From Promethearchaeota archaeon (GTDB taxonomy: Archaea > Asgardarchaeota > Thorarchaeia > Thorarchaeales > Thorarchaeaceae): 64,000 bases of DNA. The stretch is taken from NCBI GenBank assembly GCA_014728035.1, contig WJMJ01000148.1, positions 32,001 to 96,000 of the forward strand, written 5' to 3'. The notes below the pieces were generated by a model that saw only the letters and a program-made list of their open reading frames with translations, did no database searches and was not told where the DNA came from. Both the position numbers and the translations under genes were made by a program. Below are positions 1 to 64,000 of this stretch, piece by piece (positions within the stretch are counted from its first letter, which is position 1; the number at the start of each line of letters is the position of its first letter).

Positions 1-2
1 AA

Positions 3-161
3 TTCAATTCGATCACGTGTGTTATCCTCTGATAGTTCTCCATCAAAGGTATTTCCTACATTCAATGTTAACTCACTGGTCTGAGCGGCAGCGCCTGAAA
101 AAGAACTAAAAACCAGTAGAAACATGAATATTGATATTATAGATGCATATGATGTGCGCAC
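3..161 (-). CDS. N-terminal part of a secreted/surface protein, runs off the window edge
   Basis: GTG at 161 after GGTGG; translates MRTSYASIISIFMFLLVFSSFSGAAAQTSELTLNVGNTFDGELSEDNTRDRIE..., a signal peptide with an AAA-Q cleavage-like site; open to position 1. Confidence 0.7.
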   Translation of the reverse strand, partial: MRTSYASIISIFMFLLVFSSFSGAAAQTSELTLNVGNTFDGELSEDNTRDRIE

Positions 162-338
162 ATATCCCACCTAAGGTTTTTGATAAATTGTAATCTTTTA
201 AGGATTATCACAATTAGTTTTAATGAATAAATCTTCCAAAACTGATAATTTGATAATTTTCCGCTACAACTGTTTATACAACAAATGCTTTGATGAGCAA
301 ACTTATAACAAATAGATGGTAACGTGATATATTGATTT

Positions 339-704
339 ATGGATGTCCTTCAAATGGTACCTTGTCATCATGTTCATGCTCACGTTATTGATTATCAATC
401 AGAACAAGGGAACAAATGCTTAAGATTCGATATTGGAAACCACTTTGATTTATCAGATCCAGAGATTCAAAATTTACTCTGTCCAAGAGTATACCATGCT
501 CTTTTTGCATTTCATGTAACAACTGATTATTTTTCAGAGGTAAGAGAGCCAAAAATATGCTACATTTCATGTGATAATCCTAGTGACACGATTGTCTTTG
601 AAATCAAGTGTATTCCAGATACGAAAGACGATAAAGAAGACAAAGATACCCCGATTGCTGGATTACCAATAGATGAAAAAAGAAAAGTTGACCCACATCT
701 TTGA
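339..704 (+). CDS. hypothetical protein (121 aa)
   Basis: ATG-started ORF filling the gap, TATA-like TTATAA upstream; no recognised motif. Confidence 0.5.
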   Translation: MDVLQMVPCHHVHAHVIDYQSEQGNKCLRFDIGNHFDLSDPEIQNLLCPRVYHALFAFHVTTDYFSEVREPKICYISCDNPSDTIVFEIKCIPDTKDDKEDKDTPIAGLPIDEKRKVDPHL

Positions 705-743
705 GAATCTTATCGAATTCAAGCACCAGGTACTTTGGTCACT

Positions 744-779
744 AAAAAGAAAAAAGAATGATGCAATAACGCATCATTC
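744..779 (-). terminator. hairpin plus T-tract terminator of the giant surface-protein gene
   Basis: GAATGATGC/GCATCATTC 9-bp stem at the stop codon, followed on the minus strand by TTTTTTCTTTTT. Confidence 0.7.
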
Positions 780-3700
780 AAACTCGTCTTCTTGAAATAA
801 TTATTATCATCACAATCAATCCAGATCCAGTGCTGATAACGACTATAATAATAACAAGAGTACTACCAGGCAGAATGACTGTTATTTCCGTTGTATCAGA
901 AGTTGATGTTGGTGGAGTTGTCACATCTTCTACTGTAACACTAACAGAATCAGATACGGAATTACCTCCCTGGTCAGTTATTGTTATTTCATATACCCAT
1001 ACTCCTACTTCTGGTTCTTCTATCAGATAGACAATGGAATTGTTATTAGAATACCAGTTACCTGATTCTATTACTATTCCTTCCTTTGTAATTTCATAGA
1101 TTCCAGAAGAAAGATCAGACACAAACCATGTTATGTTTGACTCGGCGTTTTCCACTGAAATCGTGAAATCGTCAGGGTTAGAAATTACGGGTGGAGTTGT
1201 ATCGACTACAGTTACGGTGATTGATACCGACTGAACGTTTCCTTCCGAGTCACTTACAGAAATAGTTACATCATGAATACCCAATGTAAGTACACTGCGA
1301 TTTTGGAGTACGCCATCTTGATCAATTCTAAATAGAATATTATCCACATCCCATGAATCGATACCCGAGAGGTCTGTCGCATTGAGGTCGTATAGGAAAC
1401 TGTAACCCAACTCTACAGTCTGATTGGTGGGTGTAGAACCCCAATCTGGTGCGGTAGTGTCGACTACAATGATAGAAATTGACACTGTACAATAATTATC
1501 ACTTGAATCATAAGCCCTAACCTCAAGACTGTACATTCCAATATCCAAGGCTCCATCAGAATTGAGAAGTCCATCAGCATCAATAGAAAAGTGTGTTGTA
1601 TCGTTAATCCAATACGAGTCAATACCATCTAGATCGGTTGCTTCAGAATTGAAAGTATATTCAGTTCCTAGCTCTACATTTTCATCGGTTGGTTCAAATA
1701 TCCACTCGGGAGAAGTAGTATCAATGACCGTGAGTTCAAAGCTGACAGTAGCATCATTACCATAGACATCGTAAGCTATGACTGATATGTAGTATGTGTC
1801 AATATCTAGAATTCGAGCATTAGTGATGACACCTGACGCATCAATTTGGAAGTTGATATGGTCACCAATAACATAGTAGTCAACACCGCTTAAATCACTA
1901 GCATTGAGGTCATATCTAAAATCTGAACCCAATTCTAAGATTATGTTTTCGGGAGTTTCAAGCCAGTCTGGACCAGTAGTATCTTCACAAATAATTGAGA
2001 TTATTTCACTAGTTATGTGATTATAGATATCTGCGACTTCAATAATTATCCTGTACTCTCCAACATCAAGTGTTGTAGCATTAGTTAGGTGTCCATTCAC
2101 AATTGAGAAGAAGTTACTATTGTTAGTAGACCAGCTAGCAATATCATCGACATCTTGGGCTTCAAAGTATCCGGAAAGTTCCTGCCCAAATTCTACAACT
2201 TGGTCAGTAGGAGCTACCACCCAAGTAGGACCAACACCTTCGCTGATAGTAACTGTGACAGATGTGTACATCTCATTACCAACAGTATCATTGACATAGA
2301 TAAGAAGATAGTATGTGTCAATATCTAGCTGAGTTGCATTGGTTAAAGTCCCATCCACAATTTGAAAATGAAGTGTATCATTAACAAAGTAAGTATCGAT
2401 ACCAGATGGATCAACAGCTGAATATTCCATTAATAGTGGAATTCCATATTCGCTTGAGAATGAGTACGGTTCATCTATCCAAGTTGGTGCTTCAGTATCT
2501 ACAACTGATATGACAATGTCTTTGGATAAGGTATTACCATAGGTATCGTTTACAGATATCTCAAGATAGTAAACACCTACAGATAGGTATGAAGCATTTT
2601 CTAGGTCACCATTAGAGGAGATTTGGAAATTGATGGTATCGTTCAGCCACCATGAATCTAATCCAGAAAGGTCTGTGGCTCCATACATTTCAGAGAGGGT
2701 GATATTCAACTCCGCTGTGAAATCATCGGGCATTGCAGTCCAAGTCGGAGGAGCTGTGTCTATAACTTCAATGGTGATGATAGAACTACAATATTGATTG
2801 TAAGGATCATATGCACGAATCTCAAGACCGTAAGATCCAACATCAAGAAAATCTAAACTCTCGATAAATCCTGAATTATCAATAGAGAACAAGGAACTAT
2901 CATTGACCCAGTAAGCATCAATTCCACTAAGGTCAGAAGCTACAGAATAAAATGAATAAACCTCTCCGTATTGTAGAATCTCATCAATTGGTTCAACACT
3001 CCAGGTAGGTGTTGTAGTATCATTAACCTCTATTGTGATAATAGCTACACAATAATGACCGTAGGAATCATAAGCTCGAATCTCTAATCCATAAGATTCC
3101 ACATCAAGAGTATTCTTACTTTCAATCAATCCATCGTTAGTTATGGTGAATAAAGTAGTATCATTTATCCAATAAGAATTGATACCACTCAGGTCATATG
3201 CTTCAGAATTGAAAGAGTAAATCTCTCCGTATTCTATTGTATCATTATTTGGTTCAACAGTCCATGTAGGATCTGTCGTATCTATAATCTCTATTGTGAT
3301 AGTAGCTAAACAATACTGTTCATAGGGATCATAACCTCGAATCTCCAGTCCGTAACTACCGACCTCTAAAACAGTATTGCTATCAATAAGACCTGAGCTA
3401 TAGTTTGAGAAATGCGTAGTGTCATTTATCCAATAAGACACTATTCCACTAAGGTCGAATGCTTCGGAATCAAATGAATAAATTTCCCCATATTCAATGA
3501 TTTCATCTACTGGTTCATTTATCCAGATTGGAATAATACTGTCAGAAACTGTAATTGTAAACGAAGTTGACAGCATATTTCCATAAGCATCATAACATTG
3601 TAGTTCAAGATGATATAAACCGACTTCCAAAATATCCAAGTTCGTTATGATACCTTCAGAATCTACATTGAAACTATCTGTATCGTTTATCCAGTATCCG

Positions 3701-6700
3701 ATAATGTCACTCAAATCAGTAGAATTGGCATTAAATGTATATGATTCACCATACTCAATTGACACATCTTGTGGTTCATCGACCCAATTCGGACTTGTGG
3801 TATCTACCACTGTAACGAATACCGTATCAGAGTTCTGATTATAGTATTCATCTATCAATACAATAGTAAAATTGTAGACACCGGGTGAGAGACCATCAGT
3901 ACTGATAGTAAGAATTCCATTACTCCACAAGTAGTCAAAAGACAGATTATCATCTGTTCCATTTCCTACGACATCGTAGAGATTTGGATGTACATCATTC
4001 AAGCTCCAAATGATTGTATTTCCAGTCGCACCAAATTCGTATCCTCCATCGGTAGGACTTGAGATAGCTGGAACGGTATAATCTCGGACAGTTACATAGA
4101 TGGTATAGACATTACTATATCCCCCTTCAGTTGTAACTTCTATTGTATATGTATGATTATCCAATGTATAATCAAGACCAGATTCAATACGATAATTAAA
4201 AGAACCAGAATTGCTGCCCGAATCTACAACACCAGAAGACCATGACGAAGTGATACTCCATGTAGTAATGTAGTATCCTGATATTATGAAATCAAAGTCA
4301 GGAGGTGTCGGGTCGTTAACTGGATCCCATTGAATCCATAGAGGATTACTACCTAGATTTCCTTCATATAGTAAATCAGTAGGACTAAAGTCGGATAATA
4401 CATCACTAATTGTAGGAACCGTACTAACATGTACAGTTAAACTTGGATCGATATATCTTCTTGTTATGTGATATGTGGATTCTAAACTAGAGTTTACAAA
4501 GAATACTTTGTCTCCAGGTTCAGTGAATATTCTTGTAATTATGAAGTGAGTACCATTCCAAGTTGCGGTTTCATCATCCATCACAATCGTATCCTCTGCT
4601 CCAAAGCTATGACCATCAATCACGGAACGTGCTTTCAGCCAAATGGAAAACTCCTGATTTACTAGGGGATACGAATCCGAACCAAAATCATAGATTTCAA
4701 TACCATCATAAATTGCAGTCAAGCTTTTATCATTTTGATTCACAAGAGTGATTCCATATGGGCCACCTGAGTATGAAATTGAATGGATAACTCTCGTAGC
4801 AGGGTTAACACAGTTAAGTTGGAAATACCACAATCCATCCCCCTGATGAATTAAAATATTAGTCGGACGGTCATCAAGCAGAACAGTGACTGTGCCAGAA
4901 GTCACACTTGTATTGTCATATTCGTATCTCAAATTATGATAGAATTCAATTAAACTATTGTAGTTTGCTCTATTATCTGGTTCGTCAGAGTACTGGTCAT
5001 ATACAATGATTCGATCCCAAATCACAGTAGTGCTCTGAGAATTTTGATTGACCACATATAACCCATGTTCTGGTTCTAATGCTGTAACAGTATTATAGGT
5101 ATATCCTACAACAGTGCTTTGTGAAGCTGATATATACCAATATCCTGATGAAAAAATTGCACTGTATCCATTTATTGAAACAGATCCAGAAGTTAGAAGA
5201 GTATTATCCAATTCGTACCTAAGTTCTACTCCAATATCTACGGAGCTCCCAACATTTATTCTATTATCACTAACAATGTAGTCTGTTACAATCAATTGGT
5301 CCCAAGTAATTTGGATAACTGCACCATTTGTATCAAAGGAACTCAAACCATGTTCTCCGTAGAAATAACCACTAACACCGAGCATTCCACTAAATGGCTC
5401 ACTAAGAGCAGGGTAAACATCATACCAAATCCCATCACCAAGATAAGATGCATGAGAGCTCGCACTCATCGATACAATACCATCAGTTACATTAGTATTG
5501 TCATACTGATATTGAAGCCATGCATAGATGGCGACAGCCTCACCCACATTGAAGTAATTATCTGATTTATTTGTGTATATTGATTTAACAACTACTCTAT
5601 CAGTAATATAACTTTTTGAGTGAACATCATGTAGAAGATTGACATCTTCAAAATCAGCTCCTTCAGCTACAACTATGAAGTCATAATCATATAATCCATA
5701 CTCATTATCAGCTGATACAGCAACTGTAAAACTTCCATCAATATCTGAATATGATGAATCAGCCCAAGGGTAAGTACTTACTGGAAGTGACATCACAAAT
5801 ATATCAATCTCATCTGCAGATGGATGCAGGTTATTAGCGCTATTATAGTATTTTACGACTCCTAATGCATCAAGTATCTTAGAAGCTTCTCCTCGGTCTG
5901 GTGTACCTTCGCCATCGTCTAATCCGAACGAGCTCAAATCAAGACGTGTTTCAATTTCCCAATTAACTTCGTAATAATCACTATCTAAACCTCCATCGGA
6001 GTCGTATGCAACTAATCTCAAATCGATAGTATTAATGTCGGGATGATTCCAATTGATCATAATTTTAAATGTCAAGTCCAGATTGTTTCCTGATTTAGAA
6101 TATCCACATGAGCCAGAATCTAAATCAATGTAATTTGAAGAATCGCTATATTCACTGAATGTATTTGAGTCCTCATTATATCGAACAGACCAATAATTAG
6201 ATGTTCTATCATTACTGTAGCACGTTAGATATACAGAGGTGAACTGAGAATATCCTTCAGCATTTGTATGCGAAGTAGATATGGAATAGTATTTGTTTCG
6301 TGCATATAGATTATCACCGTCATCCATATTCGAACATGTAGGTGATTTGTCATTCACAGGATCAGAATTTGTAAGTTTGATATACACTCTAGAAATATAC
6401 CATGTATCTCTAATTGTGTCTTGAACCTGAGAGTAATCACGAATTTCCATATAACAGGTTGGTCCTGTTAGATAATCATGAATATCCACAGTGAAATCAT
6501 CAGTTATATGATAAGCAACAATGTTATCTGGAGTAGTATCTCCTGCCTCGAATCGAAACGTAAGGTATTCAGAACCAGGAGAGTCACTATGAAAGTCAAC
6601 ACAAAGCTCTTCTATATCATATGTGTCGTAATCAATATTTGTAAATCGATAGGTTTTTTCAAACCCAGAACCCCAATCTGTTTCGATTCCATAAATTCGC

Positions 6701-7425
6701 CAATCCTTGGCTAAGAATGCTCCTGATTCACCGTTGTATCCAGAATATATCACACGTACTCTAAAATTAGAATGAAAATATTGTGAATCAGTTGTACTTT
6801 TGCAATAATCAGAATGACTGCCACTAGGATATGAGCTACCTATATCATCCCAATGACCCGATGAATCATAAAACTGTGCTTTTACAGAATAACTTCCACC
6901 AAACCCATCGTACACTGAAATATCTAGATAAAATTCAATCTTGTTATAAGATGATGTATCTCTTGCAGGACAGTATAAATAAGCTGTTGAGCCAATTCCA
7001 TCATTACTAAATTTGTAAGATGAGGGACTGTATGTAATGTATCCATTGTCTGTCCAGCCCGAGGGTTTGCTTGCAAAATTATATTGAGAAATTAATGTAT
7101 GCTTACCGTAGGTTTGCTCTTGAAGTGTACTATAAGAATCATCGTTTGTTCCCATTCCAGAAGGTAGAGATGGGTTATGATAACCTAAATCTGAAGAATA
7201 TATGCTGTCCACAAAATCATTACCATCAGCAGATGCGAAAAAGATTGGTTCCGCTTCAACTATCTTTGTTTCTTCAACCTGCAACTCCTGTTCAAGACCT
7301 GTAGGTTGTGAAGTTGTAACTGCTTGATGAATTATTGGATTCATTGAATAAATCAACCCACAAATAATCAAACAAGTAATTACACTATACAGTATTTTTC
7401 TTTCAACAAATATTTGACGTGCCAT
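778..7425 (-). CDS. giant membrane-anchored surface glycoprotein with tandem Ig/cadherin-like repeats (2215 aa)
   Basis: N-terminal hydrophobic signal, D/S/T/Y/N-rich beta repeats, many N-x-S/T sequons, Thr-rich linker, C-terminal TM helix and basic tail SRRRV. Confidence 0.9.
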   Translation of the reverse strand: MARQIFVERKILYSVITCLIICGLIYSMNPIIHQAVTTSQPTGLEQELQVEETKIVEAEPIFFASADGNDFVDSIYSSDLGYHNPSLPSGMGTNDDSYSTLQEQTYGKHTLISQYNFASKPSGWTDNGYITYSPSSYKFSNDGIGSTAYLYCPARDTSSYNKIEFYLDISVYDGFGGSYSVKAQFYDSSGHWDDIGSSYPSGSHSDYCKSTTDSQYFHSNFRVRVIYSGYNGESGAFLAKDWRIYGIETDWGSGFEKTYRFTNIDYDTYDIEELCVDFHSDSPGSEYLTFRFEAGDTTPDNIVAYHITDDFTVDIHDYLTGPTCYMEIRDYSQVQDTIRDTWYISRVYIKLTNSDPVNDKSPTCSNMDDGDNLYARNKYYSISTSHTNAEGYSQFTSVYLTCYSNDRTSNYWSVRYNEDSNTFSEYSDSSNYIDLDSGSCGYSKSGNNLDLTFKIMINWNHPDINTIDLRLVAYDSDGGLDSDYYEVNWEIETRLDLSSFGLDDGEGTPDRGEASKILDALGVVKYYNSANNLHPSADEIDIFVMSLPVSTYPWADSSYSDIDGSFTVAVSADNEYGLYDYDFIVVAEGADFEDVNLLHDVHSKSYITDRVVVKSIYTNKSDNYFNVGEAVAIYAWLQYQYDNTNVTDGIVSMSASSHASYLGDGIWYDVYPALSEPFSGMLGVSGYFYGEHGLSSFDTNGAVIQITWDQLIVTDYIVSDNRINVGSSVDIGVELRYELDNTLLTSGSVSINGYSAIFSSGYWYISASQSTVVGYTYNTVTALEPEHGLYVVNQNSQSTTVIWDRIIVYDQYSDEPDNRANYNSLIEFYHNLRYEYDNTSVTSGTVTVLLDDRPTNILIHQGDGLWYFQLNCVNPATRVIHSISYSGGPYGITLVNQNDKSLTAIYDGIEIYDFGSDSYPLVNQEFSIWLKARSVIDGHSFGAEDTIVMDDETATWNGTHFIITRIFTEPGDKVFFVNSSLESTYHITRRYIDPSLTVHVSTVPTISDVLSDFSPTDLLYEGNLGSNPLWIQWDPVNDPTPPDFDFIISGYYITTWSITSSWSSGVVDSGSNSGSFNYRIESGLDYTLDNHTYTIEVTTEGGYSNVYTIYVTVRDYTVPAISSPTDGGYEFGATGNTIIWSLNDVHPNLYDVVGNGTDDNLSFDYLWSNGILTISTDGLSPGVYNFTIVLIDEYYNQNSDTVFVTVVDTTSPNWVDEPQDVSIEYGESYTFNANSTDLSDIIGYWINDTDSFNVDSEGIITNLDILEVGLYHLELQCYDAYGNMLSTSFTITVSDSIIPIWINEPVDEIIEYGEIYSFDSEAFDLSGIVSYWINDTTHFSNYSSGLIDSNTVLEVGSYGLEIRGYDPYEQYCLATITIEIIDTTDPTWTVEPNNDTIEYGEIYSFNSEAYDLSGINSYWINDTTLFTITNDGLIESKNTLDVESYGLEIRAYDSYGHYCVAIITIEVNDTTTPTWSVEPIDEILQYGEVYSFYSVASDLSGIDAYWVNDSSLFSIDNSGFIESLDFLDVGSYGLEIRAYDPYNQYCSSIITIEVIDTAPPTWTAMPDDFTAELNITLSEMYGATDLSGLDSWWLNDTINFQISSNGDLENASYLSVGVYYLEISVNDTYGNTLSKDIVISVVDTEAPTWIDEPYSFSSEYGIPLLMEYSAVDPSGIDTYFVNDTLHFQIVDGTLTNATQLDIDTYYLLIYVNDTVGNEMYTSVTVTISEGVGPTWVVAPTDQVVEFGQELSGYFEAQDVDDIASWSTNNSNFFSIVNGHLTNATTLDVGEYRIIIEVADIYNHITSEIISIICEDTTGPDWLETPENIILELGSDFRYDLNASDLSGVDYYVIGDHINFQIDASGVITNARILDIDTYYISVIAYDVYGNDATVSFELTVIDTTSPEWIFEPTDENVELGTEYTFNSEATDLDGIDSYWINDTTHFSIDADGLLNSDGALDIGMYSLEVRAYDSSDNYCTVSISIIVVDTTAPDWGSTPTNQTVELGYSFLYDLNATDLSGIDSWDVDNILFRIDQDGVLQNRSVLTLGIHDVTISVSDSEGNVQSVSITVTVVDTTPPVISNPDDFTISVENAESNITWFVSDLSSGIYEITKEGIVIESGNWYSNNNSIVYLIEEPEVGVWVYEITITDQGGNSVSDSVSVTVEDVTTPPTSTSDTTEITVILPGSTLVIIIVVISTGSGLIVMIIIISRRRV
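1204..3805 (-). repeat. ten tandem ~87-aa Ig-like coding repeats (approximate boundaries)
   Basis: Recurring DTTxPxWxxxPxD...EYG...AxDLSGIxxYWINDT..F.I...G...L.VG.Y.LEIRAYD consensus, counted ten times in the translation. Confidence 0.85.
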
Positions 7426-7667
7426 TCAAGTCCACCTAAACAACAAGAAGCTGGAAAAATGAAAATATATAAATTCTCCCTAAAATGATAAGTTATCCAA
7501 TAATGAGTAATATTACAACCTATTGATATTTAATAACATCATTATTGCTAATTTGTAACCAGAAATGCTTTCTTACATCAAGTAGTAGAAACTATTCTAG
7601 AAACATTATCTAGGATAAAAAGCAGGGTTCTTGTTTCATCAAAAGAAAATGTAATACAAAAAAGAGA

Positions 7668-7694
7668 ATCTTCGTCAATTGAAATGACGAAGAT
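7668..7694 (-). terminator. hairpin terminator downstream of the 7730-8170 gene
   Basis: Perfect 10-bp stem ATCTTCGTCA/TGACGAAGAT followed on the minus strand by TCTCTTTTTT. Confidence 0.7.
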
Positions 7695-7729
7695 AGAAGC
7701 TATCCTGTAACAGGTCCAATATCAACTAT

Positions 7730-8170
7730 CTACTCTTTGCTGAAAGCGATCATACCTAGCAAGATTACTATCAGTGAGAGAACAACTATAGAAGATAGTA
7801 TCTGCCAAAGAATTGAATCTATGGGCACCAATCTTACACCAATCTGCCCTCCAATGAACATAGATAATCCAATGAAGAAAACCAGCTTTCCGGGTGTAAA
7901 GAATCCACGTTCTATTGCGACTTCAACTTCTTTAGGTTTCTGAGGGAGAAACTTTGCATCGCCCTTGAAAAAACGAGAACCATCTTCAGTAAGATATCCG
8001 TGTAATGTCCCTTCATTCAGGAGTTCTTGAATCATATGTAGAACTTCTTCAGATGTGAGTTTCATCAACCGAGATAAGATATTGATTGAGCTGATATTTT
8101 GCTCCTCAATCATTCTGACTAGATTACTTTTTTGAATAATAGAGATTTGTGAGGTTTGAACTGTCATCAT
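7730..8170 (-). CDS. PCI/DDRGK-like winged-helix protein with two C-terminal TM helices
   Basis: ISSINILSRLMKLTSEEVLHMIQELLNEGTLHGYLTEDGSRFF winged-helix pattern; two hydrophobic helices; paralogue at 33102-33593; start placed at ATG 8170. Confidence 0.7.
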   Translation of the reverse strand: MMTVQTSQISIIQKSNLVRMIEEQNISSINILSRLMKLTSEEVLHMIQELLNEGTLHGYLTEDGSRFFKGDAKFLPQKPKEVEVAIERGFFTPGKLVFFIGLSMFIGGQIGVRLVPIDSILWQILSSIVVLSLIVILLGMIAFSKE

Positions 8171-8232
8171 TATCAAGATACAATCGAACATTAGCTATAT
8201 AGGAGAGAGCCACATTTGGTGTGCAAATCAAT

Positions 8233-8365
8233 AGGACTCAACATGAGGTCACATCATGTAACTGAGAAAAGATAGTGGTCTCAATCACATATCGAAAGAT
8301 AAGCAACTGAGACCGGGATCTATCAAACGCCAGTCCTTAGTTCCTAAGGAGTGTTATAAACTCCT
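8233..8365 (+). ncRNA. candidate structured RNA / cis-regulatory leader
   Basis: Five nested stems including a GAAA tetraloop, plus two overlapping alternative hairpins; see findings. Confidence 0.4.
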
Positions 8366-8418
8366 ATAAAATTTCACGGACTGAAGTCTTAAACTTAATA
8401 ACCTTTCAGGATAATCAG

Positions 8419-9210
8419 ATGTTAGACTGTCCTCTGAGGGCCTCTACCGTGATTGAAAGAATAGTAGCTTACTTGGCTATCATATTGGACTTTGGACCTC
8501 AAAAAATATCCGCTCTTGGAAGTAACCAATCCAGAGAGTATAGTCTATTGTTTTGGGAAGAGCTCAAGCAGCTGCTAGGTCCTATTTTCGGACCGATTTT
8601 TGAACCAATAATAGTACCAATTCTGGATGCTCTTAGTAATGATTCATATCGACTACTATTTGTCGACACGCTTGTGTGGACGTTGGTTATCATCTCAATA
8701 CTTACATTTCTAGCATATGAATGGCCGATTATATCAGGCATTTTTGCACCATCCAAACCAAGAAGAAAACCGCCACCATCAACAACCACGGTTACAGCCA
8801 CATCTGCTCAAAGAGAATATAGGAGTAGAAAATCAAGGAGGATTCCCCGAGATAAAGTTGAATTGCAGCCTGTTAGAAGAGAGATGGAAGGAGTTTCGAT
8901 AAAAGCTAAGATGGATCGACAAGGTGACTATTATACACTGAAAATTCAAATTCATAATGGTGCTGATTTTCCAATGAAGATGTCACTTGTAGAATTAGTT
9001 GTTCCAGTTGGAATCGACACTGCTGTAGGAACATTGAGGATGCAAAGATTGGGTGAGATTGATATCGGTGACTCAAGGTCATGTGAATTCAAACTGATAA
9101 CCCGAGGAGGAGATATCGAAGAGCTCGAGGGTTATGTTGAATTCATGAGTGACTCTTATGAATCTGCACGGATTCCAATACCCAATCTATTCCAAGAAAA
9201 GAGTGCTTGA
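8419..9210 (+). CDS. membrane protein with basic/Pro-Thr linker and C-terminal beta-sandwich domain (true start may be TTG 8548)
   Basis: Hydrophobic segment LVWTLVIISILTFLAY, low-complexity linker, then an Ig-like strand pattern (YYTLKIQIHNGADFPM...RLGEIDIGDSRSCEFKL). Confidence 0.7.
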   Translation: MLDCPLRASTVIERIVAYLAIILDFGPQKISALGSNQSREYSLLFWEELKQLLGPIFGPIFEPIIVPILDALSNDSYRLLFVDTLVWTLVIISILTFLAYEWPIISGIFAPSKPRRKPPPSTTTVTATSAQREYRSRKSRRIPRDKVELQPVRREMEGVSIKAKMDRQGDYYTLKIQIHNGADFPMKMSLVELVVPVGIDTAVGTLRMQRLGEIDIGDSRSCEFKLITRGGDIEELEGYVEFMSDSYESARIPIPNLFQEKSA

Positions 9211-9223
9211 TGTTTTCAATTGA

Positions 9224-9742
9224 TTAATACATACCGTAACCAGAAGTTGCTAACCTTCCTCCAGTTGAACCACTTCCTCTAAGCAGTCCGGTTCCTAACA
9301 TGTATTGTTTATACTTGTCGCCAAAATTTCGTAGCATAGCTTCATCATGACGCTTGGCCATTATGAACCATAGAAATCCAAAGAATGGAATCACTGGAAT
9401 TAGTGCTATGGCTCTAAACAAAAATACGAATGCTATATTCATGTATATGAATGCTGCACCAATAGGATATCGAATGTCAGCGTAGATTCCTTCACTTATG
9501 ATCTCTGTCGCATAGTTGGGATTTAGTCTACCTCTCACATTAGAATTTGCTGCTATAATGTAGCGAATGAATTTCCAAGCGAAATAAACACCTACTAATG
9601 CAAATAGAATGTCCCAGAAACCAATCCCATGAGTCATGTTGTAATAACCAATCGGAATTACAACTAGAAGATTCAAAATTGCTAACAATGTTGGAAGAGA
9701 TTCTATGTCTCGATAATCCACATCTTCGTAGGTAGCGGTCAT
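9224..9742 (-). CDS. ICMT/PEMT-family membrane methyltransferase
   Basis: Multi-TM protein with IISEGIYADIRYP (G-x-Y-x-x-x-R-[H/Y]-P) and E..L..FGDKYKQY motifs. Confidence 0.75.
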   Translation of the reverse strand: MTATYEDVDYRDIESLPTLLAILNLLVVIPIGYYNMTHGIGFWDILFALVGVYFAWKFIRYIIAANSNVRGRLNPNYATEIISEGIYADIRYPIGAAFIYMNIAFVFLFRAIALIPVIPFFGFLWFIMAKRHDEAMLRNFGDKYKQYMLGTGLLRGSGSTGGRLATSGYGMY

Positions 9743-9812
9743 TTTTTTGGATAAACCCTCAATTATTTCCTATACTGAAAGCAGATAAGATTTGTTCATA
9801 ATTGATATGATT

Positions 9813-10403
9813 TCAACTATCTGTATGTGGAGATTCGGGACGTGAAACTCGTAATGGTTTTGCTGTATCACCATTCAGACGTAATACTTTCTTTGCATAT
9901 TCCAAATTCTTGAATTTTAAAATCACTTCTTGAGAACCTACCATAATTTTCTCAATAGCCACAAATTTCTCCAAGCGGGATGGTCCACTCGCCCAGAATC
10001 CGATAACAATAGCACTTCCAAGAGCAAGAAAAGTAACGTACCACGGCAAAGGAAGAACTACAAGATCTACTGCATAGAAGAATATGACAGCTCCAATAAA
10101 TAGGAAGAATACCATTAAGAGTCCCATGATCAAAGAGAAGATTCCTTTCATTTTCACACTGTCATGAAAATCAATATGGTGTTCTTCACAAACAGGGACT
10201 TGAATTTCTTTTCTTATCGTTACACTACCTTTCATACCTCTGTTAAAATACCACACAGAATGAACGCGTGTCCAGTCTTTCATTGTTGAAATTATTGAAC
10301 TAGTTTTTGAGGCGTGTCGACCGCAAATAGGACATTCATCTGGGAATAATATATCCGATGTTTCAAAATGGACCAAATATTTCTGATCGTTCAAAACACC
10401 CAC
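9813..10403 (-). CDS. Zn-binding (CxxC...CxxH) two-TM membrane protein, paralogue 1
   Basis: FPDECPICG and VPVCEEH motifs, two TM helices; homologous to 14971-15552 and 15651-16253. Confidence 0.8.
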   Translation of the reverse strand: MGVLNDQKYLVHFETSDILFPDECPICGRHASKTSSIISTMKDWTRVHSVWYFNRGMKGSVTIRKEIQVPVCEEHHIDFHDSVKMKGIFSLIMGLLMVFFLFIGAVIFFYAVDLVVLPLPWYVTFLALGSAIVIGFWASGPSRLEKFVAIEKIMVGSQEVILKFKNLEYAKKVLRLNGDTAKPLRVSRPESPHTDS

Positions 10404-10724
10404 TAGTTCTCACCACTCGAATTTTTATTACCAGCATATATGAATTAGTCAGTTAACGCAAATTAAGGTCAGTGAGTAAAAAAGAGTTCCCCCCTACCAC
10501 AGCGGAAACAAATGGGTTTTGTGCAGGACTCAAAACATGCATTGAGAGGAACATGCATGAGGGACCATGTATATTATTATTTTATCCATTAGTAAATGTG
10601 ATTGTGCATATCTGGACACTTTGATTGCGTTGTTTTCCATTGCTGTTGCTCTGTTGTTACATTCTATAAAGGGATTTAGAATCAAAATGGATTGCTATTG
10701 ACATTTACTTATTGAGGAATATTT

Positions 10725-11759
10725 ATGGAGAATGCTTTTGACGAAATTGGATTTGCAACCACTGAAGAAATGCTTATCGCTAGCATACGACAACCAGTGA
10801 AGACTAGAGAAGAAATAATTGATAGATTGCAGAATATGAAGCAAGTATTGAAAGATAGAATAGCAGGACCTCCTTTTGCAATATTCTATTTTGACACACC
10901 CGTGGACGGATTTGATGTAGAAACTGGTTTTCCAGTAGACTCAGAATTTTCTATTGATGAAATTTCATCCAGGGCTATCGATGCAAGCGATGCATTTGTA
11001 GTGAGAAAACAGGGAAGTATGAAGGATCTCAGAAAATCCGTAGTACAGATCTCTGAATTTGCTGGAACTAGAGGAATCCCTTCAGCTCTAAGATATATGG
11101 AAATTTATCATTCTGGATTTTTGGATGAATCTTCTGAATTAGATTTTGAGATAGTATACTATCTACACAATTGGCAAGCACGATTTCTATCATATGTTGA
11201 ACAATTTACAAATCAATCAACCTACGAAGCTATTATCGGACTTGGAAAACCACCTGATACTCTTGAACCTGCAGAAAAACGAGCAGATTGGGTCAAGAAA
11301 GCGATTAGTATTCTTGAAGAAAAAAGTAGTGAAAGACAAATTTCTGAGGTTATATGTAGCTGCGCTCACGTGCGACCGAAAGAAGATATTGAAGTATATC
11401 GAAAAGTTTTCGAAGAAACTGGAAGCTTAGAAGAAGTATTGAAGGTACAGATTCAAAAATTTAAAGGACGATGGATAGAAGAACCATATATTGAAGGAAA
11501 CAAAATATACATGACAAAAGTTGTGCGTGATATAGACAGTTATAGGAAAGGAAAGACACAAAAAGAACGAATAAAAGCTCACTGTTTCTGTCCCATGGTT
11601 TTTGAGATGCTTGATGAAACCCCTCCAAAATTTTGTTACTGCGGAGGTGGATGGGCTCGCCAGATGTGGGAGGGAGTTCTTGGTTATCCAGTAGATGTCA
11701 AGTTGGTTAAAACTGTAGTTGATGGTAGCGATACCTGCGCTTGGGAAATCACGATTTAG
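10725..11759 (+). CDS. GyrI-like effector-binding domain fused to a Cys-rich C-terminal domain (V4R/DUF6144-like)
   Basis: GPPFAIFY...DVETGFPV and MEIYH in the N-half; CSCAH, HCFCP, FCYCGGGW and GSDTCAWEI in the C-half. Confidence 0.75.
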   Translation: MENAFDEIGFATTEEMLIASIRQPVKTREEIIDRLQNMKQVLKDRIAGPPFAIFYFDTPVDGFDVETGFPVDSEFSIDEISSRAIDASDAFVVRKQGSMKDLRKSVVQISEFAGTRGIPSALRYMEIYHSGFLDESSELDFEIVYYLHNWQARFLSYVEQFTNQSTYEAIIGLGKPPDTLEPAEKRADWVKKAISILEEKSSERQISEVICSCAHVRPKEDIEVYRKVFEETGSLEEVLKVQIQKFKGRWIEEPYIEGNKIYMTKVVRDIDSYRKGKTQKERIKAHCFCPMVFEMLDETPPKFCYCGGGWARQMWEGVLGYPVDVKLVKTVVDGSDTCAWEITI

Positions 11760-11801
11760 GAAAAAGTGCTAAATCTACCAGGTGATATCGGAAGATTGAC
11801 C

Positions 11802-11984
11802 GTTCATTGTTTCATAATCAAATTCATACATATGAGCGTTGACATCCCAGGTAACGCTAATGGGTGAAACTTTGTCCTCATCAGGAACTGGTATCTATTA
11901 ACCACAGTATCAATTTATATCAACCAGTATAAGCTCCTAACACAACTTGTCCCAAAATGTCCAGGTAGCCACATCAGGATAGGA
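11802..11984 (-). mobile_element. decayed copy D of the 183-bp dispersed element
   Basis: Same right end (ATGAAC-GGT; ACC at 11799-11801). TATAAGCTCCTAACACAACTTGTCCCAAAATGTCCAGGT matches copy B at 32/39 positions in the same register. Left end has decayed. Confidence 0.7.
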
Positions 11985-12185
11985 TTGTATTTCTGGGAGC
12001 ATATTTTCGATTTTACCAAGATTAAACAAGCTGTATTTGTTAATTGGGGGACTACTACAAACTCTGGATTTCATTATGCTCATTTTTTCGTAATTACCTC
12101 TTCATTTTTAGATTCTGAATCAACCATGGAATAACATTCCAATCAATTCATTTCATAAGTATGTTCAAGTAAGTCAGGACCAAGA

Positions 12186-13064
12186 TTAGCTTTTTTCCCA
12201 TTCAAAAATAGTATCTGTTTCCGACTCCTGTTCTCGGGTTTCAAATGGATAAAATACTTTCAAAGGGATTTCTGCAACATGGTCAAATCGGAATGGAACA
12301 TCAACTTCCACACGAAGAACATATTGTGTCCATACGAGTTCGCTCATTAATGGCAGAGGCCAATCATTCGAGGTATTCAATCTAACATCAATCCATGAAT
12401 TACGGGTCAATTCGCTATCAGGTATTCTCCAAGAACCTAGCTTATCCAGATATGCTTCCTTAATCCCATCTGGTGCCACTTGCTCCTTGTACACAAGATA
12501 TGCTCGGACCTCACGTAGCTTTTGTTGGTCTTGAACTCGGAACTTGAATGTAAAATCTTTACCCAGTGTTACAACATCATCTTGGATATCCAATTCAAGA
12601 GGTGATTCTTCTTTTTTGTCATAGGGCCAATGAATTGTTTCCGATTTCATTTCTGGATTTGATGCTAACCAAGCAATTTGAATTGGTGTGCTTTCGGTCT
12701 TATCAGGCCAATTCTTTTTTTCGATCACAGCACTTACAGAATATTGAATCCAACCATTATGTCCATAATAACTTCCAGGAGCATCACGTGGTATTGTGAG
12801 AGTGAAATTAAAAGAATTTGTACCCGCTTGAAATTCTGGAGCTTCTAGAAGTGTTTCAGAATTATCTATGACAGGAATGACATTCTCATAGATTCGACGG
12901 TGTTTTCCTGATCCAAGAATGACTCTGCTTTGGATTACACCCTTATAGTCCAAACGCAACGCTTCACACGTTTCAAGCTTATCACATATTACGTGAACCT
13001 GGCCTCTAATTTCTTCACCAGGACGATATATCTCTCTATCTGTCGTTATCGATAATTGCGTCAT
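12186..13064 (-). CDS. arrestin-fold protein (Arrestin_N plus Arrestin_C; SpoOM/Vps26-like), paralogue 1
   Basis: YRPGEEIRGQV, AGTNSFNFTLTIPRDAPGSYYGHNGWIQYSVSA and SELVWTQYVLRVEVDVP are arrestin-superfamily signatures. Confidence 0.85.
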   Translation of the reverse strand: MTQLSITTDREIYRPGEEIRGQVHVICDKLETCEALRLDYKGVIQSRVILGSGKHRRIYENVIPVIDNSETLLEAPEFQAGTNSFNFTLTIPRDAPGSYYGHNGWIQYSVSAVIEKKNWPDKTESTPIQIAWLASNPEMKSETIHWPYDKKEESPLELDIQDDVVTLGKDFTFKFRVQDQQKLREVRAYLVYKEQVAPDGIKEAYLDKLGSWRIPDSELTRNSWIDVRLNTSNDWPLPLMSELVWTQYVLRVEVDVPFRFDHVAEIPLKVFYPFETREQESETDTIFEWEKS

Positions 13065-13066
13065 TA

Positions 13067-13531
13067 CTATCCCTCCATCATAGGTTCATAGCGTTCTTTT
13101 CCAATACAATCAACTTCAGCTTCACACTCTGGACAACCAATCGTCAATGTATTTTTCAAAGTAAGACTTATGCCTTTAAGATTGAAACCACAACTGGGAC
13201 AAGTTTCAGGAGGCCTATATTTTCCATAATATAGTCCTTCACCCCTATCTTGGTAAATCACCATTCCATACCCCTTTCGGGTTCCGTCCTTATCCAATGT
13301 TTCTGTTGATTTCCTTTTAGCTAAAACATAAGCACCAAAAATACACATCACAAGCACAACTAAAAATGGCATCACCCAACTATATGGGCCCATAGTACCC
13401 CAAATAGGCACTGTAATTACAACAAGGAAAGAAAGAGAACAAAATGTAACAGTTAGTACGACTCTCTCTTTCCCGGTAACTTCTCCCGAATTCGGTATTT
13501 CCAACTTACTAACCTCTAGACACGCATTCAT
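13067..13531 (-). CDS. two-TM protein with C-terminal Zn-ribbon, paralogue 1
   Basis: Two TM helices, then PETCPSCG...CPECEAEVDC; ends 2 bp upstream of arrestin 1. Confidence 0.75.
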   Translation of the reverse strand: MNACLEVSKLEIPNSGEVTGKERVVLTVTFCSLSFLVVITVPIWGTMGPYSWVMPFLVVLVMCIFGAYVLAKRKSTETLDKDGTRKGYGMVIYQDRGEGLYYGKYRPPETCPSCGFNLKGISLTLKNTLTIGCPECEAEVDCIGKERYEPMMEG

Positions 13532-13603
13532 CTTTTTAGTTTGAAAGAATAAAAAGAATGAGGTTTTTTACTGCTCACCTTATTAATCCTATTCTACTGT
13601 AAC

Positions 13604-14491
13604 TCATTTACTGTCCCATTCAAATATTACTGTGTCATCAGTACTGGTTGAATCTCGATGGAATGGAAATGTAACAAGTAGAGGAATTCTGGAGGTGATA
13701 TCTGTACGGAATGGTACATCGATATCAACCTCTAGAACATATTGTGTCCAAATCAACTTACTTAGAAATGGAAAGGGCCATTCTGAAGAAGTGGGGATTC
13801 GAACATCCATCCAGGTGTCGGTCATTACTTCATTCTTATCATATTCTATCATTGCTAGTATATCCCTAGAAAAATCGTTCATTCCCTTAGGTGCTACTTC
13901 TTCTCTGTAAGCTATCTTTACGCGGAGTCCACGCATATCTAGTCCAGAAGCTACTTTTACTTTGAACAAGAGATCCTCTCCTAGAACTAAATGATTGGAA
14001 TCTAGGCTAACTTCAAGACGTGGATAATCCTCTTCCTCATCTATCCAGTGGATAGATTTAGATTCTATATTTTGTCTAGGCACCAACCAGACAACTTGAA
14101 GTTTTTCAATAACCAATGGATCAATCCAATTTTCCTTTTCTAGAACTGCGCGGATTTCATAGACAATTTCACCATTTGTACCCTCATACGTACCAGGCAC
14201 ATCAATTGGAAGTTCAACAGAAAAGGGGAACTTATTGATACCTGCTTGGATTTGTGGTTGTTCAGCAAGATAATGCTTATCCTGAATGATATGCTCTGTA
14301 TCGATGTAAGTTCTACGGCTATCACCGGTCCCCTTAGAAACTTCTGACTTCATCGTGCAGAATAAATCAAGTCTAACAGCTTCATATGAATCGTATTCAT
14401 CAGATTCAATTATTACTTCACCAGTAATAGCATCTCCTGGTTTGTGTAGGTCTTTATCAAATGCTATTTTAATATCTACCATTTTTATCAC
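13604..14491 (-). CDS. arrestin-fold protein, paralogue 2
   Basis: HKPGDAITGEV, AGINKFPFSVELPIDVPGTYEGTNGEIVYEIRA, SKLIWTQYVLEVDIDVP; collinear with 12186-13064. Confidence 0.85.
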   Translation of the reverse strand: MIKMVDIKIAFDKDLHKPGDAITGEVIIESDEYDSYEAVRLDLFCTMKSEVSKGTGDSRRTYIDTEHIIQDKHYLAEQPQIQAGINKFPFSVELPIDVPGTYEGTNGEIVYEIRAVLEKENWIDPLVIEKLQVVWLVPRQNIESKSIHWIDEEEDYPRLEVSLDSNHLVLGEDLLFKVKVASGLDMRGLRVKIAYREEVAPKGMNDFSRDILAMIEYDKNEVMTDTWMDVRIPTSSEWPFPFLSKLIWTQYVLEVDIDVPFRTDITSRIPLLVTFPFHRDSTSTDDTVIFEWDSK

Positions 14492-14913
14492 TCCATAGGC
14501 ATACTATCAAACTTACCCTCGCAAGGAATTTCTTTTTTGCAGGATGGACAAGTCACAGTAAGGTTATCAACCAGTTCCAGAAATTTCGTTGATAGGTCCG
14601 CTCCACATTGGAAGCATTGTTGAGGTAAAGCATATTTTGTGAGGTATACATTATCACGCTCAGTTGGCACAATAACCATTTTGAATGAAGCGAGAGTGAC
14701 ATCAGTCACAAGATCTCCACCAGTTGCAGCACCATAACAACACCCAAAGAACGTTACTAAAGAAAACACCAATAGGAATAGAATAATCATATCTTCTGGA
14801 GTTAGAGTTACACCAAATAGAAAAACAGCAATTATTGCTATTATTACTCCAATTAGGATAATTCTAATACACACACTTGCTGCTGATTTGGATTTTACTT
14901 GTTCCGGCAACAT
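14488..14913 (-). CDS. two-TM protein with C-terminal Zn-ribbon, paralogue 2
   Basis: Two TM helices, then PQQCFQCG...CPSCKKEIPC; stop overlaps the start of arrestin 2. Confidence 0.75.
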   Translation of the reverse strand: MLPEQVKSKSAASVCIRIILIGVIIAIIAVFLFGVTLTPEDMIILFLLVFSLVTFFGCCYGAATGGDLVTDVTLASFKMVIVPTERDNVYLTKYALPQQCFQCGADLSTKFLELVDNLTVTCPSCKKEIPCEGKFDSMPME

Positions 14914-14970
14914 CGATCATCTCCTTACTAAACCAAGTTACGCAAATATTGAAGGATTAAAAACTTCACG

Positions 14971-15552
14971 CTATTTTCTAACTACTTTCAAAGGCAGTGC
15001 AGTCGGATTCAATTCTAACAGTTTCAGTGCGTACCACTTTGGCTTAATCTGAAGTGTGATCATTGACCCACTTGATGCACCTTTATAGATCATAACTGAT
15101 TTTTCCAAAGGACTAAGACGAAGAAAATAATAACCAAAAGAGGATAAAACAACTGATATGAAAAAAAGTAGGATAAAGGGAGGAAAAATTGGTGCTTGGA
15201 AGATTATGGTACTGACAAGGAAAAAACTAGACATGATTAATAACAGAGTTCCGAGACCTGCAAAGAGTGTGGCAAATCTCTTAATCCTGTACATTTTTTC
15301 CGGTGTACTGTGATGTTTTTCACACACTGGGACATTTACTCGAAGCACTTCGCTTCTTCCAAGTTGTTGCCCTGTACCACTCAAAGGACTTGTAGACCAA
15401 CCTCTTGAAATATCTTTGAAATCACCTCCTATTGGAAGAACTATTCCTACCGAACCAATTGTTGTAACTTCATCCCCACAAACTGGACATTTATCTGGAA
15501 ATTCGATTATCTCCTCAACAAATTTTACAAGATACGAGCCACGAGATGTCAT
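14971..15552 (-). CDS. Zn-binding (CxxC...CxxH) two-TM membrane protein, paralogue 2
   Basis: FPDKCPVCG, VPVCEKH, two TM, SPLEKS...KWYALKLLELNP. Confidence 0.8.
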   Translation of the reverse strand: MTSRGSYLVKFVEEIIEFPDKCPVCGDEVTTIGSVGIVLPIGGDFKDISRGWSTSPLSGTGQQLGRSEVLRVNVPVCEKHHSTPEKMYRIKRFATLFAGLGTLLLIMSSFFLVSTIIFQAPIFPPFILLFFISVVLSSFGYYFLRLSPLEKSVMIYKGASSGSMITLQIKPKWYALKLLELNPTALPLKVVRK

Positions 15553-15650
15553 TTTCCAAGAAATAGGAATGGTGGTTTATTAATTATATTGCCCTTTTTG
15601 GTATTCCTAAAATTAAATAATATGATTTCAGAAAGGAACAAATTTTGGGT

Positions 15651-16253
15651 CTAATCCTCCTTGACTCTCTTCAATGGTACAGCATCAGGATTGAGTTTCA
15701 ATAGTTCCTTAGCATACCATTTCTGATCAACTTCCAAACAAACCATATCACTACTTGTCTGAGGAAGATAAATGCTAATCGAACGCTCTAAAGGACTTTT
15801 TCGTAAAAGAAAAAAACCAGGAGTTGCTAGAAAGAATCCAAAAACTAGCAAATACAAATAGGGTAAAAATATTACTTGAGAATCAATCAAACCACCTATG
15901 ATGAAAAACGACATAAGCAGAATTGTGAACAAGCCTAATCCTCCGAGCAAAGCCCCAATCCAGTTGGTTTTCTCTCTCTCAAATGGAGAACTAAAATGTA
16001 ATTCACAAACTGGTATTTCAAGTCTAATTTGATGCTGAGATGTCTTCTTAGAGGTTGTAGGAGGAGCTACAATAGGAATGACCCATGTTCTCACGCTCGA
16101 AAAAATTCCACCAGTCAAAGGATTGGATGAAAGTATCAGTCCTGTGGTTGTAGTTAAATCTCCACAAACTGGACATCGGTCTGGATAATTTATCTGGTTT
16201 CCATAGAATTTTACCAGATAGCTTTTTCTTCTAGCCATGTGAAACTCAACCAA
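15651..16253 (-). CDS. Zn-binding (CxxC...CxxH) two-TM membrane protein, paralogue 3
   Basis: YPDRCPVCG, IPVCELH, two TM, SPLERS...KWYAKELLKLNP. Confidence 0.8.
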   Translation of the reverse strand: MVEFHMARRKSYLVKFYGNQINYPDRCPVCGDLTTTTGLILSSNPLTGGIFSSVRTWVIPIVAPPTTSKKTSQHQIRLEIPVCELHFSSPFEREKTNWIGALLGGLGLFTILLMSFFIIGGLIDSQVIFLPYLYLLVFGFFLATPGFFLLRKSPLERSISIYLPQTSSDMVCLEVDQKWYAKELLKLNPDAVPLKRVKED

Positions 16254-16607
16254 CTTGGAAATCGGTAATATCCTTGTATCTTAACAATCCACTAAAAATA
16301 TTTTCATGAAAAAAAAGTGGTTGATATTTATGAAAGCCAAAGTTCTATCATATCTCATTACTTCTTTAACAATGATCCTTTCTTTACAGAAAAATCGCAG
16401 ATATAATCTTTGCATCGAAAAAGCTTAGAGAAATTTGATTGGGACTATCAGTAGAAATTAAGCTAAAATAATCTATTAGAAAATACTATTCTCCAACGAA
16501 GAAATACATTCTTGATGATTTGAGAGAAATATGTCACAACCTAAATCTAAAGTATAGGATTTTGTCAACCTGCATTGATATTCAGGAATAGATTTGAGGA
16601 GTAATCG

Positions 16608-17867
16608 TTGACAGAAGAAAGAACCGATCAGGTTTCGGAAGGACATAATGCTGATGAGGTCCATATTGTCGCTATTCTTAACCTATCAGTTGTAACATTT
16701 CTTGTATTACTCGGGTTAAGTATGGTTGCACCAATTCTTCCAGAATATGCTGAAAGTTTCGATGTATCATATACATTGGTAGGATTTGTAATTTCATCTT
16801 TTGCAATTGCTAGAGTGTTTATAGACATTCCAGCAGGTCTTCTTTCTTACAAGTACAATAAGAAGAGAATCATGATTTCTGGATTGATTCTTATAGCAGT
16901 TTCATCAGTACTTGCTGGTTGGGCACCTATTTATGAAGTCTTAATATTTGCTAGAATTATTGAGGGAGCAGGTTCAGCACTATATGTAACAGCTGCAACA
17001 GTCTATCTAGCCCAGATTGCTAGTAAGAAAGAGAGAGGCAAATGGATGAGCCTCTACATGGGATTATTACTTCTGGGTTCAATTTTTGGACCAACTTTTG
17101 GAGGAATACTTGCAGAAATCTATGATATTCATGCGCCGTTTTTTGCTTATGCTATCATTGCAACAATTACTATTATCCCAACGATTACTCTCCCTTACAT
17201 CCCAGAATCAGGAGAAATAATTGACTACAGTCCCAGAAAAATAATCAAAGACATTGGGTCTGTACTTCGATATCCATCCTATCTAATTGCAACATTTGCA
17301 ACTTTCACATTATTCTTCATTAGGACTGGAATAAGAAGTACACTTGTTCCATTATTTGCTGGGAATAATCTGGGATTAGGTTCAAGTGAAATAGGTCTCA
17401 TCCTTACGTTCGCAGGGATAGCAACAACTCTTGTAGTTCTACCTATTGGAAGTATTTCAGATAGAATTGGTAGAAGAAATCCCTTGATTCTATGTCTAGT
17501 ATTAACTGCAATCGTAACCGTATTTCTCCCATATTCAACAGACATGCTAGCTCTAACAATTTTCATGGCAATATATGGAGCTACAACTGGATTATCAGGC
17601 CCGATGGTAGCCTACGTTACCGATGTATCACCTGAAGACAAATTGGAGGTTTCGCTTGGATTGTACCGAACTATTGGAGATCTGGGCTTTGTAGTCGGAC
17701 CAACTGTACTTGGGCTAATTGCTGACGAAACTGCGATTCCAATAGCTGGAGCTGAACATTCGGGATTAATTGTCCCCTTTCCTTTTCTAATTGCTGTATT
17801 ACTTATGCTTATCACAGCTCTCGTTCTAACAAAAGGACAAAACAAAATTTTTCAGAAAAAAGAATGA
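16608..17867 (+). CDS. MFS transporter (DHA1-like)
   Basis: About 12 TM helices; motif A variants GLLSYKYNKK and GSISDRIGRR; ARIIEGAG; GPTFGG. Confidence 0.9.
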   Translation: MTEERTDQVSEGHNADEVHIVAILNLSVVTFLVLLGLSMVAPILPEYAESFDVSYTLVGFVISSFAIARVFIDIPAGLLSYKYNKKRIMISGLILIAVSSVLAGWAPIYEVLIFARIIEGAGSALYVTAATVYLAQIASKKERGKWMSLYMGLLLLGSIFGPTFGGILAEIYDIHAPFFAYAIIATITIIPTITLPYIPESGEIIDYSPRKIIKDIGSVLRYPSYLIATFATFTLFFIRTGIRSTLVPLFAGNNLGLGSSEIGLILTFAGIATTLVVLPIGSISDRIGRRNPLILCLVLTAIVTVFLPYSTDMLALTIFMAIYGATTGLSGPMVAYVTDVSPEDKLEVSLGLYRTIGDLGFVVGPTVLGLIADETAIPIAGAEHSGLIVPFPFLIAVLLMLITALVLTKGQNKIFQKKE

Positions 17868-17869
17868 GG

Positions 17870-17890
17870 GTTAGGGATCAAATCCCTAAC
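17870..17890. terminator. hairpin between convergent genes
   Basis: GTTAGGGAT-CAA-ATCCCTAAC perfect 9-bp stem between the MFS and S8 stop codons. Confidence 0.6.
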
Positions 17891-17896
17891 ACATAA

Positions 17897-20752
17897 CTAT
17901 TTTCTTCTCTTCACCAGACAAATTATTGCAATTAAAGCAACAATTCCAACACCCACAATCATTGCGTTTTGTTGGATGAAACTGATAATTCTATCAATAA
18001 TTTCTCCTGCTGGCGGTATGCTATCAGTAGTCGTTGATGATGTTGTTTCCCCATCAGAAACAGATGTGAAACTATACTCTGTTGAGAGAACGATATTTCC
18101 AGCATTATCGACAGCAGCAACTCTGTATTTCACAGAACTTCCAGCGGGAGCAGGGGGAACATAACCAACATATAATCCATTATCAAGAACCATACCAACC
18201 TGATTTGTCGAGATCCAATTGTCGATAGTGAAATGAATGACTACCGAGTTCAACCCTGAGGAGTTCAGAGGTTCACTTACATTAGCCTTTATTTCAATGA
18301 ACATTGATTGAGTGATTGTGCCAGTTTGGTTTGTTGTCAATGTATGGATGGTAGGACCCAAATTGTCACCAACGACATATTCCTCAACGTACATAGGTAT
18401 CCCTATAGAAGATGAGCTTACAGGTGTGATTCTATAATCAACGTGTGTTCCGTACGCACTTGCTGGTATAGTTACACTGTAGCTATTTCCAGAACCAGCT
18501 GTCATATTGAATATGCTGCTCGAAGAGAAATCATCGTAAGACAATTCGAATGGTACGAAATCTGCGTTGTGTATGGTTGCGTTAATTACTATAGCACTTT
18601 CATAAGTCGGTATGGAAGGTATCAAGTCTACCGATTCAATAACAGGAATATTACTCGTTTCTATGACCGCCTGACATACGTTGAGTTTTCCGTAACCCCA
18701 GACATAACTGGGGATACCACCAGGAGGTGGATTGATAACTCCAGTAAATGTATCAGTATATGCAGTTTTTTCAATTATGTCCTTGACCAATGAACCAACA
18801 TCATTGTTCAATTGGAGAATAAGAGCTGCAGCGCCAGCAACATGGGGTCCAGCTGCTGAAGTACCACTAAAGAGTTGATAGCCACCAAATACTGGATAAC
18901 ATGGCATACCACCAGTTGTCCACCAAGCAGCATACGGAGAGTCATCCGACCAAGAAGATACTACATCCCAGCCACCTGGCGCTGAAATCGACATATGATT
19001 ATTTCCATCGATTCTAGGGCCTAGTGATGAGTATGTTGCTATTGCACCAGCAGGAGGATATCCTTGCGATACCCAGATGTTTCTACTATGATAGGAAGCT
19101 ACAGCAATCGCTTTGTCAGCAGTTGCAGGCCACGTGATAGTATATTGACTATCTACGGAATCATACCAAGACGCACCATAACTCCATCCAGATGCATCAT
19201 CCGCAATATACAGATGAATCTTTCCAGCTGCAGTAGTATTGATATCAATATCCCAGTATTGAGTATCTTCAATTGTTCCCGAGATGTCAATCGCAAACAT
19301 GTAAGTTCCACGTGAGGAAACAGACTTGAAGGTGTCAATGGTAACATTGCTTGAGGTAATTGCATTCTGGAAGTTATAATATCCCGAAGAGAATGTTAAT
19401 TGATGATCAATTGTTCCAGAAGCTGTTGGTTCAGTGATATTGATTTTTGCATCAGAGATATTGGTCTTAGAAAGAACTGTTAAATACATCTCAGTAATTC
19501 CAGCACCATTGGGTGCATAAAATCGAGTTGAAGTAATGGAATTTGATACTGACGTATACGACGCATGTCTGAAGCCTTCAGATCCGCTACCGCGCATATT
19601 TCCAGCTGGTACGATAACAGGTATTCCACTAGCAGTTAAAGAGTCAATCATACTCTCGACATTACTCGAACCGTCAAGATACTGATAGCTCCATGCTCCA
19701 AGTTCAATGATTATCACATCAGCCCCATGGTCACGGGCCCAAATTAGACCTTCCTCTACTGTTAGCCCATCAGAACCAAAGACATTGATAGCCATCAATT
19801 CTGCATCAGGAGCTACACCAACAAATTGTCTGTAACCTAACTGCCCACCATTAAGAATTCCAGCTACCCCAGTTCCATGTCCATCAGTGTCATCAAACAA
19901 ACTGTAGGTCAGATTGGATCCTCGCTCATAGACCTGAACAACACCAAAGGGCTTATGGACAAGATACTTTGTCTTTGGAGTCTTCAGACCTACTAGAATA
20001 TCCCCAGTATCAAAAATTCCAAAATTGGCTGTATCATTTATGACAAAGAAGGTATCTCCATAATCTAAACTACCAGAAACACTTCCATTATCCATCCAAA
20101 TCCAATCTACTGTCATATTGAAAGTACCACTATTATCAACGTCAATAGTATACAGGGTTTCATCAGCAGAAATGGTAAGATCATTGTTTATATCAATGCC
20201 ATCAGTCCCATTGTCAAATTGCCAATTTATTGCCACATCAAAATAGTTGTATTTCGCTCCATCCGGGAAGAAAAAGTCCGGATGCCTCCATTGAATACCT
20301 GTATCAAGATCAGCAATTAGAATATCCTTTCCAGTCAAGTTTCTTCCTGCAATATCCTGCATTTGCCATGCAAGATTTGTATACGTATCATTTATTGAAA
20401 CATCTCTCGGACTTGTTTTTATCCGTTCAACAATCGGATCAATCTGAAGCGTATATGGGTCATCGTGGAGAAACAACCTAGTAGCTTCAGAAATTTTAGC
20501 TAGATAGATAGTTCCTACATTCTTAATTGAAGAACCAAAATCTACACCTACTGATTCATAATATGCAATATCTACTGCATCAAGTTCGCGGGAAAATTTT
20601 ATCGTGACTTCACTCTTCGGCCCATCATCATTTACAAAAGATTCTGGATCAGGTTTCGTAGTTGTTACTACTTCTGACTCAGCATGATAGACAGGACTAC
20701 TGAATATTACAAGGGCTATAAGGAGAATAGCCAACACTGACGTGCGGTGCAT
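17897..20752 (-). CDS. membrane-anchored S8 subtilisin-like serine protease
   Basis: Catalytic motifs ADLDTG, DGHGTGVAG, PAGN and FSGTSAAGPHVAG; signal peptide from ATG 20752; C-terminal TM plus KRRK. Confidence 0.93.
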   Translation of the reverse strand: MHRTSVLAILLIALVIFSSPVYHAESEVVTTTKPDPESFVNDDGPKSEVTIKFSRELDAVDIAYYESVGVDFGSSIKNVGTIYLAKISEATRLFLHDDPYTLQIDPIVERIKTSPRDVSINDTYTNLAWQMQDIAGRNLTGKDILIADLDTGIQWRHPDFFFPDGAKYNYFDVAINWQFDNGTDGIDINNDLTISADETLYTIDVDNSGTFNMTVDWIWMDNGSVSGSLDYGDTFFVINDTANFGIFDTGDILVGLKTPKTKYLVHKPFGVVQVYERGSNLTYSLFDDTDGHGTGVAGILNGGQLGYRQFVGVAPDAELMAINVFGSDGLTVEEGLIWARDHGADVIIIELGAWSYQYLDGSSNVESMIDSLTASGIPVIVPAGNMRGSGSEGFRHASYTSVSNSITSTRFYAPNGAGITEMYLTVLSKTNISDAKINITEPTASGTIDHQLTFSSGYYNFQNAITSSNVTIDTFKSVSSRGTYMFAIDISGTIEDTQYWDIDINTTAAGKIHLYIADDASGWSYGASWYDSVDSQYTITWPATADKAIAVASYHSRNIWVSQGYPPAGAIATYSSLGPRIDGNNHMSISAPGGWDVVSSWSDDSPYAAWWTTGGMPCYPVFGGYQLFSGTSAAGPHVAGAAALILQLNNDVGSLVKDIIEKTAYTDTFTGVINPPPGGIPSYVWGYGKLNVCQAVIETSNIPVIESVDLIPSIPTYESAIVINATIHNADFVPFELSYDDFSSSSIFNMTAGSGNSYSVTIPASAYGTHVDYRITPVSSSSIGIPMYVEEYVVGDNLGPTIHTLTTNQTGTITQSMFIEIKANVSEPLNSSGLNSVVIHFTIDNWISTNQVGMVLDNGLYVGYVPPAPAGSSVKYRVAAVDNAGNIVLSTEYSFTSVSDGETTSSTTTDSIPPAGEIIDRIISFIQQNAMIVGVGIVALIAIICLVKRRK

Positions 20753-20990
20753 ATCATCCCTCTCTGAATAATTATCCATAACTAGAAATATATGAAGGTT
20801 GAGCATATGAGTTCTGTACGATTTTTCGAAAGGATATATGCAAAAGGGTCAGCAAAATCAAGATTTTCTCCAACAAAGGTGGAAAGAAATATATAATAAT
20901 TTGTTAGATTACTGGTAGAGTTAGTATTGAACTATGGGCATTCTTTGGTATTAGTACTCGTTATGAAATTACTACTCAAGAGGATAACAC

Positions 20991-23900
20991 ATGACTACCT
21001 TACGAAAATCGATTTTATTTCTAGTTACAATCTTGTTCATGTCTAGTATTTTATTGGTAAATCCCATTACCACAACACATGATAGTGTGACTAAAGAAAG
21101 CACTGAGATCTCTGAAGATATCAAGGAAATTCAAGACTATTATAATAAAGTCAAGTCACCTGAATTCACCCCAGAAGTTCACCATTTACTAACCTCATGG
21201 CAAAATGGTGAAGACGTATCTGATTCGCTAATAATGCAAGATGGAAAACCTAGCATTACCATCTATGGAACAAATCAAATGAGTTTCACAGAGGTAGAGC
21301 AAAAAGTTGAACTCACTTGGAAAGCTGATTTGAAAGCGCTTCGAGTGGTTAAAGCGTACTTGCCATCATCAGATGCAATTGAAGAAATTCTTACTATTGA
21401 AGGTGTAACTACTATTTCTGCAAATGAACTAAGTGATACCTCAAACGATTTGATTAAGAACTTGAATACCGTTTCTGAAATCGAACCCGGTCTAGATATG
21501 GAGCAGGTAAGAGAGATTGTGAAAAGTAGTGCGACCTATACTAGATACACTGGAGAAGGTGTGACAATCGGTCATGTTGATACCGGATGTGATTTTGGTC
21601 ATCCAGCTTTACAACATGCATATCATCAAGATAGTTTTGATCCCAGTGGGTTTAGCCTTGTTCCTACCATAACTAATGCTAATACAACTGAAATCATCGA
21701 CACTGAAGATTGGTTATTATATGGAAACATTCTGACATATGAAAATGAAGGAAAAATATACATCAATACTACCGATTGGGATCCATGGGTGAATAACCAA
21801 GGTAGTGCACGAAGTCTTATGGGACTCTTGCCTCCATATGGCGATGGATATCCATACGGTAGTAACGTTGGATTTGTAGGTGTCTACGAGTGGGCATGGG
21901 AAATAAATAATGCTTCAGAATTTGTTGCTACTGAACTCTGGAAAGATTGGGAAATCCCTAGTAGTATAACTGGAAATATCAGTCTTGGTTGGGTATTCCA
22001 GCAAAGGCAAAATCCCTATACCAAAATGTTTGCACCTGCTTTGTTGTTCCAGGAAGGAAACGAATGGAACCTCGTGATTGACTGGGAAGGTGCTGAAGGA
22101 TGGACAGCATTCTGGAACGGTGGTATGTATTGGGAGAGTCTCGATCTTAACAATACTGTTGACAGAACCAAGATTACTGACTTATTTGATTGGAGCTTTG
22201 CTGACGATTATGCCGATGGCGATATTTACAATCTAAGTAATCCTATTGTTGCTGAAGACATTGATGGTGATGGAATCGACGATTTTAGCTTAGGAGCTTT
22301 ATCCTGGACCTACGACGCAGATACATGGTTCCAAGACGAAAAGATGTTCAAAGGATTCCGCTCGGATGGTGAAGCATTTGCCTTGTATTTCGACCATGGA
22401 ACTCATGGTACCGCTACTGCAGCTCACATAGCTGCGAAAGACAATTTGGGTACATTTTATGATGAAGATAATGAAAGATATACTAACCTTACAGGAATAG
22501 CACCGGATGCAAAAATACTATCAGTTAGTACATTAACTACTGGTGTGGATTATGGAGGTTATTTGTGGATATGTGGTTTTGATTATAATGAAACCACGGA
22601 TAGATTCTACTACAATGCCACGAGCACACACCAAGCAGATCTTACATCCAATTCTTGGGGCTGGATTACGGAACCAAGTAGCGAATTTAATTACATCTCA
22701 ATGACATGGACAATTCTGTCAGTTCCCGACTACCTTGATGCTTCATATCCAGGTGTGCTACATGTCTTCTCAGCAGGTAACGAGGGTGCTGGTTTTATGA
22801 CTGGTGGTCCACCAGGATGTAGTCCAGGTGTACTTACAGTTGGTGCCTCAACAGCTAGCGAATGGCTAGGATACCTATATGGTGACACACAACCCTACTC
22901 AAATGGATTAGCAAACTTCGCTAGCAAAGGACCCAACTTTTCTGGTTATCCAAAGCCCGATGTTGTAGCTCCTGGTTTTGCCGACTTTTCTGCGAATCCA
23001 TGGTACAGTCAATATCTAGGACAGTACTACTATCCAAGTCCCTACGGATACGTTCCAACCGCTAACACTACACTATTCAGTGGTACAAGTCAGGCAGCTC
23101 CTATCGCAGCTGGTGTTGCAGCACTTGTTGTAGAAGCGGCAGCTTCAACATTAGCACCTTCAAGAATCAAGACTATTTTACAAAGTAGTGCAGGTGATCT
23201 TGGCTATGGTCCAGCAACTCAAGGTTTTGGTCTTGTTAACGCAGAGGAGGCATGTGATTTCGCAGATGGTTCAGGTGGATTCATTGGAGAAACAATTGAT
23301 TCATTCAACAATGTGGCTGAACAGCTTGATAATGCGTATGATTATTGGGGAGTTTTCCCAATTTCATCAATAACTGGAACTGTTCTAGAATCCCAATCTT
23401 CAGAACATCCACGAAACATGGATGATGCATCCATCTATTTTGGATTAGTCATGCCAACTGATACTGTTACTGTCAATTACAAGGTCTATAATGCAGGTAA
23501 TGTTACCCCTGAAGATGCAACTGGAACAACATATTCAGCTGGCGAATATACACTCGCAGAGAGTTATTCATTTCAAGGTCAAACATTCTCATACAACGAT
23601 ACAGTTGTAACTGATAGCCAGATGTATGGATGGTATAACCTCAGTTATTCGGTAAACAACCCCTTATTTGACGTTGCATTGAATCAGTACAACTACATGA
23701 CAATTGTCATTTCATTCAATGCATCTGATGTAGCAGGTTACGAACCTTGGAGTTTTCTATATGATTGGACGGACTCGAATGGCGACGAGATGCCGAATCA
23801 ATACAATCAAAGTACAGGGATTGGTGATGAGTTGGATAGATTGGGGAGTGCATCGGACCCGAGTAACATCAATATGATGCCTTATGCTGTTAGAAGTTCA

Positions 23901-26042
23901 GAAACACTATATACTGAACATGGAGCGAATCTTACTATCGTGATTCATGATCCAATTCATGATATAGACATGTCTGCAATAGGAAACGACTTCACCTGTA
24001 AAATACTATTCTGGCAAATTTCAAATACTGACCTATCTGGGTCTGGAGAGATAAATCTAATAGAAGATGATGGTTTACCAAATACCTACAATATTTCACT
24101 TGATGTCCCTATCGGTGCTGACTATGGAATTCATCAAGGATACATATTTCTGCAATCCTATAACTTGACCATTCCTTATAGTTACAATGTAGTAGCTAAT
24201 TTGACAGGAAATGCAGGTGCCATTCATACAATCGTTGATGGAGCAGGTGACCAGCTTCAACCATTTGATGCACCAATGTATGGTTGCATGGAGTCAGATC
24301 CAGATGACTGGGACTTTCGAAGTTTCGTGATTTACAATCCAAACACTGCAGCTAGTAATCTTGCTGCTCGTGTAGAATGGCCAACCTTAGACAACAATAT
24401 GACAGTTGAGATATTGACCAGCTCAGGTCAAACTATTGCTGAAAATGGTATAGGTGAGCCCTATAGTACAGGAGTCATCACAGATTCTCTAGACACCCCA
24501 GAGGGATATTACTATATCCTCATTCATGCAACAGAACTCAGTGGTTTCATTGAAAAACCAGCTAACTATACTTTAGAAGTCATGTGGTACGACCTTTTGC
24601 CCGATGAGGAGCCGATTCTCCAATGGAAATCGAATGACCAGCCCAGTTTCACCCAGATAATGGATGAGGATAATTTAGTTGGAGACCATGTGATTATTAA
24701 TGCAACCTACCCAGAATTTAACCTTGTAAATATGCCAGAATATGAGATTACAGAAATCTCTATGAATTTGTATTCTGGTTTGTACAAGACAGAGTTTGGA
24801 AACCTTGTTATTCCAAGTCCTAATTATGATCCGTTCAGTGGAATAATTGACACAAGCCAGTTTGCTTGGGAATACATTTCTGGTATTAAAGAGAATGAAA
24901 TAGTAGATATAACCTGTGAATTCAACAATGAAGATTCAGATATAATGGTTTGGTGGCAAGACACCGATAGTTCATCATGGAGCTTTGTGAATAATCTTGT
25001 GGGAAATTCTATGAATACTTCAAACAACCCGGAGTCGGGACAATTCATTGCTAATCGTGATGGCACACTTGCAATCGGAATCTTTGACTTTAGTAAGGAC
25101 GCAGGTACCTATTTGGTTAGCGTAGATACTCGTAGGGGATTCACAGAAACTGCCGATTCTCGAACACTTATGGTAGACTCCTATAGGACTCTAGGGAATG
25201 GTGTCTATGGAATTCAAATAACAGCTAGAACTGGAACAAACAACGTATTATCCTTCTCTCTAAGCTCAATTAATATAACTAATTTCTTTGCTCCTGAGAT
25301 ATCCAACCTAGTTATTACTGGCGAAGATGTAAAAACGGTAGAATGGGATATATCGGACCGTAACGCAGATGACGAGCATATCTATGATATCTATTTGTCA
25401 CAAGATGATGGTTTGAGTTTTCAACTGCTAAATTCTGATTTCAAAGGTAGCCAATATATCTGGGATTCAACCGGTTTCTTATCCCGTGAGAATTACATCA
25501 TAAAGATAGTAGCTTTTGATAATTCCACGACCTATCGGCCTTTGGGTTATGCTATTTGGCCAGGTCTTACTGATACTATAATTTCAGACAAATTCAGTGC
25601 AGGAACAGTTATTCCTGCAGCTCCTATAATAGACCATCCGTCAGATATCACATTTGAAAATGGTACAATTGGGAATTTTCTTTCATGGCATCTCGAAAGT
25701 GACATTCCAGATAGCTACGTATTGACTCTTAATGGTGATATGCTCCTATCTGGAAACTGGGATGGATCAAACATTTCCATAATACTGGACTGGCTAAGTC
25801 CAGGTTCATATATATTTGAGCTAACTGTAAATGATACAGTAGGCCAGAGTGTTAGTGATTCAGTGAATGTAATAGTAACAGCTGACGGAACTGATACATC
25901 AACAAGTACAACAACTGAAACTACAACTACGACGACAAATCCTGAAATCGTAGACCCAGTCATGATGCTCGTAATCATTGGTGGAGGAGTAGGAATCATT
26001 GCTATCATTGTAGTCATTATATCCCTACGTAAGAGAGGTTAA
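20991..26042 (+). CDS. large membrane-anchored S8 subtilisin-like serine protease (1683 aa)
   Basis: GHVDTG, THGTATAA, SAGNEG and FSGTSQAAPIAAG; long insert between the Asp and His motifs; Ig-like C-terminal domains, Thr linker, TM, RKRG. Confidence 0.93.
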   Translation: MTTLRKSILFLVTILFMSSILLVNPITTTHDSVTKESTEISEDIKEIQDYYNKVKSPEFTPEVHHLLTSWQNGEDVSDSLIMQDGKPSITIYGTNQMSFTEVEQKVELTWKADLKALRVVKAYLPSSDAIEEILTIEGVTTISANELSDTSNDLIKNLNTVSEIEPGLDMEQVREIVKSSATYTRYTGEGVTIGHVDTGCDFGHPALQHAYHQDSFDPSGFSLVPTITNANTTEIIDTEDWLLYGNILTYENEGKIYINTTDWDPWVNNQGSARSLMGLLPPYGDGYPYGSNVGFVGVYEWAWEINNASEFVATELWKDWEIPSSITGNISLGWVFQQRQNPYTKMFAPALLFQEGNEWNLVIDWEGAEGWTAFWNGGMYWESLDLNNTVDRTKITDLFDWSFADDYADGDIYNLSNPIVAEDIDGDGIDDFSLGALSWTYDADTWFQDEKMFKGFRSDGEAFALYFDHGTHGTATAAHIAAKDNLGTFYDEDNERYTNLTGIAPDAKILSVSTLTTGVDYGGYLWICGFDYNETTDRFYYNATSTHQADLTSNSWGWITEPSSEFNYISMTWTILSVPDYLDASYPGVLHVFSAGNEGAGFMTGGPPGCSPGVLTVGASTASEWLGYLYGDTQPYSNGLANFASKGPNFSGYPKPDVVAPGFADFSANPWYSQYLGQYYYPSPYGYVPTANTTLFSGTSQAAPIAAGVAALVVEAAASTLAPSRIKTILQSSAGDLGYGPATQGFGLVNAEEACDFADGSGGFIGETIDSFNNVAEQLDNAYDYWGVFPISSITGTVLESQSSEHPRNMDDASIYFGLVMPTDTVTVNYKVYNAGNVTPEDATGTTYSAGEYTLAESYSFQGQTFSYNDTVVTDSQMYGWYNLSYSVNNPLFDVALNQYNYMTIVISFNASDVAGYEPWSFLYDWTDSNGDEMPNQYNQSTGIGDELDRLGSASDPSNINMMPYAVRSSETLYTEHGANLTIVIHDPIHDIDMSAIGNDFTCKILFWQISNTDLSGSGEINLIEDDGLPNTYNISLDVPIGADYGIHQGYIFLQSYNLTIPYSYNVVANLTGNAGAIHTIVDGAGDQLQPFDAPMYGCMESDPDDWDFRSFVIYNPNTAASNLAARVEWPTLDNNMTVEILTSSGQTIAENGIGEPYSTGVITDSLDTPEGYYYILIHATELSGFIEKPANYTLEVMWYDLLPDEEPILQWKSNDQPSFTQIMDEDNLVGDHVIINATYPEFNLVNMPEYEITEISMNLYSGLYKTEFGNLVIPSPNYDPFSGIIDTSQFAWEYISGIKENEIVDITCEFNNEDSDIMVWWQDTDSSSWSFVNNLVGNSMNTSNNPESGQFIANRDGTLAIGIFDFSKDAGTYLVSVDTRRGFTETADSRTLMVDSYRTLGNGVYGIQITARTGTNNVLSFSLSSINITNFFAPEISNLVITGEDVKTVEWDISDRNADDEHIYDIYLSQDDGLSFQLLNSDFKGSQYIWDSTGFLSRENYIIKIVAFDNSTTYRPLGYAIWPGLTDTIISDKFSAGTVIPAAPIIDHPSDITFENGTIGNFLSWHLESDIPDSYVLTLNGDMLLSGNWDGSNISIILDWLSPGSYIFELTVNDTVGQSVSDSVNVIVTADGTDTSTSTTTETTTTTTNPEIVDPVMMLVIIGGGVGIIAIIVVIISLRKRG

Positions 26043-26051
26043 ATAGAATCT

Positions 26052-26085
26052 AAGGGCATCAACATAATTGCCCTTTTTCTTTTTT
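26052..26085 (+). terminator. hairpin plus T-tract terminator
   Basis: AAGGGCA...TGCCCTT stem followed by TTTCTTTTTT just after the stop codon. Confidence 0.65.
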
Positions 26086-26199
26086 ATTTAATGGGACTCA
26101 TAGAAGACAAACCTGAAGAACTAATTACTTCGTCCAATCCTGAAAGTTACTCGGTTTTATTATTCATACTAGTTAAAAGGGAAACATACTGTCATAGAG

Positions 26200-26832
26200 A
26201 TGGAAGTATTCGATATGGTAGAAGAAATTACCATTTGGGCAGATACAAAGAAGAGTGCAAAAGTTGTTGAGAATTTCCCCGCAAACACTACATCAATAGA
26301 CCTCAGCGACAGAAGAATTGCATCATTGGACCCAGAGATATTCAAAGAGTTTCCAAAGTTGGAAGTACTAACCCTCTCTGGAAATGAAATATCAAGTATT
26401 GATCTAACCTACATTGGAGAAGCAGAAAATCTAGTCGAATTATCACTCAATGCAAACGAAATTGACATAATCGATTTATCTCCTCTATCAGGTCTAGAAA
26501 ATCTGACCCATCTAGGTCTTTCATTCAACAGGTTGAAAACGGTCAATCTTGGACCCTTGAGTAAATGCAAAAGTCTCAAGGCATTACACCTGTATGATAA
26601 CAAGATAGACTCCATTGATCTCATGCCACTTGTTAAATGTAAGAAGCTTAGAAATCTTACACTACAAAATAATCCATTGAAGACCCTCGATATCACTGCA
26701 TTATTTAGATGCAAGACACTTGTTCAATTCGGAATTGACGATGAGGTGAAACTAACTGCTGATAAAAAGTACAAGGATAAGAAAATCCCCTATGGTCTGA
26801 AAGGATTCAAGAGCAGAATTGAATGGATTTGA
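26200..26832 (+). CDS. leucine-rich repeat protein
   Basis: Repeated LxxLxLxxNxIxxIDLxPL units. Confidence 0.9.
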   Translation: MEVFDMVEEITIWADTKKSAKVVENFPANTTSIDLSDRRIASLDPEIFKEFPKLEVLTLSGNEISSIDLTYIGEAENLVELSLNANEIDIIDLSPLSGLENLTHLGLSFNRLKTVNLGPLSKCKSLKALHLYDNKIDSIDLMPLVKCKKLRNLTLQNNPLKTLDITALFRCKTLVQFGIDDEVKLTADKKYKDKKIPYGLKGFKSRIEWI

Positions 26833-26890
26833 GTGATGCTTGTATAGTATCCCGTAATAAACGGCACAGAAGACTTAAGAATCTGTTCAA

Positions 26891-27568
26891 GTGAGAATGA
26901 TACTGGTATCACGCTTGAGCGAAGAAACTATCCTAACAAAGATTGGAATAATACTCGAAAGAATAGGAACACTTAGAATTCTTACTGTATTTGCTACACT
27001 TGTTTTGGGAATAGGGGGTTTCATTGCTCAAGATTTTTGGACACTGACCAGTCCGCCTAACGAAGTTACATCCGAGTTATTCTATCTACCACAGATTGTG
27101 TCAGTATATCTTCTAGCGATTATTGGTACCACTGTCTTTACGATAATCGGATATATTGGTAAGATTATTGCAAAAGGAGATCTTATGACAATCATATTCA
27201 TGGTCTTGTTCTTTCTTCCAGCTTTCTATGCTACCCAATCGTTGGGGATTCTCTTTTCACCTGAAGCAATGTCTCTGGAGATTGATTTCGAGCTGTTCGA
27301 AACAATTACATCTTCAGTCTATTCAGCAACTGGAACTCTTTATCTCGCATTTACAATTCTTGGACTTGGCAGAGCAAGTAATAAGAAAACAAGAGTCCCA
27401 GGTTTACTTACAACAATATTCTCATTTATTGCAATGATACAAATGGGGTATACATTTATGCACAATCCTAATGCTGCATTTGTTCATATTTCATTACTAA
27501 CAGCAGTTCCAGCATTCATTGGACTATTCCTTATAGAGAAACGATTTCTATTTGAGGAACAGGACTAA
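26891..27568 (+). CDS. hypothetical multi-pass membrane protein
   Basis: About six hydrophobic helices; no recognised motif. Confidence 0.7.
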   Translation: MRMILVSRLSEETILTKIGIILERIGTLRILTVFATLVLGIGGFIAQDFWTLTSPPNEVTSELFYLPQIVSVYLLAIIGTTVFTIIGYIGKIIAKGDLMTIIFMVLFFLPAFYATQSLGILFSPEAMSLEIDFELFETITSSVYSATGTLYLAFTILGLGRASNKKTRVPGLLTTIFSFIAMIQMGYTFMHNPNAAFVHISLLTAVPAFIGLFLIEKRFLFEEQD

Positions 27569-27604
27569 GCAAAATCTATACCAAACAGAACAAAGGAAAG
27601 AGTC

Positions 27605-28315
27605 GTGATAAACATGAAAATTCTCATCGTTAATGGAAGTCCCCGCGGTACTAGAGGAGCAACCTTTGGTGTTGTCGAGTACTTCATGAAGGGGGCGAAA
27701 GAAGCAGGTGCATCAGTGGATGTACTTCATCTAACTCAGTATAAAATCAATCATTGTACTGGGTGTTTTTCATGCTGGACTAATACTCCTGGAAAATGCA
27801 TTCATAAAGATGACGTAGAAAATCTATTTCCAAGATTAGATGTAGATTTGCTTGTGCTTGCAACGCCTGTATACGTCGATGGTATGACAGGTCTGATGAA
27901 GAATTTTCTAGATCGATTAATTCCATTATCAAGTGGGAAAGTAGAAATAGTAAATGGTCATTCGAGACATCCTAGCAGATATGGAAAGAAACATGGCGAA
28001 AGAAAGCTTGCACTAATTTCAGTATCTGGATTTCCAGAGTTGGATAACTTTGATCCACTCGTCAAACATGTAGAAGCAGTTGCAAAAAATATGCAAAGCG
28101 AATTTGTAGGTGCTATACTGAGACCCAATGCATGGATAATCCCACATATGCTTGAGAGGAATGCTCCCGTTGAAGATATCATTGAAGCAGTCGTGCAATC
28201 TGGTAAAGATATCGTACAGCATGGAGAATTTGATAGAAACACTCTCAATATCATTTCAAGAGAAATCATGCCTGCTGAAAAGGTTGCAGAGCTAATCAGT
28301 CAGGGTTTTCAATAG
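27605..28315 (+). CDS. flavodoxin-family / iron-sulfur flavoprotein (NADPH-dependent FMN reductase-like)
   Basis: NGSPRG, CTGCFSCW...C cluster motif, ATPVY, MKNFLDR. Confidence 0.9.
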   Translation: MINMKILIVNGSPRGTRGATFGVVEYFMKGAKEAGASVDVLHLTQYKINHCTGCFSCWTNTPGKCIHKDDVENLFPRLDVDLLVLATPVYVDGMTGLMKNFLDRLIPLSSGKVEIVNGHSRHPSRYGKKHGERKLALISVSGFPELDNFDPLVKHVEAVAKNMQSEFVGAILRPNAWIIPHMLERNAPVEDIIEAVVQSGKDIVQHGEFDRNTLNIISREIMPAEKVAELISQGFQ

Positions 28316-28332
28316 GCGACGGATAGAATATT

Positions 28333-28914
28333 TCATCCTCTAAACAACAATGCTGCAATCGGAACAGACACTATCATTTGCACAATGAATAGTAAAAATG
28401 TCAGTTTCCAATTTAGTCCAAGATTCTCGTGATATCCAATAATCATGATATACAAATAAAATCCATCTATCAGAATATGAATGATTCCAATAATAATAGG
28501 GTCCAAACCACCAAAGATAAGTAGCGATATCCAATCAAAACTTAACAACAGAGGGAAAGTAGCTAGATTTGCTATTCCACTTACGTTCAAGATTTTATCA
28601 ATATCATTTGATTTAGATAACATCTGCAAAATAACATGTACAAGAGATCCATTAATGAACAATATTGCAATTGAAACAATTGGATATATGAAAACCATGA
28701 TTTTATAGTATTCATCTGTTGGCCAAAAGATTATGAACGAGGGAGGTTCTGGTGAGCGTCCAAGAAATACTAGAGGAAGAAAGAACAGAATTGAAGTAGC
28801 TATACCTCTCAAAAGATATGCTTTTACACTGAAGATTGCTTTTTTATCTGCAATAACGGTAAAGGTTTCTCTTGGTGTTCGATAGATGCATTTCCATGCT
28901 TCCACTAGATTCAA
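28333..28914 (-). CDS. Yip1-family membrane protein
   Basis: N-terminal P..TF motif and five-TM pattern typical of Yip1 domains. Confidence 0.6.
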   Translation of the reverse strand: MNLVEAWKCIYRTPRETFTVIADKKAIFSVKAYLLRGIATSILFFLPLVFLGRSPEPPSFIIFWPTDEYYKIMVFIYPIVSIAILFINGSLVHVILQMLSKSNDIDKILNVSGIANLATFPLLLSFDWISLLIFGGLDPIIIGIIHILIDGFYLYIMIIGYHENLGLNWKLTFLLFIVQMIVSVPIAALLFRG

Positions 28915-28958
28915 GATGATACACCGAAATTAGAAGGATTTGGAAAATATGAACTTGC

Positions 28959-29174
28959 CTATTCCTCTGGAACAAAACCATCGGCTTTTTTATCAGCTAG
29001 TCGTTTCTGCAGAAAATCAATTGCAGCTTGATGATTACTGAATTCCCTTGATGCTTGGTGTCCCCTTGTACCAATTCGTCCAAAGCGAATTGTAACAGCC
29101 TTACCGTGAACTTGCGCACTCCAAAATTGGTTTGTAGTTTTGTTGATATACCTGACCGTCTTTGTTTCACTCAT
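28959..29174 (-). CDS. stand-alone WGR-domain protein
   Basis: NQFWSAQV...VTIRFGRIGTRGHQ...F....A......K..DGF matches the WGR consensus. Confidence 0.85.
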   Translation of the reverse strand: MSETKTVRYINKTTNQFWSAQVHGKAVTIRFGRIGTRGHQASREFSNHQAAIDFLQKRLADKKADGFVPEE

Positions 29175-29433
29175 GAATCGCTGGCCCCATAATGATATTT
29201 CACAAACTAACTAAAGAACTCACCTATACCTAAGTTCCTGCTTGATTTGCTCCACATATCCAAACAAATGTTTGTATCAGGCATGAATCCGATCCGATGA
29301 TTCTAATCAGTTCAACCGGAATCCAATGAGAGGAAGAAATGAACACTTAGTATAATCCTAGTTTTCTACTCGAATCTTCGTTACGTTGTTCTATACACCT
29401 TTTAATCGAATTTGTGTAGATAGCTGGAGCATT

Positions 29434-30825
29434 ATGATTCGAAAATTCTTTACCATAATTTTCTTACTTACATTTCTTATTCCTTTCTTTCCACCTGAGA
29501 TTTCAAGTGTAAATGATTCTAGGGCAATGCAGACTGACTATGAATCACAAATTGCATTTGAAGAATGTACTTCTATAATCGTCACAGGTTCAGCAGCTAA
29601 GGATGGTAGAGCAATCCTCATGAAGACCAGAGACTCAGCACAGACCATTAACGTTCCAGTATATCATCCTGCAACAGATGATACCTATGCTTTCGTTGCT
29701 GTAAACTCGATGTGGATGGGAATCAATGAAAAAGGGTTAGCAGTTATGAACACTGCAATGCCTGCACTATCGGATAATGCAGATCTTGGTTCTTTAAATG
29801 GAATTGTAAACAGAAGGATATTGGAGAGGTGTTCGAACATTAGTGATGTTCTAAGGCAACTTAGAGCAAAGGATAATCCGATAATAGATACATCAGTGGG
29901 AACTATTGCGTCTTGTATCGGATTAGTAGATGCAAATGGGGAAGGAGCATTTTTAGAAACTAGTAATACATTTTCGTCAATTGAATACGTGATAGATGGA
30001 TTTCAATCACGAGCAAACCATCCGCGTACATATCCAGGCCTCGCTAGTGGACCTAGCGGCAGGGATCAATATGCGTTAGATGCTCTGAATGCAATCTATA
30101 CGGTAGAAGGAGAGATTTCATGGCAAGATGTGGCACAAAACGTTTCGAGATACGTAAACAACAAGGAATTGGGAGAGACTGTATTTTCGATTTCAGGAGA
30201 AATATGTAATCAAAATACTGTCGCAGCTATGGTCGCCGTATCGGGAGATGATAGATACGATGGAGCTCTGAACGCTATCTGGTGTTCTTATGGTCGAACA
30301 CCTATCGTGAGTGTATTTTTACCTTCAATAGTCGCTGCGGGTTCAACACCAACAATTTTGAACGATATGTATTCTTATACTGAAGAGAAGAGAGATTATG
30401 CTTCTCAAGATGGGATATTGTATAATCCACGAGTAGTTGAAGAAATACAGGATTACGCTTTTTCAGCAGAAGATTACACTTTTGAACAATATGATAGACT
30501 CATGGAAAAAATTCCAGTTGGATTATCACAGTCAGATTTACAAGCTACAACATCAGATTTCATCGATCTTACTGTAACGGTTGGAGCTGATATGTATGTC
30601 AATGAAACCGAAAGTCTTCCAGAGTATGCAACTTCATTTGATATTACCATTCCACCTTCAAATCTGGTGACCTCAGTAACTTCTAGTTCAACCACAACTA
30701 CTTCAGGAAACTCAAATAATACCCCAATTGGAACAGATGCTCTTGGATATATTGGGGCTACTATTGGAATTGGAGTAATTTCAGTCATAATCATTGCTCT
30801 CTACAAGAAGTGGAAAACTACCTAG
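29434..30825 (+). CDS. membrane-anchored Ntn hydrolase (C45/C69-like)
   Basis: Signal peptide, then E-CTSIIV.G....DG...MKTRD (N-terminal Cys nucleophile), GINEKGLAV, RANH; C-terminal TM. Confidence 0.8.
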   Translation: MIRKFFTIIFLLTFLIPFFPPEISSVNDSRAMQTDYESQIAFEECTSIIVTGSAAKDGRAILMKTRDSAQTINVPVYHPATDDTYAFVAVNSMWMGINEKGLAVMNTAMPALSDNADLGSLNGIVNRRILERCSNISDVLRQLRAKDNPIIDTSVGTIASCIGLVDANGEGAFLETSNTFSSIEYVIDGFQSRANHPRTYPGLASGPSGRDQYALDALNAIYTVEGEISWQDVAQNVSRYVNNKELGETVFSISGEICNQNTVAAMVAVSGDDRYDGALNAIWCSYGRTPIVSVFLPSIVAAGSTPTILNDMYSYTEEKRDYASQDGILYNPRVVEEIQDYAFSAEDYTFEQYDRLMEKIPVGLSQSDLQATTSDFIDLTVTVGADMYVNETESLPEYATSFDITIPPSNLVTSVTSSSTTTTSGNSNNTPIGTDALGYIGATIGIGVISVIIIALYKKWKTT

Positions 30826-30946
30826 CTATAAGATGAAATGAATATTCTGGGAGATTCCAAGTTCTTGAACTAAACGAAAAGTCAAAGAAATTTATGATGG
30901 AAGAAAACCTATCAAATCTAAAGATATACTTCAGTTAAATAGATAA

Positions 30947-32173
30947 TTAGTGAGCTTTGGTTTCTTTCACTTCAATATATGGTAACTCTATACGAAATGC
31001 TGCTCCCTTATCGTATTCATCCTCAAGGAGATACATCTTCCCTCCATACGTTTCAACAATCTTCCTTGATAGGTAGAGACCTAGACCCCCTTCTTCTTTT
31101 GTGGATGTTCCACGGTCAAATAAGGTATCACGTAATTCTACTGGAATTCCAGGTCCATTATCAACAAGGTCTAGCATTATATTTTTATCATCATTGTGCA
31201 TTATGATTTTTATTTCCAATAGATTATCAACATGCTGTGATGCATTTCTAATCAGATTTTCGAAGACAAATGGAAGTAACAATCTACCAGTTGTTGAAAA
31301 TTTTTCAATCTCGCAATTATCATGATAAATGATTTTTGCAGAAGGATAACTACCCCGTGCATCTTGAATAACCGTTTCAATAACTTCTCGTAAATCACTT
31401 TCAAATTTGTTGCTGGATTTTGATAGAGATTGCAGCAATCTAAGCATTCTATTTGATACATTCTCTATTGTTGTCAGAGATTCATTGACGGGCCCATCGG
31501 TTTCTGCAAGTGTACCAGCAATATCAAGTTCTCCAAAGATAACCTGCAAATCATTGATCAAGTCGTGTCGAAGCAATGAAGTATAGAGATCTAATTCTGT
31601 AGCAGTTTCCAACAGCTTTCTCCGACTGACTCGAAGTTCGTTCTCAACCTTATTTCGTCTCAGTCCAATTGCAACAAGATTTGATAATGCCATAACGGTT
31701 TTAGCATCTTCCTCTGTAAACGGAGTTGGTTTGTTCGCAAGACCAATAAGACCTTCAGCTTTACCAGCAATAACTAAGGGCCCAAACATTACATTTTGCA
31801 AATCCACATGTCCTTCAGGCATAAACTTGACCCATTCAGAATCCATGAACGAATTATCATATGCAGGACTGTTCTCACGATAGGCTATAGAACGTAGTCC
31901 TCTTATTGGCATCGGAAGGCTTTCATCAACTGTGCATGGAAGTCCCCCTGCATCAAGAAAAAGAACTTCATTCTCACTTCCATCTTCAGAAAGTAAAGCC
32001 ACATAACCAGATTGTGCACCTGTGAGTTCTTTTGCGATATCGAAAACCGCTCGGGCACCTTCTACAAAATTCTCAGCTTGTAATACTGCTGATGCAGCTT
32101 CTAGCAATTTCTGACTTTGAAATTCAACTTTTTCCAATTTGCTAGAAATCAAGTTAAAATCTTCTCGTCCCAT
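30947..32173 (-). CDS. GAF-domain sensor histidine kinase
   Basis: GAF (GYVALL...GLIGLANKPTPFT), H-box LRHDLIN, N-box FENLIRNA, DNGPGIP, GLGLYLS; no cognate response regulator adjacent. Confidence 0.92.
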   Translation of the reverse strand: MGREDFNLISSKLEKVEFQSQKLLEAASAVLQAENFVEGARAVFDIAKELTGAQSGYVALLSEDGSENEVLFLDAGGLPCTVDESLPMPIRGLRSIAYRENSPAYDNSFMDSEWVKFMPEGHVDLQNVMFGPLVIAGKAEGLIGLANKPTPFTEEDAKTVMALSNLVAIGLRRNKVENELRVSRRKLLETATELDLYTSLLRHDLINDLQVIFGELDIAGTLAETDGPVNESLTTIENVSNRMLRLLQSLSKSSNKFESDLREVIETVIQDARGSYPSAKIIYHDNCEIEKFSTTGRLLLPFVFENLIRNASQHVDNLLEIKIIMHNDDKNIMLDLVDNGPGIPVELRDTLFDRGTSTKEEGGLGLYLSRKIVETYGGKMYLLEDEYDKGAAFRIELPYIEVKETKAH

Positions 32174-32295
32174 TGAATCACATTCTTGATTCTTTTAGAC
32201 ACACAAAGTAGGATAAAGCTACAATCAATATTAGCATTGCTCTGATGCTATCAAGTCTAACTCTAGTAAATTGCTAAAACAGAATGATACGATGT

Positions 32296-32314
32296 AAAAG
32301 GAATATTCTATATA
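32296..32314 (+). promoter_or_regulatory. BRE/TATA promoter shared with the paralogue at 33820
   Basis: AAAAGGAATATTCTATATA about 30 bp upstream of the ATG; near-identical AAAAGAATATTCTATATA at 33770-33787. Confidence 0.6.
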
Positions 32315-32344
32315 GTCGATTTACAGTCCCCAGATAGAACTCTT

Positions 32345-32905
32345 ATGACTTCAACTTATTTCCAACGTCTAGAAAGGTTGAAAAATAGTATCGAAAAGGA
32401 AATGGTGCCTCTTCAAGAACTTCCTGATGAATTCGCGTTTTTCTCTTTAGAAGCTAGAAATCTAGATGGAGAATCTAGAAATAAAGCTCTTGGTATCATA
32501 TCTGAGATAATTGACATATCTATTGAAAAGACCAGACTAGATATTGCAGGATTGATAGGTGTTGTAGGTGGACATATTGTCGAATTAGATCAAACTGATC
32601 CAATGATAATCTTTCCTCAAACATACAATCTTTTTATGAACGTACTTAATATCGCAAAACCAATACTCAAGATTTACAAATATAATCCAAATCAAGACCC
32701 ACATGAACTCAACAAGCAATATCCTGAAAGATTCTTTGCATGGTTGGTCCTAGATGATGCGTGGCGTCCAATCTATGCGATTGTTTCAAATTCTGAAAAA
32801 GCGAGAAATATGTTATCTAATAACTCACAATTTCTAAAATTTCTTACACCTTATTTAGAATATCATGAAGGATGCAAAAAGATTCATCGAGTATTAAAAC
32901 AATAA
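32345..32905 (+). CDS. uncharacterised helical protein, paralogue 1 of a three-member family
   Basis: MTSTYFQ...DIAGLIGVVG...AKPIL..Y..NPN...FAW.VLD.AW...YHEGCKKIHRVLKQ shared with 33820 and 34842. Confidence 0.8.
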   Translation: MTSTYFQRLERLKNSIEKEMVPLQELPDEFAFFSLEARNLDGESRNKALGIISEIIDISIEKTRLDIAGLIGVVGGHIVELDQTDPMIIFPQTYNLFMNVLNIAKPILKIYKYNPNQDPHELNKQYPERFFAWLVLDDAWRPIYAIVSNSEKARNMLSNNSQFLKFLTPYLEYHEGCKKIHRVLKQ

Positions 32906-33101
32906 GCATTTCAAAACAGAAACAGACTTCTCAGTAATCTAAATATAAACCAAGATTACTGTTAGATCAAAAAATAGATTATTCATTTTCATGATTTTGC
33001 TGAATACAATTAATTTATGAGGTGTTCAGTATTGCAAAAACATAATTCACTTATTACTAATTGAAAATCCTATTACATTAGTAGTACTTCAAGGTGTTTC
33101 T

Positions 33102-33593
33102 ATGAATCAAACACAAACAGACAAGGATAAACTGGTCAATCTTATCAAAACCTCATCCATGAGTTCTATCGACATAATGAGTGAAAGATTAGAAATTTCA
33201 GTAGAGGAAACACTAGCCCTTATTCATGAAGCAATAGATGAAGGTTTGATTCAAGGTACAATCACTGAAGACGAATCAAGATTCTATAGGACAGATATAG
33301 ATGAAAGCTCTGAACCCAGCAGCCAGAAAGAAATTGAGATATTGAAGATTTCCTCTCCAGTTGGAAAGTACGTTATCATCATTGGGTTTGCATCATTCAT
33401 CGCTGGACAGGTTCTCGTAAGGTTAGAGGATATAGCATTTTCATACGACTTGGGAGCTTCTCTAGTTGTTGGTAGCCTTTTCATTATTGCTCTAGGTATG
33501 TTCTTTGCAAGTAGAGTGAGAACTGAGAAGAGAGAATACTACCCAGAATCTTCTGCTAGAAAAGAGAGGACCATGCCAGAGAAGTATAGCTAG
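33102..33593 (+). CDS. PCI/DDRGK-like winged-helix protein with two TM helices
   Basis: SSIDIMSERLEISVEETLALIHEAIDEGLIQGTITEDESRFY; paralogue of 7730-8170. Confidence 0.75.
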   Translation: MNQTQTDKDKLVNLIKTSSMSSIDIMSERLEISVEETLALIHEAIDEGLIQGTITEDESRFYRTDIDESSEPSSQKEIEILKISSPVGKYVIIIGFASFIAGQVLVRLEDIAFSYDLGASLVVGSLFIIALGMFFASRVRTEKREYYPESSARKERTMPEKYS

Positions 33594-33819
33594 CCTCTTA
33601 ACAAAGATTGCAACCAGTCAACATTTGATCAAACTGAGATTCATTCAACTGTATCAGAATGCGGTTTCGCAAAATCCATGTTATAAAAGAAAAAAGCAAA
33701 TTTCCCATTACTCAATTGGAATAAAATCTACATCATGTGATCATTAAATTATTTACCAGTCTAATTCAGAAAAGAATATTCTATATATGGGAGGTTTATT
33801 CTCAAAGTAGGGAATCTAA

Positions 33820-34836
33820 ATGACTTCAGCGTATTTTCAACATCTAGAAGAATTACAAAAGCAAATAGACAAGCAAAATGTGACTTCAGAACAGTTAGCA
33901 TCCACTTTCCTATATTTGGTATCTAGCGCAAAAAATCTTGATGTTGAATCTCAAAACGAAGCTGTTGTTAAAATATCCGAGTTAGTAGAATTTGCAAGTG
34001 TGAAAGGAAGTCCTGAGCTAGGAGCTATGCTTGGGATAATTGGTGGAGCAATCATTGAACTCAAAAAAGCAAATCCAATTCTATTACTACCCCAAGTATA
34101 CACACTCATGATGAATATGCTTCATCATGCAAAACCCATTCTAGAAATCTACGCTAATAATCCAAATCCGGACAAACGAGAGTTAAAGCAGAGTAACCCA
34201 CAATCCTTCTATGCTTGGGAGGTTCTTGATAAAGCATGGTTACCTCTCACAACAATCTTTACACACAGTCAACAAGCAAGAGAGAAAATACGAAAGGATA
34301 AGAAATTCCTCGAATTTCTGGAGCCATATGTAAGTCATCACGAAGGATGCATGTGGATATACAGAGCTCTTCATATTTATGATGGAGAGATAATGGTCTT
34401 TCATCCTGAACAGATGTTAGGATATCGAATTATGGTTGAAGATATTGACCACCCATTTACATTATCTAACTTGCTGACTGAGAAGCTAGTAGGAGACCCC
34501 ACTCAAGGATGCATTCCCAAGAAACCAAAGAGCTCCGATATCGCTCAATTCTGGATTTATAATTGGGAGGTTTTGAAAGAGATGCCAGAAGATTTCAAAG
34601 ACCTTTCTGTAATGAAATATCTTAAGAGTCCAGCTTATATGGGTAGTGAAAGCTGGATGTTTGATCTTTCGTTCTATAATGGTATTCCAGTTCTTGTTCT
34701 GATTGACACGGACTTCAAATTTGGTTTTAATATTCCTGGTTCATTTCCCGAGCTCTCATCAAAAATTACAATACTCGAAACTCTTGATAGAACATCCGTA
34801 CAAGATTGGTTATCGAAATTACGAAATACGGAGTAG
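33820..34836 (+). CDS. uncharacterised protein, long paralogue 2 with an extra C-terminal domain
   Basis: N-terminal ~185 aa align with 32345-32905; about 150 additional residues. Confidence 0.8.
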   Translation: MTSAYFQHLEELQKQIDKQNVTSEQLASTFLYLVSSAKNLDVESQNEAVVKISELVEFASVKGSPELGAMLGIIGGAIIELKKANPILLLPQVYTLMMNMLHHAKPILEIYANNPNPDKRELKQSNPQSFYAWEVLDKAWLPLTTIFTHSQQAREKIRKDKKFLEFLEPYVSHHEGCMWIYRALHIYDGEIMVFHPEQMLGYRIMVEDIDHPFTLSNLLTEKLVGDPTQGCIPKKPKSSDIAQFWIYNWEVLKEMPEDFKDLSVMKYLKSPAYMGSESWMFDLSFYNGIPVLVLIDTDFKFGFNIPGSFPELSSKITILETLDRTSVQDWLSKLRNTE

Positions 34837-34841
34837 GTTTT

Positions 34842-35600
34842 GTGCAAGATAGAATAAAAGAAATGTACTTTCAATTCCTTATTGGACTTAAAGAACATGT
34901 AATAGCTGATAATGACCAGATACCAAATCTAGCAGACGTGCTTTCGTTCCTGCATACTATTGGTCCCAGATTAGAAATGGAACTTCAGGAAAAAGCGTTG
35001 ACGGACATTGCTGAAATCATGCAAATATCAGTTAGGATGGGACGTCTCGATATAGCTGGTTTAATCGGTGTTGTAGGTAGTGCGATAGTGAAACAAGAAG
35101 AAGTCTACTCAGTTCAGTATGTTAACCAAGTTTTTAATCTATTTATGAACTGCCTTAATATAGCTAAACCAATACTCCGTGAATACGAACAGAATCCAAA
35201 TCTTAATCTGAATATTTTGAGAAAGAAAGAACCTGAAAGACATTTTGCATGGGATGTGCTAGATGACATATGGCGAGCAATGTATGCGATACTCGTACAT
35301 AGTGAAAAAACAAGAGTGGTTCTTAAAGATAATCAAAAATTGCGTGATTTTCTTGGACTATATGTTGGATATCATGAAGGGTTGAAGTCAGTTACTGAAA
35401 ACTTAGACATATGTGGACACGATACGATAGGAGTTTATATGGGCTGATACTGAATGAATGTCTGGTTACCAGACACACATTCCCTGACCAGGACCGAGCC
35501 AGTTCCAGTACCGTTTCTGGACGAACAACGCTCGGGTGTCCAAGTTTGTCCAACTAATAATGAACGGTGTAAGCAAATTTATGATATACTACAGAATTAG
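34842..35600 (+). pseudogene. paralogue 3, interrupted near its 3' end by the 183-bp element (reads into the element and stops at 35447)
   Basis: Deleting 35383-35568 gives CAT GAA GGG TGT AAG CAA ATT TAT GAT ATA CTA CAG AAT TAG = HEGCKQIYDILQN*, matching HEGCKKIHRVLKQ* of paralogue 1 in length and motif. The altered protein may still be functional. Confidence 0.75.
35383..35565 (+). mobile_element. copy A of the 183-bp non-autonomous element, flanked by GGT direct repeats
   Basis: GGT at 35380-35382 and 35566-35568; ungapped homology to 47514-47696 in inverted orientation; removal restores the host ORF. Confidence 0.88.
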
Positions 35601-35723
35601 AACTTTTCACTAGTGTAAGTTGATTGCATTGATATGAACTTTTTATTGGTCAAGAATCATTGACTAGCTGGTCAAGGTTGATAGAATAATATTCTTTCTA
35701 CCCACTTACTAATGTGAATAAAA

Positions 35724-36188
35724 ATGACGGATGAAGTATTTGATGCAATATCGCACCCAATAAGAATTAGACTCTTAAAAGCACTTACTGGAAAACCTAT
35801 TGGATTTGCAGATTTAAAACGTCAATTAAAGATAGATAGTAGTGGCCAGCTTGATTTTCATCTTAAGAAGATGCAACCTCTAATCGATATCACAGATCAT
35901 GGACTTTACACTTTGAATAGTCAAGGCTATGCAGCGCTAACTGCAGTGGGAGTAGTCTCCAAACACGGTTGGCAAAGAAGAGCACTTATTCTGAATATAG
36001 TAGTATATATCATTCTGAATCTTTTCATGCTCAGTCTTGTTATTCAAGGGTTACATCTTATTTTGTACCTTATTGTTTTCTTAGCTCTAACAGCCTGGAT
36101 TCTGTTCTATGGCTATTGGAATCTTGTCAAAAGGAGAGTACAACTAAAGGATGAATCCACAATGAAATATAGAGTTAAGGAGGACTAA
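35724..36188 (+). CDS. ArsR-like winged-HTH regulator with two C-terminal TM helices
   Basis: FDAISHPIRIRLLKAL...FADLKRQL.IDSSGQLDFHLKKM...YTLN..G, then two hydrophobic helices; first gene of the ABC operon. Confidence 0.85.
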   Translation: MTDEVFDAISHPIRIRLLKALTGKPIGFADLKRQLKIDSSGQLDFHLKKMQPLIDITDHGLYTLNSQGYAALTAVGVVSKHGWQRRALILNIVVYIILNLFMLSLVIQGLHLILYLIVFLALTAWILFYGYWNLVKRRVQLKDESTMKYRVKED

Positions 36189-36190
36189 CA

Positions 36191-36970
36191 ATATCAGCAA
36201 TAGAAATTAAGAATTTGACAAAGAGTTATGGAGAACTTGTAGCCGTTAGTGATTTATCCTTTGAAGTACATGAAGGAGAAATCTATGGATTACTAGGTCC
36301 CAACGGTGCAGGAAAAAGTACAACCCTGAAAGTCATGATGGGTTTACTGAAACCTGACAAAGGTACTACTAAGATTTTTGGAATAGACTCGCAAGAAGAT
36401 CCTGTCGGAGCAAAGAGTCTAGTTGGTTACGCACCTGAGGAAAAATCTCTTTATGAATCTCTCACAGCCAGAGAACTTTTCGAGTTTGTTGCTTCAGTTA
36501 GGAATATACCAGAGCAAAGATGCAACCAACGACTGGAAGAAATGGTCAAAGCACTCGATTTTCAAGAACATGTTGATAAAATGATAGTGACTTTGTCAGC
36601 AGGAAACAAGCAAAAAGCTCTATTAATCTCAATCATGCTCCATGCACCAAAACTACTGATTCTTGATGAACCATTCTCGGGACTTGATGTACGAACAGCT
36701 CGAATCATGAAGGAAGTGGTCAAGATTCATACACAAAACGGTGGTTCGGTCTTATTGAGTACACACATTATGGAAGTAGCTGAAGGTCTCTGTGATCGAA
36801 TTGGGATAATTGACGATGGGAAGCTTGTCGGACAAGGTACTATGACTGAATTGAGAACACAGGCCAAAGAAGAGAGCGCTACCCTTGAACAATTGTTTCT
36901 TAGATTGACTGGACAAGAGGATGAAGTCGAGATAGGAATAGATTCTCTCAAGGAGGCTCTACAGGAGTGA
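36191..36970 (+). CDS. ABC transporter ATP-binding protein (start uncertain: ATA 36191 or TTG 36215)
   Basis: Walker A GPNGAGKST, signature LSAGNKQK, Walker B LLILDEP, STH switch. Confidence 0.93.
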   Translation: MSAIEIKNLTKSYGELVAVSDLSFEVHEGEIYGLLGPNGAGKSTTLKVMMGLLKPDKGTTKIFGIDSQEDPVGAKSLVGYAPEEKSLYESLTARELFEFVASVRNIPEQRCNQRLEEMVKALDFQEHVDKMIVTLSAGNKQKALLISIMLHAPKLLILDEPFSGLDVRTARIMKEVVKIHTQNGGSVLLSTHIMEVAEGLCDRIGIIDDGKLVGQGTMTELRTQAKEESATLEQLFLRLTGQEDEVEIGIDSLKEALQE

Positions 36971-38601
36971 AATTGCGAGAGCTATGGCGTCTTGCAGGTA
37001 CGGTCTCATTAGAGGCTCGTTTCAGGGGGTATCTAGACTCGAATCCAACCTATAGAACAAGAATCGAGGAGGAACCGGATAAAGTAATGGATAGTATCCG
37101 TGCTTCTAATCGGATTAATATTCTATTCTCTGTACTCATTATTGGAGTTTTATCGATACTCTCAATCACGACAATTATGGAATACATTGCATCAAATGCG
37201 TACTATGCGCTATCAATCTCTGTTGGTGTATACTTCAGTATATCCTTCGTTCTAATCTTCTTCATCTACTTGATGTTCACTACAGGTTTCTATTTGTCAG
37301 GTGTGACAGATTTCATCTCAACACTACCTTTTTCACGAAAGGATATTGAGAATCTGACATTTTTGGGATTTATCCGAGTTCTTATAGCTCCTGCATTATT
37401 GATATGCTCTCTATATCCGCTCCTTATGGGACTTGAGTTTGGTCTAGTAACTGGTCTTGTAACATTGATTTGTTGTATTTTAACAAGTATACTCTCAATA
37501 TCCGTTCTTCTATTGGTCTCAAAATGGTATCATGTTAAGACACATTCAGTTTCAGAATCGAAATTATCAACCGCGGTTCGAATAATGGCTTCTTTTGGTT
37601 TGATTCTAGGAATGGTAGGAGTTTATAGTGTAAACAGTTATCTACCACAAATTGTAACCTTTTTCATTGGATTAACTGAAGGGGGTTCTAGTCTTCTAGT
37701 CACATTACTTTCATTAGTTGTACCGTTCACATTTGGCTTTTTGATATCCACTATCACATTTGGAACCGTTGGTACACCGTTATTGATGACAATTGCGATT
37801 GCAGGTAGCTTCATTTATGGAATTTTGACAATCCATGCTTTTAGGGCCGGTATGACTGCTTTAAGGATGGCAGTTTCAGGAGGTCTCAAAACAGAAGCGA
37901 GCTCCATCGAGAGAAAACTAGTTATCCATCCACAAACCCCAATTCGAGGAATCATCCAAAAAGATATGCGACTTGCAAACCGAAATTTAGGATCAATTGT
38001 AATGGTGGTTATTCCAATTATGTTCCTTTTTACCATGCTTCCAGCATTATTTGCTATGATTGAAGATGTCATGCATAGTTTTGTCATCCTTCTATATACA
38101 GGACAACTAGTAGGTTTCTCTGGATTATCATATATCGGATTGATATCCATAGATGAACAGGGATCTTCAATTATTGAAGGACTACCAATCACTATCTATG
38201 ACAATATCCGAGCAAAAGCAAGTATCTATGCCATTCCTTATGCTATTATGGCTATTCTACTTTCCTTTTTGAGTCTGCTATTTGATGTAACGTCACCACT
38301 CATACGCTTTGTACCTCTCCTTATTGCACCATATGGATTGGTAGTAGGATTAACAGTTGGAGCAGTTCTATATAGATTTAGATCTAGGGAAGGAGGTGTT
38401 GGACTAGGATCAACTGATTTTCGTCTTACTGCTATCTCGGTTCTTACCGCGGGAGGAATTTCATCTATTCCCCTTGCTGGGTACGCTCTGACTCTTCTTG
38501 CAACTTGGAATCATCTCTTAGCAGTTCTTGTAGAAGGATTGGTTGTCATCCTAATGCTTGTACTCTATAACCGATATTCGCATAGATTAGTTAAAGCGTA
38601 A
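36967..38601 (+). CDS. ABC-2-type permease
   Basis: Multi-TM, GTGA overlap with the ATPase, twin LP motifs and KDMRL..R. Confidence 0.8.
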   Translation: MKLRELWRLAGTVSLEARFRGYLDSNPTYRTRIEEEPDKVMDSIRASNRINILFSVLIIGVLSILSITTIMEYIASNAYYALSISVGVYFSISFVLIFFIYLMFTTGFYLSGVTDFISTLPFSRKDIENLTFLGFIRVLIAPALLICSLYPLLMGLEFGLVTGLVTLICCILTSILSISVLLLVSKWYHVKTHSVSESKLSTAVRIMASFGLILGMVGVYSVNSYLPQIVTFFIGLTEGGSSLLVTLLSLVVPFTFGFLISTITFGTVGTPLLMTIAIAGSFIYGILTIHAFRAGMTALRMAVSGGLKTEASSIERKLVIHPQTPIRGIIQKDMRLANRNLGSIVMVVIPIMFLFTMLPALFAMIEDVMHSFVILLYTGQLVGFSGLSYIGLISIDEQGSSIIEGLPITIYDNIRAKASIYAIPYAIMAILLSFLSLLFDVTSPLIRFVPLLIAPYGLVVGLTVGAVLYRFRSREGGVGLGSTDFRLTAISVLTAGGISSIPLAGYALTLLATWNHLLAVLVEGLVVILMLVLYNRYSHRLVKA

Positions 38602-38845
38602 TTTTGGAATCATGGGAGGTTCTCTCCCATTGTATTTCCTTCTTTCAATCGAGTATTTCTATTTTCAACTCTACTATTCATACTAGTAATTGCTAATAGT
38701 CTGAAACTTTTGATAACTGTTGAAAAATAATTTCACAGAAAAAAGTGATTCTTCATAGACTAGTTACTTTTTATCGGTATAAAGTGATTTGAAGATATCA
38801 TCGAAAGCTGCACTTTGAGATAATAAAACTAACTAGCCAACAACA

Positions 38846-39880
38846 TCATGATGTGTACTTCTGAACAAAGGAATCTATTTCAGATATTGAAATACCTGTT
38901 CGCTCCTCAATAATTTCTTGAATCTTACAAACAAGTCCAATCTGTTCCAACATCAAACTTCTTGTCGATTCTAACATTCCCATCTCTTCTGGACTTGATT
39001 CAAGAGAAATGAAGATATCTGAAAGTCTTCGAAGACATGCATTAATCACGAAATAATCAAAATTAGCAATTGTTTTTCGTGAAACTAATTTATAGTCATT
39101 TAGAATATTGTCAGACAATTCTTCACCTGCATATAGTTCAGTGAGAAGGGCGGTCCAAGCTAAATCATGTCTGAAATCTCCAATCGAAGCTGCAGTCCAA
39201 TCGATAACGTATGGATTCTCGTCAGCATCAAGGAGAATGTTATTTGGATGGAAATCACGATGCAAGAGAGATATCTCAGTCATTTCAATTTCTTTAACAG
39301 TTTCCTCTAACCATTCAACTAGTGGAATTAAGAATGACACATTGCTATTTTGTAAATCACTCTTTTTCTCTTCAAGTCGGTCTAGTTCAAATTGTAGAGG
39401 AGAAATTGTCTTGTATTCTTCAGGAATCATCGAGAAGGTTTTGTAATCCAATTCATGAAGTTGCACAAAACATCTGGTGAAAATCATCAGCGCATCCTCG
39501 TTAGTCAAAGGATTTCCACATGAAAACTTATCCCATAGAGTAGGACCAATAATGCGTTCCATAACGATGAATGGCCCACCAAAAATTTCCGTATCTGGTT
39601 CAAAGAAGAAAACTTTTGGAACAGGATATCTATCCCTAAATTCATTCAAAACAGAATACTCAAACTCTCCTTTCCTTCTCGCTTCTGCACCTGCATAAAC
39701 TCTTGCAATAAGATGCAAATCCTTAGTGGATTCGTGCTGGTCGTATTCAACATCAAATGAATAAATCCTGGTTTCCCAACCAGAAGTGATTTCATCAACA
39801 TTGTCTACTACTATTGATCTCCATTCTGGATATCGTTTCTGAAGAAAATGTTGAATTGCTTGCGGTCTCATCTTGGTCAT
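38846..39880 (-). CDS. APH-family phosphotransferase
   Basis: PVPKV, FIVMERIIG, LLHRDFHPNNIL, VIDWTAASIGD. Confidence 0.9.
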   Translation of the reverse strand: MTKMRPQAIQHFLQKRYPEWRSIVVDNVDEITSGWETRIYSFDVEYDQHESTKDLHLIARVYAGAEARRKGEFEYSVLNEFRDRYPVPKVFFFEPDTEIFGGPFIVMERIIGPTLWDKFSCGNPLTNEDALMIFTRCFVQLHELDYKTFSMIPEEYKTISPLQFELDRLEEKKSDLQNSNVSFLIPLVEWLEETVKEIEMTEISLLHRDFHPNNILLDADENPYVIDWTAASIGDFRHDLAWTALLTELYAGEELSDNILNDYKLVSRKTIANFDYFVINACLRRLSDIFISLESSPEEMGMLESTRSLMLEQIGLVCKIQEIIEERTGISISEIDSFVQKYTS

Positions 39881-40013
39881 TATGTCTTGATAATTTATAA
39901 TTCATTGGAAACATATCTGTTAGTAACTAAACTCGAAAAGCAAAGTTCTAAACGAAGAAATTTCTATATTATCTGTGACTCGTTAGAATTAGTCAGAATG
40001 GAAACTTGGTAAT

Positions 40014-40487
40014 ATGCCTGATGAAAAAATTGTTCCCTCAGAAGATGAACTGAAGGAGAAAGTAGAGCATGCAGGAGAAGAGATTAGAACTAATACTCAG
40101 AAAGTGATTGATGAGCTTGTTGCGATACATGAAGAAATGGAATCATTCACATCTGAGAGTCGAGAATCCATAGATGATATCACTTCATCCATAGTTAGAG
40201 ACCTCTCCAAAGAAATTGATGAGATGAAGATATGGTTTGACAAGATTAGAGATGAAGATTTCGAAGAGGAGGGTACAACCAAAGAATTTGAGAAGAAAAC
40301 AAAGAGTATCCAAGAGAAATTGAAACAACTCTTTACTGATGAAGAACCTGAACCAAGCAAATCGGAAGAAGTCAAGGATAAACTGAAAGGGCTTATTGGA
40401 AAAGATGAACCTGACAGAAGTGAGTTGGAAACCCTTCAGTATAAGTTGAAAAAGAGAATAGATGATTGGATTGATTTGACATCTTGA
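40014..40487 (+). CDS. acidic coiled-coil hypothetical protein
   Basis: E/K-rich heptad pattern; ATG with an upstream TATA-like element. Confidence 0.65.
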   Translation: MPDEKIVPSEDELKEKVEHAGEEIRTNTQKVIDELVAIHEEMESFTSESRESIDDITSSIVRDLSKEIDEMKIWFDKIRDEDFEEEGTTKEFEKKTKSIQEKLKQLFTDEEPEPSKSEEVKDKLKGLIGKDEPDRSELETLQYKLKKRIDDWIDLTS

Positions 40488-40909
40488 TTCAAAATAATTC
40501 ATCTTCGTTTATGTAAAAATCAAATTGTACACCGTTTGATATTTAATTAGTGTTGAAATCAGTGAGTGCCCAAGTTATTTTTTTAGCTATTCATCATATG
40601 TTATCAAATACCTCGTGGTCTCTGCTGAGGCTGACGGTGCGGATCCTATAGCGGACTTCCGCATCCATGACCTGGGCATCGAGATCGACCTTGATGCTAT
40701 TGACCTTGCAACCCAGCAGCAGGAAGTAGTTGATAATGATGGGACTTCAAAAGAAATTGAAAATGATTCATTTGTTGCTCAATAATTATTTCTAGCAAAA
40801 AGGTTCAATTCCGTTATTCATTGCAATATGGCTCTTTAGTTTGTAGTACTAGCGTTATTATCATGTATGGAATCGAAGCAATTATACAAGTTCTATTTGT
40901 CAGATTTGT

Positions 40910-41671
40910 GTGGCCGATTACGTGATAGAAGCAATCTTCTTTGATGATGGAGGTGTTCTCAATGATAACACACTCCGAACCCCTCAATGGAGAAAACTCA
41001 TCGCAGATTATTTTATCCCCAGATATGGAGGTTCTGTTGAGAGCTGGGCAGAAGCGAACAAACAAGCCGCTGAGGAAATCCTGAAGAGAATGGAAGAAGT
41101 CTATGAGAGTGGTTCTTCTACAATCCCACCCGATTATCACGAAATTGATGATAGAGAATGGCTCGCAGTCATGTTCGATTATCATGAGTTGGAACCCCCC
41201 GAGGATACATCAGCTGAAGCCAGAGCAGCAATAGAATGGATTACAGCTAGAGTGAAGGCGTCATATCCTGGTATTATTCAGGTCATAAATGAATTAGCAC
41301 CGGAGTATACACTGTATACCGCTTCCAATGAGCCAAGATATCGATTAGAGCATTATCTCAGAGGTATGGGGATACTCGAACATTTTGAAGAGTTATTCGG
41401 ATCAGATATTTTACACGCTTTCAAGAATACGACATATTATTTTGAGAAGATTGTGGAGATTACTGATGTGGACCCTGAAACGTCAATCTTCATAGATGAT
41501 AGATTCGATAATCTACTAAAAGCGAGGAATGTAGGATTTCATGTCATTCATTCGGGACTAGCAGGTGACGAAAAAGGAGAATTTCCCTATTTTAGGGAGA
41601 CTTTAGAATTACCGCAGCTTATTCGTTCTCTTGAAGCAAATGATTCCCGCTCCAGATATCGTGAAAATTAG
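40910..41671 (+). CDS. HAD-superfamily hydrolase
   Basis: Motif I AIFFDDGGVL, motif II TASN, motif IV IFIDD. Confidence 0.88.
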   Translation: MADYVIEAIFFDDGGVLNDNTLRTPQWRKLIADYFIPRYGGSVESWAEANKQAAEEILKRMEEVYESGSSTIPPDYHEIDDREWLAVMFDYHELEPPEDTSAEARAAIEWITARVKASYPGIIQVINELAPEYTLYTASNEPRYRLEHYLRGMGILEHFEELFGSDILHAFKNTTYYFEKIVEITDVDPETSIFIDDRFDNLLKARNVGFHVIHSGLAGDEKGEFPYFRETLELPQLIRSLEANDSRSRYREN

Positions 41672-41743
41672 AGATATCCGTTGATGAGCATGATATACAA
41701 CTGAGAAGATATCGAATCAGTCTGGGGAACTCGAGAATCGTAG
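41668..41743 (+). pseudogene. frameshifted remnant of a VapB antitoxin 3' end
   Basis: LEISVDEHDIQLR/(shift)/DIESVWGTRES* versus IEMSDKERDELLKDIESVWGTWDN* of the intact antitoxin. Confidence 0.7.
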
Positions 41744-41804
41744 AGATTCTAGAAATCAAAAAAGGTCACTCTCAAAAGAAAGTGAGGAGTACATCTACAA
41801 TATT

Positions 41805-41945
41805 ATGAGGCATAGAAATGAATTAGAAAATATCCCCAGATCAAGAATATTATACAGAATTGGTTTGATAACAAGTCTATCCTCTGTTGTGATTTGGGGC
41901 TGTATAATTTTCATCCTTTATTTCACATTTCAAGGTAACTGGTAA
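41805..41945 (+). CDS. possible 46-aa single-TM small protein
   Basis: MRHRNELENIPRSRILYRIGLITSLSSVVIWGCIIFILYFTFQGNW; below the ORF-track cutoff. Confidence 0.35.
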   Translation: MRHRNELENIPRSRILYRIGLITSLSSVVIWGCIIFILYFTFQGNW

Positions 41946-42070
41946 TATTGCCAAAATAGTGTTCCAAACGGAATCAATTTCGTTCCATTCTACAGTGAAA
42001 GGGATTCAAAAGGAAGATACCTTAACAGAAAAATCGGGTTTTGTAATCTTTCACTATTTTCAGGATTGAA

Positions 42071-42268
42071 ATGAGAAAAAGAAAAGTATCACTAGGTCAA
42101 GAAACAGATTCAAGGCAATAGTATGCTAACAGTTCTGGTGAAACTCTTCGTAATATCGTACTAAGATTATTTAGGTCTAATTATAATCTATTAGATTTTT
42201 TCGAAGCACTCAAGATGTTAGACGAAGAAAGAGATGGATTTCTCATAGATATTGAATTCCTTTCGTAA
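42071..42268 (+). pseudogene. decayed VapB antitoxin copy with an internal stop
   Basis: MRKRKVSLGQETDSRQ*YANSSGETLRNIVLRLFRSNYNLLDFFEALKMLDEERDGFLIDIE aligns without gaps to MVYKNISLSEDAYARLKAAKRDDESFSEVVLRLLGSNDDLSDLFGVIEMSDKERDELLKDIE. Confidence 0.78.
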
Positions 42269-42294
42269 TCTGTGACATCACCAGTTAGCTAGAA

Positions 42295-42372
42295 CTATTT
42301 CATCTCAGTGATAAGACTCTGCACCGTTCCTTGGATCATCGTAACTAGCATGAACTTCGCATTAGTAACTCT
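42295..42372 (-). repeat. diverged duplicate of the last 26 codons of the isoaspartyl peptidase gene (43079-43156)
   Basis: 59/78 nt identical by hand alignment; RVTNAKFMLVTMIQGTVQSLITEMK* versus RATNAKAMPVTIIQGTVQSLVTEIK*. Confidence 0.88.
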
Positions 42373-42449
42373 AATTACTTCACTTTCGATTCATACCAGT
42401 AATTGCACTAAAGTTTATCTTGGAATCCGAGTATGCATTCACGATAGAA

Positions 42450-42662
42450 ATGGTATACAAAAACATCTCACTCAGTGAAGATGCCTATGCAAGATTGAAG
42501 GCTGCAAAGAGAGATGATGAATCATTCAGTGAGGTTGTGCTACGACTACTTGGATCGAATGATGATCTATCAGACCTCTTTGGTGTGATTGAGATGTCCG
42601 ATAAAGAACGAGATGAGCTCCTCAAGGATATTGAGTCTGTATGGGGGACTTGGGATAATTGA
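42450..42662 (+). CDS. vapB: VapB-type antitoxin (archaeal DUF217-like)
   Basis: KNISLSEDAYARLKAAKRDDESFSEVVLRL signature; overlaps the PIN gene by 4 bp. Confidence 0.88.
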   Translation: MVYKNISLSEDAYARLKAAKRDDESFSEVVLRLLGSNDDLSDLFGVIEMSDKERDELLKDIESVWGTWDN

Positions 42663-43066
42663 CGAGTATTTGTTTCGATACAGCATTTCTCATAGACTTT
42701 TTGAGAGGGAATAAACAAGCATACTCTTACTATATGAAAACAAGAGGAAAAAGTGTTGTTTTCGCAACAACTTCCATCAATATATTTGAATTATTCAGAG
42801 GAATCGAAAAGCGAGGTAGGAAATCTCAAGACGAGCAAGCAGCTAGAAAATTACTCTCAAGATTGATAATCTGGAATCTCGATTACGACTCAGCAGAATA
42901 TGCTAGTACTATCTTTACTAAACTCGAACGAAAAGGAACACCTATCCCCATCAATGATTGCTTTATGGCAGCAATCGCAGTGAGAAATGGATGTACACAG
43001 ATAGTATCCGAAGATAGGCATTTCGAAAGAATAGAACAGATTACTATGGAAAAATACTTGGAATAA
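42659..43066 (+). CDS. vapC: VapC PIN-domain toxin
   Basis: CFDTAFLIDFLRG, SINIFEL, PINDCFMAAIA, VSEDRHF. Confidence 0.92.
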   Translation: MTSICFDTAFLIDFLRGNKQAYSYYMKTRGKSVVFATTSINIFELFRGIEKRGRKSQDEQAARKLLSRLIIWNLDYDSAEYASTIFTKLERKGTPIPINDCFMAAIAVRNGCTQIVSEDRHFERIEQITMEKYLE

Positions 43067-43078
43067 AATGGTAGTTAT

Positions 43079-43957
43079 CTACTTTATCTCGGTGACAAGA
43101 CTCTGTACCGTTCCTTGAATGATAGTGACAGGCATGGCTTTTGCATTGGTAGCACGACCATGATTTCCCTTTGAATCAATCATAATAATCCCAGCCTCGC
43201 TTCCGGTCTTCTCCTCAAACATTTTCATGCTCTTATCTGCAGCTGCTTGCACATCAAGACCTTGCTCAACATATAGCACTGCGGTTCGACTCATAACAAC
43301 ACGCATGATGTGTTCGCCATACCCAGTAGCACTAGCACCACAGAGCTCGTTCGCATAAGCACCAGCTCCAAAAACAGGTGAATCACCAACTCTACCTGGA
43401 GTCTTCTTTGGAATGCCACCAGTTGAAGATGTACAGGCTATCCTTCCTTTTTCGTCTACAACAACACAACCAACTGTGTCAGCGGTCTCAATGTCATAAC
43501 TGTCAACGTGTACTGGAGGGTCTAGAGACCGTTTATACCGCCTCTCTCGATAGCCCTCAGCTAGCATTCGTTCAAAGAGTACACGTGCGTTTTGCCCAGC
43601 AAAGAAATTGTAATCTGTTTTCTCCATGATGTATCTTGCTAGACTGATGGGATTCTCAACCCCCGCAACTGCAGCCACTGAGCCAAACTGTAATTTCTCA
43701 CCATCTATTATCATGGCATCCAATTCGTGATATCCATCTTTATTCCAACGGCCACCTTTGCCAGCATTAAGTTCACCACAGCTCTCCATATACATCGTAC
43801 ATACTTCAGCTGCATCAAGAGCAGAACCGCCTTTCTCAAGAACCTCAAATCCACATTTAGCAGCTATCTCAACATGCTTCATGCCAATTGGGATACGCTC
43901 ATCTTTCCATTTTCCTGCTCCACCATGAACCATAATTACTGGAAGTTGTTCACTCAC
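43079..43957 (-). CDS. isoaspartyl peptidase / L-asparaginase (Ntn, Asparaginase_2)
   Basis: MVHGGAG, ELDAMIIDG, D-TVGCV nucleophile, STGG, GRVGDSP, TGYGE. Confidence 0.93.
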   Translation of the reverse strand: MSEQLPVIMVHGGAGKWKDERIPIGMKHVEIAAKCGFEVLEKGGSALDAAEVCTMYMESCGELNAGKGGRWNKDGYHELDAMIIDGEKLQFGSVAAVAGVENPISLARYIMEKTDYNFFAGQNARVLFERMLAEGYRERRYKRSLDPPVHVDSYDIETADTVGCVVVDEKGRIACTSSTGGIPKKTPGRVGDSPVFGAGAYANELCGASATGYGEHIMRVVMSRTAVLYVEQGLDVQAAADKSMKMFEEKTGSEAGIIMIDSKGNHGRATNAKAMPVTIIQGTVQSLVTEIK

Positions 43958-44118
43958 CGGATTACCTCGTTTTGAAGAAAATACAACCTGTTCTTATTAG
44001 TTACCATTTCAAGCAAAATAGTAAAAGATTTCATAATACCGAAAATCGATTTCTAAGGTTTGATAACCCCTTACGACACCCTGAAACTTATATACACACT
44101 TTCGAAACAGATAGTAGG

Positions 44119-44202
44119 AACGTCCACAAAGAATGATACTATTGTTTTTTGCAGGCGCAACAGGTCAATTAGCTAGAGGCCACCCTGCCCCAGTTGGACG
44201 TT
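44119..44202 (+). promoter_or_regulatory. candidate structured 5' leader of ssb
   Basis: AACGTCCA/TGGACGTT closing stem with two internal arms, between the TATA (TTATATAC near 44088) and the ATG at 44227. Confidence 0.45.
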
Positions 44203-44226
44203 TATGTAGCTTTAGCGTGATTTAGC

Positions 44227-44709
44227 ATGAGTGAAGATACCGAAAGCAGAGAAGTAAATGTTGAAGATTTAGAGCCCAAGATGCGATCCATTTCAATCGA
44301 ATTCAAGGTGATTGATAAGGGCGAACCAAGATTTGTAAAATCTAAGTACGATGGCGAGAGCCATAGAGTTCTTGATGCTATTGTTGGCGATGAGACTGGT
44401 ATTGTTACAATGCCTCTCTGGGATGATAGCATTGAAGAGATGGAGATAGGAAAGACCTATCGCTTAGAGAACGGATTTACAGGCTTGTATAGAAAACAAC
44501 TCCGCCTAAAAATAGGACGCCACAGTGAAGTAAGTACATTGGAAAATGGTGGCGAAATTGATGAAGTAAATCGAGAAACCGATATGTCTGAACAGACTCA
44601 CGGTAGAAAACGTCGTGATTACGGAGGCGGCTATGATATGCGACGAGGCAAATCCCGTGACTCCGACAAACGCGACAAGACTGGATTTCAAGGTTACGGA
44701 TTTAGATAA
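44227..44709 (+). CDS. ssb: single-OB-fold single-stranded DNA-binding protein with R/G/D-rich tail
   Basis: VLDAIVGDETGIVTMPLWD, IGKTYRLENGFTGLYR..LRLKIGR: crenarchaeal/Thermoplasma-type SSB. Confidence 0.85.
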   Translation: MSEDTESREVNVEDLEPKMRSISIEFKVIDKGEPRFVKSKYDGESHRVLDAIVGDETGIVTMPLWDDSIEEMEIGKTYRLENGFTGLYRKQLRLKIGRHSEVSTLENGGEIDEVNRETDMSEQTHGRKRRDYGGGYDMRRGKSRDSDKRDKTGFQGYGFR

Positions 44710-44719
44710 TTTCAATTCC

Positions 44720-44757
44720 GAAAGGGCACTATGCCCTTTCTCACCCCTTTCTTTTTT
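44720..44757 (+). terminator. hairpin plus T-tract terminator of ssb
   Basis: GAAAGGGCA-CTA-TGCCCTTTC followed by a pyrimidine/T tract. Confidence 0.7.
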
Positions 44758-44919
44758 CAAAAAAAAGTTGAACTAACTGGTAATTACAAGTTCGTTCAAT
44801 AAATCATAATATTGCAACTAATAATTCCACCATGATGAATCTGTAGATATTGGAACAAATAATCTAATAACACCAAAGAATTTTCTATGAAAGTATCTAA
44901 TAAGATTCGGTGATGTATT

Positions 44920-47025
44920 TTGAATCAGAAAAGTGCCGCCATAGTAATTGTAATTCTCATCTGTTCTGCTGGATTAAGTATATTCATACTTACAGGTGTA
45001 TTTCAGCCAAAAACCCATCAAGAATCACCATATGTTGGTGACGTGGTAATCCAAGAGGTTTCACCATTTGACCTCGGAGATGGAGAGTTCATTGAACTAC
45101 AATTTCGAACTAATACTACACATATCTTAGAGGGATGGTCGATAACAGATTATGATAGAGAACCTCATCTTCTTCCTCAACTCACTGGATGGAGTTATCT
45201 CGCTATTGTCACCATTTTTTCTGGAGAAGGTTCATCTGATCTCAATGCCACCGATGGACGAGCTACAATCTATCTCAATTTAACTGGTGGCATTCTTGAT
45301 GATGGCGGAGATGAGGTAGGACTGCTGGATAATTCTACTCGAATTGTAGACTTTATCCGATACACTGGTGGAAACTCTGATATTGTTGAACTTACTTGGC
45401 CTAGTACTGATAACGGTCCATCACCTGTGGATACGTATGAATCTGCACAGCTATTTGGTCCATCAACTCATTCCTCTGATAATTGGGCGAATGCAAACGA
45501 AACACCAAATGCATTGAATGCCCTTCCATTTACTACACAAGATAACATTGATGTTATTCTAGTCAATGGTGTAGATGATATCTTAGCAGGTGAAATCATT
45601 CAAGCTGCTGGGCCGCATGTGGTCCGTCGTTATCCTGGAGTCAATCTGTCAATTTGCCGTGAGATCCATGAGATGGTTGATTTCACAATACATCTTCTTC
45701 TTGATGAAGGTTACTTTGGACCAGCTCGAGCTTCAGATGGACGCCTCTATGTAGATGTAGCAAAGAGCAATGAAAACGCATCAACAGGGTTTGCTTCAGT
45801 TGATGGGAGAATCAGAATATGGATTGGAGCTATAGCTGATAAAGTTGAATTGAAAGCAACTGTTGAGCATGAAGTTGCTCACATGTTCCAGTTTGCATAT
45901 CGAGAACGCAGCGATAACGACCTCCAGAGACATTATGGATACCCAGCAGATGAAAACAACTGGTGGAATGAAGGATTTGCAGATTACTGGGGTGTCGAAA
46001 GTGCAAAGAGAAACTACAATAAAACGACTGAAGAGGTTCATGCAGCTCGAAGGGCAACAGGAAGTTCTAACTGGTGGGATCATGGTAGAGATACTAATAC
46101 TTCAATATTCTACAACTGGTCTCAAGAATCTGGATGGGATAGATATCAGATTGTGTATCAATTCATGAAGTTTCTCATGGAAGAATACGGAGCTGAGAAT
46201 GTTTCTGCTATCTATCATGGTATCTGGTATGATGGACCGAACTCGATTGATAATGTTGATGCCCGTGAAGCTTTGGAAGAAAAACTTGGGAAGACTATGG
46301 ACCAAATCCTCGCAGAGTTTTACTTATGGAAAATTCTTGATAGAGAAGATGGGGATATTCCTCATTCTCGAATACATTTCAATTTCACAATCTCAGATGA
46401 GCATACTTCAGAATCAGTTGAAGAAACCACATATCCTGGAGGTGCTCTTGTTCAGAGAGTAATTGTGAATGGTTCATATCCAATACACATTCGATTTGGA
46501 GGAGTTGAGAATTGGACAATAACGGGATTCATGAATAACACCGATGAGTCGATAACAAACTTCACAATCAACACAGCAGAAGAGATTGTGGTAAATCCTG
46601 AAGAGGTTCGAGAAATCACAATAATCAAGATTCGTGGAATGAATAGTGAGAATGACACAATCACATTTACCGTTGAACAAGAGAGATCTACTGTGGAGTC
46701 TGCTGAAATGATATCTGGAAACTCGACCGTAAACGGATATCTCCCTTATGGAACACCTGATGGAAGTCAGTGGTTCATGTTATATCTAGAAGCTGGAGGT
46801 GTCTTGAACATCACTATGTATGCTGAAGGGGCAGATGTAGATTTTATTGCAATAATATATCCTGAAGATCAGATGTATGCGTCAGCTGGTGAATTCTTTG
46901 GATATAGTCCTGGAGAGTTCCCCAGGTCGCTTAGTCTGGCTTCCGGAAAGAGTTGCTATTGGTACATACATGTACTTCCTCAAGATACAACGGGATACTA
47001 CACCATGGAGGTAGAGTTTTTCTAG
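44920..47025 (+). CDS. N-anchored extracellular protein: lamin-tail-like domain, gluzincin metallopeptidase, PPC-like domain
   Basis: VVIQEVSP...GEFIEL...LEGWSITD (LTD-like); VEHEVAHMFQ and WWNEGFADY zinc ligands; C-terminal beta domain. Confidence 0.78.
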   Translation: MNQKSAAIVIVILICSAGLSIFILTGVFQPKTHQESPYVGDVVIQEVSPFDLGDGEFIELQFRTNTTHILEGWSITDYDREPHLLPQLTGWSYLAIVTIFSGEGSSDLNATDGRATIYLNLTGGILDDGGDEVGLLDNSTRIVDFIRYTGGNSDIVELTWPSTDNGPSPVDTYESAQLFGPSTHSSDNWANANETPNALNALPFTTQDNIDVILVNGVDDILAGEIIQAAGPHVVRRYPGVNLSICREIHEMVDFTIHLLLDEGYFGPARASDGRLYVDVAKSNENASTGFASVDGRIRIWIGAIADKVELKATVEHEVAHMFQFAYRERSDNDLQRHYGYPADENNWWNEGFADYWGVESAKRNYNKTTEEVHAARRATGSSNWWDHGRDTNTSIFYNWSQESGWDRYQIVYQFMKFLMEEYGAENVSAIYHGIWYDGPNSIDNVDAREALEEKLGKTMDQILAEFYLWKILDREDGDIPHSRIHFNFTISDEHTSESVEETTYPGGALVQRVIVNGSYPIHIRFGGVENWTITGFMNNTDESITNFTINTAEEIVVNPEEVREITIIKIRGMNSENDTITFTVEQERSTVESAEMISGNSTVNGYLPYGTPDGSQWFMLYLEAGGVLNITMYAEGADVDFIAIIYPEDQMYASAGEFFGYSPGEFPRSLSLASGKSCYWYIHVLPQDTTGYYTMEVEFF

Positions 47026-47234
47026 AAGTGACTCTTGATGTAAATACAACATATGATAGTATCAACAACAGTCAAAGCAGCATAAACTCCGATAACTGCA
47101 TCTGTGCTGTGAAATGAGGAATGTACCTAAAACAAAGTTTGTATCCTGTTTAGGTATTGAGAATGAAATTTAGTTTCGTAATGTTGGGATACTATGAACA
47201 TGGTGTGATTCAATATACATGAAATATTGCTACT

Positions 47235-47416
47235 GTTCTATGCTCAATGGACGATATTTGATATCCGAACATTGTCCGTCCAGAAAGGTACTAGAGCTGG
47301 CTTGATTCTGATTGGAGATTCTGTGTCTTTTAGCCAAATCTTCATCCTGTTTGAGTCTCTATAGGATCCATTCATATCTTGTCCCAAAATATCCAGGTTT
47401 TCGACAGCTGTTTACA
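47235..47416 (-). mobile_element. diverged copy C (182 bp) of the element, flanked by AGT direct repeats
   Basis: ACT at 47232-47234 and 47417-47419 on the plus strand; collinear with copy B except a 1-bp deletion. Confidence 0.8.
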
Positions 47417-47513
47417 ACTCATCAGATGGAGCTATACTATAGTGATTGTGGTTAAAAAACTTGAATTACACTCTCAATCAACATAATTAGTATCCAAAAA
47501 AAGAATAGAAACC

Positions 47514-47696
47514 GTTCATTTTTAGTTGGACAAACTTAGACACCCGAGCTTTGTTCGTCCAGAAACGGTACTGGAACTGGCTCGGTCCTGGTCAGGGAAT
47601 GTGTGTCTTTAGACCAAATCTCTATTCCAGATCACTCCATATAAACTCCTATCAGATCTTGTCCAACAATGTCCAAGTTTTCAGTAGCTGATTGCT
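47514..47696 (-). mobile_element. copy B of the 183-bp element, inserted in a terminator, flanked by GGT direct repeats
   Basis: ACC at 47511-47513 and 47697-47699 on the plus strand; removal restores GAGACCCC-TTCG-GGGGTTTC-TATTCTTTTTTT. Confidence 0.88.
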
Positions 47697-47716
47697 ACCC
47701 CCGAAGGGGTCTCAAT

Positions 47717-50437
47717 CTATTTGTTTCGTTTTAGTTTACCAGTATAATACAGAATAAACACTACGATTGTTATCGCACCGATTCCACCAATAGCTAGCCC
47801 AATTACGAGCAGAGTCGAATCATCGGGTGGTGGTAAAACGGTCACTATGACAGAATCAGAAATACTGTTTCCTGAAGTATCATAGAGAGTTAGCTTGACA
47901 ATGTAAGTTCCTGGTTCAAAATCTGTTACATCAAATCGGATAGATTGACCGATCCAATCACCACTTGCTGACACAGTATCGTTTACTGTTATTGTATATC
48001 TAGACGGAAGTAGATCATCACCCTGCCATGTAATATTCATATCTTCAGTTCCTTGAATAAATTCTAAATTCTCTGGTGAGTTGATTGTCGGATTTGTGCT
48101 ATCCCCAACAATTACCCAAGTGGTTGCAGATATGCCATTTCCACTCTGGTCTTCAAGATACAAGGTCACATTGTAAATGCCAATAGGTCTATCAAATGGA
48201 ATGAGTGTTCCAATATTTCCCGCAAATACTCCATTCACGACTTGTGAACCATTAACGAATACGAGGAATAAACCAGGTGTATCCCATGTGTCATCAGGTG
48301 TCATATTGAAACTGACACTTGGGTTCAATGCACCATACTCTATGTACAGATTATCAAGGGATTCAATTGAAGGAGCTAAGGTATCTACAACTGTAACAAT
48401 TACAGTATCAAAATCATAGTTCATATCAGCATCCCAGACGACTACAGTGAAGTTATGTTCACCTAAGGACAGTCCATCAACAGAGTAATTGATCCAGTCA
48501 GAATAACTGAAGGTGTTGATGACAGTATCATCTAGATACATCTCTGCATCAACTGGATTATCCTCATTAACGCTCCAATTACAGAAATGCCCAGATGTTC
48601 CAACTTCATAACTAAAATCTAAAGGTTCGCTTAGAAGAGGGCTAATTGGATCCGTAACATCAATCCAAACTGTATCAGTGACTGTATGTCCATACGTATC
48701 GTTTATCCAAATAGTCAAGTTATGTGGACCGGGATAGAAATCTACAGACTCTGAGATATTTGTAGTTGAAGTCCATTCTCCACTAGCAATCTCAATCTCA
48801 TTATCATAGAGAAGGTAACTATCTGGATGCTCATCAGTAACGTTCCATTGATAATTGTGAGTGAATTGATATTGAACTGTTTCATTCGTGGGGCCTGCAA
48901 TTATAGTGGGTGGTTCATAGTCAACATCGTTCACTGTTACCAAGACGGTATCTGAAGCGGTATTGTTGTAGAGGTCTTTGAAGACCACTGTAAAGTTCTT
49001 TACTCCCGGTTCTATCGAGTAAGCTTCAATCTCGAAGATATATTCATTCATCATATGACCCGTATCATAGATAGCATAATCAACATATAGAGTATAATTC
49101 ACCGGGAATAATTCATCAATGACCCAATGAATAATTCGATCAGTTTCATCTTCATCCATGGAAAAGTCAGATGGCTGATTCGGAATAGGTGCAGCAACTT
49201 CCCCTGGAAAAGAAGATGCAAAATTATCAACTGCCCCAGAGGGTCCAGGAATTGCATAGGGTTCTACTACAGCATTACTCCATTGGTTTCCCAAAGCAGA
49301 GAAGTCCCATACTGAAATGTCTCCACCTGTTCCCCCATTGTCATATCCATTCTCTACATCATTGAACAGTAGATGATTGCTGTAGATTCTATTTGAACTT
49401 GATATTGGGCCGTTGTATATTCCATGATCATTAAGGTATACTTTGTTTGTGTGAATTAGAGTTGAATTGGTGTTATCCAGTGAAATTCCATATCCCTCAC
49501 AACTATGAACATAGTTCCAAGTCACTATACATACTTCACTTTCAAATACATGGATACCATTATCTTCCGAATTGAATACGTTGTTATAGGTAACATTGAC
49601 GTGTAATCCTTCGGTAACGTAAATCCCTTGCATGTACACGTTGGATACATTGTTACTCAAAATCAATGAATCAGTTGAAGTACTACATCGTATCCCATAA
49701 CCACCACTGCCTTCAATTCTATTATTAGAAATCGTACAATTTGGACTTTTGATGTAGATGCCTCCCGAAGAGGTGTCACGGATGATGTTATCTGTAATTG
49801 TAATATGATTAGAGGTTAACCCAGATTCGTAGATTCCGTAAAGGGCATTCTCAATATTGTTATCATGGAATATACAATTCGTGCTAGAAACAAGAAACAT
49901 ACCGTAAGATGAATCTGAAAATCGGTTTATGGATACATTGACCTCATTGCATGATTGCAGATACACACCGCTACTACTAGAGGTGATTTCATTATCCACT
50001 ATAACTGTTTTATTTGAATCAATCAATTCTACAGCCCATTGGGTAACTTCAAAAACAGATCCCTCTATATGACCATTGGTTGAATTCCGTACCTCCAGTC
50101 CATCTCCTAGAGTAACAAAATCACAATCAACAATTTTCCAGTATGCTGATTGATTCACGATCTTTATACAAGGACCTCCACTATGAACAAAGTCCAAGCC
50201 TTCAATGGTATAGGGAGCTCCTTCTGTTCCGGACCCTGTAAATCCATAATCAGTAAAATTGGCTTCGTATTCGATTAACCAATATGGCGTTATAGGGCCA
50301 GCAGATAATTCTACAATTTCCTTAGTAAGAATTCCATCCTGTTCTAAAGTAGAAATAAGGGGCGTCGAATTCCCACATATGGAAGTAACTAGAATAGTGG
50401 TGAACATAACCACTAGCACTTTCTCTAGGTGACGCAT
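47717..50437 (-). CDS. surface protein with right-handed beta-helix (NosD/CASH) and Ig-like stalk, paralogue 1
   Basis: GFTGSGTEGAPYTIEG cap, repeated I.NN.I....GI motifs, GNQWS, Ig repeats, TM plus KLKRNK. Confidence 0.88.
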   Translation of the reverse strand: MRHLEKVLVVMFTTILVTSICGNSTPLISTLEQDGILTKEIVELSAGPITPYWLIEYEANFTDYGFTGSGTEGAPYTIEGLDFVHSGGPCIKIVNQSAYWKIVDCDFVTLGDGLEVRNSTNGHIEGSVFEVTQWAVELIDSNKTVIVDNEITSSSSGVYLQSCNEVNVSINRFSDSSYGMFLVSSTNCIFHDNNIENALYGIYESGLTSNHITITDNIIRDTSSGGIYIKSPNCTISNNRIEGSGGYGIRCSTSTDSLILSNNVSNVYMQGIYVTEGLHVNVTYNNVFNSEDNGIHVFESEVCIVTWNYVHSCEGYGISLDNTNSTLIHTNKVYLNDHGIYNGPISSSNRIYSNHLLFNDVENGYDNGGTGGDISVWDFSALGNQWSNAVVEPYAIPGPSGAVDNFASSFPGEVAAPIPNQPSDFSMDEDETDRIIHWVIDELFPVNYTLYVDYAIYDTGHMMNEYIFEIEAYSIEPGVKNFTVVFKDLYNNTASDTVLVTVNDVDYEPPTIIAGPTNETVQYQFTHNYQWNVTDEHPDSYLLYDNEIEIASGEWTSTTNISESVDFYPGPHNLTIWINDTYGHTVTDTVWIDVTDPISPLLSEPLDFSYEVGTSGHFCNWSVNEDNPVDAEMYLDDTVINTFSYSDWINYSVDGLSLGEHNFTVVVWDADMNYDFDTVIVTVVDTLAPSIESLDNLYIEYGALNPSVSFNMTPDDTWDTPGLFLVFVNGSQVVNGVFAGNIGTLIPFDRPIGIYNVTLYLEDQSGNGISATTWVIVGDSTNPTINSPENLEFIQGTEDMNITWQGDDLLPSRYTITVNDTVSASGDWIGQSIRFDVTDFEPGTYIVKLTLYDTSGNSISDSVIVTVLPPPDDSTLLVIGLAIGGIGAITIVVFILYYTGKLKRNK

Positions 50438-50630
50438 ATGCTCTCCATCCTAAATTTAGGTTTTTACAAAAATAGATTCAATCGCTTATAATCTCTTTTG
50501 ATAGTTAGAATTTCTCATTCATTTGCAAAATTAACTCGGTATGAAGGGCCTTTTGAATCGATCTGAATAATACACAGTTGTGATAAAATAGAAAAATTCA
50601 GACAGTTTAAGTAATGGTTTTGATACGTAA

Positions 50631-51902
50631 TTGACCATGTCAGAAAGCATTCTTGATGTGACAGATCAATATAGCACATGGCGAGACCTGTATCTTGTAG
50701 TTCAGGGCTTGTTTTATTTTGCACAAGGTATTGCTATGGGAGCAATATTCTACTTGCCATCATTGCTCCGTGATAGGGGTCTAAATGATCTGGAAAGCAT
50801 TATCATTCAAGCGGTAATCTGGTTACCTTGGTATCTCAAAGTGTTCTTTGGTATCCTCAGTGATAATGTCAAAATCAAGAACTATGGTCGGAGAAAACCG
50901 TATGTCATTGTTGCAGGATTTCTTGGTATCATAGGTTGGTTAACTCTTCCAACATATACAGTCTTTGGTCCAATGATGATTCTCTCAGGAATTCTTGCGA
51001 GTTTTGGTACCAGTATGAGTGATGGGATTTTGGATGCTCTTGCAGTAGATGTCACACCACCCAGAAGAAGAGGTGCTATGCAGGGAGTTTCATGGGGTAG
51101 TCGTGGCCTTGGTCTCGGAATAGCTGCGGTCATTGTGGGTTTACTTACAGCAGCTGGTGAATGGTTTATTGCATTCGCAGTACCTGGAGTAATCCTTGGA
51201 CTAGCTTGTCTATTTGTCATTCTGATTAAAGAAGTTCCATTGCCCGAAGATTTCAAACGAGTTCCGTTAGGTGTGCTTACTGGTGTATTCAAACAGAAGA
51301 ATGTACAGCTCTGCACACTGTTTCAATTATTCGCTGGCGCAGGTATCTCTATTCTAGCAATACTACAAACATATCTAGAAACAGGACTTGGATTTGACCT
51401 TGTGACTGTTGGAATAGTTTTTCTGATATTTTCTATTGGAATGTTCATTGGCGCAATAATATTTGGATTGCTTGGAGATAAACTCTCAGTCTTGCAAACA
51501 CTTCCAGTGACAACTATTCTCTACACCGTCATTATACTCTCCGTTCTAATCATCGATACCAGTGATTGGGCAATAGCTGCGATATTCTTCTTCTTAGTGG
51601 GATTAGCAAATGGAGGCTATGAGGCTACACAAATGCGAATTAGTATGGATAACTCACCAGCTATTGTTGGAGGTACCATGTATAATTTCTACAACAGTAT
51701 CTCGAATCTTGGCCAGATTGCTATTGGAGCAATTTTGATTGCATATCTTGGTGAAGTTGTCTTCAGTGGCAATTTACAACTAGGGTGGCAATTAGCTTGG
51801 GTGTTCTTGCTTCTCTCACTACCTGTTGCTTACAAACTGGTGAAAGAACATCAAGTTGAGGGAGAAGGAATTACAGAGGAAGCAGTACCTTATCATGAAT
51901 GA
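50631..51902 (+). CDS. MFS transporter (AmpG/BT1-like), tandem paralogue 1
   Basis: YFAQG, LPWYLK.FFG..SD...GRRKPY, DGILDALAVD. Confidence 0.88.
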   Translation: MTMSESILDVTDQYSTWRDLYLVVQGLFYFAQGIAMGAIFYLPSLLRDRGLNDLESIIIQAVIWLPWYLKVFFGILSDNVKIKNYGRRKPYVIVAGFLGIIGWLTLPTYTVFGPMMILSGILASFGTSMSDGILDALAVDVTPPRRRGAMQGVSWGSRGLGLGIAAVIVGLLTAAGEWFIAFAVPGVILGLACLFVILIKEVPLPEDFKRVPLGVLTGVFKQKNVQLCTLFQLFAGAGISILAILQTYLETGLGFDLVTVGIVFLIFSIGMFIGAIIFGLLGDKLSVLQTLPVTTILYTVIILSVLIIDTSDWAIAAIFFFLVGLANGGYEATQMRISMDNSPAIVGGTMYNFYNSISNLGQIAIGAILIAYLGEVVFSGNLQLGWQLAWVFLLLSLPVAYKLVKEHQVEGEGITEEAVPYHE

Positions 51903-51911
51903 TATCAATTA

Positions 51912-51944
51912 GAGGTTTCAACTGAAACCTCATTTTTTTCTTTT
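51912..51944 (+). terminator. hairpin plus T-tract terminator
   Basis: GAGGTTTC-AACT-GAAACCTC followed by ATTTTTTTCTTTT. Confidence 0.7.
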
Positions 51945-52162
51945 AACCTCCTATAAAAAAAACTTGTTTTTACATCCTTGGTTTTATGAATTCCATTACA
52001 TGATTATTAGATTTTTACCCGTCCTCATTTGAATTGTTATTCTTCTGAATAACATTAATGTATTAGTCACTAGAATCGTGAAAAAATCATATTCCATTCA
52101 GCATATTTGATAAATCAGTCAACAGACTTTTTTATTCACGTGAGTGATAATATCTAATCATA

Positions 52163-53422
52163 ATGCCACCAAAAACTCCTGAAGAATCAATTCCTTACGC
52201 ATCTTGGAAAAATCGATATATAATAATCCAAAGTATGTTCTATCTAGCTCAAGGAGTTGCTATGGGGGCTTTATTCTATATACCATCACTGTTACGAAAT
52301 CGTGGATTAAATGATTTTGAGAGTATCATCATACAATCGGTTATAGGATTGCCATGGATTCTAAAGATTATATTTGGCATTATGAGTGATAATGTTTCTA
52401 TTGGCAACTATGGGCGTCGTAAGCCGTATATTATCCTCGCAGGATTTGTGGGAATTATCGGTTTTGCTACACTACCGATTCATCCTGTATTTGGACCTCT
52501 AATGGTTGCTTCTGGATTTCTTGCTAGCATCGGTACAAGTATGAGTGATGGTGTATTGGATGCACTAGCTGTTGATGTAACACCTCCTGAAAAACGCGGA
52601 ACTATGCAGGGGACTGCTTGGGGGAGCAGAGCAATTGGCTTGGGAATATCATCTTTATTTGTTGGAATATTCAGTGCTTTAAATGACTGGTTTATAGCGT
52701 TTGCAATCCCGGGTTCTGTTTTTGGATTAGCCTGTTTTATGGTGATTCTTATCAAGGAACCAATTTCACCAGATCTAACAGGGATATCTAGAAATCTATT
52801 GAAAAGCGTTTTCAAGAAGAAGAAAATACAAATCTGCACACTATTCCAAATAGTTGCAGGTGCAGGTATATCAATCAGTTTGATTATTCAAACATACTTG
52901 GAATCCGGTCTTGGATACGATTTAGACATTGTTGGATTCGTTCTCTTCATATTCTTGACTGGTATGTTCTTTGGCTCAATGTTTTTTGGATATTTAGGAG
53001 ATAAATTATCTAGTGAAATAACCCTGCCAACATCAACGTTAATGAATATAGCTCTTATCATAGTGGTACTATTCATCAATACAAGCGATATCCTGTTTGT
53101 GTCCGTGTTCTTCTTTCTATTTGGTATTTCAAGTGGAGCATACCAGACTAGTCAATTACGAATCAGCATGGATTACTCTCCATCTATATTAGGAGGTACA
53201 ATGTTCAATTTCTACAACAGCATGGCAAATGTGGGGCAATTAGTTATAGGTTCAGTACTTATTGCATATGTTGGTGAAGTCATCTTTCAAGGTAATCTCC
53301 AATTTGGGTGGCAAGTTGCTTCCGTGTTTCTATTCCTGTCAATACTCATCTCAATGAAATTGATTAGAAATTATCAAGTCGAAGGATCTACAGAACCAGC
53401 AACAGAAATGCCAGAAGAATAA
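52163..53422 (+). CDS. MFS transporter (AmpG/BT1-like), tandem paralogue 2
   Basis: Collinear full-length paralogue of 50631-51902. Confidence 0.88.
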   Translation: MPPKTPEESIPYASWKNRYIIIQSMFYLAQGVAMGALFYIPSLLRNRGLNDFESIIIQSVIGLPWILKIIFGIMSDNVSIGNYGRRKPYIILAGFVGIIGFATLPIHPVFGPLMVASGFLASIGTSMSDGVLDALAVDVTPPEKRGTMQGTAWGSRAIGLGISSLFVGIFSALNDWFIAFAIPGSVFGLACFMVILIKEPISPDLTGISRNLLKSVFKKKKIQICTLFQIVAGAGISISLIIQTYLESGLGYDLDIVGFVLFIFLTGMFFGSMFFGYLGDKLSSEITLPTSTLMNIALIIVVLFINTSDILFVSVFFFLFGISSGAYQTSQLRISMDYSPSILGGTMFNFYNSMANVGQLVIGSVLIAYVGEVIFQGNLQFGWQVASVFLFLSILISMKLIRNYQVEGSTEPATEMPEE

Positions 53423-53451
53423 TTCAATGAGTCATAAATCCCATTCAATAT

Positions 53452-53877
53452 CTATTGTCGGGATTTGGATTTATCAAGTTCAAGTGATCGTAATATGGAT
53501 TCAGTCCGTTTCTCTCGCATCTCTTCCAAAGTTGGAAATTCAATTCGATGTTGGAAATCTTGCCACTCCTTCCAGTATTTTCTCAAATACTCACCAATCT
53601 CAAGAGGGTCACCAAAAATAACTTGATAGTTCTGGAGAATGCTTCCTTTAACTATGGTTGGAAGCGCTTCAAAAATGGTTACATCATACCTATCAGGCAC
53701 TTTACCTAAGAACTTGAGTTTCTTATGTTTAATTACTTCCTTATCTTCGGTATGAACTAGGACAGCTATATCAATGTCTGAAGTAGGTCCGGGAGTACCA
53801 TTGGCCCACGAACCAAATAGAAGAACATCATAATCCGATAATGCTTTCAAATCCTCTTGGATATTCTCAGGCATCAT
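53452..53877 (-). CDS. minimal nucleotidyltransferase (MntA-like antitoxin)
   Basis: FGSWANGTPGPTSDID fits GSx10DxD. Confidence 0.88.
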   Translation of the reverse strand: MMPENIQEDLKALSDYDVLLFGSWANGTPGPTSDIDIAVLVHTEDKEVIKHKKLKFLGKVPDRYDVTIFEALPTIVKGSILQNYQVIFGDPLEIGEYLRKYWKEWQDFQHRIEFPTLEEMREKRTESILRSLELDKSKSRQ

Positions 53878-54274
53878 TAACATACCGCTCCATTATTTCA
53901 ACAAACGCTTCAAGTGTTTTCTTTACATCTGGATAAGAATCCAACACAATATCTTTGTCGATACCATTGTACTGATGTACGAGTACATTGCGAAGTCTAT
54001 TGCACTTACTAAGATGTTCTCCAAGTTCTAAAGAGATGATTGATTCAGAGGTTAAGAATTGTATATTTTCACTGTCACCTTTTGGAACAGAACCCAAATC
54101 CTTAGTGGCCATTGAAACAATATCCATCGCACTTTCTATAGAAGTGAGAATACAATAATACAGAGCTTTTTGCTCGATTGTAGTCGGATCATCAACTAAT
54201 GAATCAGCGAGACATATATGCTCAACTATGTATTGAAATTTAATCTTATATCGAGCAATTCGTTCATCTTTCAT
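53867..54274 (-). CDS. HEPN/DUF86 ribonuclease (HepT-like toxin)
   Basis: RNVLVHQY fits Rx4HxY; overlaps the MNT gene. Confidence 0.9.
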   Translation of the reverse strand: MKDERIARYKIKFQYIVEHICLADSLVDDPTTIEQKALYYCILTSIESAMDIVSMATKDLGSVPKGDSENIQFLTSESIISLELGEHLSKCNRLRNVLVHQYNGIDKDIVLDSYPDVKKTLEAFVEIMERYVNDA

Positions 54275-54430
54275 TATAGTATCACCCGAATAATACTATT
54301 ACCACAAGAAAATGGATACATAATAGATTTTGTTTCTTACTGGATTCATAAATTATGTGACACAAAAACACTAGATATTCATGTAGCAGTAAACAGCAGA
54401 AATCATTTCTATATCTGGAGAAAAAAATCA

Positions 54431-54458
54431 AAATAAAAAAGAGACCCCTGTAGGGGTC
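54431..54458 (-). terminator. GACCCC-loop-GGGGTC terminator
   Basis: Minus strand GACCCC-TACA-GGGGTC-TCTTTTTT just after the stop; same stem after all three beta-helix paralogues. Confidence 0.78.
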
Positions 54459-54465
54459 AAATTCT

Positions 54466-56994
54466 CTATTTCTTCACTTTCAGGAAGTAGATTAAGACAA
54501 CAACAAGAGTTATTCCAGCGCCAGAAATGGCTAGAATCATAATAACCGACATATCAGGTGCTGGTGGGGGTGTTCCAGTTGTAGTGGTTGTTGAACCTTG
54601 GGCATTTACGTTTACAGTACTGGAGCTTGTTACACTGTTTCCTGATGTATCATAGAGGGTTAGAGTAATTTCGTAGACACCTTCTCTAAGATTTGCATCA
54701 TCCAGCAGATAACTAATGTTCGAACCATCCCAAGTACCGCTCGCTAGAGTTGTAGTGTTATCCAGCATTATTACATATGAATGAGGCAATAGGTCACTGC
54801 AAGTCCAGTTCATCCAATGTCCAGTAGATCCTTCAGTAATTGAGAAGTCACTAATTGAGGAGCAAGTTGGGTCTGTAGTATCGCCAACGGTTACAATTGT
54901 AGTTGCTGAAACAGTATTGCCACTATAGTCCTCAAGATAGAATGTTACATTATAAACTCCCAAATTCTTGTTGAAATATAGACCATAGTCTGCAGTTTCA
55001 GTAAATGAGCCACTATCTTCTTCAGTTCCATTTACTAGGACAGTATAACTACCGGGTGTATCCCAATTACCATCAGCAGTAAGGTTGAATTTAACGTGCG
55101 GATTTAAAGTGCCATACTCTATGAATTGAGTATTTTTTGCGTCAATGGTAGGAGCTGTAGAATCTATCACGTTGATAAGAACCGTATCAACTGCAACATT
55201 ACCAAAAGTGTCATTTGCTACAATTGTGCAGTTGTAATCACCAAGCACTGAGATATCCAGCTCAGTGTTGAAACTCGTAGAATAGCTCTCCTGTATCTGC
55301 ATAATATCATTCAGATAATATGCAATGACATCAGGATAATCTTCAGTAATTGTCCAAACCAGAGGGTATAGACTTGTGGATGCCTCTACTTCCGTATCAT
55401 TGGGGCCAGAGATATCAGGAGATACATAGTCTACTTCATTTACCGTTACCTCAACTTCATCAATTTGTTCATTCATGAAAGCATCCCAGACCACAAGTTG
55501 AAGAGTATAGAGACCATGACTTAGATTCTCTAATTGATAGGTAAAGGGAAGAGAAGGAACCCAATAGCCAGATTTTACGGATTCTCCATCGAGATAGATG
55601 GTGTAATTCCAAGGATGCAGATCAAAACCATTCCATTCGACAGTCGCGCTCTGGTCCTCATCAAAGGCAAAGTCTGCGGAACCTGAGATTATCGGGGATG
55701 TGGAATCTACAAGTTCAGCAGGATAACTATCAGTAGCACCACTACCTCCAGGAATAGAATAGGGGGATGAATGTGACACATTGTAATAATTCCCCATTCC
55801 AGAGCCATCATCCCATGAAGATGTACCACTACTCGCATCATAAGCATCATTTGTAGTGTGATTTGAGAGGTGGTTTCCATAGAAGATGTTTGAATCACTA
55901 TTCAAGAAATTCCGGATTCCAATAGGTCCATGATGGATACGATTGTTGAGCACTCTACAATTCTCACCATACATCATTATACCATTTTGGGTAAAAGTGT
56001 GAACTACATTATCAGTCACATTACAGCCATCTAGATAATTCAAAGACATCCCGTCGTTGGAATCAAAAATCTCGTTAAAGCTGATTTCTGAAGATATCAG
56101 TCCATAGGAATAAATTGCATCCATATCTATATCAAAAAGTGTGTTATTAGTAATATGCGCTTCGGATAAGATATCACAATAGATACCGTCATAAAAATTA
56201 CATATCGTATTTTGAGAGATGTGATAATTGAATCCATTTGATGTGTCTATATAAATCCCATATTGACAGTGTCCATCAAGTGTATTTCCTGTGATATTAT
56301 AGTTTTCAGAATTATCTATTTTCATACCATACGAGGTGGCATTGATAATTATATTATCACTAATGGTGACAAATGAGCTAGTACTCCCGTCATATATTGC
56401 GGTGCTAGCTCCAATGATTGTATTATTATGGATAGTGCAATTCAGAGCATTAAACAATGATATCCCAGTACCAGGATCTGAGATAGTATTCTTAGTGATT
56501 GTCACAAAGTAAGAATGCAATATACTTATCCCAGAACTTTGAGTGTCAATTTGACATCCTTGGATTAAAGTACCGTTTGCATAGTCACAATAGATTTTAG
56601 ATGAATCGAATGTACAATTTTGAATAATACCATTAGTAGATTTCTCAATTCTCACACCATAATATGGAACACTTCCATGAAATTCACACGAATTAATCTC
56701 AAAGAAAGCTGACTGATTGTACACATTAATGATATGACCTTCTGTGTGAGTCAGGTTTACACCCTCAAGTGTATAGGGGGATTCTTGAGAACCAGATCCT
56801 GTGAACCCGAATTGAGTGAAGTTGTTCTCATGTGTGATGTTATAGAGTGTATCAGATGCTGAAACAATTGGTTGGTTCGATTCTATTTGGGGTATTATTT
56901 CTGTTGAGTGATCCTGATATACTTGATTAGAACAACTTGAGAGTAATAATAGACCCAGAATAAAACCACCTATAATGTTCTTACTAGCCTGCAA
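54466..56994 (-). CDS. beta-helix (NosD/CASH) plus Ig-like surface protein, paralogue 2
   Basis: GFTGSGSQESPYTLEG, beta-helix repeats, GNYY, Ig repeats, TM plus KVKK. Confidence 0.88.
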   Translation of the reverse strand: MQASKNIIGGFILGLLLLSSCSNQVYQDHSTEIIPQIESNQPIVSASDTLYNITHENNFTQFGFTGSGSQESPYTLEGVNLTHTEGHIINVYNQSAFFEINSCEFHGSVPYYGVRIEKSTNGIIQNCTFDSSKIYCDYANGTLIQGCQIDTQSSGISILHSYFVTITKNTISDPGTGISLFNALNCTIHNNTIIGASTAIYDGSTSSFVTISDNIIINATSYGMKIDNSENYNITGNTLDGHCQYGIYIDTSNGFNYHISQNTICNFYDGIYCDILSEAHITNNTLFDIDMDAIYSYGLISSEISFNEIFDSNDGMSLNYLDGCNVTDNVVHTFTQNGIMMYGENCRVLNNRIHHGPIGIRNFLNSDSNIFYGNHLSNHTTNDAYDASSGTSSWDDGSGMGNYYNVSHSSPYSIPGGSGATDSYPAELVDSTSPIISGSADFAFDEDQSATVEWNGFDLHPWNYTIYLDGESVKSGYWVPSLPFTYQLENLSHGLYTLQLVVWDAFMNEQIDEVEVTVNEVDYVSPDISGPNDTEVEASTSLYPLVWTITEDYPDVIAYYLNDIMQIQESYSTSFNTELDISVLGDYNCTIVANDTFGNVAVDTVLINVIDSTAPTIDAKNTQFIEYGTLNPHVKFNLTADGNWDTPGSYTVLVNGTEEDSGSFTETADYGLYFNKNLGVYNVTFYLEDYSGNTVSATTIVTVGDTTDPTCSSISDFSITEGSTGHWMNWTCSDLLPHSYVIMLDNTTTLASGTWDGSNISYLLDDANLREGVYEITLTLYDTSGNSVTSSSTVNVNAQGSTTTTTGTPPPAPDMSVIMILAISGAGITLVVVLIYFLKVKK

Positions 56995-57097
56995 ATCGAA
57001 TATCTCCCGATTAGTTTCTCGTTCAGAAGTTGATATATTATATAAATGGAACGTTTTTTTATAACTCTCTAATAGAACTTGATTGAATTATCTATGC

Positions 57098-57125
57098 AAA
57101 AAAGAGAGAGACCCCCGTAGGGGTC
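57098..57125 (-). terminator. GACCCC-TACG-GGGGTC terminator
   Basis: UNCG tetraloop stem followed by TCTCTCTTTTTT on the minus strand. Confidence 0.78.
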
Positions 57126-57132
57126 AGTTTCA

Positions 57133-59709
57133 CTATTTCTTTCTCAGGAAATAAATGATAATCACTACGAATACAACACCGATTCCAACCCCTGCAACAA
57201 TAACCAAAATCATTGCATCAGCTGGAGGAGGAACAGAGGGACTAGTAGTTGTTGTACTAGTGGTAGTTGTGGTTGAGGTCGAAGATGAACCAGGATAGAC
57301 CGTAACAATTGTTGTACGAACGACACTGTTACCTGATGTGTCATAGAGTGTCAAGGTAATGTTCCAAACTCCATCTCGAAGGCCAGCATTATCCAACAAG
57401 TAGTTGATATCAGTTCCGTCCCAAGATCCACTCGCTAGAATTGTACTTCCATTAAGAGTGATTGAATACGAGTCGGGCAAGAAGTCAGAACAAGTCCAAT
57501 TCATCCATATATCTGAATCACCCTCAGTGAAGAAGAAATTCGATACATAGGAACATGTTGGTGCGGTAGTATCTTCCAGAGTCACCCAACCCATACATGT
57601 GTAACCATTACCTGAAGTATCCTCATAGACATAGGTGATGTTGTAAACTCCGAGATCCGTACCATCCAGGTGGTATTCTAGAGAAGTATTACTTGTGAGA
57701 ACTGTGGTGTTTGTGAGAGTTCCATTCTCATATATCCAGAGAGTTCCAGGTGCGTCCCACGTATGGAAGTCGTTGACCTCGAAAGGAACACCATCTCCAG
57801 AACCATACTCAATATCATACAGACCCCACACAGCATACGTTGGAGGTATTGTATCGATGACTGAGATAATTACAGTGTGTACAGCAGTATTTCCAAAGGT
57901 GTCATTTGCTTTAATTGTACAATTGTAATCACCTAATACAGAAATATCAAGTTCTGCACTGAATTCAGTAGTATAACTTACACTGGTCTGAATTACATCA
58001 TTGAGATAATAAGTTACAGTATCTGGGTTGTCATCTGTGATATTCCAGTTGAGCTCATAGAGATCAAGGGATGGCTCAACATCAGCATCACTGTATCCTT
58101 CAATATCTGGTACTACATTATCTCCTTCGTTAACTGTGATCTGGACTTGATCGATTTGTTCATTCATATATGCATCCCAGATGACAAGTTGTGCTGTATG
58201 AACTCCCAATGATAAACCTTCAAAGGTATAAGAGATATCGAGTGAAGGAATCCAATATCCAGAATCAATATCTGAACCATCTAATGACAGAGTATAATTC
58301 CATGGATGGATATCGAATATATTCCAATCAATAGTACGTGACTCATAATCGTACATCTCTACATCAGGCTCATTTACTATTCCAGGACCAGAAGAATCTA
58401 GCAATACATTTGGAGCTCCATCATAATTTCCAGAACCGCCAGGAATATAGTAATTAGCATCATGAGATTCATTGTAGAAGTTACCTGTCAGAGTGGGCGA
58501 ATACCACCAGGTATTGTTAGTATTTCCTGCATTATCGTATGTGTCATTTGTGGTATGATTACTGAAGTGATTATTGTAGAGAAGGTTGTGATGACAACCT
58601 GTAGAAAGAACCATTCCAATTTGGCCATGATGTATCTTATTGTCAGTAATTATGCACGAATTTGAGTTAATGAAAAAGAATCCATAATCATAGAATGTGT
58701 TCAAGATGTTATTTCGAACAAGTACATCCTCACCTGAAACAATATCGATTCCTCGGTAGGTTGTATTCGCTATCTCGTTACCTTCAACAGTAGAGGACCA
58801 AATATAATCCAGATAGATTGCATGATCACCAATGTTTCGAAGTTTGTTGTTACGAATTAAGCTGCCACCATTAGAATTCTGATAAATACCATAGTCAGCA
58901 ATATCAACTAAGGTATTGTTTTCAATTCTTTGATAATAATTACTGTTTGAAATATCATATATGCCATAATTTGATGCATTGGTTATCAGATTGTTAGTTA
59001 TATTTACATAACTGGAGTAAGCGTAGATTCCTGCTCCTGTCCCATAGAGATTTCGAATAGAGTTATCATGATAGACAGAATCGTCAGATAACCCATTATC
59101 ACGTATTCCATAATATGCTATGTCAATCTCGTTTCTCTGAATTGTTGTATTGGGTGCCGAAGAGTGAAATATGGCATTTGTCATATCATGCATAATATTA
59201 TCAGATACTTCAATGAAATGCGAATCGTGTATGTATGTGCCATATGAACATCCGTCCATTGTACAATGTGATATCAGCGTGTTGTTTGCTCTGTAAACAT
59301 ATACTCCACGTATTGTTGTAAAAGTACAGGCCTCGATAATTCCATTGCTTGAGTTATCAATACGGATACCATAACGTGACATAGTTGATGCGTTGAAATC
59401 ACAAGATTTTATCTTCCAGTATGCGGTCTGATCCGAAATTTCAATTATATCCCCAAGAGAATATGTGGTTGAATTTCCTTCTAGTAAGTAGGGGTCACCT
59501 TGCGTACCGCTCCCCGAAAAGCCAAATTGCGTGAAATTATCTTCATGAGTGATTTCATAAAGTGTTACTCCAGGGTCCGCTGAAACAGCATAGGTTTCTA
59601 GACCCGTTTCTTCATTTTGGAATTCTATTGGTATCCCTTGATTGATTCCGACCGGAATCAGGAATAGCGCAAATAGAAATCCTGCTAGTAGTAATTTCTT
59701 GGCGTGCAT
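57133..59709 (-). CDS. beta-helix (NosD/CASH) plus Ig-like surface protein, paralogue 3
   Basis: Tandem paralogue of 54466-56994; Thr-rich linker, TM, RKK. Confidence 0.88.
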   Translation of the reverse strand: MHAKKLLLAGFLFALFLIPVGINQGIPIEFQNEETGLETYAVSADPGVTLYEITHEDNFTQFGFSGSGTQGDPYLLEGNSTTYSLGDIIEISDQTAYWKIKSCDFNASTMSRYGIRIDNSSNGIIEACTFTTIRGVYVYRANNTLISHCTMDGCSYGTYIHDSHFIEVSDNIMHDMTNAIFHSSAPNTTIQRNEIDIAYYGIRDNGLSDDSVYHDNSIRNLYGTGAGIYAYSSYVNITNNLITNASNYGIYDISNSNYYQRIENNTLVDIADYGIYQNSNGGSLIRNNKLRNIGDHAIYLDYIWSSTVEGNEIANTTYRGIDIVSGEDVLVRNNILNTFYDYGFFFINSNSCIITDNKIHHGQIGMVLSTGCHHNLLYNNHFSNHTTNDTYDNAGNTNNTWWYSPTLTGNFYNESHDANYYIPGGSGNYDGAPNVLLDSSGPGIVNEPDVEMYDYESRTIDWNIFDIHPWNYTLSLDGSDIDSGYWIPSLDISYTFEGLSLGVHTAQLVIWDAYMNEQIDQVQITVNEGDNVVPDIEGYSDADVEPSLDLYELNWNITDDNPDTVTYYLNDVIQTSVSYTTEFSAELDISVLGDYNCTIKANDTFGNTAVHTVIISVIDTIPPTYAVWGLYDIEYGSGDGVPFEVNDFHTWDAPGTLWIYENGTLTNTTVLTSNTSLEYHLDGTDLGVYNITYVYEDTSGNGYTCMGWVTLEDTTAPTCSYVSNFFFTEGDSDIWMNWTCSDFLPDSYSITLNGSTILASGSWDGTDINYLLDNAGLRDGVWNITLTLYDTSGNSVVRTTIVTVYPGSSSTSTTTTTSTTTTSPSVPPPADAMILVIVAGVGIGVVFVVIIIYFLRKK

Positions 59710-59867
59710 ATAATGCCTCCTTAAGCAATATAAATGAGCGAAGAAGACCCCATATAAACTTCTTTACCATCAATTATTAAAATGATTTTTAAAAAAAATG
59801 GTTTACCTAATCAAGTAACAGACTGATTTATACGACACTTGGTCATAAGGATAATAGAGGTTTAGTA

Positions 59868-61718
59868 ATGACTCAGTCTGAATTTGAGAAATTCCTTTCC
59901 ATCGAAGTTGCTGGTGGTGCTAGCTGGCATCCTGTTGCCAACAAAATAGCTTATGTCTATGATGCATCAGGTGTGAATCAAATCTACCTAAGTGAGGTTT
60001 TTGAGGGAAAAGCTCTTTGGCCGAAGCGGCTCACGTTTGAGGAAGACCGTTGTACAGATCCTAGGTTCTTGGAAGATGCGAGTATCATTTTCACACGCGA
60101 TAGAGGAGGAAATGAAAATTTCCAAATAGGATCAATCAATGAGTCCTACGAGCTGGAATGGCTTACTAATGATTTGGATGCAAAACACAGAGTCATAACC
60201 ACATCAAAGATAGGATTCTATTATATTGCAAATATTGAAGACAAATCAAGACTGGACATCTATAGACGCCGCATTCCATTTGACATGACTAAACCAGAAT
60301 TGCTTTATCGACCTAAGAAAGGTATAGTTTCTCCAATCCTAATCTCAGATGATGACAAGCAAGTTGTGATAAAACGATATCTTGGTAATGTCTATCAAGA
60401 ATTAGCTCTCATTGATACTGAAAATGAGGAAATAACAGAATTAACCGAAGAGCAGACAAAAATTAGAAAGAGTCGCTGGACTCCAATAAGATGGCTAAAT
60501 GAAGAAACAATACTTGTGAGAACAGATTTTGAATCTAACTTTGACAGACTAGCAGTCCTTACTCTCGATGGAGAATTCAGGACCTATGACGAAATCGAAG
60601 AGAATCTCCAATGGGAAGTCAAGACCCAGGCCTATAGTTCCAATGATGATTACACCTACTATGTTATGAACGAGGAAGGTTACAGTACTATCTATCGTGC
60701 AAAATTCTCACCAAATTCTGTTTCTGGAATTGAGAAGATAGTACTTCCAAAGAAAGGAGCAATAGCATTGGGTGATGCTAGATCTTGGAATCGTGGACTA
60801 ACAGTATCACCTGACGGTTCTAAGTTGGCAATAACCTTAAGCACACCCACATCACCAACTTCTGTCTGGATCTATTCAATAGAAGACAAGAAGTTTTGGA
60901 ATGCTACACCTGTAAACACTGCAGGATTGAACCCAATCAATTTTGTTGGAGAGAAACTACTTCGCTTCAATAGTTTTGATGGTCTCAGTGTACCATACTT
61001 CAGACTCTTACCACAAGGTGAGATGCCAGAAAAGGGATGGCCAACAATTTTGATGATTCATGGTGGACCCGAGTCACAGCTTATCCCAGCATTTAGCCCT
61101 GTCATGCAGTTCTATGCATCCGCAGGATTTGCCATTGTAGCACCAAATATCCGTGGTAGCACAGGATATGGAAAGAAATATCTGGATCTTGATAATGTTG
61201 AGAAACGTTTGGATTCGATAATGGATATCAAACATCTTGCTTTGCATCTAAAAGAAACTGATACTACAATTGATGGTGATCGCCTTATCATATACGGCGG
61301 CAGTTACGGAGGATTTGCTGTGTTATCTGCAATGACGGAACACCCGGAACTATGGAAAGCTGGTGTCGATATTGTAGGAATATCCAATTTTGTGACTTTC
61401 CTACAAAACACAGCTGACTGGCGAAGGGCACTTAGAGAAGCTGAATATGGAAGTTTGGAACATGATATGGAAACCTTGAGGAAAATCAGTCCAATCCATA
61501 AGGTAGACAAAATCGCCGCTCCTTTATTTATAATACAAGGAGACAACGATGAGAGAGTACCACTTTCAGAATCCATTCAAATATATGAGGAATTAAAAGA
61601 GAAAGGTCTCGAAACTAAGATGCTTAGATTCTCAGATGAAGGGCACGGATTGGCGAAACGGAAGAATAGAATTCTAGCTTATTCGAATGTACTTGAATGG
61701 CTGAAAGAAATAGTCTGA
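59868..61718 (+). CDS. S9 family peptidase (beta-propeller plus alpha/beta hydrolase)
   Basis: IHGGPE, NIRGSTGYG, GGSYGG, QGDNDERVP, DEGHG. Confidence 0.93.
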   Translation: MTQSEFEKFLSIEVAGGASWHPVANKIAYVYDASGVNQIYLSEVFEGKALWPKRLTFEEDRCTDPRFLEDASIIFTRDRGGNENFQIGSINESYELEWLTNDLDAKHRVITTSKIGFYYIANIEDKSRLDIYRRRIPFDMTKPELLYRPKKGIVSPILISDDDKQVVIKRYLGNVYQELALIDTENEEITELTEEQTKIRKSRWTPIRWLNEETILVRTDFESNFDRLAVLTLDGEFRTYDEIEENLQWEVKTQAYSSNDDYTYYVMNEEGYSTIYRAKFSPNSVSGIEKIVLPKKGAIALGDARSWNRGLTVSPDGSKLAITLSTPTSPTSVWIYSIEDKKFWNATPVNTAGLNPINFVGEKLLRFNSFDGLSVPYFRLLPQGEMPEKGWPTILMIHGGPESQLIPAFSPVMQFYASAGFAIVAPNIRGSTGYGKKYLDLDNVEKRLDSIMDIKHLALHLKETDTTIDGDRLIIYGGSYGGFAVLSAMTEHPELWKAGVDIVGISNFVTFLQNTADWRRALREAEYGSLEHDMETLRKISPIHKVDKIAAPLFIIQGDNDERVPLSESIQIYEELKEKGLETKMLRFSDEGHGLAKRKNRILAYSNVLEWLKEIV

Positions 61719-61802
61719 TATGATTAGGCTGGATGAAAACTGAAATTCGCGTGCAGAGTCAAAGTTAAGAGGTAAAATAACATAAGCCAACTAGTGAATC
61801 CT

Positions 61803-62420
61803 ATGAAACGTATTATTCTATCTGTGATCTTCCTAACCATGCTACTCACTCCAGTAGCCGCTGTTGATTTTGGACCGAATAAACACATAGACAATGAAAC
61901 TGGAGCAACTGTTCGTGTAACGATATCCGCAGATACACCGTTCGTAACACCATACACCGAAGAAATAGAAATTGATCTGAGTATAGAATTTAACCAAACT
62001 GATATTACACAATTGAATATCTCCGAAATAGCTGTTTCGATTCAAAAATACCAACCAAACCTAGATTCATATACCCCAATAGGTTTTGGAATAAACGCAT
62101 ATGAACCAGAAATCTTCAGTACCTATTTCGGAAATATCACAGATACAATAGAACTTAGCGAATCAATTTCTGCTGTTGAATGCTATTTCGCAATTACGTT
62201 GGTAGGTTCATTCACAAACGGGTCTGACGTCCATTCATTTGAAATAATGACATCAAACGACTTTCTCGGTCCATTCACAATTTCACCTGGAAGTGGAACT
62301 GCGGAATTCATCGTTGGGGCCGTACTGATTCTGATAACGGTCATCGTAATGGTGGCTGGAGCATATGTGGTTAAGAAAAGCAAGGAACCGGTTAGAAAGA
62401 GAGCTAGCATTGAAGATTAG
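61803..62420 (+). CDS. secreted protein with a C-terminal TM anchor
   Basis: Signal peptide MKRIILSVIFLTMLLTPVAA, beta-rich ectodomain, TM, basic tail. Confidence 0.75.
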   Translation: MKRIILSVIFLTMLLTPVAAVDFGPNKHIDNETGATVRVTISADTPFVTPYTEEIEIDLSIEFNQTDITQLNISEIAVSIQKYQPNLDSYTPIGFGINAYEPEIFSTYFGNITDTIELSESISAVECYFAITLVGSFTNGSDVHSFEIMTSNDFLGPFTISPGSGTAEFIVGAVLILITVIVMVAGAYVVKKSKEPVRKRASIED

Positions 62421-62519
62421 GTAACAATCTATTCAAGTATAGTACTTCAGGATGAAAATTGACTCATACGAAAGTATTCATAAGATACACCAATGAACGA
62501 AATTATTGGATGATATCTT

Positions 62520-64000
62520 ATGGCCGATGAAGCTATGACTTGGGATCTTTCACAATTAGTAGAGTTTGATGACCCAGCGTATATAGAAGAAAGACTCACA
62601 GCAGCAGTAAAAGCAGCTGAGGAATTCCGCGATAAACACAGAGGGAAAATATCAAAGTATACAGCTGCGAAGGTCGCTGAATTATTAGAGGAAGAAGATA
62701 GGTTACAATTGGAGTTTGAAGGAGCTTTCAAGTATGCAAGCTTAGCATATTCAGCAAACATGAATGACGAGGTTGCAAAAAAATTAGCTGATAAAGCTAG
62801 ACAGGCAGGAATGCTACTTGGACAAGCTTTAGCATTTCGGGATATCGAATTAGGAAAGCTTCTAGCTGACAAACCTAAGATTGTAGAAGCTTCTGAAGTG
62901 AGTGAGTATAGACATAATCTTGAGAGAATTCTTCAACGGGTTCCATACATGCTGAGCGAAGAAAAGGAGCAACTTGTCATCTCAAAGGATAAGAACGGTA
63001 TCAATGCTTGGTATCAGCTTCATGGCGATTGGCTTGCCACGCGTGCTTTTGATATCGAAGTTGATGGTGAGATGAAGACCATGCCATATGGCGAGATTCT
63101 CAGCCTCTATCAAAGTCCAGACAGAAACCTCCGGAGACGGGCTCAGAAAACCGTTTATGGAGAACTTGGAAAAGATCATATTGTTTGGTCTTCAGCTATT
63201 CGTTCAGTATGTTCAGATCATATTCAGATGTGCAAAATGCGTGGATATCCAAGCCCAATGACATCAAGTTTGATTGCAAATGATGTTGATGAAGAAACGA
63301 TTGAAGCTCTGATGAATACCATTGAAAACAATGTAGCTGTCTATCAAGAATATCTCAAACTCAAAGCTGAAGTCATGGGTCTTAAAAAGTTAGGAAATTG
63401 GGATATCATAGCTCCTCTACCAAATGCACCAGATAAGAAATACACATGGGATGAATCACGAAAGCTAGTGGTTGAAGCCTATTCGGACTTTGATGAAGAA
63501 TCTGGAGAATGGATGGATGAGATGTTTGAAAAACGCCACATTGATGGTGCAGTACGAAACGGAAAACGTTCAGGTGCTTTCTGCTCAACATGGTTCTCTG
63601 GAAAAAGTGCATACATACTTCAGAGTTTCAATGGTACTATGAGCGATGTCTTTACTCAAGCACACGAGTTGGGGCATGCTTTACATGCATATCTTGGTTC
63701 TCGTGCACAAAAACCATCAAACTATGAAATTGGTAGTTGTGTGGCAGAAACCGGTTCTATCTTTGGAGAGCTTCTCTTAACAGAGAAACTTCTTGCTCAA
63801 GCTGAATCAAAAGAGCTTAAACAAGCTATCCTTACATCTGTTCTCGATGAATTCGGTGAAGCAGCTTTCCAAGTTTCCACAAGGACTTGGTTCGAAACCA
63901 TGTTGTACGAAGCAATTGAGGATGGAGAATACCTTGACGGTGATAAGGTCTCAGAACTCTGGTTAAAGGCTCGTGACAGGATGTATGGCGATTCAGTTGA
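62520..64000 (+). CDS. pepF: oligoendopeptidase F (M3B), truncated by the window end
   Basis: ATG 62520 MADEAMTWDLSQL...; GKRSGAFC, AHELGHALH and AETGSIFGE; open to the end and absent from the ORF track because there is no stop. Confidence 0.9.
   Translation, partial: MADEAMTWDLSQLVEFDDPAYIEERLTAAVKAAEEFRDKHRGKISKYTAAKVAELLEEEDRLQLEFEGAFKYASLAYSANMNDEVAKKLADKARQAGMLLGQALAFRDIELGKLLADKPKIVEASEVSEYRHNLERILQRVPYMLSEEKEQLVISKDKNGINAWYQLHGDWLATRAFDIEVDGEMKTMPYGEILSLYQSPDRNLRRRAQKTVYGELGKDHIVWSSAIRSVCSDHIQMCKMRGYPSPMTSSLIANDVDEETIEALMNTIENNVAVYQEYLKLKAEVMGLKKLGNWDIIAPLPNAPDKKYTWDESRKLVVEAYSDFDEESGEWMDEMFEKRHIDGAVRNGKRSGAFCSTWFSGKSAYILQSFNGTMSDVFTQAHELGHALHAYLGSRAQKPSNYEIGSCVAETGSIFGELLLTEKLLAQAESKELKQAILTSVLDEFGEAAFQVSTRTWFETMLYEAIEDGEYLDGDKVSELWLKARDRMYGDSV

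Follow-up and report, generated by a model that had tools for sequence, protein, structure and literature searches.

Four copies of a short element lie within the window

The window, by which we mean the whole 64,000-nt stretch that was analyzed (positions 32001-96000 of contig C121), encodes proteins whose named relatives are Thorarchaeota, and its host is accordingly taken to belong to that group. It contains three tandem paralogues at 32345-35600 that encode an unknown helical protein with a common HEGC motif. One of these genes (34806-35600, plus strand) is broken by a mini-element, copy A (35382-35565, plus strand), which is 184 bp long and has T as its first base. Its left GG core (35380-35381) is preceded by G, making the target GGGT, while its right GG core (35566-35567) is followed by T35568, which comes from the target. 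The true mobile unit is thus 184 bp plus one GG, with the T of the left triplet counted as element. Excising these 186 bp changes the host product from 213 aa, as present, to 202 aa, and gives the C-terminus ...HEGCKQIYDILQN*, where the intact paralogue (32345-32899, plus strand) has HEGCKKIHRVLK. An earlier, preliminary description of this DNA had claimed that removal of copy A restores a paralogue-like C-terminus, and the excised product does match that of the paralogue. In the paralogue itself, the codons at this point give GGAT, not the GGGT target. No orthologues of the interrupted gene were retrieved from 40 relatives with the query used.

Copies B (47514-47697, minus strand; GG cores at 47698-47699 and 47512-47513) and C (47235-47417, minus strand) share one orientation and are separated by 96 bp, in the interval between a pair of convergent genes. 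Copy B belongs to the youngest subfamily; copy C is older, with AG at each side and a decayed structure. Adjacent or nested copies also occur elsewhere, at C166:185-282 in the same genome and at loci L021/L054, L023, and L060. Copy B breaks the 3' arm of a host hairpin with a UUCG loop (47698-47713, minus strand). Its excision yields an 8-bp stem ahead of a T tract, and the filled site folds at a similar energy; the interruption of a host hairpin is suggestive only. A DNA-level search for the empty B and C sites in three relatives matched the element alone. Copy D (11799-11984, minus strand) is decayed, with its right end intact and its left junction gone.

All four copies were located where the preliminary description had placed them, and its measurements were reproduced. 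Copies A and B align without gaps at 85% identity, each with 183 bp between GGT triplets, while copy C has 182 bp between AGT triplets and is 67-68% identical to A and B. Copy D, said to keep its right end, indeed does so, and is 60-61% identical to A and B, above 300 shuffles (mean 43%, maximum 53%; nhmmer E 7.6e-16). The element has no terminal inverted repeats, as previously noted. Instead, each end carries two TTGGACA-like motifs spaced 10 bp apart, at unequal distances from the junctions and in opposing orientation. In copy A, the left-end pair spans 35403-35419 (motifs at 35403 and 35413) and the inverted right-end pair spans 35537-35553 (motifs at 35537 and 35547). These motifs are presumed TnpA-binding sites. 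Models for resolvases, IS110, and TnpB, run genome-wide, gave no match inside the window, which agrees with the earlier statement that it holds no transposase.

The element inserts precisely at GGGT and is abundant

We find that junction sequences are strongly constrained over a few bases. Left junctions in the same genome are GGGT in 27/27 scorable cases and right junctions are GGT in 24/24, although such tallies are approximate, with a few copies mis-called by parsing. The remaining flank positions are variable, except for an A/T bias at -5/-6, and target specificity ends at 4-5 bases. Among about 72 two-ended copies, some 60 have GGT on both sides, and about five have a different third base on each side (GGT/GGC at L033, L064, and L073; GGC/GGT at L060 and L068). 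No GGC/GGC pair occurs among these copies. The sole matched variant is the AG/AG of copy C, and mismatches at the first two positions are seen in few copies (L019, L160, L161). The preliminary description was right that the junctions are precise, but its proposed (R)GT core gives way to GG. These junctions are most simply explained by a GG core: the T on the left would open the element, and the T on the right would reflect a preference in the target. This would be favored over a 3-bp duplication because the third base differs between sides and GGC/GGC is absent, a call based on small numbers (third-base mismatches in about five copies, plus the single AG/AG pair of copy C).

Mobility, proposed earlier for this element, is borne out by empty orthologous sites. 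The flanks of insertions in relatives were joined, with the element and one GG removed, and aligned to the genome containing the window. This gave scarless, gap-free empty sites for six relative insertions (L042, L046, L048, L071, L072, and L093). All six align across the junction as continuous reading frames, and two of them (L042 and L046) also align as DNA, with 72% identity over 791 nt for L046. We show that the element is mobile and inserts precisely at GGGT, and that nothing beyond its GG core is duplicated.

The abundance first noted from four copies extends across the genome. BLAST detected 51 loci, comprising about 17 complete or near-complete copies, about 30 halves cut off by the end of a contig, and a small number of remnants. 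Because many of the loci are such halves, they correspond to roughly 30-35 copies. Over 130 nt, ten of the left halves show no differences, nor do nine of the right halves, which points to a recent burst. Family matches are present in 23/36 genomes of the same taxonomic family, with zero matches in 24 genomes outside it. The minis disrupt genes and cause many contig breaks.

Three 32-bp stubs are also present in this genome, at C94:66297-66329 (minus strand), C95:138-171 (plus strand), and C99:58475-58509 (plus strand). Each consists of GG, the first 28 nt of the left end (one motif), and the last four bases of the right end, and at one of the three a mini has entered the left junction; a search of 40 relatives found no equivalents. 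The bin has a contamination of 8.5%, and the clustered tRNAs of contigs C26 and C161 (13 and 4, respectively) suggest viral or contaminant sequence.

The same ends flank IS607-family genes

The motifs found in the minis also lie upstream of an intact IS607 tnpA. This gene, on contig C16, is the only resolvase-domain gene detected in the genome by a resolvase model search. It scores 167 bits against NF033518 (cut-off 110), has the invariant catalytic YARVS, and sits behind the same type of left end as the minis. The element around it (L008, C16:29369-31891) is an internally deleted parent, in which the left end is followed by the intact tnpA, the 3' part of a cargo gene, and a tnpB that begins at about residue 259 and runs off the contig. 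End profiles further match C25:212647-210043, where a frameshifted MerR/serine tnpA accompanies a 713-aa TnpB that has a zinc finger and the D/E/D motifs of RuvC; this TnpB scores under the NCBIfam TnpB cut-offs. Outside the motifs, the ends of the C25 parent and those of young minis diverge in sequence. Intact tnpA and intact TnpB thus lie on separate remnants (C16 and C25, respectively) within this genome.

Complete elements in relatives are 8.1-8.7 kb long and consist of a left end, tnpA, a giant antisense ORF, a tnpB of 710-735 aa, and a right end. Two are complete from end to end (L149 and L150, the latter with broken frames), and two others (L154 and L156) have the same gene order. The left end of L149 is almost identical to that of the minis. 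No IS110 or DDE gene was found in longer elements with these ends among the loci examined. Sequence comparison therefore supports the assignment of the minis as non-autonomous IS607-family elements. The preliminary description had compared the element with IS607 and with IS110/IS1111; only the former comparison is supported. Its reading of a non-autonomous element moved in trans by a non-DDE enzyme is upheld, as the same ends flank a tnpA above the NCBIfam IS607 cut-off and enclose, in the 8-8.7 kb parents, a serine tnpA and a TnpB of about 720 aa. The TATA box, the omega-RNA-like structure, and the TnpB parent did not feature in it.

Shortened and divergent elements are also seen. At L105:2818-3541 (about 720 bp), the start of tnpA is fused in frame to the end of tnpB, and L163 holds a 210-aa frame ending in the tnpB tail. 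Both are intermediate deletion derivatives. In the genome containing the window, locus L010 (C123:1517-7138) pairs a divergent TnpB of 556 aa, head to head, with a gene distantly homologous (25%) to the cargo; this is probably a second, related transposon family.

The mini interior holds a TATA-like box and a predicted omega-RNA scaffold

Across 39 aligned minis, the middle of the element varies everywhere except at a TATA-like box and several stems. In copy A, the archaeal TATA-like box lies at 35434-35440 (plus strand) and is kept in 27 divergent minis. The predicted omega-RNA scaffold (35461-35567, plus strand) comprises stems a (35461-68/35485-92), b (35472-76/35536-40), c (35494-99/35530-35), and d (35504-08/35517-21). 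It would be followed by a guide segment of flanking host DNA (35568-35587, plus strand), predicted from IS607 TnpB biology (PMC10690162). The box lies 36-43 nt ahead of stem b in 48/50 copies, whereas its separation from the left end ranges over 41-85, clustering near 45, 55, 76, and 85, in steps of about 10 bp. This constant spacing to the scaffold, and not to the left end, ties the box to the scaffold. A start about 25 nt past the TATA-like box would land at the 5' edge of stem a.

The stems show signs of covariation. For stems a, c, and d, each stem's own partner outpairs swapped partners (0/5000 permutations, 33 dereplicated minis). Overall, pairing is at 81%, with 51 double-change cells versus 24.5 in shuffles (0/500) and 33-50% pairing in slid controls; since the shuffle controls ignore relatedness, these statistics are inflated. 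Stem b is almost invariant, with little covariation (p 0.10), and is overlapped by the inner motif of the right-end pair. Stem a crosses stem b, and the scaffold is thus probably pseudoknotted. In ten tnpB-bearing right ends, stem d is 100% and stem b 92% paired with double changes, while stem a is 78% paired, and just 70-78% in unfitted alignments. Support among the predicted stems is therefore best for c and d and moderate for a, with b little varied. Compared with that of the parents, the mini scaffold has the extra stem c and longer loops. A model made from the parents alone retrieves all four window copies. Folded as single sequences, copies A and B do not stand out (z about -1.3), and an Rfam search with copies B and C gave only chance matches, with no model, RAGATH-18 among them, reaching the gathering threshold.

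It is also conceivable, if unlikely, that the minis are passive IS607 passengers, in which the TATA-like box survives from the promoter of tnpA and the stems are relics or stabilize a transcript, with no working guide RNA. In the parents, the sequence is likewise AT-rich about as far from the left end, and the stem structure is lost in the old copies C and D. Comparisons of the box with host promoters also gave no clear signal: TATA upstream of tRNAs is found in 18% versus 15% in shuffles, with many tRNAs sitting in clusters, and host gene starts show only a weak rise at -65 to -40. However, the mini interior upstream of stem d is no simple copy of parent coding sequence, covarying stems are retained across many genera, and the box keeps its spacing to the scaffold where its distance to the left end changes. 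These features suggest instead that the mini is probably a mobile omega-RNA cassette that aims TnpB at its own empty site. A search for second genomic targets of 24 predicted guides found 0 at 12-14 nt, where about 1.5-1.8 were expected; this difference is not significant.

A proposed mechanism

We propose that the element has two roles, as a non-autonomous mini-transposon of the IS607 family and as a guide-RNA cassette, with a probability of roughly 0.7. The mobilization step is very probable: TnpA, supplied from elsewhere in the genome, would bind the 10-bp-phased motifs, excise the mini as a circle across its two GG cores, and reinsert it at another GG. The guide-RNA step is somewhat less secure but still likely. 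Transcription from the internal TATA-like box would yield a pseudoknotted scaffold of about 105 nt, reading through the right end into about 20 nt of host flank. TnpB acting in trans would load this RNA and cut the empty allele beside a G-rich TAM. An empty allele, in which GGG precedes the guide match, would be cut, while the filled allele (CGG) would be spared, and recombination repair from the filled allele would restore, keep, or spread the copy. The logic of such retention, in which the empty site is cut and the copy restored, has been shown for IS605 and IS607 TnpBs (PMC10690162, PMC10055086).

Relationship to known systems

The ends of the minis agree with the end layout and (G)GG target described for the IS607 family (PMC6188088). 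As in IS607, IS1535, and ISC1926, there are no terminal inverted repeats and no duplication, and the target is (G)GG (PMC6188088). The short direct-repeat motifs at unequal junction distances are likewise shared with the family (PMC6188088), as is the MerR-HTH/serine TnpA of the parent. In contrast to the family, the minis are gene-less, 184 bp long, have only two motifs per end, and show a strong extra preference for T after GG; their parents differ in their size (8-8.7 kb) and giant antisense cargo gene.

The IS607 element CboIStron forms circles, leaves scarless donor joints, uses TGGG as both target and TAM, and has a scaffold ending in CGG (PMC10690162). The minis resemble it in having a GG core and a G-rich target (DGGG-T, compared with TGGG in CboIStron), and their predicted scaffold likewise terminates in CGG, a feature that would protect against self-cleavage; a circular intermediate would also be expected for the minis. 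An engineered mini-IS of CboIStron moved in trans (PMC10690162). The minis differ in being natural and multi-copy, with no group I intron, their own TATA box, and a TnpB of about 720 aa.

The closest precedent is provided by gene-less, PATE-like IS200/IS605 elements that encode omega-RNAs (PMC10055086). These have no protein gene and retain both ends, and TnpB from another element uses their guide RNA in trans. However, PATEs use a Y1 HUH transposase and single-strand hairpins, whereas the minis have the ends of IS607 serine recombinases. The RAGATH-18 reRNA of the IS607 TnpB of ISFba1 (PMC11061315) similarly has a pseudoknotted right-end scaffold and takes its guide from the flank. Its 187-nt scaffold is separate from a tnpB of about 390 aa, while the predicted scaffold of the minis is about 105 nt, overlaps tnpB in the parents, and has no Rfam match. 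A literature search, mostly outside subscription journals, turned up no description of naturally occurring IS607 minis that carry a promoter of their own and none of Thorarchaeota TnpB; PMC11529989 makes no mention of IS607 or TnpB. The principle of gene-less omega-RNA elements is published for IS200/IS605, and the IS607 minis are a new, unusual family.

These elements suggest that an IS607 transposon has been split in Asgard archaea into parts that act in trans: a recombinase, a nuclease, and dozens of mobile cassettes that probably make guides. Free of coding constraint, the minis display a minimal predicted scaffold of about 105 nt, a putative start site, the GG core, and a likely G-rich TAM. 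The TnpB family of about 720 aa is uncharacterized and has more than 100 proteins, and these features of the minis open it to direct testing. Fanzor2 has been proposed to descend from IS607 TnpBs.

The parents carry a giant cargo protein with a Cas1-like fold

The antisense gene of the parents encodes 1,700-1,870 aa (L149, L150, L153, L154, L156, and L160). The predicted structure of its first 276 residues (pLDDT 90) has Cas1 or casposase proteins as all of its best 12 structural matches in VIA-align (Z 9.1-12.4, rmsd 3.6-4.2, 148-193 aligned residues), while the next unrelated match has Z 6.2; Foldseek finds Cas1 at just E 0.05. Residues E92, H182, and D192 are invariant in 50 sequences. A RecA-like fold is matched by residues 597-853 (Z 12.3, rmsd 3.3, 182 aligned), and a PD-(D/E)XK-like motif was found by eye between the two parts. 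No significant Pfam or PDB sequence match was obtained for the protein. The family has at least 132 members, from Thorarchaeota where named, and another cargo fragment lies at C41:15546-16535 in the same genome.

More speculatively, and with considerable doubt, the minis might form a dispersed, self-promoted guide-RNA repertoire, with dozens of cassettes in each genome, that programs the oversized Thorarchaeota TnpB, with the Cas1-fold/PD-(D/E)XK-like/RecA-fold cargo acting in guided repair or cassette acquisition. If true, this would be a natural system of TnpB and Cas1 in Asgard archaea that has no CRISPR arrays.

It is very unlikely that the cargo, and not TnpA, inserts the minis by casposon-like integration. 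Its N-terminal domain has the catalytic fold and invariant residues of Cas1, and a distant homologue exists on C123. However, integration by casposases or Cas1 yields terminal inverted repeats and long target duplications. Neither is found at the mini junctions, and this reading was given low weight because Cas1-type duplications are missing there; the GG core and phased motifs fit TnpA substrates (PMC6188088).

Equally improbable is an origin as an IS110/IS1111 derivative carrying a bridge RNA, or as a PATE of the IS200/IS605 type that a Y1 HUH transposase mobilizes. The minis are reminiscent of IS1111 in their sub-terminal inverted motifs, short core, and structured RNA, and of IS605 in the fixed tetranucleotide at the left end. 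One IS110 transposase gene is present in the genome (L006, on C150), but the end-profile search gave no match on that contig. The mini ends are thus not shared with an element of a DEDD recombinase; the longer elements that do have them encode serine tnpA and TnpB. Target specificity that ends at 4-5 bases also argues against such an origin, and the left end has direct repeats with no evident hairpin, contrary to the IS605 option. A conventional MITE, mobilized by a DDE transposase and flanked by a duplicated 3-bp GGT target, as the matching GGT of most copies and AGT of copy C might suggest, is largely refuted by the lack of terminal inverted repeats and of a matched duplication (the third base is unequal in about five copies and never jointly changed) and by ends that belong to serine-tnpA elements. 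Besides these families, the genome encodes an unrelated 486-aa Cas12f-like TnpB at C128:786-2246 (L009).

Follow-up and report, generated by a model that had tools for sequence, protein, structure and literature searches.

The window analysed here (a stretch of 64 kb, part of contig C121 of a 4.33-Mb MAG in 173 contigs) contains an ORF at 34806-35447 whose 3' end is interrupted by a 190-nt repeat, itself without an ORF. A second copy of this repeat, a decayed copy next to it and the right-end part of a further decayed copy lie elsewhere in the window (Table 1). Copies A and B are identical at 162 of 190 positions (85%) with no indels; the match amounts to 95 of 98 positions over the right part (35471-35568) and 63 of 88 over the left (element positions 5-92), the same figures that had been given in an earlier note on this DNA. 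A 30-nt core of the repeat occurs twice within the 64-kb window, against an expectation of zero by chance. Copy D, as that note had also described, has CCCA and TGGG as the two strands of its stem, keeps CGTT in the loop and is flanked by CAATCTTCCG. No tRNA or tmRNA was found in the window. The relatives of the host, recovered by means of one host protein, are named Candidatus Thorarchaeota, and the stretch to which the earlier note drew attention (35471-35590) belongs to a mobile element of this Asgard (Thorarchaeota) host, 186 bases long and coding for no protein, of which it forms the right part.

Table 1. Positions of the repeat copies and of the features of copy A, counted from the first base of the window
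Feature	Position	Strand	Remarks
Mini-transposon copy A	35379..35568	+	One of a repeat pair; 190-nt repeat including first G
GGGT target site / predicted TAM	35379..35382	+	GGT with the GG crossover core, preceded by the host G
Left-end tandem repeats TTAGACA / GTGGACA	35403..35419	+	TTGGACA type; likely TnpA sites
TTTATAT, archaeal TATA-like box	35434..35440	+	Purine-rich TAGGAG just before
Helix P0	35462..35491	+	CTGGTT 35462-67 with GACCAG 35486-91
P1 (ambiguous as RNA helix)	35472..35540	+	GACAC 35472-76 with GTGTC 35536-40
Helix P2	35494..35535	+	CCGAGC 35494-99 with GCTCGG 35530-35
Hairpin P3	35504..35521	+	TCCAG 35504-08 with CTGGA 35517-21; loop 35509-16
Pseudoknot	35510..35568	+	Loop ACCGTTT 35510-16 with terminal GAACGGT 35562-68
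Right-end inverted repeats GTGTCCAAG and TTTGTCCAAC	35536..35554	+	Reverse complement of TTGGACA type
Predicted guide of copy A	35569..35588	+	GTAAGCAAATTTATGATATA; host DNA adjoining right end
Mini-transposon copy B	47511..47700	-	Pair partner of copy A
Predicted guide of copy B	47491-47510	-	TTCTATTC...
Decayed copy	47232..47419	-	91 nt downstream of copy B; BLAST 70% identity; model 60.5 bits; left end now GAGT
Decayed copy D, right-end part	11799..11919	-	Model 41 bits, E 8e-7

Insertion site and copies

The boundaries of copy A can be read by joining position 35382 to position 35569 in silico, an operation that gives the interrupted ORF a C-terminus (...LRDFLGLYVGYHEGCKQIYDILQN, followed by a stop) in register with that of a tandem paralogue at 32345-32905 (...FLTPYLEYHEGCKKIHRVLKQ, stop); the excised host sequence ends ...YVGYHEGCKQIYDILQN and the paralogue ...YLEYHEGCKKIHRVLKQ, each before a stop. 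It follows from this resemblance that the empty site read GAAG-GGT-GTAAG, that the insertion measures 186 bp, and that the first G of GGGT (position 35379) was contributed by the host. The same length is implied by the triplet GGT, which stands at both junctions of copy A (35380-82 and 35566-68) and of which the excised junction keeps a single unit. Every copy shows GGT at each of its two junctions; terminal inverted repeats are absent, and the target is duplicated over no greater length. The left junction reads GGGT in every copy in the MAG and in nearly all copies in relatives, which extends the GGG(T) that had been recorded as the left flank of the two intact copies; the right end reads CGGT. 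When copy B is removed in the same manner, a hairpin (GACCCC TTCG GGGGT) and a T-tract, as read from the sequence, are rejoined behind an ORF at 47717-50437. A DNA search for an empty site in a genome of the same genus (G001) returned other copies of the repeat only, the flanks being too diverged.

A BLAST search of the MAG recovered about 49 pieces of the repeat (approximately 14 full copies, 14 left-end pieces and 15 right-end pieces, the end pieces lying at contig ends), and a covariance model of its right end (‘R1’, described below) found 38 places; the total is about 35 copies. The contig-end pieces measure 137-146 nt, and their left and right members overlap, agree base for base where they do so, and run collinear with the 190-nt copies. 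These pieces were considered as the ends of a full-length IS, a reading that was rejected on the strength of the identical overlap, the collinearity, and a length that fits an assembler k-mer effect; they probably represent additional copies of 190 nt, nearly identical to one another, where the assembly was interrupted. The repeat thus accounts for assembly breaks at more than 25 contig ends. At least 13 copies in the MAG are near-identical, which indicates recent activity. With its many copies in differing contexts, its unrelated flanks and its want of coding capacity, the repeat has the properties of a MITE-like element.

IS607-type ends and a promoter-like box

The tandem repeats in the left end are found also at the left ends of tnpA-bearing elements on contigs C25 and C16 and in genome G009, and the right-end repeats are kept in all copies as well as in the right ends that are linked to tnpB genes. 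Left and right repeats change in step (the G009 element has CAGACA/CTAGACA on the left and TGTCTAG on the right), and both are likely to be where the serine recombinase TnpA binds. On contig C25, a truncated IS607 serine-recombinase gene (MerR HTH and YARVSSHRQ; NF033518, E 1e-15) lies upstream of a tnpB gene, and the left end that precedes it aligns with that of the repeat (GGGGTTGCGGGCTGATACCAGAACTTTGGACAAAGTTGGACA against GGGTAGCAATCAGCTACTGAAAACTTGGACATTGTTGGACA). Contig C16 encodes an intact 204-aa IS607 TnpA (167 bits, for a cut-off of 110) behind a left end of the same kind. A complete parent is present in G009 (locus L123), where an element of 8.6 kb, extending from GGGT to ...CAACGGT, carries tnpA (Resolvase and MerR domains), an ORF of 1838 aa and a tnpB of 731 aa; Pfam searches with the 1838-aa ORF and with a 482-aa ORF on C16 gave no matches, and hence no support for a likeness of the former to Cas1.

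The alignment of the ends of the repeat with these tnpA/tnpB-bearing elements shows it to be an internal-deletion derivative of an IS607-family element. Such a derivative would have retained four parts: a left end with two recombinase-binding repeats; a promoter of the BRE/TATA type; a scaffold of about 107 nt, made up of helices P0, P2 and P3 and a pseudoknot that joins the P3 loop to the last seven bases; and a right end with two inverted repeats. An origin from IS200/IS605 elements (as in PATEs) had been considered for want of inverted repeats, and was rejected because the gene upstream on C25 and C16 is an IS607 serine recombinase; a Y1 transposase is represented in the MAG by a single fragment at a contig end, and the combination of Y1 and subterminal hairpins that characterizes an IS200/IS605 PATE was not found.

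The second of these parts was examined in 56 distinct copies without genes, drawn from many genera, in which a block rich in A and T (75-89% A+T) follows a G-rich stretch and lies 30 to 24 nt before P0. Such spacing is the geometry of an archaeal BRE/TATA promoter with its start at the first helix. The TTTATAT box of copy A may therefore function as a promoter, with a predicted transcription start near 35460-35463, about 26 nt past the box. At the homologous place in its left end the G009 parent has TAGGTTATAG, some 20 nt before the start codon of tnpA, and as this parental box lies just before tnpA, that of the mini-transposon is probably the old tnpA promoter.

A covarying fold and its link to tnpB

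The earlier note had proposed three stems (GACAC/GTGTC, CCGAGC/GCTCGG and TCCAG/CTGGA), together with a pairing between the last loop, TACCGTTT, and the terminal GAACGGT (35562-68), all of which were recovered at the same coordinates. P2 and P3 of that set stand as RNA helices, P1 has become ambiguous, and a further helix, P0, had escaped notice. The fold of copy A alone has a minimum free energy no better than that of shuffled sequence (z = -0.46), so that the support for structure is comparative and not thermodynamic. For this comparison, a covariance model (R1) containing P0, P2 and P3 was built from 27 gene-less right ends, and its matches in the window and in relatives (74, of which 68 are distinct) were aligned.

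In the 68 distinct homologues, whose alignment was fitted to P0, P2 and P3 and so favours those helices, pairing holds in 88.4% of cells, compared with 76.2% after shuffling, and two-sided changes are seen in 258 cells, compared with 93; none of 500 shuffles equalled the observed value on any of five measures, and controls in which the partner strand was slid had 32-42% of cells paired. The covariation that the earlier note had envisaged for the stems is thereby borne out, with 16 pairs in P0, P2 and P3 taken together that undergo two-sided changes, as would be expected of an omega RNA. In P0 (CTGGTC/GACCAG, GAGGTC/GACCTC, GAGGGT/ACCCTC) such changes occur in all 8 pairs counted, in P2 (CGGAGT/ACTCCG, AGGAGT/ACTCCT, CAGAGT/ACTCTG, CAAAGC/GCTTTG) in 6 of 6, and in P3 (CCCAG/CTGGG, CTCAG/CTGAG, CCCAT/ATGGG), which is 97.4% paired and is found also at tnpB 3' ends, in 4 of 5. 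The pseudoknot is 93.5% paired even though it lies outside the model; its 5-bp core, CCGTT/AACGG, is invariant and includes the crossover GG, while its edge pairs vary compatibly (UG 31, CG 26, UA 5 and GC 4 at one edge; GU 46, AU 16 and GC 3 at the other). The conservation of the core could in part reflect a requirement at the level of DNA. P1, likewise outside the model, is 87.6% paired, and one of its pairs switches from CG (38 sequences) to UA (10). Its 5' strand falls in the loop of P0, however, where it would form a second pseudoknot, and its GTGTC belongs to the right-end recombinase repeat.

These overlaps bear on one alternative, namely that the repeat is a mini-transposon without a functional RNA, whose right part has been kept only for a recombinase acting on double-stranded DNA and whose stems are inverted binding sites. 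Both ends do contain direct and inverted repeats of the TTGGACA type, which change together, as in the CTAGACA/TGTCTAG of the G009 element; GTGTC of P1 and GGACA after P3 belong to this repeat family (the GACAC of P1 also resembles it), so that the covariation of P1 and of a GGAC/GTCC pairing may have arisen at the DNA level. It is also the case that excision of a Clostridium IS607 element needs just 40 bp of the left end and 60 bp of the right (10.1101/2023.11.20.567912). P0, P2 and P3, however, lie outside the terminal 60 bp, and their strands become unrelated sequences while remaining complementary, a behaviour for which a single DNA-binding protein offers no explanation. When the fixed distance of the TATA-like box from P0, and the recurrence of the same hairpin and loop/terminus pairing on tnpB 3' ends, are added, an element that makes no functional RNA appears improbable.

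Searches of Rfam with the whole window (at gathering thresholds) and with 35300-35650 (at E up to 10) gave no matches, including to families of the omega-RNA type; omega RNAs being too diverse, this does not exclude membership among them. The lack of an Rfam match, along with the promoter-like box, the conserved fold and the many copies beside genes, might suggest a structured regulatory or other cellular ncRNA (or an IS110-type bridge RNA) that has nothing to do with TnpB. We consider this very improbable: both ends are homologous to IS607 ends, the junction is precise and repeats the GG core, the flanks are unrelated and the copy number moves between 0 and more than 40 from genome to genome, the motif sits on every tnpB 3' end examined, and, as concerns a bridge RNA (which would lie in the end of an IS110 element, beside a gene for a DEDD recombinase), the ends belong to an element with a serine recombinase and not to IS110.

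The link to tnpB is seen on contig C25, where the last 65 nt of the repeat match the 3' end of a TnpB-like gene with 83% identity (63 bits, E 2e-10 with R1); the ORF ends inside P3, its coding sequence closing with ...FYCPHCGSELHADVNAARNIIDVYQSSTVAGRTA and the repeat directly behind. R1 matches the 3' end of tnpB in all 22 loci that were examined (C25 and 21 in relatives), a test that the earlier note had suggested. The gene on C25 is the sole full-length TnpB-like gene with these ends in the MAG. Its 713-aa product (P0001, coded at L036:2576-4717 on the minus strand) has a Cas12f1-like TNB domain (PF07282, E 1e-15), matches the NCBIfam model guided_TnpB over residues 445-699, and bears the RuvC motifs GADRG, FENL and HADVNAARNI, whose D, E and D do not vary among the 10 homologues in which the alignment spans them; in these homologues the cysteines of the Zn ribbon are kept apart from single positions in two loci (L118 and L119). 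In a sequence search against solved structures, only the tail comprising the Zn ribbon and RuvC-III matched, to chains of the Cas12f type (E about 0.003).

The agreement between the two kinds of right end is confined to their terminal part, in that a confident alignment of the tnpB-linked copies is limited to P3, the pseudoknot and roughly the last 65 nt. RNAalifold, applied to 19 tnpB-linked 3' ends, returned P3, the GGAC/GTCC pairing and a small GCGG/CCGC hairpin, with no clear equivalents of P0 and P2. Since such equivalents have not been established in the coding sequence of tnpB, what the C25 TnpB binds may differ from the gene-less scaffold in its 5' half. This raises the possibility that the RNA is made and is no longer used by TnpB, the P0/P2 half having diverged and the copies being inert relics or serving only their own spread. 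The lower R1 scores of tnpB-linked copies (23-82 bits, compared with 77-131 for most gene-less copies) would fit, as would the occurrence of the motif in 12 genomes where no TnpB was detected. Compensatory change has nonetheless preserved P0 and P2 in a large number of genera, which points to selection acting on the RNA; the pseudoknot and adjoining hairpin, which form the core of the scaffold in solved complexes of TnpB and Fanzor2, are shared and conserved here; and the presence of at least 13 near-identical copies speaks for recent activity. We accordingly regard an RNA that TnpB has abandoned as unlikely.

Those 12 genomes emerged from a survey of 86 Thorarchaeota genomes of the family, which yielded more than 780 matches to R1. 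The motif was found in 56 and a homologue of P0001 in 45; both were present in 44, the motif alone in 12 (MAGs that are 74-93% complete), the protein alone in one (a 62%-complete MAG) and neither in 29, an overlap that arises partly by construction, since the motif is part of tnpB 3' ends themselves. When the phylum was sampled, 17 of the 26 genomes from this family had the motif, and none of the 124 drawn from 26 other families did. Copies per genome within the family ranged from 0 to over 40.

A proposed guide RNA acting in trans, and known systems

The reading that we favour, and hold to be quite probable, is that the mini-transposon is a non-autonomous, MITE-like element of the IS607 family that has kept its ends, a promoter-like box and the fold, and that supplies a guide RNA to TnpB in trans. 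The proposal of the earlier note, an omega-RNA-like scaffold with a guide taken from the host and an effector encoded elsewhere, thus survives in the matches to tnpB 3' ends and in the differing flanks; the parent is an element of the IS607 family and not of IS200/IS605.

Transcription, TnpB loading, cleavage and homing are proposed steps; what the sequences show is that the ends are homologous to those of tnpA/tnpB elements, that the fold covaries, that the insertion has an exact junction, that GGGT does not vary and that the RuvC motifs are intact. A TnpA serine recombinase supplied by another locus (such as the intact gene on C16) would mobilise the element in trans and insert it at G|GGT, with crossover at GG, a step to which that intact gene and the 13 or more near-identical copies lend indirect support. 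Outward transcription through the right junction of each copy would then produce the scaffold joined to a guide of about 20 nt from host DNA, and this RNA would be taken up in trans by the 713-aa TnpB of contig C25, which we propose to direct DNA cleavage with it. After excision, TnpB would cleave the vacated site (GGGT, then the match to the guide), and repair from an occupied copy would restore the element, with the result that it is retained; the occupied site would escape cleavage, because its right end offers CGGT in place of the GGGT of the TAM.

The sites at which such an RNA would act are suggested by the flanks. For an IStron of Clostridium botulinum (Zedaveinyte et al.), the target of the IS607 TnpA and the TAM of TnpB are the same sequence, TGGG, with a GG core (10.1101/2023.11.20.567912); by this parallel, and from the invariant GGGT on the left, the TAM is here predicted to be GGGT. 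On the TnpB/IS607 model, the right flank of copy A would be its guide, the border between TAM and guide being ambiguous by up to 3 bases since GGT is common to both junctions (either the TAM ends in T or the guide begins with it). The flanks of all 27 right ends that were taken out are distinct, so that a variable right flank accompanies a fixed left GGGT, as in an omega-RNA guide and its TAM. When the 20-nt flanks of these 27 copies were compared with the assembly, none had a second near-full match adjoining GGGT, for which reason a role at the site of insertion itself (homing or retention) fits better than the regulation of other loci. Two 14-nt flank matches (on C86 and C140) were considered as targets in trans and attributed to chance.

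A further possibility, which we put forward tentatively, is that the mini-transposons are self-expressing guide-RNA genes (with a promoter derived from tnpA and a scaffold of about 107 nt) whose approximately 35 copies amount to a dispersed guide array, through which one TnpB polices all of the insertion sites in trans, and that in some lineages, the 12 genomes in which no TnpB was detected, the RNA has perhaps acquired a function that does not need the nuclease. Whichever form it takes, the arrangement has the nuclease of an IS607 system encoded apart from its transposase, and both apart from its guide RNAs, at three separate places in one genome, and offers a natural example that bears on the parting of guide-RNA genes from their effectors, a step assumed in accounts of how CRISPR arrays and domesticated TnpBs arose. 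If the 713-aa TnpB does use these RNAs with a GGGT TAM, the system would be a naturally split, RNA-guided nuclease of an archaeon, drawn from the closest prokaryotic relatives of eukaryotes. For this uncharacterised clade of unusually large Asgard TnpBs, it provides predictions that can be tested: a scaffold of some 107 nt, a guide that begins right after ...AACGGT, a GGGT TAM, and a transcript starting about 26 nt past the TATA box.

Several features of this scheme have precedents. A pseudoknot formed with the last bases of the scaffold is common to TnpB and Fanzor2 and absent in Fanzor1 (PMC11832414), which narrows the earlier statement that the omega RNAs of TnpB and Fanzor end in this way. 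Cleavage of the vacated site by TnpB is known for elements of both IS605 and IS607 (PMC10055086; 10.1101/2023.11.20.567912). Among Asgard archaea, two groups of aCas1-associated TnpBs (Cas1H-Asgard-1 and -2) have been described, with a variable stretch, possibly a guide, that follows a conserved T downstream of tnpB (Altae-Tran et al. 2023, PMC10691335). They resemble the present system as Asgard TnpBs within multi-gene transposons, and the conserved T with its variable stretch fits the ...AACGGT and variable flank found here; the downstream motif GTTCACTCA, in contrast, was not seen when the flanks were read by eye.

The IStron of Clostridium is alike in its serine recombinase, its GG core, its G-rich target coinciding with the TAM (TGGG there, GGGT as predicted here), its short ends, and its omega RNA at the right end with a guide in the flank. 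The layout of its ‘mini-IS’, which in that case is a laboratory construct, is that of the natural element described here, whereas the group I intron of the IStron has no counterpart and the scaffold sequences are unrelated.

Closest in principle are the standalone omega RNAs, which act in trans according to the summary of Altae-Tran et al. 2021 given in PMC10691335, and, from Geobacillus stearothermophilus, PATE-like elements of the IS200/IS605 type that have no genes and ‘often encode omega RNAs’ (Meers et al. 2023, PMC10055086). All are protein-free mobilised copies that keep their ends and scaffold, take a guide from the flank (in the present case a predicted one) and depend, here by proposal, on a nuclease and a transposase supplied in trans by further loci of the genome. 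The elements of Geobacillus, however, are of the IS200/IS605 type, with Y1 and single-strand hairpin ends, while that of the Thorarchaeota is archaeal and of the IS607 type, with a serine recombinase, a GG core and tandem repeats, what looks like its own promoter, some 26 nt ahead of the scaffold, and an unusually large partner TnpB (about 710-735 aa). The principle has thus already been published, and the element is a well-documented new example of it and no new principle; the more than 780 model matches in Thorarchaeota are likewise assigned to a known principle and not to a ‘new ncRNA’. What is particular to it is the conjunction of the IS607 type, an Asgard host, a promoter-like box of its own, a compact scaffold that has no Rfam model, a partner TnpB of this size, and abundance within one archaeal family.

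Genes and repeats in the window

The insertion of copy A truncates the third of three tandem paralogous genes, the present C-terminus of which consists of element-encoded residues (GLKSVTENLDICGHDTIGVYMG, then stop). On the other side of the copy, and in the same orientation, lies a small gene into which transcripts from the putative outward promoter of copy A could extend by read-through; by eye, its sequence begins with an ArsR-like helix-turn-helix. Elsewhere in the window, a tandem repeat with three full units of 261 nt contains a 61-nt core that recurs six times at 60-77% identity, and probably represents a repeated protein domain.

Features of the window and of related loci
Feature	Location	Strand	Remarks
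Tandem repeat	window 1595-3737		261-nt unit
Three tandem paralogous genes	window 32345-35447 (ORFs 32345-32905, 33820-34836, 34806-35447)		common motif ...YHEGC... close to C-terminus
Small gene	window 35724-36188	+	155 nt downstream of copy A
Decayed copy of element	window 47232-47419	-	91 nt downstream of copy B, oriented as copy B
Right flank of one copy, a decayed remnant	G000 contig C99:79960-79997	-	source genome
Intact IS607 tnpA, then 482-aa ORF on opposite strand	G000 contig C16:29457-31889		locus L104
1838-aa ORF	G009 contig C18:4820-10336	-	locus L123, between tnpA and tnpB of 8.6-kb parent transposon
TnpB tail coding segment	L036:2576-2620	-	713-aa TnpB

Probable insertions beside older copies

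The decayed copy near copy B carries GAGT at its left end, by mutation, and the pair looks like the product of repeated insertion into one intergenic spot. To the right of one copy on contig C99, the flank (ccgagtttgttcagctagtaatgaacagta) is in turn the remnant of a decayed right end, which points to insertion beside an older copy.

Parent and probable parent elements, and the TnpB tail

The 482-aa ORF that accompanies the intact tnpA in the source genome has no Pfam match, and the end of the same contig holds a 68-residue fragment resembling the 713-aa TnpB (66% identity); the locus probably represents another, larger parent element that the assembly has split. The 1838-aa ORF of the parent transposon in G009 likewise has no Pfam match at all, and a comparable ORF of 1882 aa is found in another genome (G094, locus L122). 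In 12 family genomes of 74-93% completeness (G010, G017, G051, G055, G063, G067, G072, G074, G076, G078, G081 and G093), each with 1-14 matches to the covariance model of the right end, no homologue of the 713-aa TnpB was detected.

The DNA of the P3 hairpin and pseudoknot loop of the predicted omega-RNA scaffold doubles as coding sequence for the final residues of TnpB and its homologues, S-A/T-V-A-G-R-T, and the conservation of this tail may therefore stem from constraints on the RNA rather than from protein function.
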